DNA of 34,882 nucleotides from Clostridia bacterium (GCA_017505165.1 JAFVPU010000150.1:1-34882); one strand, 5' to 3'. Positions 1-34,882 are shown, counted from the stretch's first letter. The notes: generated by a model from the letters alone, not told the origin. A program made the numbers and translations.

Positions 1-1421
1 GGTAAGGTGGAAAGAAGATAACCAATAGCTCTTCTAAACCATGCTGCACTATCCCTTAGATTATCATAAACAGTTCGATTCTTGAGTGCGTTCTTAGTCT
101 TTATGTAATCTTCATAGAAGTAATCAGCAAGTTCTGGTGACATCGTTTGTTTGAAAGATTTCAATGTTTCATCTAACAGATGTGCAGCACGAGCGGTTTT
201 TCCATCGTACGCACCGCCACCGTCTGTAAGATCTCCATAAAACAGTGTCAGTGTAACAAAAGCAATCTTGTTGATATGATAAGCAATAGATGATGTTGTA
301 CTTCCTGCATAACTAGCTAATGAAGCTGAATATTCAACATAAGACCAGAGTTTATTCAATGCTGATGCATTACCATGTGCCATTCCATGTTTTGCAACAT
401 ATTCATCTGCAAACTGTTCACACACTTTAACTTGTTTTGACATATAAAAATGATCTGACATTTTTCTTGAATCGAATGATCCAGAATATAATTCAGGAAA
501 CATTTCTTTTGTAATCATGTACGCTTCTTCTAAGACAATGGAAATAACAGGAAGCAACATAAGCATCCCAATGACAGTGATTACCATATCAACAAACCAA
601 CCAAAGATTGAAGCCGCCCAACTACCATGATCATTCATTCCGTCAATAGCTGTACACTGATCGATTGATTTATCTGATTTGTCTTTCAATTTTGGATCAA
701 GAAGATTAATACCTTCTTTAAGCAATTTTGCTTTTTCTTGTACAGAAGCATTTTCCAAAAAATATTCCATAGATCTGTTGTAAACCTGCATACGGAAGCA
801 AAGATCAGCACTATGTGCTAGTGTACTAACCATATGTCCTATCTCATGTAGAACGATACCTGTTATCTCTTCGGCAGTAAAATACTCTAGATTAACATGT
901 GCGCATTCTTTAACCAAGAATGAACCATATGGATCAAAATACAAAGTCATGGTACATGGGACTTTATCCTGAAGAGTTGTAACAGTAAACTTTCCTGTTT
1001 CCCTATTAAGAGATTCTGCGACAACTCTCATGTCTTCAGCAGTTCTAGGTGTAATACCAAGCTCTCTCATCCAATACTGAATCATGGGTTCGGTATCCAT
1101 TCCACTGTATCTACTGATAACATCGTTAGCAGTAAGTCCCCACTTGTCACCAAAATTCATCAAGCATGCGAACCCCATATCCAGGTGTCGTGACAACTTA
1201 ACACTTGTACAGGTTATTCCAGTGTGTTTCTTTATAGCTGCAGTTAGTTTATTAACTGTAACATCTTTAACATATTTAGGAATCTGTTTAACCCGTTCTA
1301 CTGTGGTGTCAATGGATTCACGTTTGTCAATAACTTCTTGAAATATTTGAATCAAATCATTGGCCAAAGGAGATCCTTTAGTCTGAAAAGCAATTGATTC
1401 ATTTGAACAAATTTTAAGCAT
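1..1421 (-). CDS. Virion-associated zinc metallopeptidase-like protein (HExxH, M48/gluzincin-like), truncated at window edge
   Basis: Absent from the ORF track because it runs off the edge. ATG at 1421 with AAGGAG RBS; N-terminus MLKICSNE|SIAFQ; in-frame EITGIVLHEIGH (848-834) and EQFADEYVAKHG..ASALNKL (from 419); late-type motif upstream. Confidence 0.8.
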   Translation of the reverse strand, partial: MLKICSNESIAFQTKGSPLANDLIQIFQEVIDKRESIDTTVERVKQIPKYVKDVTVNKLTAAIKKHTGITCTSVKLSRHLDMGFACLMNFGDKWGLTANDVISRYSGMDTEPMIQYWMRELGITPRTAEDMRVVAESLNRETGKFTVTTLQDKVPCTMTLYFDPYGSFLVKECAHVNLEYFTAEEITGIVLHEIGHMVSTLAHSADLCFRMQVYNRSMEYFLENASVQEKAKLLKEGINLLDPKLKDKSDKSIDQCTAIDGMNDHGSWAASIFGWFVDMVITVIGMLMLLPVISIVLEEAYMITKEMFPELYSGSFDSRKMSDHFYMSKQVKVCEQFADEYVAKHGMAHGNASALNKLWSYVEYSASLASYAGSTTSSIAYHINKIAFVTLTLFYGDLTDGGGAYDGKTARAAHLLDETLKSFKQTMSPELADYFYEDYIKTKNALKNRTVYDNLRDSAAWFRRAIGYLLSTL

Positions 1422-1446
1422 ATGTTATCTCCTTATAACAAATTAG

Positions 1447-1456
1447 CATAAAATGC
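1447..1456 (-). promoter_or_regulatory. Putative late promoter (GCATTTTATG)
   Basis: One-mismatch copy of the CATnCTAT(G/A) motif, about 25 nt upstream of the 1421 start. Confidence 0.5.
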
Positions 1457-1458
1457 TG

Positions 1459-1490
1459 AAAAAAGAACCCCAGTAAAAGCTGGGGTTCTT
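1459..1490 (-). terminator. Intrinsic terminator
   Basis: 11-bp stem AAGAACCCCAG/CTGGGGTTCTT with a T-run on the minus strand, ending the early transcription unit. Confidence 0.8.
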
Positions 1491-1494
1491 GATG

Positions 1495-1587
1495 TTAGAG
1501 CAGACACAGAAATCTGATATACATAGTCGACATCATCTGCTGACGAATAATCTGCTCGGTCATGAGAGTCATGGTTACATTGAACAT
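1495..1587 (-). CDS. Small Met-rich peptide (30 aa)
   Basis: GAGGTG RBS overlapping the upstream stop; translation MFNVTMTLMTEQIIRQQMMSTMYIRFLCLL*; fills the gap up to the terminator. Confidence 0.45.
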   Translation of the reverse strand: MFNVTMTLMTEQIIRQQMMSTMYIRFLCLL

Positions 1588-1594
1588 ATGCACC

Positions 1595-2044
1595 TCACAA
1601 CTCTGATAATCCGAATTTGACAGTAAGTCCGTCCAACTCTTTTTCAGTTACAAATTCTGTGTTTTCACGCATCTGAGCAACTTTTTCGGCAGGAACATTA
1701 TGAACATTGCCGAATATACCAGTCATACGAATGATCTGCACAGGATATTTGTACTTCCTACACATATCAAAGTAGGGTTTCCGTTCCCATGCTTTCGTGA
1801 ACGTATTGGAAACAATCACAACACGTCCACAGACGATATCTCGTTCGACATTCGATTGACACCACTCATGAGCGTCCTTCAATCTCGAAGGATCAAAGTT
1901 GTAATCTCCTTCGGTTTCAAAGAACATGTCAGCTTCATAGTGAGTTGTATCAAAACCCGCATATTGCGGGTCTTGAAGAATTTCCTTTGCTTTGGTTGTT
2001 TTACCGCTGCCAGGAACCCCGATAATCATGATCAATTTTTGCAT
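1595..2044 (-). CDS. P-loop kinase (AAA_33 / polynucleotide-kinase-like)
   Basis: Walker A GVPGSGKTT at the N-terminus; EADMFF, SNTFT..WE..Y and GNVHNVP motifs; AAGGAG RBS. Confidence 0.85.
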   Translation of the reverse strand: MQKLIMIIGVPGSGKTTKAKEILQDPQYAGFDTTHYEADMFFETEGDYNFDPSRLKDAHEWCQSNVERDIVCGRVVIVSNTFTKAWERKPYFDMCRKYKYPVQIIRMTGIFGNVHNVPAEKVAQMRENTEFVTEKELDGLTVKFGLSEL

Positions 2045-2092
2045 GATGATTCTCCTTTGTGTTATTTGGGTTAAAACTTATTCTATTTTATA

Positions 2093-2300
2093 CTCTAGGT
2101 ATCAATGTGTTCTTTGACATATTAAGTTGAGTCCTTAATAGACAGGTGACAACACATTGAAATCAAATAAACCTTGCGATTAGGTTCAGTTTGAAAGTTT
2201 TAGTTGTTTTCTTGGTGGAACAAGAACCAATCACTAACTTTCGACAACGAATGAATATACCAGTCATTGTGATCTCCTTTCTATTGATACCTAGAGATCA
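2093..2300 (-). ncRNA. Putative structured leader or ncRNA downstream of an early promoter
   Basis: Perfect 14-bp inverted repeat (2093-2106 / 2283-2296) enclosing internal hairpins at 2102-2160, 2170-2186 and 2193-2242. Confidence 0.5.
2163..2267 (-). CDS. Small basic peptide (34 aa) within the structured leader
   Basis: AAAGGAG RBS; translation MTGIFIRCRKLVIGSCSTKKTTKTFKLNLIARFI*. Confidence 0.4.
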   Translation of the reverse strand: MTGIFIRCRKLVIGSCSTKKTTKTFKLNLIARFI

Positions 2301-2313
2301 TTAATGTAATATA
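2298..2313 (-). promoter_or_regulatory. Early phage promoter TATATTAC-N5-TGA
   Basis: TATATTAC ATTAA TGATCTC; matches the phiKZ early consensus TATATTAC; one of four same-strand copies. Confidence 0.75.
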
Positions 2314-2340
2314 TATTCAAATAAAAATGAACAATAAAAC

Positions 2341-2378
2341 AAGATAGAAGGTGGTGCTTAAGCACCACCTTCTATCTT
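2341..2378. terminator. Perfect 38-bp palindrome, likely terminator of the head-protein operon
   Basis: AAGATAGAAGGTGGTGCTT/AAGCACCACCTTCTATCTT, 17 nt after the stop of 2396..4021. Confidence 0.75.
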
Positions 2379-2395
2379 AAACACAAAATATCAAC

Positions 2396-4021
2396 TTACC
2401 AGAGTCTGGTACCATACACATCACCTAGGAAAGGTTCTGCTTTATTACCAGGCTGTTCTCCTTCAGGAGTTTCAGTCGGTTCGATATGCGGAGCGTTTCC
2501 AGGATGTGGTTCACCGTTAGGATCAACACCTTTTGCAGGGTCATCAAGAGGTTTGTCATTGGGAACATTTTCAGGTGTTTCAACACCATTCTTGGTTTCA
2601 CCAGCGGACGGGTCTCCTTGTTCTGCTTCTTTAGGATCAGTAGCAGGTTCTTCACCACTTGGTTCTGCCTGCTTACCTTTTGGATCTTCTTCAGGTGTAG
2701 CTTCTTTCGGATCTTCGTTAACATATTTGGCATCAAGACCCATTGGATCTTCAGTTGTGATAGCTTCAGGTGCAACGCCTTTATCAGACGCATTTACAAC
2801 AAGCTTTCCAGCCATAGTCAGAACCTGATCCACCAATTCATTTATGGATGCACTATACACAGCAATCACATCACCGAGAAATGCAGCATAACTACGTCCG
2901 GCAGAGATAGTGGATTCACAAAAATCTTTCTGTGAAGAATCCATCTGAATAGTTTCAATGGATTTAGTGACATCATCACGCACTGTACCAAGTTTGTTAT
3001 AAACATAAGCAAACTTAGGAACTGAATAAAGCACGTTCTTAACAGCACCTGCAGCAACAACAATGTTACTCGGAGTCCAACGGAACACTGCCATAGTCTG
3101 CTCCTGAGGAGCATCTGCTGGTTCAACTGGAGTAACAGGAGTTGTAGTAACAACAGGTTGTTTCTCTTCTCCTTCACCTTCTTCAGTTGAAATAACTTCA
3201 GCAGGATCACCAGTAAGCACAGGTTGCGGATTGAGAACTTCTGCAGGCTCAGGAGCAGTCTGTTCTGCTTCTTTAGGAGTCTCAGGGACGATCTGCACAG
3301 AAGGAGTGTCTTCATCTCCTTCAAGCAAACTTTCAGTTCCAGTCTCAACGATCTTGTATCCAAGAACTTTCATATATGGTTCAAGTGTACGAAGTTCTTC
3401 ACTGGAAGTTCCGAGAGAAGCAAAGTTATCGTTGATGTACTGCAGAGCATTAACGCGCTCCATGAACACAGGCTGTGTGTATCCAAAGATGTCATCACTG
3501 TTGAATGAAACAGCATCAATTTTTGCTCCTTCAGAGCTGATACTACTCACAACACGATCAATCATCGCGTTCTGACTGGTAGCCTGATCCTGCAATTTTG
3601 TAAAGAAAGTTCCAGCAGATTCAACAATCTGATCAAAAAACACTTTGACTTTTTCGTATGCATTGACAATAGTTTCATCAATGTTCTCACAGCATGCGAT
3701 TCCAACAGCTTTTGCATTCTCAGCAGTAATAGCAGGAATCTCCATTCCGATAACATCAGAAAGAGTATTACCAGAATTGAAAATGCACATGATAGATTCA
3801 GATGCACCATAAGTTTTGATAACACTCTTTGCATTTTTGAGAGTGCTTAGTGCATTGCAGATCTTGCGATCATTCGTAACAACAGCTGTTACTTTTTTGG
3901 CAGCAATGTCAACAGCAAAACGTGTGTTGATCATGTTGGCCATGTCTACCCAAATCATTTGGGATTTTGGAGACTCCTGATTAGTATCAAAAGCATCCAA
4001 GTGAAGATTAAGTCCACTCAT
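2396..4021 (-). CDS. Putative internal head (ejection) protein with acidic Pro/Glu-rich regions
   Basis: Last gene of the gp89/gp90-like operon. The amphipathic helix E|NIDETIVNAYEKVKVFFDQIV resembles phiKZ-like head protein paralogues (recalled, unverified). Contains low-complexity P/E/T segments. Confidence 0.6.
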   Translation of the reverse strand: MSGLNLHLDAFDTNQESPKSQMIWVDMANMINTRFAVDIAAKKVTAVVTNDRKICNALSTLKNAKSVIKTYGASESIMCIFNSGNTLSDVIGMEIPAITAENAKAVGIACCENIDETIVNAYEKVKVFFDQIVESAGTFFTKLQDQATSQNAMIDRVVSSISSEGAKIDAVSFNSDDIFGYTQPVFMERVNALQYINDNFASLGTSSEELRTLEPYMKVLGYKIVETGTESLLEGDEDTPSVQIVPETPKEAEQTAPEPAEVLNPQPVLTGDPAEVISTEEGEGEEKQPVVTTTPVTPVEPADAPQEQTMAVFRWTPSNIVVAAGAVKNVLYSVPKFAYVYNKLGTVRDDVTKSIETIQMDSSQKDFCESTISAGRSYAAFLGDVIAVYSASINELVDQVLTMAGKLVVNASDKGVAPEAITTEDPMGLDAKYVNEDPKEATPEEDPKGKQAEPSGEEPATDPKEAEQGDPSAGETKNGVETPENVPNDKPLDDPAKGVDPNGEPHPGNAPHIEPTETPEGEQPGNKAEPFLGDVYGTRLW

Positions 4022-4037
4022 AATCTTTTCCTTTGTT

Positions 4038-4955
4038 TTAACCTTTACATGCAGTATTGACGGTATGCAAGAGCGTCATCATCAATCTGAATGTGTCCGT
4101 AATAGGATATGAATCGTTGTCTTCTGGTACCAGATCGATCGTCTCAGGTGTAACACAGATTGCATAAGCAAGAGGTGCACTCTTTCTTGCATTATATTTT
4201 GCAATGCAATCTTTGTATATTGGACACGAAACAATGTCCGGATAAATATATTGATCGAACAAAAGATCGGATGCATATGTCCTTCCGTTGTATGTACCTT
4301 CACACATCCAAAGGATTGACATAAGAACTTTCTGCGCAATTATGATACGGGTATTAAACATCTTTGCATCAAGTTCAGCATCTTTCTTCTGGAAAGGACG
4401 AACGAGCATATCTTTCACAATTTCACAGTACGCACTGAATTGATCTTTTGTTATAGTTTCCTGCACATCAGAGATATCAAATGTGCAAGAATTCCGTTCT
4501 TTGTGTGCTTCAGCAAGAGAACCAAACATGCCAACAAAGTGCGGTGTGTATTCAGATTCTGCCATGCGTTTTACAATTGAAACAAAGTTTAACAAAGCAG
4601 TTTTTGCTGAAGGAGGCAAACAAGGAATAATATTTCCAAGTTTAACTTCTTTCACCCAACGATCATAAACGTTGACAACGATATTCTTCAAAAGACCTTT
4701 CTGATATTCAATGAGCTGGTCTTTGTATTTCTGTGCCAATTCAGTACAATCATTATCATCGTAATCACAAGGAATATCAAATTCTTCACAATAAAGACGA
4801 TACATTGTAGCATCACAGACAAAGCTGATCTTGTCAAGGAATGCGACTGTTGTCCAGTCGCAAACCCAGACATGAGAGTTAACTCTATCTGCTTCAGATT
4901 TGATGATCGCCTGAGCATGCTCAAACGAACTAAATCCCAAGTCTAAACGAGCCAT
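4038..4955 (-). CDS. Hypothetical protein, probably virion head
   Basis: 305 aa, AGGAGG RBS, operon context, N-terminal SSFE possible maturation site. Confidence 0.6.
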   Translation of the reverse strand: MARLDLGFSSFEHAQAIIKSEADRVNSHVWVCDWTTVAFLDKISFVCDATMYRLYCEEFDIPCDYDDNDCTELAQKYKDQLIEYQKGLLKNIVVNVYDRWVKEVKLGNIIPCLPPSAKTALLNFVSIVKRMAESEYTPHFVGMFGSLAEAHKERNSCTFDISDVQETITKDQFSAYCEIVKDMLVRPFQKKDAELDAKMFNTRIIIAQKVLMSILWMCEGTYNGRTYASDLLFDQYIYPDIVSCPIYKDCIAKYNARKSAPLAYAICVTPETIDLVPEDNDSYPITDTFRLMMTLLHTVNTACKG

Positions 4956-4967
4956 AGAGTTACCTCC

Positions 4968-5954
4968 TTATTCTTCGTTGAGATATGCATCAATTTTCTG
5001 ATCAAGACCAGCAATCATCTCGTCATATGCAGCAATGATTTTGACCTGTTTACGATATTCATCGCTATTTGGATCAACGTTCTGGAGCTGAAGTTTCAAA
5101 AGAGCAACATGCGATTCCATCCACTCTTTTTCTTTCTTAGCTTTTAGATAACGAGAGTGCTTGATGATATTCCATTGTTCACCGAGCCAACGAAAGATAA
5201 TAAACTTACGCGCACCAGTCTGCATAAAGTTACGAACAACTGGAGAATACTTCTCAAACTGAATAAACCCAGTATTCGGACCATTATTGTCGTCAACAAG
5301 AGAAACATCAAGATTGTTCTTGACACGATCGATTTCAGATGTGATAACAGAAGCATTGCTTGCCATACGATTCTTACAAATCTGTATATACTCAGTCAAA
5401 TGTTTCTGAATCTTCTGAATACGATATTTCTTTGGCATAGGAAGCTCTTTGACACCATTGTTTTCACAGATCTCATAAGAGATGTTATCAATGAGATAAA
5501 TTGTAAAATCAACAAAGGTTTCTGCTTCTTCAATTACACCCATGATAGCAACTTGAGACAATTTGGCATTGTAAACTGTAATTGCTTTATCTTTGAATGT
5601 GGTAGCAGTGTTGCGTTCAATTGCTTCCAAAGCACCAATATAGTGTTTGGTGATATAAGTGAAGCTATCAAACGCGCTTCTCAGATCGTTACGACCAATA
5701 CCTTTTGCAATAGTAACATATGCGTTACAAGCAAGGTTGTTTCGATCATTTGAAGCTTTATAAATTTTATCAGCAATAACCTGACGATCCTGCGTTGAAA
5801 AAGCAGCAAGGGTATTCTGAAGGTTATTGAGACGTTCAATTAGGATAAGAAGATTCTCTTTAAAATCTTCTTTATTGATTGTATTCATTTTGGCACCAGG
5901 AGCAATCTCTTTCATGATAGCCTGGCCAAGTTCCTTAACAAAATCCAAAACCAT
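4968..5954 (-). CDS. phiKZ gp90-like internal head protein
   Basis: C-terminal pattern FRWLGEQW...RYLKAKKEKEWME...LLKL followed by a coiled coil; lies directly after the gp89-like gene. Homology recalled, not searched. Confidence 0.65.
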   Translation of the reverse strand: MVLDFVKELGQAIMKEIAPGAKMNTINKEDFKENLLILIERLNNLQNTLAAFSTQDRQVIADKIYKASNDRNNLACNAYVTIAKGIGRNDLRSAFDSFTYITKHYIGALEAIERNTATTFKDKAITVYNAKLSQVAIMGVIEEAETFVDFTIYLIDNISYEICENNGVKELPMPKKYRIQKIQKHLTEYIQICKNRMASNASVITSEIDRVKNNLDVSLVDDNNGPNTGFIQFEKYSPVVRNFMQTGARKFIIFRWLGEQWNIIKHSRYLKAKKEKEWMESHVALLKLQLQNVDPNSDEYRKQVKIIAAYDEMIAGLDQKIDAYLNEE

Positions 5955-5965
5955 AGTTCAACTCC

Positions 5966-7249
5966 TTAGAATCTAGGTGCTTGTCCCTGAGAAAATGCAG
6001 TCATGACTTCCTTGAGGTCAAAACTATCTTTTCCCTTACTTCCAATCTTGTTGATCATGGTGTATGAATACGTACCAACAGTAGGAATACCAGCAAAGTA
6101 CATCTTCATAGTTCCATACATGGGATCAACAACACACATAACCATACTGAAAGTTTTCAAGAAAAACTTGTTGCGAGTGATATAGTTATCAAAGTCAATA
6201 TGAGCATCACGACAAGTCCTATCAAACGTTTGCTTGTCCAGAATAAGGATAGCATTAGCAAGGTTGTGACGTTCAGGAAGGAAATTGGTAAGACCAGCAA
6301 CCCAACGGAACAAACTATTGCGTTGACGGATGAGCATCTCATTAACGAGGCCAGTATTATCTTTCTTAAGAGCTGTTGACTGTTTCTTGATCAAGTCTTT
6401 AGCAAACAAGAAATCTTTGATAAAACTGATTTCTCCGGCACGGAGCTGCTGAATACGTTGAGACAAGGTAGGAGTAAAGTTCAATGACATGAATTGCTCA
6501 GCGACTTCGGTCTTGAGGATATAAGGAACAAGCTGAACATACATGTAGACCTTAGCAAGAGATCCCGTCATCGTAGTTGTTTTACCGCCACTCATTGTAT
6601 TTTTGGCCAATGAAGTTGATACAGTATTCTGTTTGGATGAAGTAGATGAAGTACTTCCAGTTTCAACAGGCTTTCCATTATCACCAATCAGGTTCTTATC
6701 GACAGTTCCTGAAGTTGTTCCAGACGACTGTCCGTAAGTAGTTGTCTGTGTTCCACCTGAACTGTTTGAACTTTCAGTTGTAACAGTCTGCATCAAAAAG
6801 TCGAGTTCAATCAAACGACCACAAACAAGTCTCTGCGATTCAAGATCCATCTCGATGACTTTTGCTTCACACGAAGGACGAACTTTAGATGATTTTTCTG
6901 TTCCAAAATCAGAAGCAATATCATTCAGAAGCTTTTCAGTAAAGGATTCACCAGAAACCAACTGAAGACGGGTACGAACGGAACGTCCATCAGCACAACG
7001 TGAATCAATACCGAGCGCTGTAATGATCCAACAACAATACATCTGATTGAGGATACTCATCAGAGGAATTGCAATATCATCTTGTGCAATGGAGTCTTCA
7101 ATGTAAACTCGTCCCATGACGTTCGCCTGATGACCATAAGCTGTCAATGATGGCATCTTCTTTTCAATACCACCCTGACGAATCCACTCAGCGAGTTTCG
7201 AAAGACCATCGGTTCCTGCTTTGAACATAGATACGGGGTCCATAAACAC
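5966..7249 (-). CDS. phiKZ gp89-like inner-body/head protein
   Basis: SLTAY...YIED...LNQMY..WI..AL N-terminal block, VSGE and PSCE candidate cleavage sites, GEISFIKDFLF and DPMYG motifs; divergent from the gp88-like gene. Confidence 0.65.
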   Translation of the reverse strand: MFMDPVSMFKAGTDGLSKLAEWIRQGGIEKKMPSLTAYGHQANVMGRVYIEDSIAQDDIAIPLMSILNQMYCCWIITALGIDSRCADGRSVRTRLQLVSGESFTEKLLNDIASDFGTEKSSKVRPSCEAKVIEMDLESQRLVCGRLIELDFLMQTVTTESSNSSGGTQTTTYGQSSGTTSGTVDKNLIGDNGKPVETGSTSSTSSKQNTVSTSLAKNTMSGGKTTTMTGSLAKVYMYVQLVPYILKTEVAEQFMSLNFTPTLSQRIQQLRAGEISFIKDFLFAKDLIKKQSTALKKDNTGLVNEMLIRQRNSLFRWVAGLTNFLPERHNLANAILILDKQTFDRTCRDAHIDFDNYITRNKFFLKTFSMVMCVVDPMYGTMKMYFAGIPTVGTYSYTMINKIGSKGKDSFDLKEVMTAFSQGQAPRF

Positions 7250-7304
7250 CTCTATTTTAAAAAGTTAACCTTATATATTTAACGTAGTAAGTACTACTAA
7301 CATG

Positions 7305-7314
7305 CATAGCATGG
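7305..7314 (-). promoter_or_regulatory. Putative late promoter (CCATGCTATG)
   Basis: CATnCTATG copy upstream of the head operon. Confidence 0.6.
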
Positions 7315-7349
7315 CATAATTTGTGACTATATTTACATTGGTTAATTTG

Positions 7350-7359
7350 GCATCCTATG
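7350..7359 (+). promoter_or_regulatory. Putative late promoter (GCATCCTATG)
   Basis: Divergent partner of the 7305 motif, about 35 nt before the ATG at 7394. Confidence 0.6.
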
Positions 7360-7393
7360 AACATTATCGACTATATACTAATAGGAGTTCTTT

Positions 7394-8914
7394 ATGGCAA
7401 ACGATGTTTTAGACGTAGTCAGAGAATACCTACCTGAACAATATAAAAATTCTTCTCTCCCGAACATACCACCTGGGTATGTCCGAGATGCGTGGGAAGA
7501 TATGATGCATGATTTACATACAAGACGAGATATGGATCAAAACACGAGAGATCGTATCGTTAATCTTGCGTATGCGTCATCGGGCGCTGGTGGGTATTTT
7601 AACACTGTACAAACATTTATGACTTGTCTCGACCAATTCGATATGCATGCGGTTCAGCCCAATACAGAGACAAGTGGTTTAACATTTATAACAAGACCCA
7701 GATTGTGTCTTCAATCTTCCAACCTGCGTAACAGCAGAATAATGACAGCATTGGATACCCTCAATCAGACATCTATGGCTTTTGCAATCCGATGTTTGTT
7801 GGATACAAATTTCCACCTTGCTAATGGTGAACGTTATTTGAATTATGTAGCAACATCTCCAATTGTTGATATGCAAAATCCATTTCTTGTACCATGCTGC
7901 AATGCATTAGTTGGATTTAGCGGAGGACAAGATATTGTTATCCAAACTCAGACAACTGAAGGAGGATATCAATGCGAGGCACAAACATTTGCAATTGGAT
8001 CTGATAATCTTCAACGTGGAAATTATCAATTACAACTGACATTCCGTGATGCACAGCATGGACCTATTACAGCATTATTCTTCTACTGGTTGGAATACAT
8101 CAGATGTGTTACAAGAGGTATAATGCTAGCATATGCTGACGATATCGATGAACAGAGACTTAACTACACTGTATCGATTTATCGATTCTTGCTTGATCCA
8201 TCTCGGAGATACATAACAAAGTATGCTAAATTCACTGGATGTTTTCCGACAGCATTATCAATTGGTTCAATGTTTAACAAAAATGCTGGTGAATATTTTG
8301 TTCAATCGGCATCCCAAGTAACAGTTCCATTTATGTGTAACAAAATTGAATATATGGATTATGCAATTCTTATGGATTTCAATACTCTCATGAGAAGGTA
8401 TTGCAAACATATAAACAGTCTTAAGAGCAATCCTCTAGAAGAACATGAACCAAATCTTAGAGGATATCAAACCGGTGATTTGTTATATCCAAATCTTCCA
8501 AGAGAACCTCTTAGTAACTGGAGAGGTTTGCCATATATCACAAGTGATATGCATGGAATGCGATTGGAATACAGAAGAGTACCAAATCCGGTATTCAATA
8601 CCTCAGACGATCTTGTAGATCAACTAATGTATATTGATTTACAAAGCAAACTTATTCACGATGGAGAATCAAGATTTGTAACCAGTTCTGCTTATACACC
8701 AGAAATGCTAAAAGAATCTGAACGATACAAAGGTATTTCAATGGATACTTTCTTCAATCGTGTCATGAAAGATGTTGGAACTGATCCAAAAGGATTCGAT
8801 CCGATACCACTCGGATTACAACCAAAACAAAATGAAAAAGAAATAGCTAATCAGCAAAAGAAATCGTTATCAACTTACGATTTGATTGTTGATGGTACTG
8901 GTCTTAATTATTAA
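7394..8914 (+). CDS. phiKZ gp88-like virion structural protein (possibly baseplate or tail-tube related)
   Basis: GLTFITRPRLCL..SNL, QNPFL, YTVSIYRFLLDPS and GCFPT motifs; synteny with the flanking genes. Confidence 0.65.
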   Translation: MANDVLDVVREYLPEQYKNSSLPNIPPGYVRDAWEDMMHDLHTRRDMDQNTRDRIVNLAYASSGAGGYFNTVQTFMTCLDQFDMHAVQPNTETSGLTFITRPRLCLQSSNLRNSRIMTALDTLNQTSMAFAIRCLLDTNFHLANGERYLNYVATSPIVDMQNPFLVPCCNALVGFSGGQDIVIQTQTTEGGYQCEAQTFAIGSDNLQRGNYQLQLTFRDAQHGPITALFFYWLEYIRCVTRGIMLAYADDIDEQRLNYTVSIYRFLLDPSRRYITKYAKFTGCFPTALSIGSMFNKNAGEYFVQSASQVTVPFMCNKIEYMDYAILMDFNTLMRRYCKHINSLKSNPLEEHEPNLRGYQTGDLLYPNLPREPLSNWRGLPYITSDMHGMRLEYRRVPNPVFNTSDDLVDQLMYIDLQSKLIHDGESRFVTSSAYTPEMLKESERYKGISMDTFFNRVMKDVGTDPKGFDPIPLGLQPKQNEKEIANQQKKSLSTYDLIVDGTGLNY

Positions 8915-8926
8915 TAAGGAGTAAAT

Positions 8927-11900
8927 ATGGCATCTGTATCAGAAACAAATACAGAGACCACTCTTCAGCTATATGCAAATCCATTGCTCATTCAAGATAA
9001 ACAACTCGCTTTATTTGAAGAACATGTATTTGACGGAAAACGTGTCCTTGATGGTAATAACGTTTTCACATTTGGTCTGGAGATGGGAGCAACTCTCGCT
9101 GCTGGTATTGTGAATGAAATGGCCAACAATTTCCAAACACTTTACCCGTCGCGTGCACAGACTATGTCTGATCTCTACCGACATCTGTCGGATTATGATT
9201 ATGTTGATATGTTTTCAACACCCGCTACAACAACGATCGAGTTAATGTTCGAACGTAACTTTCTCATTGACAACGCTCCTATTGATGGAAACGAAGATGG
9301 GGCACTGAAAGTTATCATACCTGAGTTTAGTACATTTACAATCGGAAATCATATTTTCGGAATCCACTATCCAATTGAGATTAAAATCAGAAAGGCTTAT
9401 AAATCCGATGGCGTGACCGTTGATTACGATAAATGTATGTTTCATTGTATCTGGAATACAGAAACAGTCAATCCGTTATACCGATTGACAACAAACATTC
9501 TCGAGCACAGGATGTTCACAAAGAGTGGTTTGAATTTCCTCTGTATATCTATTCCTATTCAACAGTTCAAGATTGACATCAAAAAAGAAGATAGCGTCTC
9601 GAGTACTGGTTTCATAAGACGATATACGTACAGTGATCGATTCTATGCGATTCGAGTTTTTCACTACTGGAATAATCAGTGGGTTGAAATGGCTGAAACC
9701 TTGTCGGATGTGATTTACAACCCGCAGGTATTAACTGCAAAAGTTAAAGTGTTATCTGATATTCATACGGTTGAGGTTTCTATACCACAATCTTACTTCA
9801 CAGAAGGTATTGTTGGTAATAGAATCATGTGCATGCTTTACACAACAGAAGGTGCACTCGATGTTGATATCAGGAATTATAACACAAATCAATTCAGTGC
9901 ATCGTTTCTTATTGATGATACTGTCATCGACGACACATACAGTGCGTTTTTGAAACGAATTCCTATGCTTCAGGTTATTCCACTTGCGTCTAGAATCGCA
10001 AATGGTTCTAATGGAAAAACATTTGAAGATATGAAAAATCGTGTTATGAACTCTGTTGGTGGTGATGATCTTATCGTTACTCCTAAACAACTTGAAGCTC
10101 ATCTTGTTGATACAGGGTTCAAAGTATCAAGATATATCGACAACATCACAGATCGTATCTACATTGCATCAAAAGAGATAACAGATTCGAACAAAGATGT
10201 GGTTGGATCTGGTGAATTCATGACGACAATATCAGCAGAAATCATGAATGGAGCAGATGGAGAATACGAAACTGTAAAGAAAATCAGTGATACGGCATAT
10301 TTGATAATGCCTACATCTATTTTCAAATATGATGTCACCTCAGATTCAATGCTGTTGCTGTCCAGATATGATAAGAAAAAGATGTTTGAAGAACTCTCAA
10401 CGGAATCTCTTATCAATGAACTAAACACTGGAACATACACATTCACACCGTTCCATGTTAAATTGGAAACAAGTAACGATAAACCAACTGCTGGTACATT
10501 CGATTTGCTCAATCCAACGGTTACTGGTGTTTCATTCGTGGATGAAAACAAATACACCAGCACACAGGTATCGATGTATGGTAGTGTTCTTCTACACGAT
10601 CAAAAAGGAACAAATGGTTACAAATTGACCATTGCCTTATACAAAACAGATGATCTGAAAAGTGTTCAAGTCCAAAAAGGACTCACCAACCAACTTGCTG
10701 TTATTCTAAGAACAAACAGCATCGATGGTACACCGATCTACATGCGTGGAAAATATATTGGTGTTAATTCAGATGGACGAGATCTTGTTGAATTTCATAT
10801 AACAACTAACTACAAGATCACAAGCAAAGATGATATCGATACAACATCATTTACTTTGTTAAATGATCTCGCTATCGAACCAAATACAAATTACGTAAAT
10901 CTTACTCAAGATTATGAATTGTTGTTCTTCGCTAGTTCATCTCTTGATTCATTCAAAGGTAATACCGATGCAGTGACCGAAAGCAATGCTCAGTCAGACA
11001 TTCCTCGAGAAATTCGAGCAGAAAACATGGTCTGGCTTGCAACACAGAAGATGACAGTAAAACTTGGTGAAGCTATTTCTAGTGTTCGTAATAACGTGTT
11101 TATGACACTCACAGGTAAGACTTATAAGACATACAACACGACTGAATTTGCAACATATGCTGCTGATGTCTACATGCGTTATGAGAATGATATCACAAAT
11201 GAGGATGGAGTAATCATACATAATGCAGGAGAACTCATTGTTGATGAAACAACTAACAAATTGATTATCAGAAAACACGCAGGCGATCTGATCATTACTT
11301 CATCGGATTCAAATATTCTTGGTGCTAGAAATCCTTCGTGTAAGATATCATCTGTAAGAACAGACACAAGCGGCAACAACATCAGTTCAACCGAAATGTT
11401 GTTTCTTGATTCAGATCACTTATCCAAAATAGCAGAACCATCAAACAATTGGTATCCTGCTAGAACATTCAAAGATACGGATGAAAAATGGAAAGTTATC
11501 TATACAGGTGCAACCGATAGAGCATGTGTTATCGAATCAAAAGATCTCCTTAAATACATGATCGATACTGTAAGAGAAAACAATGTCGATCTAATTGTCG
11601 GTTTTCCTAATGATAAGAAGAGAACTACTCGTTTAAACACCATGACAAACAAGTATGAGCTCGGAAATCCAATTCCTGGAAGTTTCATATACGTTAATAA
11701 TGTGATGTCTGATACGAGTATTCCCAGATACTGGGTGTACAAAAACACAGATGGTGTGTATGTTCTAGATAAAGTCAACAAACGAGATATCTGTATCCAA
11801 CTAGCAAATGCTTCAGCTGAATCAGATGATGACAAAACGGCCACATGCGGTGCGTTATATTGGAGAGATCCTGAATACTCAGAATTCGACTACACTCCGT

Positions 11901-13546
11901 ATATAACAGAAGCAGATCTGTGCGATATGTTCAATCGTATAACCGCACTTGAAGAATCTGGTGAAACCTCGTTTGATTACTTGATGACAGAATATAATCT
12001 GGACAGGGTTGTATTCAACAATATCTTACGTTTCAGGGATCCTTGGATAAAGATCATTGAAGCTAAAGGTGATACCAAAAACAATACGTGGGATAAAGAA
12101 AACCCAGCTATTCTACCGAATGGATTAGTTGATATAATCGACTACTGGGATTCTAGATCCTATATGAACTTCGACAGCACTCTCAGTATCAAAACTCAAG
12201 GAGTTGGTATTGCAACTTCTGTTACTGGTCTGGAAGCATTAGCTTACCTTCAAGAACGTTCTACGAACAAGAATACCATAAAAGAATTTGCAACAATCGC
12301 AGATGCTACAGAATATCTTAAGACTGAATCTGAATACAGAATGGTTTGGATCGACAATTATGTAGCAACCGATGATTCTAATGCTGTTTCAACTGTTCCA
12401 TTGGTTAATGATCTTGATATCAACGAAGCAGAAGGAGAGCATACTGGTGCATTATTGTGGTGTACACACCTTGGTGATGAAAAACACCACATCGTCGTCA
12501 AAGGACCATCACTGATCAAATGCTACAATTCCATTATGAATTGTAAGACATCGTCCGGTTATATATACGAATTGAAAGTTTACGATGCATCAAATATTCG
12601 TACGTATAATTACGAAGACACAACTTTCAAACTTGTAAACAATATATCAGAAACAACGGAACTGGAAGCATATCAAAAATTCAATGCTATACTAGATGAA
12701 CTTCCTGTAAGGGAAACGTATGTTTCTATTGTTTCAGAAGAGTTAGCTTTCTTGGATGTGATTTGGACAAATAACTGGCCATGGGAGATGGATAATTGGT
12801 TTGTTAACGAACATACCACAACATCTTACATTGGTAAATCTATCGAAGCTATCGGAATGTCAATATCTCTTGATAAAGACAACAAGGATGCGAAGATTCT
12901 TCATTACAACGGAGATATCATACTTGATGAATATGGTTCACCTGCTCCAGAACAAGATGATGTGAGAAACGCTATCTACCACGTATCAATGACTCATTGT
13001 GATTACAAACTCACACAGAGTAATGATGTTGAATACAAAATGTTCCGAGAAGACATTGAACAACTTCTTAGAGGGTATTTTGATCTTCTTGAGTCAACTC
13101 GTCCTTTATTGCTCGAACGAACAAACCTGTATTATACCCCTATCAAATCAATGGGGTATGGTCAGTTTAAAGGAGCAAATGGAGAGATCATGACACTTCC
13201 TCTTGAAGTTACAATTAATCTCCGTATTCACATTGCACCATCAACAGCAGGATCGACTGATTCAAAAGATCTTATTAAATCAAATATCATTCAACTCATT
13301 GAAAAACACATGTCGTCTGGTAATATCAGTTGCACTATCCTTGCAGAACAGATTCGTCAAGCAATGAGCGATAGTGTTCTGTATGTGGACGTACTTGGTA
13401 TCAATGGAGATCACAATATCCAAACATTGGTAAGTGCAGATCCGAGTCAGTCATCTGTTAGACTTAGATCTATACTTGTTGTACGAGAAGATAATACAAT
13501 TGGTGTTGAAAAAGACGTCAACATTGAGTGGTCGATCATGCAATAA
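8927..13546 (+). CDS. phiKZ gp87-like virion protein (baseplate wedge-like), enlarged
   Basis: YANPLLIQ..., LYPSRAQTMSDLYRHLSDYDY, YTTEG, GSNGKTFED, IDNITDRIY and LLERTNLYYTP motifs; 1539 aa. Confidence 0.7.
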   Translation: MASVSETNTETTLQLYANPLLIQDKQLALFEEHVFDGKRVLDGNNVFTFGLEMGATLAAGIVNEMANNFQTLYPSRAQTMSDLYRHLSDYDYVDMFSTPATTTIELMFERNFLIDNAPIDGNEDGALKVIIPEFSTFTIGNHIFGIHYPIEIKIRKAYKSDGVTVDYDKCMFHCIWNTETVNPLYRLTTNILEHRMFTKSGLNFLCISIPIQQFKIDIKKEDSVSSTGFIRRYTYSDRFYAIRVFHYWNNQWVEMAETLSDVIYNPQVLTAKVKVLSDIHTVEVSIPQSYFTEGIVGNRIMCMLYTTEGALDVDIRNYNTNQFSASFLIDDTVIDDTYSAFLKRIPMLQVIPLASRIANGSNGKTFEDMKNRVMNSVGGDDLIVTPKQLEAHLVDTGFKVSRYIDNITDRIYIASKEITDSNKDVVGSGEFMTTISAEIMNGADGEYETVKKISDTAYLIMPTSIFKYDVTSDSMLLLSRYDKKKMFEELSTESLINELNTGTYTFTPFHVKLETSNDKPTAGTFDLLNPTVTGVSFVDENKYTSTQVSMYGSVLLHDQKGTNGYKLTIALYKTDDLKSVQVQKGLTNQLAVILRTNSIDGTPIYMRGKYIGVNSDGRDLVEFHITTNYKITSKDDIDTTSFTLLNDLAIEPNTNYVNLTQDYELLFFASSSLDSFKGNTDAVTESNAQSDIPREIRAENMVWLATQKMTVKLGEAISSVRNNVFMTLTGKTYKTYNTTEFATYAADVYMRYENDITNEDGVIIHNAGELIVDETTNKLIIRKHAGDLIITSSDSNILGARNPSCKISSVRTDTSGNNISSTEMLFLDSDHLSKIAEPSNNWYPARTFKDTDEKWKVIYTGATDRACVIESKDLLKYMIDTVRENNVDLIVGFPNDKKRTTRLNTMTNKYELGNPIPGSFIYVNNVMSDTSIPRYWVYKNTDGVYVLDKVNKRDICIQLANASAESDDDKTATCGALYWRDPEYSEFDYTPYITEADLCDMFNRITALEESGETSFDYLMTEYNLDRVVFNNILRFRDPWIKIIEAKGDTKNNTWDKENPAILPNGLVDIIDYWDSRSYMNFDSTLSIKTQGVGIATSVTGLEALAYLQERSTNKNTIKEFATIADATEYLKTESEYRMVWIDNYVATDDSNAVSTVPLVNDLDINEAEGEHTGALLWCTHLGDEKHHIVVKGPSLIKCYNSIMNCKTSSGYIYELKVYDASNIRTYNYEDTTFKLVNNISETTELEAYQKFNAILDELPVRETYVSIVSEELAFLDVIWTNNWPWEMDNWFVNEHTTTSYIGKSIEAIGMSISLDKDNKDAKILHYNGDIILDEYGSPAPEQDDVRNAIYHVSMTHCDYKLTQSNDVEYKMFREDIEQLLRGYFDLLESTRPLLLERTNLYYTPIKSMGYGQFKGANGEIMTLPLEVTINLRIHIAPSTAGSTDSKDLIKSNIIQLIEKHMSSGNISCTILAEQIRQAMSDSVLYVDVLGINGDHNIQTLVSADPSQSSVRLRSILVVREDNTIGVEKDVNIEWSIMQ

Positions 13547-13554
13547 TTGTTAAT

Positions 13555-13590
13555 AGTAGAGTAGTGCACATAAACGTGCACTACTCTACT
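13555..13590. terminator. Bidirectional hairpin between convergent genes
   Basis: 15-bp stem AGTAGAGTAGTGCAC/GTGCACTACTCTACT. Confidence 0.75.
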
Positions 13591-13598
13591 CGATTGTC

Positions 13599-13991
13599 TT
13601 ATTCTTCTTTTTTAATCTCTTCTGATTCACTTTGTTGTGTACAAGGAAGAGGAACTGCCATCATGAAAATTGATGGGGCAAGATGGATTTTCTTATTAGA
13701 TGGAATTGATTCAATTTCAGACCCAACATGTTCAGAAATACGATTACCAAGATCTTCTGCTTCTTGATATTTTCCATCAACAAGTTTTAACCCATCATCA
13801 ACTCGCTGAACGAGTCCTTTATCTGTTAAATAAGCTTCAACGTTTTCATCTTTACAAGAAGTTGTATGATCTTCTTTAATTGTCAACTCAGTTAGAGCAT
13901 ATAGAAGCTGACCAGCCTCACACTTATGTTTGTCATCTTTCCACACAAAACGTTGTAGAACGATGTTTTCTTTTTCGATATCTCCACTCAT
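13599..13991 (-). CDS. Hypothetical protein
   Basis: 130 aa, GGAG RBS, co-oriented with the dUTPase-like gene. Confidence 0.7.
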   Translation of the reverse strand: MSGDIEKENIVLQRFVWKDDKHKCEAGQLLYALTELTIKEDHTTSCKDENVEAYLTDKGLVQRVDDGLKLVDGKYQEAEDLGNRISEHVGSEIESIPSNKKIHLAPSIFMMAVPLPCTQQSESEEIKKEE

Positions 13992-14008
13992 TTTAATATT
14001 TCTCCAAG

Positions 14009-14542
14009 TTAAAGATCCTCTTCTATCACTAGTTTAAGTGTAGAAATAGGAGTTGTGGTGAAGTACAATTCTGCTATTTCATCACCAGGTTGTGCTGTAA
14101 ACATTTTCTTTCCAATATTTTGGATGAACACATCCAGTTCTCTGCCATTTACCATATCAGCAGATATTACTCTCGGTCCGAGAACTACAAGACCATCATT
14201 AACTACACGTTCAAAGATAGAATCAATGTGCCCGTGTAAAATAGTTCGTGGGAACACCGATGCTGTCATTCCTTGTGGTATTCCTTTACAAGGTGATACA
14301 TCAATGTATTTAGGGAATGTAAATTTAATTCCCATCTTCAACAATATCGTTTTTCCAATATCCAATGAGAATCCAATAGGAGTTCTCAATCTGAACATAC
14401 CATCATCAACTTGACGAGGAACCAGGATAGGACCTCCATGGTTGATAATTTCATATGGAATAGATAACTGTGGAATATATAACAGTTCTTGTGACGGCAT
14501 TGCTGAAGGTGTAATCATTGTGTCAGATTTTCGTTTTACCAT
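14009..14542 (-). CDS. Trimeric dUTPase-fold protein, probably catalytically degenerate
   Basis: KTILLKMGIKFTFP and GPRVISADMVNGRELDVFIQN...FTAQPGDEIAELYF follow the spacing of the dUTPase motifs; AGGAGGT RBS. Confidence 0.65.
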   Translation of the reverse strand: MVKRKSDTMITPSAMPSQELLYIPQLSIPYEIINHGGPILVPRQVDDGMFRLRTPIGFSLDIGKTILLKMGIKFTFPKYIDVSPCKGIPQGMTASVFPRTILHGHIDSIFERVVNDGLVVLGPRVISADMVNGRELDVFIQNIGKKMFTAQPGDEIAELYFTTTPISTLKLVIEEDL

Positions 14543-14582
14543 ATATGGTTACCTCCTTCTCATAAAGTGCTTATATAGCGCA

Positions 14583-14621
14583 AAGAAAAAAAGAAACACA
14601 CTGTTACATGTGTTTCTTTTT
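14583..14621 (-). terminator. Intrinsic terminator
   Basis: AAAAAGAAACACA/TGTGTTTCTTTTT stem with a minus-strand T-tract just after the 14631 stop. Confidence 0.7.
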
Positions 14622-14630
14622 GACGCTCCA

Positions 14631-15032
14631 TTAGAGCTGGGCGTCTTCGGCTCCGGCTTTGCAGTTGCACTTGTGTTCGGCAGCTTTTGCTTCAGCCTCG
14701 TACTTTTTGGTACGCGCTTCGCATTCTTGGGTCTGTGCTTCATACAGACCTTTGCGAGCGTCGGAAACCTCAGACTCCTTCTCGATCAGTTTCACACCAC
14801 TCGGTGCGAATTCGTCGAGAATGCGCAGGAACAGTTTCATGCAGGCATCCGTTTCAACCCGCACTTTCTCATCGGTGAACTCGGCGTGGGCATGCGCCCG
14901 GAATCCCTTGAAGGTGATACCCTTGTAAGAGAACTCTTCAATGCAGATTTCAGCGCATCCGACATTTACCTCTTTCTTGGGCATGTTGATGTTGAGGTTG
15001 GCAGCATTGTGACGATCGTTCTTGTTGTTCAT
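14631..15032 (-). CDS. Hypothetical early protein with C-terminal coiled coil
   Basis: Own early promoter, AAGGAG RBS and terminator; visibly more GC-rich than its neighbours. Confidence 0.7.
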   Translation of the reverse strand: MNNKNDRHNAANLNINMPKKEVNVGCAEICIEEFSYKGITFKGFRAHAHAEFTDEKVRVETDACMKLFLRILDEFAPSGVKLIEKESEVSDARKGLYEAQTQECEARTKKYEAEAKAAEHKCNCKAGAEDAQL

Positions 15033-15089
15033 AATCCCATTCTCCTTATGTTTAGGGGTTAATATTGAACTAAGTTTATAATCCTAAGA

Positions 15090-15105
15090 TCACAGTTGTA
15101 ATATA
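15090..15105 (-). promoter_or_regulatory. Early phage promoter TATATTAC-N5-TGA
   Basis: TATATTAC AACTG TGATCTT. Confidence 0.75.
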
Positions 15106-15142
15106 TACGTATAAAAACTTGAACTGCACTTATAACAATATG

Positions 15143-15152
15143 CCATGCTATA
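15143..15152 (+). promoter_or_regulatory. Putative late promoter (CCATGCTATA)
   Basis: Motif copy about 33 nt before the ATG at 15186. Confidence 0.55.
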
Positions 15153-15185
15153 ACACTAATGGTCACATTATCTATAGGAGGTATT

Positions 15186-15620
15186 ATGTGGGCTAGATTT
15201 ATCAACATCATGAAGTATGTGTGGAAGAATCCGATTGTACAGTTTGCATGCTTCACAATTCTCGAGTGGGCGGTTGTTGTTTTCCATAAATCAACCAAAA
15301 ACAAATTCAAGAAAAAATCCATCGAAACTATAACTGATGCGTGTTCTCAAGATTACTCTGTTGGTACCAACGAAGATACTCCAGAAATTGAACCTGAAGA
15401 GAAATCAGAAACTATTACTGAAGTTGTAGTTGAAAAACCAAAACGCACACGCAAAGCTTCTAAGAAGAAAGTCGTTGAAAAGGTTGAAGAACCTAAACCT
15501 GCTAAACCAAAACGTGTGACAAGAAAAAAGAAAACAACTGAACCCACAGAAACTAAACCAGTGGTAAAGAAACCTCGTACTCGTAAAAAGAAGGTTGAAG
15601 CTACTGAAGAAAAAAAGTAA
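15186..15620 (+). CDS. Lys-rich protein with hydrophobic N-terminus and H1-like basic repeats
   Basis: AGGAGGT RBS favours the ATG at 15186 over 15159; repeats KPKRTRK, KPKRVTRKKK and KPRTRKKK. Confidence 0.75.
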   Translation: MWARFINIMKYVWKNPIVQFACFTILEWAVVVFHKSTKNKFKKKSIETITDACSQDYSVGTNEDTPEIEPEEKSETITEVVVEKPKRTRKASKKKVVEKVEEPKPAKPKRVTRKKKTTEPTETKPVVKKPRTRKKKVEATEEKK

Positions 15621-15644
15621 TCAATTCGCGTTGCTGATTAAGAT

Positions 15645-15678
15645 AAGAGATATGGGAACCGAGGTTCCCATATCTCTT
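15645..15678. terminator. Bidirectional hairpin between convergent genes
   Basis: 16-bp inverted repeat AAGAGATATGGGAACC/GGTTCCCATATCTCTT. Confidence 0.8.
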
Positions 15679-15686
15679 TCTATTCT

Positions 15687-16112
15687 TTACAGATATCTCT
15701 GGATTTCTTTCCAGTACTTATCTGTAGACGCTTTCTTGAATCCATTCGGTCCCCCATTATGGATCCGAGCAAGAACTTCATTTGTCACCTTCTTTCCGGT
15801 GAGCCGTTCGTATCTTTTACCATAGTAAGTCAGATACTTACGAACTATTTCTCTTGAAGTTTTTGCGTTCCATCTGTCGGATGATTTGTATGTTGTTTTT
15901 GCAAACCGATTTACATCCTCGATATAGACGTCCCATAACTGGTATGCACCAATTGCCATGTACTTACCTTTTCTTTTGTCTCCCTTGGCATTGGGATTGT
16001 TTTTCGATTCTTGCATGGCGATGGCGTCAAGCAATTTTTCTGAAACCATTTCATTGGCGAACCCACAAACAGTGATGAGTGCGACGACGAGAGTTAAAAT
16101 TGTTTTCTTCAT
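15687..16112 (-). CDS. Secreted lysozyme-like muramidase (i-type/destabilase or SLT-like)
   Basis: Signal-peptide-like MKKTILTLVVALITVCGFA; AIAMQES (catalytic Glu), GAYQL and LARIHNGGPNG motifs; AAAGGA RBS favours the ATG at 16112. Confidence 0.85.
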   Translation of the reverse strand: MKKTILTLVVALITVCGFANEMVSEKLLDAIAMQESKNNPNAKGDKRKGKYMAIGAYQLWDVYIEDVNRFAKTTYKSSDRWNAKTSREIVRKYLTYYGKRYERLTGKKVTNEVLARIHNGGPNGFKKASTDKYWKEIQRYL

Positions 16113-16149
16113 TTTTCTTTTTCCTTTCAATTGTTAATTGTTTGTTATT

Positions 16150-16248
16150 GTGATCTCTGATTAATCTAAACAAAGTTGCTTCAGCCTACTCTGTGATGCG
16201 CGAACATCACAGAGTAGGCTTATTTTGTTACTTAGATTCAGAGATCAC
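16150..16248 (-). promoter_or_regulatory. 99-nt rod-like hairpin 5' leader
   Basis: Nested inverted repeats 16150-16160/16238-16248, 16163-16169/16232-16238, 16170-16174/16224-16228 and 16183-16198/16205-16220. Confidence 0.7.
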
Positions 16249-16260
16249 GCAAGTAATATA
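16245..16260 (-). promoter_or_regulatory. Early phage promoter TATATTAC-N5-TGA
   Basis: TATATTAC TTGCG TGATCTC. Confidence 0.75.
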
Positions 16261-16278
16261 TAGACGTTTTATTTTGAA

Positions 16279-17142
16279 CTACACAATCGTGTCGGTTCTT
16301 TTATCAGTCTTAATATGAATCACACCAGATCCTTTGCCAGTATAAACATTGGTAAATTCAATATCAAAGTATTCTTCAACAAGAGAAAGGAATGCTCTTG
16401 GAACAGAAAATATCACTTTTCCATTTGGACACGATTTGGTAGTTATGATGTTAAACTGAAACAATAACGTTTCAGGAATGTTCTGACATTCTTCCAAAAG
16501 AATCTTTAAGAATCGTTTAACAGACACTTTACCTTTAACATTTCTCATGTGCTCAGTAAAATACCAATAACCTCTATCAGCGCCTTTCTGAAGAGTATAG
16601 TTTCGAAGAATGTACAGTGGACGACAACTTTGTGCTGTCATTTTGATAATGTCTTTCATAGCAGAAATAACAACTCTATCCGTAGAGTCGTGAACTTCGT
16701 CAAATATGAGATATGGAAGAGTTTTTCGTTTGATTCCATTTGTTCTGGCATTTCGAACTCTTTCAATCATGTGATCTCCAAACCAAGAATTCAATCCAGA
16801 CCACAAATATGGATAATCACGATCCTGCATTAAATGTTCAACATCATCATCTGACAACTCAGGTGATATAACTGAAACAAGTTCTCGTGTTTCAAAACCA
16901 AACAAAGCACAAAAATACAATCGATCCAATATAGACGTATTTTCAAGATCAAGTGCACTTAAATCTGCAAGAAGAATATTTTTAAGAACTTCTCGTAATA
17001 GAGTTACTGTCGTTCCTCTATTGTGTAATGTAAAAAAGTCTGCATAAACTTTTCTTCCACTGTATGTTTCAATAAGTTTTCTTTCATTTGAAAACTCTTC
17101 AAAATCTTTTAAATCATCAGCTGTTGGTTTATACTCATCCAT
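16279..17142 (-). CDS. Hypothetical protein
   Basis: 287 aa with AAGGAG RBS; family not recognised. Confidence 0.75.
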   Translation of the reverse strand: MDEYKPTADDLKDFEEFSNERKLIETYSGRKVYADFFTLHNRGTTVTLLREVLKNILLADLSALDLENTSILDRLYFCALFGFETRELVSVISPELSDDDVEHLMQDRDYPYLWSGLNSWFGDHMIERVRNARTNGIKRKTLPYLIFDEVHDSTDRVVISAMKDIIKMTAQSCRPLYILRNYTLQKGADRGYWYFTEHMRNVKGKVSVKRFLKILLEECQNIPETLLFQFNIITTKSCPNGKVIFSVPRAFLSLVEEYFDIEFTNVYTGKGSGVIHIKTDKRTDTIV

Positions 17143-17162
17143 GATTACTCCTTGTCTCTATA

Positions 17163-17426
17163 TAGTAATACAATAATACCTTCTTAAAAATTCTCTTAAA
17201 TTTAGGTAAAATCGTATTACTAACAGTAGACTTTTATATGTTTTAATGTTGAAATTTTTGGTTGAATTAATTTCTAAAAAGTGCTCTACCTTCCAGTGGC
17301 TAGCTGGAAGGTAGAACGATTAAATGTTATTGCATTATTAGCAATAACGATGTTAGGAGAGCAGGCTCTATGGAATCAAACCTCAACTGATTCGATTCCA
17401 TCACTTTTGAAAAACATTCAAAAGTG
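17163..17426. repeat. Intergenic cluster of inverted repeats
   Basis: Hairpins at 17163-17222, 17285-17315, 17326-17348, 17358-17369, 17370-17401 and 17402-17426. Confidence 0.7.
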
Positions 17427-17473
17427 CATACAATATACATCGACAAAAATCTTTTAACAATGGAGATGGTAAA

Positions 17474-18091
17474 ATGATCAATGGTGTTGGATTTACGGGT
17501 AAGATGAAGTCTGGTAAAGATACCTGTGCAACTTACTTAACTGAAGAAATATTGAAATGGAAAGGTCCAAATTACATTATTAATAGGTTTGCATTTGCTG
17601 ATAGTCTTAAGGATATCTGTATGAACTACCTTGGACTCAGTAGACATGACTGTTACGATCAAGAAGGTAAAGAAGCTTTCAATGAATTTTGGGGAATGAC
17701 AAATCGTGAGATTCTCCAACGAGTTGGTACAGAGGCCATGAGAAATGGATTTCACCCTGACGTGTGGGCAAAAATAACAGAACTCAAAATTAAAGAAGCT
17801 GTTGATAATGGAGAATTTTTCATCATAACAGATGTAAGATTTCCAAATGAAGCTGAAACTATCATCAGAAATGGTGGAATAATCATCGAAGTTCTAAGAC
17901 CCAATACTGAATCAAATGGTATTCGAAATCATGCATCAGAACAAAGATTACCAATGGATCTCATCAGTCGTCAAGTAGTGAATAATAAAGATCTGGATAA
18001 TCTAAAAAATGAAATGATAATGATTAAATCTGTTATACGTCAGATTGAAAGAAAAACATCGATCTCAAATACCACTATTATAGCCGGATGA
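17474..18091 (+). CDS. Deoxynucleoside monophosphate kinase (T4 gp1 / T5 dnk-like)
   Basis: GFTGKMKSGKDT, FADSLK, REILQRVGTE, ITDVRFPNE and HASE motifs. Confidence 0.9.
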   Translation: MINGVGFTGKMKSGKDTCATYLTEEILKWKGPNYIINRFAFADSLKDICMNYLGLSRHDCYDQEGKEAFNEFWGMTNREILQRVGTEAMRNGFHPDVWAKITELKIKEAVDNGEFFIITDVRFPNEAETIIRNGGIIIEVLRPNTESNGIRNHASEQRLPMDLISRQVVNNKDLDNLKNEMIMIKSVIRQIERKTSISNTTIIAG

Positions 18092-18094
18092 GAA

Positions 18095-18104
18095 ACATGC
18101 TATG
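18095..18104 (+). promoter_or_regulatory. Putative late promoter (ACATGCTATG)
   Basis: Motif copy; a second variant GCATTCTATC lies at 18120-18129. Confidence 0.55.
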
Positions 18105-18143
18105 TCAATGAATAGAATAGCATTCTATCAATAGGAGAACATT

Positions 18144-18314
18144 ATGTCGTACAAAAAAGTACAGGTTTATACACTTACAGCAACTCTTGGTATTGTCAAG
18201 TCTGCTGTTTCGAGAGTTACTGGAAGTTCTACTTCCAATATCGATTCTATCGTTTACAATAGTCTCAATCGTGCTATATCAAAAAAGAAAGCAAATAGTA
18301 AGGGAGTTAAGTAA
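18144..18314 (+). CDS. Small basic protein (56 aa), probably virion-associated
   Basis: Not listed in the ORF track; AGGAG RBS; MSYKKVQVYTLTATLGIVKSAVSRVTG...KKKANSKGVK*; ends 2 nt before the next ATG. Confidence 0.7.
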   Translation: MSYKKVQVYTLTATLGIVKSAVSRVTGSSTSNIDSIVYNSLNRAISKKKANSKGVK

Positions 18315-18316
18315 TC

Positions 18317-19828
18317 ATGGGAAAATACAATTCTTTTGCTAACCTCCTGAAAGATCAGGCAACTCATGATAACCTTCCTGATATGTTATTTACGGACAAT
18401 GCCGATCTTCGTGGTTCCACCGCTCGTCTTGCAATAGCTTCAAGCTATGACGATGAAGTCTCTGCTGAAAACATTGTTGATGTGATCAAAGAATTTGACA
18501 GCTTTAATGAAGATGCTGAATACAACGGAATGTTTAGTAGCTTCGAAAACATTGCTCAGGCATTTGCATCAAAACTTCAGAATGGTGTTGATACTCTTCG
18601 CGCCATAAAAGAAGATGTCACATGGATCAAAGACAAACATGATGAAACCGTGGCTATGCGAATTGCAGAGAATCCTGTGCTCGCAAAAATCTGTGGTATT
18701 GAAAAAGAATTAACCATGGAAAATGCTGCATGGAATTACCTTGATGAAGTTGATGAACGATTCCTTATCACTGAACTTCATGACAAGATTGGTATGGATC
18801 CTGATCGTGAAATTAACAAGAGTGTGATCAGTCTGGTTATCAACGCAATGCCTTGTGCCAATCGCACCAATCAAGTTGAACTAAAAGCTATCGAAATTGG
18901 TGCAGACAAATTTAATGCATCTGTCGATAAACTTGCTGAATTCGTTCAGGGAGAGTCTAAAGAAACAGTAGCTGGAATGTTCGCTAATCTTCTGAAGCTT
19001 GATACTTATTCATGTGAACTCGCTGTCAGAAGTGCTACCAACTTTGCAAATGGTAAAACCCTTAGCAAACTGAACGACATCCTGCATATTTCTGTTGCTT
19101 ACAACAAGCTATTCGATGCTATCAAACGCGTTGATCTTGATATTGCAACATCAACTCTTGAAGAAATCGGCACTCATGTTGATGCAATGCATGCAATCAG
19201 CAGCACAATGCTGTACATCGCTTCTTACTACAGAAATACAATTTGGAAAGATTCAGTGTTGTTACCTGGTCCTTATGTGAATACAGACAACCTTTCTGCA
19301 TTTGAAAATGAAGGCGGAACGATTACAAACATCGTCCATCACTACAATCGATTCTTCAAAGATATCGCAGTGCCGTCTAACGGTATCACTGGCAAATTCA
19401 TTATGCAGTCAGCAGAAAGACTTGAAAAAGAATTCTCTGATGAAGCAACCAAAAACATTGCTATTATCAACTCTGAAAAGAAAAACATCGAACGTGGATG
19501 CTTCATTGTTGCATCTGTTGAATATCTCCGTGGACAAAAACTAAGTCCTAAGTTTCCGAATTCTTTGAATCTTGATAAATATGCAGCATCAGTGTTCGAC
19601 AGTATGCCTGAAGCACCTATCGAATCTCGTTTCTACAAACTTATCATCAATTCAATCCATCCAAACACCATCACATCCATGCTGTATGATCGTCTCAGTA
19701 AAGAGTATACATCATACGCAGCAAAGACAGGTAAACTCACAAAAGAAACCTGTGCTGAACTCGATGAAAAGGTATACTCTGATATGATCTGTGAATACCT
19801 TGTTAATCAGGGTGTTGTTATTGTTTGA
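18317..19828 (+). CDS. Putative virion structural protein
   Basis: 503 aa under a late-type motif; VSAE and SSFE candidate cleavage sites; YVNTDNLSAFENEGGT recalls a conserved phiKZ-like virion family (unverified). Confidence 0.55.
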   Translation: MGKYNSFANLLKDQATHDNLPDMLFTDNADLRGSTARLAIASSYDDEVSAENIVDVIKEFDSFNEDAEYNGMFSSFENIAQAFASKLQNGVDTLRAIKEDVTWIKDKHDETVAMRIAENPVLAKICGIEKELTMENAAWNYLDEVDERFLITELHDKIGMDPDREINKSVISLVINAMPCANRTNQVELKAIEIGADKFNASVDKLAEFVQGESKETVAGMFANLLKLDTYSCELAVRSATNFANGKTLSKLNDILHISVAYNKLFDAIKRVDLDIATSTLEEIGTHVDAMHAISSTMLYIASYYRNTIWKDSVLLPGPYVNTDNLSAFENEGGTITNIVHHYNRFFKDIAVPSNGITGKFIMQSAERLEKEFSDEATKNIAIINSEKKNIERGCFIVASVEYLRGQKLSPKFPNSLNLDKYAASVFDSMPEAPIESRFYKLIINSIHPNTITSMLYDRLSKEYTSYAAKTGKLTKETCAELDEKVYSDMICEYLVNQGVVIV

Positions 19829-19848
19829 TTGAAAAAAGAAATTAATAC

Positions 19849-19883
19849 ACGTATACAAGAGGACTAAGTCCTCTTGTATACGT
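19849..19883. terminator. Bidirectional hairpin between convergent genes
   Basis: 17-bp inverted repeat ACGTATACAAGAGGACT/AGTCCTCTTGTATACGT. Confidence 0.8.
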
Positions 19884-19907
19884 ATAATTTATTGTTTGTG
19901 CTGTGTG

Positions 19908-20237
19908 TTATTCAAAGCCGCCTTCTTCGAATTCCAGACGATCTTCATAATCATCTAATTCATCGAAGTCTCCTTCAAACTCATTATCAGAAAGATCACC
20001 CATGACATCATCACCGAGAGCTTCCCGAATAGTACGAGAATCTTCGTCATCGTAATCGTCTTCTTCAAAGTCAAAATCGTCTTCGCCGAATTCTTCACAT
20101 TCACCATAATCGACATCATCAGATTCAATCATGTTACCACCATAATAACACTCAGGACAGTAAATTGATTCATCAATGTTACTGTCCATGAAATCTTCAA
20201 CGTCAAACGGTTTTCCACAGCTTTTGCAAATACTCAT
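19908..20237 (-). CDS. Highly acidic protein with N-terminal Zn ribbon
   Basis: CKSC...CPEC; 44 of 109 residues are D/E and 5 are K/R; AAGGAG RBS. Confidence 0.8.
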   Translation of the reverse strand: MSICKSCGKPFDVEDFMDSNIDESIYCPECYYGGNMIESDDVDYGECEEFGEDDFDFEEDDYDDEDSRTIREALGDDVMGDLSDNEFEGDFDELDDYEDRLEFEEGGFE

Positions 20238-20261
20238 GTTGTTGCTCCTTGTTTGTATGGT

Positions 20262-21542
20262 TTAGTTAAGAATGTTTGGTTGTTGTTTGCAATATGTCCA
20301 AATGGAATTTCCAATAACTTTGCATGGAGTATGTTCGTATTCAAGATTTTTCTCGATATGCTCACACACTTCATTTATATCAAGTCTCGGATCGAGGACA
20401 TAAATGCGGTATCTATACCACCCAGATTTTGTCATGAAATGAAATACTCCAAGTGTATACATATTACTCAATCCAGTGATGTAAAATGCATCAAGTGATG
20501 CAGTTGGATGATTGATACATATTGCTGTGTATCGTTCGGCAAGAACCGTCGGATATTGGTGAGACCACACCAACGGAACATATCCTGTATTTGAGTATCG
20601 TCTCACAATTGGATCTTCAAATGTAAGTTCAAATATGGGTTTAAGTATATTTTCATACGAAGGTTCTTCATACGAAGACGGTGTTTTAAATGGAAGAGTT
20701 TCACAAGCAAAACCAGCTGCATCTGAATGTCCACCACCACCGTATTTACGTGCGACAAGATTCACAGGATACTTCTTATCAATTGTAAATATAGAAACCC
20801 TGTATTTTGCAATGTTTGAGAAGTAACTGAACAGAATTCTGTATGGATAATCTTTGTATCTATCATTCATGGAATCAAACAAGAGACTGTTCGAATTCTT
20901 AACATTACAAGCCAGTGCTGGAATTCCATCAAGTTCTGTTTCAAATGCCCCATCATCAACAACTGTTTTGTTATGAACTTTGATGAAGTTGTCGATCTTC
21001 TTTCCTATGATACAAATTCTCTCGACATAATCAGGATCGACAAGAATGTGATCAACAATCTTATCAGTTTTTCGATCATTAGGACTGAGATCCATCATAC
21101 CAAGACCATAGTGGAAATAAAGAGCATTTATGTTCTTATCCCATTTCCATGTATCATAATCTGACACATATTGAATTGCTCTTGGGATAGGTTCATTTGG
21201 ATACAAATACTGCCAAGTGAGCATGGCAGCAGATACAGACTTTGAACGCAAACCTTCTGGATTGAAATTAACTTTTGCAGCATCATCGACAATCGGATGA
21301 TGATCAATCCAGACCAATTGTGTTTTTGTTGAGATTCTCTGTAATACTTCAAATGAATCGAAACTAAAATCGGTAACAAATGTAATATCACCAAGTATCG
21401 ATTCATCAAAGCTTTTACCATAATTGGTAAGATACATTCGAGTCTGTGGGTATTTTCGTTTTACGAGAAATGCACAGAACTTTCCATCGTCATCGACATG
21501 CGAGATGCATGTAACAGTATTGTGGGGTTTTACTTCAATCAT
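20262..21542 (-). CDS. DHH/DHHA1 phosphoesterase with C-terminal extension
   Basis: SHVDDDG, VTDFS, WIDHH, SAAMLTW, DYDTW and GGGGHSDAAGF motifs. Confidence 0.9.
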   Translation of the reverse strand: MIEVKPHNTVTCISHVDDDGKFCAFLVKRKYPQTRMYLTNYGKSFDESILGDITFVTDFSFDSFEVLQRISTKTQLVWIDHHPIVDDAAKVNFNPEGLRSKSVSAAMLTWQYLYPNEPIPRAIQYVSDYDTWKWDKNINALYFHYGLGMMDLSPNDRKTDKIVDHILVDPDYVERICIIGKKIDNFIKVHNKTVVDDGAFETELDGIPALACNVKNSNSLLFDSMNDRYKDYPYRILFSYFSNIAKYRVSIFTIDKKYPVNLVARKYGGGGHSDAAGFACETLPFKTPSSYEEPSYENILKPIFELTFEDPIVRRYSNTGYVPLVWSHQYPTVLAERYTAICINHPTASLDAFYITGLSNMYTLGVFHFMTKSGWYRYRIYVLDPRLDINEVCEHIEKNLEYEHTPCKVIGNSIWTYCKQQPNILN

Positions 21543-21569
21543 TTTAATCTCCTTATTGGTAAGTTATAT

Positions 21570-21585
21570 TCACTTATGTAATATA
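21570..21585 (-). promoter_or_regulatory. Early phage promoter TATATTAC-N5-TGA
   Basis: TATATTAC ATAAG TGAATAT, about 28 nt before the DHH start. Confidence 0.75.
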
Positions 21586-21652
21586 TTGTTACCTTTCTTA
21601 TGAATCTAAATATATTCATATTTAATCACTATATTTGTGCGTAATTGCTGAA

Positions 21653-21662
21653 GCATTCTATA
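21653..21662 (+). promoter_or_regulatory. Putative late promoter (GCATTCTATA)
   Basis: Motif copy upstream of the tail-fibre operon. Confidence 0.55.
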
Positions 21663-21726
21663 CTAAATATTAATAACCAGATGGTCTGGTTTTCGTCTCA
21701 TTGTCTCATATAGAAAGGATCTATAC

Positions 21727-24700
21727 ATGGCAAGTATTATCAATGGCGAAAGCTCTCCAAACTACTATGTAACACCCACTGGCATCACTATCGGCGGTCG
21801 CACAAAAGAATATGCGACTATTGCAGACATGTTGGCTGATACCAATCCTGGTAAATATGCCAGAGTTGCTGACGCCACCGGTGATACAACTGTTAAACAT
21901 GGAGCGGCTGTTTATCGCAGAGAAGGAACCGATTGGGTTAAGGTCTATGAAGAAGAATCTATGGACATGGAAAGTGTTATCACTTGGGATACACTTGCCG
22001 GAAAACCCAATGTTACTGCTCAGGCTGTAGAAGGTGCTATCGCGTCAGCACATAGTCACACCAACTACAGTGTTATCTCAAAACTCGGTGTAGATACCTC
22101 TGGCAATCTTACACTCGATGGAAATCCCGTTGGAAGTAATGGTCAGGATGCATCAGCAGCTATTGCACGTCTTGATGTTTTGGAACCAACCGTTACTAAT
22201 CTTGAAGCTACTGTTTCTGCACATGGAACTGACATCGCTGCTCTACAGAATCAGAATTATGTTTTTTCTGTCAATGGTGTAACACCAGATGCTAATGGTA
22301 GCATCACAATTCCTGTTGGTAATCCTAACAGTGTTCTGTATGTTGATGCAATGCCTGAACCTTCTGCTGACTTGGTTGGTAAAGTTGTGTTCTATAGTGG
22401 AGCATCTACAGCAACTTTCACAGCTGGTAATGTTTACAGATGTGTTCTCAATAGCAATTCTGTTTATGAGTGGAAAGTCATCACTGACAACTCCGAGATC
22501 ACTACACTGGCTAGTCTTGTTGCAACAAACACTGCGAACATTTCTACCAATCAGAATGGTATTCTTGCTAATACCAATGCCATCAATTCTCTTGATGCAC
22601 GTGTTATCACAGTAGAAGGCAAAGCACACGAACACAACACTGAAACCAACTTCGTCTTCTCAAATGAAGTGTTTGGTTGTACTGAAAAAGTTGAAACTTA
22701 TAAAACGTTTAACGAATTCAGTCTACCTGAAGAAGTTACTTTCAGTTTCATGACTTCTACAGAAACTGGTTACATCCTTGTTGGTAACGATAAGCTCTAT
22801 TGGACCAATTCTGCGTCTGGAAAATACGACGGTGTTCTTGATGATCTCACCGGAGATCTAACGAACATCACTTGGGGAGCATCTTCAAACAACGTTCTTG
22901 CTGTGATCGCTGATGGATCAATGTATGTCCGTGCTCACGATGCCGATATAACCAAACTTCCTGCAGCTGGAACACTTCTTGGTGAAGTAGAAACGCTGTC
23001 AAAAGATTCATGGACTATAGTCCCTGGTGGTAAAACATGGAAACAGATCTCCTGTCATGTTGAAAACTGGTTGGCTATTGACAACGATGGCAACCTGTAT
23101 GTTGCTGGTAAAAATTACTACGGTTTGCAGTTAAACGATGAAACAACAGGTGTTGTGAATTCTTTAACTCTCGCCGATGATTCTGGCGACTGGATCGATA
23201 TCGGAACTGGTAGATACCACAACATGGGTATGCGCGGTACCATTGATGAAAATGGTGTCAAACACGGTACGATTTATGCATGGGGTCAACTTTGGACTGG
23301 TGCAGTTGGTAATGGTATCAGCTACAGACAGGACATGAAAAAGACTTATGCCTGGGTGAATGGTGACACTGTTGTTCATACATTCTCAGCTACTCCTGTT
23401 GCAAATGCTACTGTGTATGCATTTGCTGACAAGATGACTATTCTCGGACGTCTCAGTGCAAATGCAAGCAACAATGCTTTAGTACTCGATGGAGTGTCTT
23501 ACACTAGAGATTCATCTTACGATATCAATCCTAGTACTCTGTACACAAAAACGATTACTCCTCTTGCTGTACCAACGTTTGATTCAGATGGTAATGTAAC
23601 AAACACTACTGTGTATAGTGACTGGTTCAAGATGGAAACTGGTTACTACCACAATGCTGCATTACGTAAAGATCCTACAACTGGAAAAACAGAAGTCTAC
23701 TTGTGGGGTGATAATGAATATGGGCAATTTGGTAATGGCAACTACGTCAATGGAACACTGACTCAGTCAACTCTGACTGAAGACAATGCTGCGTTGGTTG
23801 AGTTGTGGTCTTGGCCTACAAAGATTGAAGATAGTCGTTTCGATGATGCAATCGATATTCGATGCGCGCATTACGGTACGTTTATTCGTTGTGCTTCTGG
23901 TAAGATTTATTTTGCTGGTTGCAACAAAAGAAACTACCTTGGTACTGGAACATTCTCTGAAGAAACTGCGTTCATTCCTCACTTCACAGAATTGTCAACC
24001 ATGTTCCGTAACAACATTCCGTTGGTTTCAACCTACGGTGCTATGGTTGTTCGTAACTCACCGAGATTGTCTGATGATGCAGATGCTGTTGTAAGTGCAG
24101 CATTCACATATCCTCTGACTCCTAAGAATCTTGATGCTGCTATCACTGCATCTCACAACCACAGTATCGATACTGCAACGATTGATGCTGCTGCTATTCT
24201 TGTCAGTCAGTTTGCTTCTGCAATTCCGTTGGCTGCATCACACGCACACTCACATTTCAATCTTGCAGACTTGAATGCTATTGCTGTTCGTAACGGTGTG
24301 TTGTATATTAACAACAATCCTTACGGAGGTGGAAGCTCTAGTTCTGGTGTTGGTGGATCAGGAGTTACTGTTGATCCGACCAATGTTAAGTTGGATTCTC
24401 TTACTGACATTGCCGGTCTTAGTAACTTGTCTGGTGGTTTTGGATTTGAAGTTCTTTCTTATCGCAAAGTCAGTGATACTGAAGCATACATCCACGTTGC
24501 TCCTAAAGGTAACGTTATAAACTGCCAGGGACGTTATGTGGATCTTCGATCCTCAGCTGATACTGAAATCATAAGTGCTGAAGAACAGGCAAAAGGTCTG
24601 TACGCGGTTTGTTCTAACAGTTCTTCCAACAATGGTTATGTCTATTGTACAAAAGATCTTGTTACAAAAATGGAAGCTGTTGCAGCAAGCAGTTCTGCAT

Positions 24701-26790
24701 ATCTTCGTCTGTACTATGTAGACACTTCCCATGCATCTTCTCCAGCAAGCGGAACTCTTGCATTGGAACTTTCTGGTGCTACTATTTCCAGTTATGGAAA
24801 GATGACTTGGAAACCTGCAATTGGTTCTGTGGTTGTTCCTGATTCCAAACTCTCTACCGACGATTTGCAGAGTGTTGGTGTTGGTTCCTACAGTAATGAA
24901 GAAGTTGCTTTCCAGACTATCTACACACGTGGTGGAGATGAACTCATCACTAAAGAAGCATTTGAAGCAAACAAATACTATCTCGAAGATGGTCGTGAAA
25001 TCACCAGTGTTGGTATGATCTCTATCTCAACTGGTCAGGATGAAAACGAAGAACCCACATATAGCGCTGTCTACTCTGATAGCACTGCCACAACAGTGAT
25101 CATCCCTGCTGAAACCGTTAAAGCTGGTATCTTTATCAAAGATGGTACTATGATGGTCCAAGTTAGACCTTACATGGTTCCTGAGAAATTCGATGAAAAT
25201 ATTTTTGCCAACGGTGCTATTTACATTCATCCAGGCAATACCAACTTTAGTGGTATGGCTAATCAGTCATACACCTTCGACTCAACCGCATACATCAGAG
25301 AAACAACTGCTGTTGATGGTGAGTATCCGATCAAATCAGCGATCTTAAGATTACATCGTGCTGTCACTGATGGTGATCCAACAAATACCAACTATACTCC
25401 GATGGCGGGTTCTCTCAACAACCCAATGTTTGCGGCTATCTACAGCCCCAACAGATACAGCACATCTAGTGTCAATGGTGAATATAACAGCGCTGTTGGC
25501 TTCAACAGTTCTGCTACTGGTAATCAGGTCACGGTTATTGGTGATTTCTCTAATGCTGTTGGTCTCTGTAACGTTGTTTCTGGTGACATGTCACAGACAG
25601 ATGGTCTCTACAACACCGTTGTCGGTTCTAACTCCAATGTACATGGTGAGTTTAACTTGGTTGGTGGTGCTGGTAACTATGTGTTTGGTGAAGGCAACGT
25701 TATATGCGGTCACTATACTTATGCATTTGGTAATGGAAACATGACCCTCGGCGTCCGTGGTATGGCAATTGGTATGAAGAACCTTACCAATAGCGACAGT
25801 ATCGCAATTGGACGTATGAACACCATGGAAAAGAGCAGTAAGTACTCTATCGCTCTTGGTAGTAATCTTACTGTTTATGCAGAAGGTGCAACCGTTATCG
25901 GTCAGCTTGCCTCTATTCCTAAGTTCATCGGTAATTTCCCTGGTGACAACCTCGATGAGCTGTACAGTATCACTGCTGAACAGTATGCATCACGTGGATA
26001 CGATGAAAAGTGGATCAGTAACAAAAACGGTATGTTCTTCTGTGCTGGAAACAAAGTCAACCAGGATATCAACACCGTTATTTCTCATGCATTCACTGAG
26101 TATATCGCTCGTCCAAACAATGCGTTCTTCAGTGCGGCTACTGGTTCGACTAACAGAAACATGGATCCGTACATTTACGAGCCATTCTTCCAGCATACCT
26201 TCACTGGTGTAATCAGACAGCAATTCACAGATGCTACAGCAGACGTTAATGATGCGACTAAGTTTACTTTCACACAACGTGATGGTGGACGGGTCAAATC
26301 GTTCGACCCTGGTATTGTGGTTGAATCTGGCGTAACGGCTATTGACCTTGATTTCAACAAAGCAACACGTTGGAAACTTCAGGATACTGAGAATGTCAAC
26401 ACCCTGGTTCCAAAGAACTTTGTTGATGGTGCAGAAGCATATGTGATCGTCTATGGTGGTGTCACTGTTTCCTGGACTACATTTGAATTTGGTGGTAATG
26501 TCGATGAATCTATTGACGCCAACCATTTCGATGGAATCGTCTGGACGGAAGGCGAAGCGCCACGTGCCGTTGACAGTTTCGCATATGGTTTCCAGATGAT
26601 CAAACTTATGGTCGTTGACAATACTGTCATTGCTCAGCTCATTGCTGATACTTGCACCAACGAACCAAGCGGCGCTATTGCTAATTACGCTATGAGAGCG
26701 GAAGCATCTGCAGCTGAAGCTGCTGGTAACGAAAGTGATGTTGAATCTCTGACTGAACAGGCAGAAGGACTCAATAACCAAGTTGGTTAA
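21727..26790 (+). CDS. Long mosaic tail fibre / receptor-binding protein
   Basis: SVNGVTPDANG, coiled coils, HxH motifs, RCC1/BLIP-II-like repeats (LYVAGKNYYG, VYLWGDNEYGQFG) and YadA-like Gly/Asn repeats (about 25470-25900). Confidence 0.8.
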   Translation: MASIINGESSPNYYVTPTGITIGGRTKEYATIADMLADTNPGKYARVADATGDTTVKHGAAVYRREGTDWVKVYEEESMDMESVITWDTLAGKPNVTAQAVEGAIASAHSHTNYSVISKLGVDTSGNLTLDGNPVGSNGQDASAAIARLDVLEPTVTNLEATVSAHGTDIAALQNQNYVFSVNGVTPDANGSITIPVGNPNSVLYVDAMPEPSADLVGKVVFYSGASTATFTAGNVYRCVLNSNSVYEWKVITDNSEITTLASLVATNTANISTNQNGILANTNAINSLDARVITVEGKAHEHNTETNFVFSNEVFGCTEKVETYKTFNEFSLPEEVTFSFMTSTETGYILVGNDKLYWTNSASGKYDGVLDDLTGDLTNITWGASSNNVLAVIADGSMYVRAHDADITKLPAAGTLLGEVETLSKDSWTIVPGGKTWKQISCHVENWLAIDNDGNLYVAGKNYYGLQLNDETTGVVNSLTLADDSGDWIDIGTGRYHNMGMRGTIDENGVKHGTIYAWGQLWTGAVGNGISYRQDMKKTYAWVNGDTVVHTFSATPVANATVYAFADKMTILGRLSANASNNALVLDGVSYTRDSSYDINPSTLYTKTITPLAVPTFDSDGNVTNTTVYSDWFKMETGYYHNAALRKDPTTGKTEVYLWGDNEYGQFGNGNYVNGTLTQSTLTEDNAALVELWSWPTKIEDSRFDDAIDIRCAHYGTFIRCASGKIYFAGCNKRNYLGTGTFSEETAFIPHFTELSTMFRNNIPLVSTYGAMVVRNSPRLSDDADAVVSAAFTYPLTPKNLDAAITASHNHSIDTATIDAAAILVSQFASAIPLAASHAHSHFNLADLNAIAVRNGVLYINNNPYGGGSSSSGVGGSGVTVDPTNVKLDSLTDIAGLSNLSGGFGFEVLSYRKVSDTEAYIHVAPKGNVINCQGRYVDLRSSADTEIISAEEQAKGLYAVCSNSSSNNGYVYCTKDLVTKMEAVAASSSAYLRLYYVDTSHASSPASGTLALELSGATISSYGKMTWKPAIGSVVVPDSKLSTDDLQSVGVGSYSNEEVAFQTIYTRGGDELITKEAFEANKYYLEDGREITSVGMISISTGQDENEEPTYSAVYSDSTATTVIIPAETVKAGIFIKDGTMMVQVRPYMVPEKFDENIFANGAIYIHPGNTNFSGMANQSYTFDSTAYIRETTAVDGEYPIKSAILRLHRAVTDGDPTNTNYTPMAGSLNNPMFAAIYSPNRYSTSSVNGEYNSAVGFNSSATGNQVTVIGDFSNAVGLCNVVSGDMSQTDGLYNTVVGSNSNVHGEFNLVGGAGNYVFGEGNVICGHYTYAFGNGNMTLGVRGMAIGMKNLTNSDSIAIGRMNTMEKSSKYSIALGSNLTVYAEGATVIGQLASIPKFIGNFPGDNLDELYSITAEQYASRGYDEKWISNKNGMFFCAGNKVNQDINTVISHAFTEYIARPNNAFFSAATGSTNRNMDPYIYEPFFQHTFTGVIRQQFTDATADVNDATKFTFTQRDGGRVKSFDPGIVVESGVTAIDLDFNKATRWKLQDTENVNTLVPKNFVDGAEAYVIVYGGVTVSWTTFEFGGNVDESIDANHFDGIVWTEGEAPRAVDSFAYGFQMIKLMVVDNTVIAQLIADTCTNEPSGAIANYAMRAEASAAEAAGNESDVESLTEQAEGLNNQVG

Positions 26791-26799
26791 ACAGAATCA

Positions 26800-26826
26800 C
26801 ATGTGGGAGGATAATCCTCCCACATG
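26800..26826 (+). terminator. Intra-operon hairpin
   Basis: 12-bp stem CATGTGGGAGGA/TCCTCCCACATG followed by CTTTT. Confidence 0.6.
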
Positions 26827-26847
26827 CTTTTAAATCAAGAGGTAAAT

Positions 26848-27459
26848 ATGTCTAAATTCGTGTTTCTTAAAGACGGTGTCGAACTTGATTTCGCCACTCA
26901 GAACATTGAAGTTGAACAGACCGTTGTCGTCAAAGTGAAAAAATCTCTTTGGTCTGGTATCGGCGTTCACAAAAGCATCGAAGAGCTTGCTGCTCTCGGT
27001 GTACAGATCAAACACATCCCTTCACAGACTGCTGCTCGTACCGAGTATGAGAAAATTGTCAAACTGTATGCTGCTGTTCCTGAATTTGCAACACGAGTTG
27101 CAGAATGGAAAGCCATGTTTGATGAGCTTGGTATCGGATACGACGCAACTGTTGAAGACATTGCAAATGCTGAAAAAGCAAAATTCGGTGAAGACAGTAC
27201 TTCACGTGCCGACTTCCACGATGCTTTCATGGGTAAACGAACCGAGGTCATGGTCAACTACCAAGCTGCTGAAAAATTTGTCAGCGGAGATATGGATGTA
27301 TCTGTTGACGATTTCACTATGTGGACCACCACATCAACTCTGGTGAAATGGCTTCCTGGTACTTATGAAGAAAAAGATATTCCTGCACTCAGAGTCGAAA
27401 CCATTGTCGAATCTGACGAACAGGAAGAACAGCTTAAAGCTGAGGATGCAGCTCTGTAA
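26848..27459 (+). CDS. Hypothetical protein, possible tail-fibre chaperone
   Basis: GAGGT RBS favours the ATG at 26848; directly follows the fibre gene. Confidence 0.6.
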   Translation: MSKFVFLKDGVELDFATQNIEVEQTVVVKVKKSLWSGIGVHKSIEELAALGVQIKHIPSQTAARTEYEKIVKLYAAVPEFATRVAEWKAMFDELGIGYDATVEDIANAEKAKFGEDSTSRADFHDAFMGKRTEVMVNYQAAEKFVSGDMDVSVDDFTMWTTTSTLVKWLPGTYEEKDIPALRVETIVESDEQEEQLKAEDAAL

Positions 27460-27545
27460 GCTGTTAGGTAAATTCCATCCGTAGACACTGCAAATCCTCC
27501 TGCCTGATGCAGTGTCTTAATTTAGGCAGCACACCGAGGTGACAT

Positions 27546-29339
27546 ATGGCCACCTATCAAGAACTTGTAACTAGAGCAGAAACTGCTGCTGCATCTGCAG
27601 CGCAAAGCGCGTCAAACACAGCCGCTGATAAACTAACAGTTCAGGGTTATGTTGACAGAATAACTGGTCTTCTAAACAATGCATCTACACTTACAACACC
27701 AACTATCACGGTCGATCCTCAAACAGGAAGAATATCGGTTTCGTGTAGTGCATCTGTTGGAAATGTTGCATCTTCAACTATAAAAACAAATACTCTCTTG
27801 CTGACTGAAGTCGCAGGGAATAATCTCGATCCTGCTATCATCAAAGATGGTGAAACTATCTTTGGTGTGACGGGTAGTTATCAAGGAAGTGGTGGAACTG
27901 GAATAATTGATTGTGTCAAAATTGATCAATACCAAAAATATGTTCCACCATTTACCGCACCATCACAAATTATCGTATCTGGACTAACAACAATCGGTGA
28001 CCCAAATGATTTTGGTGTAGATCTGTCGATGTTCAATGGAACATACGAACCAACATCAGATACACTACTTGAATCTGGTTACAACAGATTGTATAAGAGT
28101 ACATCTGGCGAATATTACCTAAAAGGTTTTGATGCGTCCACTATCGAATTCAGTGAGACACCTTCTGGATGGTACTTTGTGACATCACCAACCGCCTATA
28201 TTGGATATGAATCTGCTGGTTTTGAAGGAAGTACCATCACTAGTGGAACTGTCACTATCAATTCATCCAGTTATGGTTCAACGACATGTTCCATGACAGT
28301 GTCGACATCTAACTATGGTCAAAATCTTATTCTTTCTGGAAAGTTAGTAACGTCGTTAGATGAATCCAAACGTCATTGGAAATTGTCTGATTCTGTATCA
28401 AATTTCACTACATTTGATTTCACACCTAGCGTTGGTAAAATTTACATAGCAAAAGGTGGTAGAGTGTGTGGAAATCCAATCGACACATACACAACCGGTT
28501 ATCCAGAGAGAGCCATCGACGATAATACTATCTTGTATCTTCCGTTTGGTTCAGAACCATTGCTAGACAGATCTAGATATGATCACCAGATCGTTGTTCA
28601 GCAGTTCGGTACTACCACTACGCCTGGTTTTCCTGAAACTATTGATAAATCATCTCTTTATACCAGTTCTGAACTACCACAAGGAAAACAATTGAGTGAC
28701 TTTACTTCTGTTGTTTGGAGTGTTGGTGGAGAAACTTATGCTCACGAGGGTGTCAACGAATTGTCTAATCCAGGTTTTCTGAATAGATATGTATTTCAGA
28801 ATATGTCATATCTTCAAGTAACTCCAATTGACAATGAATTCGCATTTGGTAGTAAGGACTTTACATTTGAAGCTTATATCTACCTGGACATAGCAAAACT
28901 GATCTCATATCAATATCGTGAACCACGAATCTATGCCAATAGTCAGAATCCATTTTTGGGGCTGTTAGCAGTAATTGATACGTATGATTATACTGATGGA
29001 ATGGTAGCCACAATACAGTACTACGATTCAGTTTCAACAGGTGTAACCATAAATGACAAAACATGGTATCATATCGCACAAGTCAGATATGGCAATAACT
29101 TCCTGCTGTTCCTGGATGGTACACTAGTATCATCAAAAACGGCTAGTGAGCTCGGAAGTAGTGCTACATCAAGTATTGGCGGAACTAGTGCTATAAGGAT
29201 CGGTTCAGGACCAGATTGGGACGGTTGGCCATGGGTTGGAAAGATGGCTGATGTTCGTCTCTCAAATGTGGCACGATACACCTCCGATTTTACACCTCTC
29301 ACTCGGTGTATTTACACAACGGCACCTTCACAAGCGTAA
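27546..29339 (+). CDS. Tail-associated protein with C-terminal LamG/concanavalin A-like domain
   Basis: FGSKDFTFEAYI...WYHIAQVR...LFLDG...GKMADVRLSNVARYTSDFTP; fibre-type motif NLDPAIIKDGETIFGVTG. Confidence 0.8.
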   Translation: MATYQELVTRAETAAASAAQSASNTAADKLTVQGYVDRITGLLNNASTLTTPTITVDPQTGRISVSCSASVGNVASSTIKTNTLLLTEVAGNNLDPAIIKDGETIFGVTGSYQGSGGTGIIDCVKIDQYQKYVPPFTAPSQIIVSGLTTIGDPNDFGVDLSMFNGTYEPTSDTLLESGYNRLYKSTSGEYYLKGFDASTIEFSETPSGWYFVTSPTAYIGYESAGFEGSTITSGTVTINSSSYGSTTCSMTVSTSNYGQNLILSGKLVTSLDESKRHWKLSDSVSNFTTFDFTPSVGKIYIAKGGRVCGNPIDTYTTGYPERAIDDNTILYLPFGSEPLLDRSRYDHQIVVQQFGTTTTPGFPETIDKSSLYTSSELPQGKQLSDFTSVVWSVGGETYAHEGVNELSNPGFLNRYVFQNMSYLQVTPIDNEFAFGSKDFTFEAYIYLDIAKLISYQYREPRIYANSQNPFLGLLAVIDTYDYTDGMVATIQYYDSVSTGVTINDKTWYHIAQVRYGNNFLLFLDGTLVSSKTASELGSSATSSIGGTSAIRIGSGPDWDGWPWVGKMADVRLSNVARYTSDFTPLTRCIYTTAPSQA

Positions 29340-29353
29340 TTAACAAACATCAC

Positions 29354-29389
29354 AAGTAGTAAGTGTTGTTATAACAACACTTACTACTT
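29354..29389. terminator. Perfect 36-bp palindrome
   Basis: AAGTAGTAAGTGTTGTTA/TAACAACACTTACTACTT. Confidence 0.65.
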
Positions 29390-29412
29390 TAAATTTATCA
29401 TAGGAGATTCTA

Positions 29413-30090
29413 ATGACATTTATTTGGGACATTTACAGAGGAGCGTATAGATTTACTGAAAAAGAAGAAAAGATAACACGATGGTTTTTAAGACTACTTA
29501 TTAAAGAATGTCCGAAAACCTGTTCTTTTTTGCTTTTACTCGACTTGGATAAGATTGAATTTTACTGGGCACCTGGTATGACAATAGATAATGGAATACA
29601 AGGTGCGTGGTGTGTCACATCTCCAAATCGAATTTATATGGTAGCATTAGATGAACAACTCTACCATTGTGGTCGACCATCAACCACGATCAAAGATGAT
29701 CTAACAGACGCAAGAATGCAACATTTACTGATGAGATGTATATCGGTGACTATGGTACATGAGCTAACACATATGTTGCAATTCAAAACAAATCCATTCT
29801 TATACTCTATCAATCGATTGGTAACACTGTTCGTTGACCGTATTCCATTCCTTGAAATGATAGGTATTGAATACGATGCAAGATCAAATAGCGAAACGGA
29901 AGAATTTTATGAATTTGTTGAGAAGCTTGAATGTTGCATTTCAACATATACAGCTGCCATTCATTCGAAACCACCATCCGATGAAAACTTTTTGTATCTC
30001 AATTGGTGTGAAAGCTATCCCGAAACATCCTATGAAGGTAAGAAGTTTCGTGAACTAACACTCGAATACGTAAACATGATCAATGAATAA
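29413..30090 (+). CDS. Zincin-like metallopeptidase (HExxH)
   Basis: TMVHELTHMLQ plus downstream IEYDAR; AGGAG RBS. Confidence 0.75.
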   Translation: MTFIWDIYRGAYRFTEKEEKITRWFLRLLIKECPKTCSFLLLLDLDKIEFYWAPGMTIDNGIQGAWCVTSPNRIYMVALDEQLYHCGRPSTTIKDDLTDARMQHLLMRCISVTMVHELTHMLQFKTNPFLYSINRLVTLFVDRIPFLEMIGIEYDARSNSETEEFYEFVEKLECCISTYTAAIHSKPPSDENFLYLNWCESYPETSYEGKKFRELTLEYVNMINE

Positions 30091-30096
30091 ATCAAC

Positions 30097-30127
30097 GTGT
30101 TAGTGGTGAACAACTCACCACTAACAC
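30097..30127. terminator. Intergenic hairpin
   Basis: 13-bp stem GTGTTAGTGGTGA/TCACCACTAACAC with no U-tract. Confidence 0.55.
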
Positions 30128-30142
30128 CATATCGAGGAAATT

Positions 30143-30898
30143 ATGTCAGCAACAACCATTATTAACCAATCATCTCCTCATATGTTCTTTGTTACACCCG
30201 AAGGTATAACAGTCATGGGTAGAACCCGTGTATATGAAACATATGACAGAATGTTAGAGGATCCGAATCCTCCAAAATTCGCATGGGTGATCGATGCTAC
30301 AGGAGATACTACTGTTTCTGAAGGTGCTGCTTTCTATGCTTACAAAGATGGTAGATGGCGTAAACTGTATGAATCAGAAGCAATGGACAATGAGAATTTA
30401 AACAAACCAGATGGTTATGATGAACTCGTTGATACAGTATCTCTTCTTAAAGCAACAGTTATTACACTACAATCATCAAAACTTGACAAAGTTCCAGGTA
30501 AGGGACTTTCAACAAACGACTTCTCTGATACATACAAACAATGGATTGATTCATTTGAGCATTATGACGACACACAGATAAAAGATATGATTCTATCTGA
30601 AGTGACAAATCGAACTAATGCTCTTTTGAATAAAGTTGATAAAGAAGTAGGAAAGGGATTATCATCCAACGACTTCACTGATCAAGATAAAGAAAAACTT
30701 GATTCTATTGAACCCTACGATGATACCCAGATAAAAGAACTTATAGATCGAAAAGAGCAATCTCTAAAACAGAGTATTGCAACTAAAGCATCTACAGCTG
30801 ATCTTCTTGCATTTAAAAACAGACTAGGTGCTGTCGAACAAGAAGTTCTTGGCGCATCAGAAACTCTATCTGCTATCGAGGAGCTAGTAGGACAATGA
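30143..30898 (+). CDS. Short fibre-like protein sharing the N-terminal module of the long fibre
   Basis: N-terminal ~80 aa similar to 21727..26790; two repeats with a 51-aa period (K.DK..GKGLS.NDF.D...YDDTQIK). Confidence 0.75.
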   Translation: MSATTIINQSSPHMFFVTPEGITVMGRTRVYETYDRMLEDPNPPKFAWVIDATGDTTVSEGAAFYAYKDGRWRKLYESEAMDNENLNKPDGYDELVDTVSLLKATVITLQSSKLDKVPGKGLSTNDFSDTYKQWIDSFEHYDDTQIKDMILSEVTNRTNALLNKVDKEVGKGLSSNDFTDQDKEKLDSIEPYDDTQIKELIDRKEQSLKQSIATKASTADLLAFKNRLGAVEQEVLGASETLSAIEELVGQ

Positions 30899-31350
30899 CA
30901 CTACGTGAGAGACTAGCAATAGTGAAGAACTCTCTTACTAACCATATGGTTAGAATAAAAGAAGCACTTCTTATCAAAGGAGTAAAAACTCCTGAACATA
31001 TGACATACTCACTTGTGGCTGATTACATCAGACAAATCTATCAAGAAGATTTTGAGTTTGTCTTTAATTTTTTAGATATAGACCAGTTCGGTTCTCCACA
31101 TATTCCAAATACCGGACAATCTATAGGAGGTATGATAGGAATAACACCTGATATGGATGATCTTATTATACCACAATACAGCTTCACATCTGCATTTGGG
31201 TTCTATGCTACTATAAGTGTGTCTGGTCATGACTACTGGTCGAACAAACCACCAATAACAGTTATGGCTGATGTCGAACTCAAGACAATTGAAGAATTTA
31301 ATGAACAAACAGTACCAGAGGAATTGAATTATGATCCTACACTCCAATGA
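30895..31350 (+). CDS. Hypothetical tail-associated protein
   Basis: ATGA coupling to the upstream gene; IKEALLIKGV...VADYIRQI resembles phage tail N-terminal helices. Confidence 0.65.
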   Translation: MTLRERLAIVKNSLTNHMVRIKEALLIKGVKTPEHMTYSLVADYIRQIYQEDFEFVFNFLDIDQFGSPHIPNTGQSIGGMIGITPDMDDLIIPQYSFTSAFGFYATISVSGHDYWSNKPPITVMADVELKTIEEFNEQTVPEELNYDPTLQ

Positions 31351-33466
31351 ATATGAAGTTAGATACATCGACCCTGCTATATTAACATCTGGCGATGGTC
31401 TTACACCTAAAACTGCATATAAAGATTTCCCAACAACAGCATCTGAATATCCTGAACACGTTGCGTTCATTGTTCGTAGAACATCTGACAATGTTGCTAC
31501 ATCTCTTCCTGAAAATCTTTCAATCAATTCATTATCACTTGCTATCATTGGCATGCCCAAATCAACAGATGCTATCTATGATATTATTCCTCAAGAAGCT
31601 AAAACTGCATGGGGCAATGATGGTGGTGATTATGGATATGTCTTACACGATGTGAATGAACGTAGTGTATGTGGTATTATCGCTGATAACTGCAAAGCGT
31701 TTGATCTGCGATACATAGCGTTAATGGATAATAACAGTGCTCATTGTGCAGAAAAAGCTATACGAGTACGTAATAGTACATACGGATGCAATGCTACTGT
31801 CGATCACTGCTGGTTTCGTGCGCTCACCGATTGGGTTGGTACAGGAGAACAGCCGTCCCATATCTACTACGGGGGTAAATACCTCAGCATAAATGAAGGT
31901 GATAGGAATTCTTATAACCGTTTTGGTCATCGTGTAATATTCACAAATAACAGAATTGATGTCTGGTCAAGAGTTTCAACAGAAGCATTCTGGATGTGTT
32001 TCACAGAATATATTGAAATTAGAAATATTGAAATCAATTGTTTACAAACCGATGTATCCAATGCAATAATCTATTTAGGACGTGGTGATTACACTGAAAA
32101 AGCACCTATAGTGTTTGTAGACAATGTCCACGCCAAATACTATTATTATCCAAATCATGGCGATTACTTTAGAACAATCATGGACTTTAGTAGATGTCTG
32201 TATTGTACAATACAAAATTGCTCTTATGAAAAATCCGATACGCAATATTGGACGCCATACTACAACAGCGTTAGATTCAATTCTTTTATTCACGTTACAT
32301 TGTTATCGTCTGGATCTATTATTAAAAACATCAATATTGATTATTCAGATGTACGTGGTGAATATCAATATGGTGTTGACATTGAGTATAATCAGAGATA
32401 CAATCCAGAAGATGCTCAATACGGGCAATACACGAAACTGGAAGATATAACTGTTACATGTTGTAGTGATACACCTATATACAACGACGGTCACAACAGT
32501 TACAATAGAGAAAACACTTATAGTGAAAAGGGATCTCATGAATACCACCTTGTTCGTGCTAGGATGAGTAACGATCAAGATCGTGTTGTTTCAACAGATT
32601 TCCTAATCAAAAACCTGAAGATAAATGCTCCATTTGGTCGTGCGTTATATGCAACCCAGAGTCTTATCGACATGAAAACAATGGACATTTATGGAACAAT
32701 TTCTGTTACAAATTGTATGGGTAAGATCGGATCTGTTAACACATGGTATCCTGGATACTGCGTTGCTGATAATGGCGGAAACCTATTGCACATCAACACT
32801 ATTGAGTGTAATCGATTCAATACGTCATTCCCTTACACAGGACAGCATGCAATAATTCCATCATATCGATCGAACATTCTTGTTACAGATTGTAACATCG
32901 AAATGATGCCTAATACCGTGAATACTGAAGCACAGAGAAACTGCTCGTACATTTGTACAAATAACAACAGTCATATCACCACTGGAAACTACTTTGTCAG
33001 AAACCAAAGATCATTCTGTCGTACATGGTCTGTGAATAGAGTTGGTTCTTATGGTGGTTGTTCTCTTAAACTATCGAATGAATCCGGTGGTTCAGACTGG
33101 AACTATCCTCTGCTCGTTGGTGGTCTTCCGTTCAAAGGTGTCACAAAAACCTGTGAATCTGCTGGTAACTATGTTGCAAAAATATACGCAACCACTTATG
33201 GTTACAATGATCCATCAATGATCTCTGACATGCTCAAAGTTCGTATCACAAAAGAAGACAAGTCTATCGTAACAAGTTATGATGGAAATTGGTCTCGTGA
33301 TGAAACCAGTGTTTGGGAGAACATTGAAGCTGGAACAGCATATGTTCTCGAAATCCCATTCACGGTTGATAAAGCACAGGATATCGAATTTGAGTTTGCA
33401 TTTTCGTGGGATATGATCGGTGGTGCAACGTACCTCGACCCACACCCAGTAATCGAAAAACAATAA
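31331..33466 (+). CDS. Putative beta-helix tailspike-like protein
   Basis: YIDP...GDGLTPKTAY N-terminal motif typical of pectin-lyase-fold proteins; many xIxNxxI strands. Confidence 0.6.
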   Translation: MILHSNEYEVRYIDPAILTSGDGLTPKTAYKDFPTTASEYPEHVAFIVRRTSDNVATSLPENLSINSLSLAIIGMPKSTDAIYDIIPQEAKTAWGNDGGDYGYVLHDVNERSVCGIIADNCKAFDLRYIALMDNNSAHCAEKAIRVRNSTYGCNATVDHCWFRALTDWVGTGEQPSHIYYGGKYLSINEGDRNSYNRFGHRVIFTNNRIDVWSRVSTEAFWMCFTEYIEIRNIEINCLQTDVSNAIIYLGRGDYTEKAPIVFVDNVHAKYYYYPNHGDYFRTIMDFSRCLYCTIQNCSYEKSDTQYWTPYYNSVRFNSFIHVTLLSSGSIIKNINIDYSDVRGEYQYGVDIEYNQRYNPEDAQYGQYTKLEDITVTCCSDTPIYNDGHNSYNRENTYSEKGSHEYHLVRARMSNDQDRVVSTDFLIKNLKINAPFGRALYATQSLIDMKTMDIYGTISVTNCMGKIGSVNTWYPGYCVADNGGNLLHINTIECNRFNTSFPYTGQHAIIPSYRSNILVTDCNIEMMPNTVNTEAQRNCSYICTNNNSHITTGNYFVRNQRSFCRTWSVNRVGSYGGCSLKLSNESGGSDWNYPLLVGGLPFKGVTKTCESAGNYVAKIYATTYGYNDPSMISDMLKVRITKEDKSIVTSYDGNWSRDETSVWENIEAGTAYVLEIPFTVDKAQDIEFEFAFSWDMIGGATYLDPHPVIEKQ

Positions 33467-33472
33467 AAATAC

Positions 33473-33510
33473 AAGTAGATAGAGTCGTGTTTACACGACT
33501 CTATCTACTT
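33473..33510. terminator. Bidirectional hairpin between convergent genes
   Basis: 18-bp inverted repeat AAGTAGATAGAGTCGTGT/ACACGACTCTATCTACTT. Confidence 0.8.
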
Positions 33511-33523
33511 TTCACATATTCAT

Positions 33524-34573
33524 TTACAATTCATGCACGTATTCTGTATTGACATACCACATTCCGATTTTAAACGGACTATCTCCAAATGTTTGATGTC
33601 TATAGAAGATTTCACATTTGGATCCATCAAGCGTTTTGTAATACGTAGAAACAGGATCTTCTTCAAGTTTTTCACGTTCAGTTCTAGATAGATATAAGTT
33701 TTTCTTTTCAATGTCTTTTTCAAACACTTCAAGATAAACTTTATTACCATCGACAACAACTCGACAATAGTCTTTAGCTACAACCAAATTAGTGCTTGTG
33801 CACACTTGGGTATAATCAGGATTTCTTCTCCATCTGAGAATAGTTTCCTGTATATTTACATGGGTGTTTTGAGGCTTTTCAAACTCTTCGAGAGTTTCTT
33901 TGACATTTTCGATGATGATCTCTTTGATCTCAGATTCAGCATTCTCTAGAAGCCACACAAGCATATCACCATGACACAGTTGTGGAGCACAGTAACAACC
34001 AAGTGTTTTTCCTTTAAGTTCAAAGATATGTTGAAGCAATGAAGGTTTCTTCAACAAATAGTCAGTAAACATAGCAATCACGTATTCACGATTTCTTGTA
34101 TCAGATATAGCATATGGATTTCCCCAGATAGATCCTTCACCTCGACCAATATAAACTTCATACGGATCGCGTTTACACATCTTAACAATATCAGGATGTG
34201 GCTTAATGATATCATTATCTGAGATTGATATAATAAGAGGTTTGATTCCACGCTGATAAACGAATTCAATCAATTCTTTTGTTGAAGGAGATTTTCCATC
34301 CCAAAAGAATATAGCTTCAGTTACCATCTTAGCAAGTTCTCTATTTCGTATAGTACCTGCTTGTTTTCCGTATTTATTCCACTCAGCATCATACGCTTCG
34401 TACACATGACCATTACACTCGGCATAAACGGCTGCTAATTGATCTGCGCCATCAGCTCCACCATTTACAATGATAGCGTCTTGTGGTAAGTACCATTTAA
34501 GTTGTCTGTAAAATATAAAGTAGTTGTTAAAACTACGACTTCCAGCAATCAAGTATCTTCTTAATTTTGCCAT
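33524..34573 (-). CDS. SLOG (DUF2493/YspA-like) + DUF4326 + unknown domain fusion
   Basis: IAGSRSF, GGADGAD, YGKQAGTIRN and FWDGKS (SLOG); YIGRG..WGNPY and LKGKTLGCYCAPQLCHGD (DUF4326). Confidence 0.85.
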   Translation of the reverse strand: MAKLRRYLIAGSRSFNNYFIFYRQLKWYLPQDAIIVNGGADGADQLAAVYAECNGHVYEAYDAEWNKYGKQAGTIRNRELAKMVTEAIFFWDGKSPSTKELIEFVYQRGIKPLIISISDNDIIKPHPDIVKMCKRDPYEVYIGRGEGSIWGNPYAISDTRNREYVIAMFTDYLLKKPSLLQHIFELKGKTLGCYCAPQLCHGDMLVWLLENAESEIKEIIIENVKETLEEFEKPQNTHVNIQETILRWRRNPDYTQVCTSTNLVVAKDYCRVVVDGNKVYLEVFEKDIEKKNLYLSRTEREKLEEDPVSTYYKTLDGSKCEIFYRHQTFGDSPFKIGMWYVNTEYVHEL

Positions 34574-34606
34574 AGTTCACCTCCATGAAACTTTCATATT
34601 GTAATG

Positions 34607-34616
34607 GCATCCTATA
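34607..34616 (+). promoter_or_regulatory. Putative late promoter (GCATCCTATA)
   Basis: Motif copy about 27 nt before the ATG at 34644. Confidence 0.55.
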
Positions 34617-34643
34617 AGAATAAATTATAACAGAGAGGTATCG

Positions 34644-34882
34644 ATGCAACATTTTAACTATGCTGACAATAGAGCAATACATCTCCTTGCTACATATATC
34701 AGCGAGGGATACCTATTTCCTGATGTTATTGAAAAAGATTGTAAATTCATGTTAGTAACTCCAAGAGTAATACATAAATACAAATTCATTTGGAATAGCA
34801 AAATCTCAAAAGTTACACTAAATGCATTTACAAATACTGTCTACATTCCTCGTCACATCAATGATAGAAAAATGAATTCAAA
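34644..34882 (+). CDS. Hypothetical protein, truncated at window edge
   Basis: GAGGT RBS; MQHFNYADNRAIHLLATY... stays open to the end of the window. Confidence 0.7.
   Translation, partial: MQHFNYADNRAIHLLATYISEGYLFPDVIEKDCKFMLVTPRVIHKYKFIWNSKISKVTLNAFTNTVYIPRHINDRKMNS

What the first reader, a model, noticed from the sequence alone, without database searches (positions are those of the whole stretch)
2093..2300. Switch-like ~205-nt early RNA with mutually exclusive folds and an embedded small ORF
Seen: it begins right at an early promoter. The 5' segment (TGATCTCTAGGTATCAAT) can pair locally with GAGATCA (2270-2276), occluding the AGGAG RBS of a 34-codon ORF. Alternatively it can form a perfect 14-bp long-range helix with 2093-2106, freeing that RBS. 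The distal arm also overlaps a competing 10-bp stem (2102-2111/2151-2160), and two more hairpins lie inside. Known: 5'-3' long-range pairing around a small ORF is the design of type I toxin mRNAs such as hok, and competing stems typify attenuators. Inference: an undescribed phage riboregulator or ncRNA timing expression of the peptide and/or the downstream P-loop kinase.
Basis: partly seen in the sequence, partly recalled or inferred. Interest (0 to 1): 0.75.

Follow-up and report, generated by a model that had tools for sequence, protein, structure and literature searches.

The report
Clamped early leader with mini-gene
In an uncultured giant gut phage, an early transcript starts with a tiny but real protein gene whose two flanks pair to close a roughly 205-base RNA loop; this design recurs in related phages, but there is no good evidence that it acts as a switch.

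Summary
All features lie on the minus strand. In order: a terminator (2379..2340), a phiKZ-type early promoter (TATATATTAC, 2315..2306), a 5' arm (2296..2283), AGGAG, a 34-codon ORF (2267..2163), a 3' arm (2106..2093), then an AAA_33 kinase gene.

- **Helix:** the perfect 14-bp long-range helix is real and beyond chance. It recurs in 2 other cassettes, one in the same bin and one in a metagenome contig. Against the third copy, 5 of 17 pairs changed on both sides. Predicted pairing probability is about 1 in all three.
- **ORF:** it is a real gene, not a by-product of the fold. It encodes a 33-34 aa basic protein with 3 paralogs in the bin and further homologs elsewhere. Third-codon-position changes dominate. 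It has no membrane segment, so it is not hok-like.
- **Switch:** not supported. The RBS-occluding local hairpin exists here. A second copy has only a non-homologous, weaker one, and the third has none. No terminator follows, so it is not an attenuator. Rfam gives nothing.

Best reading: a modular early-leader cassette whose 5' end is clamped to a site just past the mini-gene. This most resembles the 14-bp 5'/3'-UTR interaction of B. subtilis hbs mRNA, so the likely role is nuclease protection or processing. The function is inferred; no RNA data were available.

The parts
2340..2379 (-). Intrinsic terminator of the upstream 541-aa gene (19-bp perfect palindrome followed by a T-rich tail)
   Evidence: I7
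2306..2332 (-). Early promoter: GTTCA (2332..2328) followed by TATATATTAC (2315..2306). The inferred transcription start is about 2299/2298, at the conserved TG(A).
   Evidence: The motif has 3 exact copies in the window, all upstream of minus-strand genes. The bin holds 34 exact copies, 18 of them followed by N5-TG with enough downstream sequence to test. Table 2 of PMC7058600 lists TATATTAC for phiKZ and ...TATATTACDWHDGTG for 201phi2-1. PMC11512511 places the AT-rich motif about 10 bp upstream of the TSS. The TSS here is inferred, not measured.
2283..2296 (-). 5' arm of the long-range helix (CTCTAGGTATCAAT), beginning 3-4 nt after the inferred start
2270..2300 (-). Local hairpin possible in nascent RNA: (U)GAUCUCU pairs with AGGAGAUC(A), covering the Shine-Dalgarno AGGAG (2278..2274)
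   Evidence: -8.2 kcal/mol in the first 45 nt. It is not conserved in the other copies. In runs X4 and X5 the contigs carry 2271 G>T, which removes one terminal pair with no compensating change.
2163..2267 (-). Small gene: 34 aa, MTGIFIRCRKLVIGSCSTKKTTKTFKLNLIARFI, plus stop. Basic, with 8 K+R and 0 D+E.
2102..2160 (-). 3' domain hairpin (10-bp stem 2160..2151 / 2111..2102) carrying AAGGACTCAAC (2136..2126). CTCAAC is invariant in the 3 full cassettes.
   Evidence: No consistent hairpin around CTCAAC was predicted in the three copies.
2093..2106 (-). 3' arm of the long-range helix (ATTGATACCTAGAG), 56 nt after the stop codon and 48 nt before the start of the next gene
1595..2044 (-). Downstream gene read from the same promoter: 149-aa P-loop kinase (AAA_33; PHROG ATPase / polynucleotide-kinase-like), with its own AAAGGAG
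   Evidence: No terminator-like site lies between 2093 and 2045.

Best explanation
This is a modular leader cassette of early transcripts in an uncultured gut phiKZ-like (Chimalliviridae-type) giant phage.

Transcription starts about 6-8 nt after TATATATTAC. Nucleotides +3/+4 to +17 of the RNA pair with a 14-nt segment about 190 nt downstream. This closes a roughly 205-nt domain that holds a strong ribosome-binding site and a real 34-codon gene for a small basic protein. The transcript then runs on into the next gene.

The helix most likely acts as a clamp that hides the 5' end and the leader from host ribonucleases and sets a structural boundary for the mini-gene. This is the principle shown for the 14-bp 5'/3'-UTR interaction of B. 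subtilis hbs mRNA.

**Shown here:** the helix, its conservation and covariation, the coding nature of the ORF, and the modular spread of the cassette.
**Inferred:** the start site, that the RNA rather than the DNA is the active form, and the protective role.
For: **1. Helix in all three full cassettes.**
- Window: 14 of 14 pairs. C51: G.U, then 8 pairs, a mismatch, then 5 pairs. L014a: 10 pairs, a mismatch, then 5 pairs.
- Pair probabilities are 0.87-1.0.
- Fold z-scores are -4.83, -6.24 and -5.05.

**2. Covariation.**
- 17 pairs across 3 sequences: 88% of cells are paired, against 26-40% when the partner strand is slid by 1-3 columns.
- 5 pairs changed on both sides.
- 3 of 500 shuffles reach the observed values.

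**3. Chance.** 0 of 3000 random segments give a perfect run of 14 or more; 3 of 3000 give 13 or more pairs with one mismatch.

**4. Position.** The helix always begins 1-4 nt after the conserved promoter-proximal TG. A second early leader in this window (16247..16150) pairs from the same TGATCTCT start (z -9.79). This ties the pairing to the transcript's 5' end.

**5. The ORF is a gene.**
- 3 paralogs in the bin, 2 complete copies in L014 plus a 5'-cut copy in L015, and further database proteins P0002, P0008, P0009 and P0010, with P0005 the same protein as the L014a copy.
- Length is 33-34 aa in the window, C51, C218, both L014 copies, P0009 and P0010. P0002 and P0008 are called with a 14-aa N-terminal extension (47 aa).
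- pN/pS is 0.25-0.64 in 15 of 15 pairs, and third-position changes are the most frequent in 13 of those 15 pairs.

**6. Known precedent.** The abstract of PMC5737220 describes a 14-bp long-range 5'/3'-UTR interaction in B. subtilis hbs mRNA that modulates RNase Y cleavage.

**7. Modularity.**
- The same cassette sits after a DNA polymerase gene in C51 and after a different gene here.
- It is present in L014 but absent at the syntenic promoter in C218.
Against: - No RNA data. No listed run is on record as RNA, so the start site, the strand and any processing are all unmeasured.
- Only 3 full cassettes from 2 sequence types, so the covariation rests on essentially one divergence.
- The window and C51 arms are nearly identical while their ORFs share only 45% aa identity. 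This fits sequence-specific recognition or gene conversion as well as pairing.
- The C51 mismatch is A.C in the sense RNA and would be G.U in the antisense RNA.
- Inverted repeats are symmetric, and the plus strand also folds well (z -3.61).
- Only 3 of the 18 early promoters tested in the bin have such a closing helix, so it is not a general need of early transcripts.
- The two helix-less copies of the gene (C218, L014b) show the protein can be expressed without the helix.
- Contigs from runs X4 and X5 carry 2227 C>T. By my reading of the codons this is Gly14Asp, at a glycine invariant in the 9 aligned proteins. This window's copy may therefore be under relaxed constraint.
- The host and its RNases are unknown.
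Confidence: 0.5

Rival explanations
1. Processing stem. The closed helix is a double-strand-specific nuclease (RNase III-type) site. Cleavage would release a roughly 200-nt mini-mRNA with paired ends and a separate downstream mRNA, as with the processing stems that flank rRNAs and the RNase III sites of T7 and SP82 early RNAs (recalled, not checked here).
For: The same helix evidence applies. The helix sits exactly between the mini-gene and the next gene's ribosome-binding site. The arms keep their sequence better than the interior between window and C51, which suits a recognised site. The second leader at 16247..16150 is an even longer duplex.
Against: 14-15 bp with a mismatch in 2 of 3 copies is short for RNase III substrates (established knowledge, recalled). 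No ends could be mapped, because no RNA run is listed.
Confidence: 0.2
2. In nascent RNA the 5' end folds onto the Shine-Dalgarno sequence and blocks the mini-gene. Once the 3' arm is made, the long helix takes the 5' segment and frees the ribosome-binding site, timing peptide synthesis.
For: In folds of the first 45-150 nt the hairpin (U)GAUCUCU/AGGAGAUC(A) is the MFE, with SD pairing about 0.67. It shares 2294-2296 with the long helix. C51 also has a small 5'-arm/SD-side hairpin, GGUAUC/GAUAUC.
Against: - The C51 hairpin uses other nucleotides and is weak (-4.1 kcal/mol). L014a has none.
- In the full-length folds SD pairing is 0.49 (window), 0.05 (C51) and 0.68 (L014a), so the long helix does not consistently free the SD.
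- Much of the window's 5' partner (TGATCTCT, or TGATCT-) recurs after the two other early promoters of this window, so it may be promoter-proximal sequence rather than a dedicated sensor.
- A natural variant, 2271 G>T, loses a pair without compensation.
Confidence: 0.12
3. DNA-level element. [quoted passage not shown] The RNA helix would be a by-product.
For: - Copies sit in unrelated gene contexts.
- The cassette is present in L014 but missing at the syntenic promoter of C218. By my reading of that alignment, the gap ends lie within about 9 nt of the outer arm ends.
- A relative in run X6 (34 differences over its 242 aligned letters, across the kinase gene and its leader) joins a C51-like interior to the same 3' arm upstream of the kinase gene.
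- L015 holds a copy cut at its 5' end.
- The PeSL precedent comes from the abstract of PMC2839356.
Against: - No target-site duplication is visible at the flanks (direct reading).
- No transposase or recombinase is associated.
- 5 pairs changed on both arms in L014a, which needs selection for complementarity or matched sites.
- The 5' arm always sits right at the transcript start.
- No strand-changing joints appear in the laid contigs, although contigs drop rare forms.
- This rival can coexist with an RNA role.
Confidence: 0.13
4. A hok-like type I toxin-antitoxin mRNA, locked by 5'-3' fold-back pairing and controlled by an antisense RNA.
For: 5'-3' pairing around a small ORF.
Against: - The peptide has 7-8 K/R and no acidic residue. 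Its maximum 15-residue Kyte-Doolittle mean is 1.07 or less, so there is no membrane helix.
- 3 paralogs are driven by or placed behind early promoters.
- The 3' arm is internal, not at an mRNA 3' end, and no terminator follows.
- There is no plus-strand phage promoter motif in 2093-2300. The only plus-strand sigma-70-like site (2284-2312) points away.
- No Rfam family matched.
Confidence: 0.03

Closest known systems
B. subtilis hbs mRNA 5'/3'-UTR interaction (Braun, Durand, Condon 2017, PMC5737220; abstract read)
   Same: A 14-bp long-range pairing between the leader and a segment after the ORF of a small basic protein, next to a strong Shine-Dalgarno sequence. In hbs it modulates RNase Y cleavage in the leader.
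   Different: Here the 3' partner is not in a terminal 3' UTR; transcription runs on into another gene. The 5' arm starts only 3-4 nt from the inferred 5' end. The system is a phage early cassette present in several copies. No nuclease data exist.
hok/sok-type mRNA fold-back (fbi/tac) pairing of type I toxin mRNAs (recalled from the literature, no paper read here)
   Same: The 5' end of the mRNA pairs with a distant downstream segment around a small ORF.
   Different: There is no hydrophobic toxin, no antisense RNA gene and no overlapping leader ORF was seen. The pairing partner is internal rather than at the 3' end. There are multiple paralogs under phage early promoters.
PeSL (promoter-early stem-loop) cassettes of T4-type phages (Arbiol et al. 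2010, PMC2839356, abstract read; PMC4122927, listing only)
   Same: A terminator hairpin followed at once by a strong early promoter flanks small genes of unknown function. Cassettes differ between close relatives by insertion, deletion and replacement.
   Different: PeSLs are sigma-70-type promoters plus a local stem-loop. Here the promoter is the phiKZ-type TATATTAC motif, and the special feature is a long-range helix spanning the gene.
5'UTR-derived small RNAs of giant phages 201phi2-1 and phiKZ (Poppeliers et al. 2024, PMC11512511; passages and section 13 read)
   Same: Structured RNA segments directly after promoters of Chimalliviridae transcripts.
   Different: Those arise by premature termination and are described as non-coding. 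This segment has no terminator and encodes a conserved protein. No sequence relation was found.

Membership tests
Chimalliviridae (phiKZ-like) early promoter | AT-rich TATATTAC core about 10 bp upstream of the start, often followed by ..GTG | tested here: met
   TATATATTAC lies at 2315..2306 and is followed by ATTAATG. The bin-wide consensus is GTTCA-N13/14-TATATATTAC-N4-RTG. Published motifs come from Table 2 of PMC7058600 and section 13 of PMC11512511. Promoter activity itself was not tested.
hok/sok-like type I toxin-antitoxin | Small hydrophobic membrane-active toxin peptide | tested here: not met
   8 K+R, 0 D+E, and a maximum 15-residue hydropathy of 0.94 in this copy; at most 1.07 in the six DNA-encoded copies analysed
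hok/sok-like type I toxin-antitoxin | Antisense RNA gene overlapping the toxin leader | tested here: inconclusive
   No plus-strand phage promoter motif lies in 2093-2300. The only plus-strand sigma-70-like match (2284-2312) reads away from the ORF. No RNA data are available.
hok/sok-like type I toxin-antitoxin | Fold-back pairing between the 5' end and the very 3' end of a terminated mRNA | tested here: not met
   The 3' arm is followed by 48 nt and the next gene, with no terminator-like site.
Leader-peptide transcription attenuator | Alternative stems that include an intrinsic terminator before the regulated gene, plus regulatory codon runs in the leader peptide | tested here: not met
   No terminator-like site lies between 2300 and 2045. 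The peptide is conserved as a protein, with no run of one codon.
Any Rfam family (riboswitches, known phage RNAs, toxin mRNAs) | Score at or above the family gathering threshold | tested here: not met
   0 matches at gathering score in the window and 4 loci. Only sub-threshold noise appears in 1500-3000.
hbs-type 5'/3' long-range mRNA clamp | Conserved long-range pairing between the leader and a segment after a short ORF | tested here: met
hbs-type 5'/3' long-range mRNA clamp | The pairing changes nuclease cleavage or mRNA stability | not testable with these tools
   No RNA runs are listed. This needs half-life and end-mapping experiments.
PeSL-like shuffling cassette | Terminator stem-loop plus early promoter at cassette borders, with insertion, deletion or replacement between relatives at those borders | tested here: inconclusive
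   A terminator plus promoter lies directly upstream. There is one cassette indel and one interior swap. Mini-circles and recombination itself are not testable here.
Invertible DNA segment (inverton) | Both orientations of the segment between the repeats exist in the population | tested here: inconclusive
   No strand-changing joint appears in contigs of 4 runs. Contigs drop rare variants.

The most novel reading that the evidence does not exclude
A previously undescribed family of self-clamping mini-gene cassettes in gut Chimalliviridae-type phages. Each cassette has a 5' arm at the early-transcript start, a gene for a 33-aa basic peptide, and a 3' arm. The cassettes move or are swapped between early promoters. 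The arm pair would serve twice: as an RNA clamp or processing stem, and as the DNA boundary for cassette gain, loss and exchange. The multi-copy peptide would be an early host-takeover or RNA-binding factor.
Probability: 0.2. Interest if true: 0.7.

Novelty: new variant of a known kind. Interest (0 to 1): 0.45.

Why it matters
Very little is known about post-transcriptional control in nucleus-forming giant phages, and nothing for their uncultured gut relatives. A conserved clamp that ties the first nucleotides of an early transcript to a site just past a mini-gene would have two uses. It would be a compact, transplantable RNA-stability or processing module. It would also flag a multi-copy 33-aa early protein family that gene callers and family libraries miss. 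The finding shows as well that the 'embedded small ORF' is the conserved core of the element, which redirects any experiment from riboswitch-style assays to peptide function and mRNA decay.

Tried and rejected
**DNA and RNA searches with no useful result**
- blastn of 1500-3000 against phage records: no match.
- Rfam: only sub-threshold noise at E up to 10, and 0 hits at gathering score on the window plus 4 loci.
- Exact 22-nt arm+RBS pattern in IMG/VR: 0.

**Protein-pattern and protein searches**
- IMG/VR protein-pattern scans: 0 relatives among 251 matched stretches and 0 among 281.
- GTDB genome contigs: 0 relatives among 172 stretches.
- tblastn of P0010 against phage records: only 5 Gordonia phage records, at E = 6.
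- 60 relatives of the bin's host genus and order: no copy. One hit at E 0.004 lies inside a 383-aa frame and is taken as noise.
- PHROGs, Pfam and the protein atlas for the peptide: nothing.
- AlphaFold2 of the peptide with 9 sequences: mean pLDDT 55.4, not usable, so no fold search was run.

**Calls that could not be made**
- The listing of cluster members.
- The records behind L014 and L015, which are not held.
- As a result, the contigs encoding P0009 and P0010 (longest 252,869 bases) could not be read. They are the obvious source of more cassettes.

**Expression.** No RNA holder is listed among the 24 sequencing runs returned.

**Ideas tested and dropped**
- A conserved hairpin presenting CTCAAC in the 3' domain was not consistently predicted.
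- Retron ncRNA: no reverse transcriptase nearby, and the interior is coding.
- 5'-closing helices as a general feature of early transcripts: only 3 of 18 promoters.

**Literature.** One search, for jumbo phage / small open reading frame / inverted repeat / early promoter / long-range, found no description of such a cassette among the 10 papers listed of 21. That single search is the only basis for calling it undescribed. Supplementary tables of the papers cited were not opened.

Full report
**Where the window comes from.** The window is contig C144 of a 1.53-Mb, 230-contig bin. Sixty relatives of the bin's host lineage were searched; the same-genus genomes are about 0.7-1.2 Mb and carry none of the features below. 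Earlier notes of this scan call the bin a gut Clostridia genome mixed with contigs of an uncultured phiKZ-like giant phage. I confirmed the phage part only partly. A virion protein of the window finds Chimalliviridae-type jumbo phages at 32% identity or less. PHROGs and Pfam hits include phiKZ-type families. No DNA-level relative exists among deposited phage records.

**Anatomy.** All genes around the finding are on the minus strand. Reading 5' to 3' on that strand:
- a 541-aa gene ends at 2396;
- a perfect 19-bp terminator hairpin lies at 2379..2340;
- GTTCA (2332..2328) and TATATATTAC (2315..2306) follow;
- then TGAT, and the 5' arm CTCTAGGTATCAAT (2296..2283);
- AAAGGAG (2280..2274);
- a 34-codon ORF (2267..2163);
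- a hairpin domain carrying AAGGACTCAAC;
- the 3' arm ATTGATACCTAGAG (2106..2093);
- 48 nt later, the start of a 149-aa AAA_33 P-loop kinase gene (2044..1595).

No terminator-like site lies between the 3' arm and that gene.

**Promoter.**
- TATATATTAC occurs exactly 3 times in the window, each upstream of a minus-strand gene, and 34 times in the bin.
- Many of these share GTTCA 13-14 nt upstream and R-TG 4 nt downstream.
- Table 2 of PMC7058600 gives TATATTAC as the phiKZ promoter and ...TATATTACDWHDGTG for 201phi2-1.
- PMC11512511 places the AT-rich early motif about 10 bp before the start site.
- In contig C191 the same promoter is followed, right after the TG, by what I read as the 5' end of a tRNA (not checked with a tRNA finder).
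- I therefore place the start at about 2299/2298. This is an inference; no RNA run was available.

**Checking the observation.**
- The 208-nt RNA folds at -58.4 kcal/mol, z -4.83. The opposite strand gives z -3.61, as expected for inverted repeats.
- A perfect 14-bp match between a 22-nt segment and DNA 150-260 nt downstream was seen in 0 of 3000 random draws from the phage contigs.

**Related copies.**
- A search of the bin found a second full cassette on contig C51. It has a terminator, the same promoter, an identical 5' arm plus RBS, a 33-codon ORF, AAGGACTCAAC, and a 3' arm with one change.
- That copy sits between a divergent family B DNA polymerase gene and an unrelated 217-aa gene.
- A third ORF copy lies on C218 without these arms.
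- A profile of the three peptides searched against 1.84 billion representatives gave 7 hits at E up to 0.001. Three are true small homologs: P0001 (the C51 protein itself), P0002 and P0005. The rest are repetitive stretches of longer proteins.
- A further search added P0008, P0009 and P0010. P0010 is seen on 16 contigs, the longest 252,869 bases.
- A metagenome scan returned two loci. L014 holds two tandem copies. L014a has the promoter, arms and ORF. L014b is syntenic with the C218 copy, has no long helix and has its own terminator. L015 holds a copy lacking its 5' part and its ATG.

**The ORF is a gene.**
- Nine distinct protein sequences align without internal gaps apart from one extra residue here. 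M1, T2, G3, I4, K10, G14, K23 and L29 are invariant.
- In all 15 pairwise comparisons of the six DNA copies pN/pS is 0.25-0.64, with synonymous sites near saturation. Third positions change most in 13 of the 15.
- The peptide has 7-8 Lys/Arg, no Asp/Glu and no segment hydrophobic enough for a membrane helix.
- It matches no Pfam, PHROG or atlas family. AlphaFold gave an unusable model, pLDDT 55.
- Against strict constraint on this copy: contigs of runs X4 and X5 carry 2227 C>T. By my reading of the codons this turns the invariant Gly14 into Asp.

**The long helix is conserved and covaries.**
- In all three full cassettes the first nucleotides after the promoter's TG pair with a segment about 190 nt downstream, with probabilities of 0.87-1.0. 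Fold z-scores are -4.83, -6.24 and -5.05.
- L014a uses different arms (TACTCTGTGAGTTGA / TCAACACACAGAGTA).
- In the 17-pair helix, 88% of cells are paired, against 26-40% for slid controls. Five pairs changed on both sides, and 3 of 500 shuffles reach the observed values. RNAalifold recovers the same helix.
- Caveats: only three sequences and two arm types. The window and C51 arms are nearly identical although their proteins are only 45% identical. The C51 mismatch is A.C in the sense RNA.

**The switch is not supported.**
- C51 forms a different, weaker hairpin (-4.1 kcal/mol), and L014a forms none.
- With the long helix in place, the SD pairing probability is 0.49, 0.05 and 0.68 in the three copies, so the helix does not consistently expose the site.
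- The 5' partner TGATCTCT (or TGATCT-) also follows the two other early promoters of this window.
- The 10-bp stem that overlaps the 3' arm simply shortens and lies directly beside the long helix in the MFE.

**Modularity.**
- L014 and C218 are syntenic, with the same upstream gene end, terminator and promoter, and the same downstream hairpin and second ORF copy. Only L014 has the arm-flanked cassette. By my reading of the alignment, the gap ends lie within about 9 nt of the outer arm ends.
- In run X6, a contig piece differing at 34 positions over its 242 aligned letters (kinase gene and leader) continues past the 3' arm into an interior that I read as the C51 type.
- In run X5, a 10.9-kb contig matches both arms with 150 other letters between them, which is the C51-type copy.
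- No strand-changing joint was seen.
- This resembles the shuffling of promoter/stem-loop cassettes in T4-type phages (abstract of PMC2839356).

**A second clamped leader.** After the early promoter at 16262..16253 (minus strand), the RNA 16247..16150 pairs its first 20 nt (again starting UGAUCUCU) with a segment about 75 nt downstream, around a 17-bp hairpin (z -9.79). Among 18 promoters tested in the bin, only this leader and the two cassettes have 11 or more closing pairs.

**Mechanism.** The position of the helix, from +1 to +4 of the inferred transcript to just past the mini-gene, is the key clue.
- The best-documented analogue I found is the 14-bp 5'/3'-UTR interaction of B. subtilis hbs mRNA, which modulates RNase Y cleavage of the leader (abstract of PMC5737220).
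- I therefore favour a nuclease-protection clamp (0.5).
- The main alternative RNA role is a double-strand nuclease processing stem (0.2).
- A DNA-level role of the arms in cassette exchange (0.13) may coexist with either.
- The kinetic switch (0.12) and a hok-like toxin system (0.03) are less likely.

**Novelty.** No Rfam family matches. One literature search found no description of such a cassette. It is best filed as a new variant of a known principle, long-range 5'/3' mRNA pairing, combined with an unannotated small-protein family.

Noticed in passing
window 16150-16262 (minus strand): A second early promoter (TATATATTAC at 16262..16253) is followed by a leader whose first 20 nt (UGAUCUCUGAAUCUAAGUAA) pair with a segment about 75 nt downstream, around a perfect 17-bp hairpin. 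MFE -49.5 kcal/mol, z -9.79. It contains no ORF.
   Followed up: partly
bin-wide; e.g. window 15098-15107, 16253-16262, 21578-21587 (minus strand): The phage-specific early promoter consensus is GTTCA-N13/14-TATATATTAC-N4-R-TG. The bin holds 34 exact core copies. In contig C191 (core at 4426, minus strand) it is followed almost directly by what looks like a tRNA 5' end; this was not checked with a tRNA finder.
   Followed up: partly
L014 2076-2602 and G000 C218 23132-23402: Tandem pair of mini-gene copies in a metagenome relative. The first has arms. The second sits behind a 16-bp hairpin with no U-run and has its own terminator. The bin's syntenic locus keeps only the second copy.
   Followed up: yes
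L015 154-264: A copy of the mini-gene whose first codons read CCG TCT instead of ATG ACT, with an in-frame TGA three codons upstream and unrelated sequence before it. It is probably a 5'-truncated or decaying copy at the start of a 6.3-kb contig.
   Followed up: partly
window 2227 and 2271 (variants in runs X4 and X5): Natural variants: 2227 C>T, which I read as Gly14Asp at an invariant glycine of the peptide, and 2271 G>T, in the SD-to-start spacer. Neither arm changes in those contigs.
   Followed up: partly
whole bin G000: The bin is 1.53 Mb, against about 0.7-1.2 Mb for 36 same-genus genomes. The excess probably consists of giant-phage contigs binned with a small gut Clostridia genome.
   Followed up: no
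window 30479-30738: A direct repeat of 107 nt (72% identity, spacing 153) lies inside the 251-aa ORF at 30143..30898.
   Followed up: no
window 19835-19897, 29354-29389, 33473-33510: Further long perfect or near-perfect palindromes between genes, probably bidirectional terminators. Several terminator stems in the phage share similar words, such as CACAGAGT/ACTCTGTG, which also make up the L014a arms.
   Followed up: no
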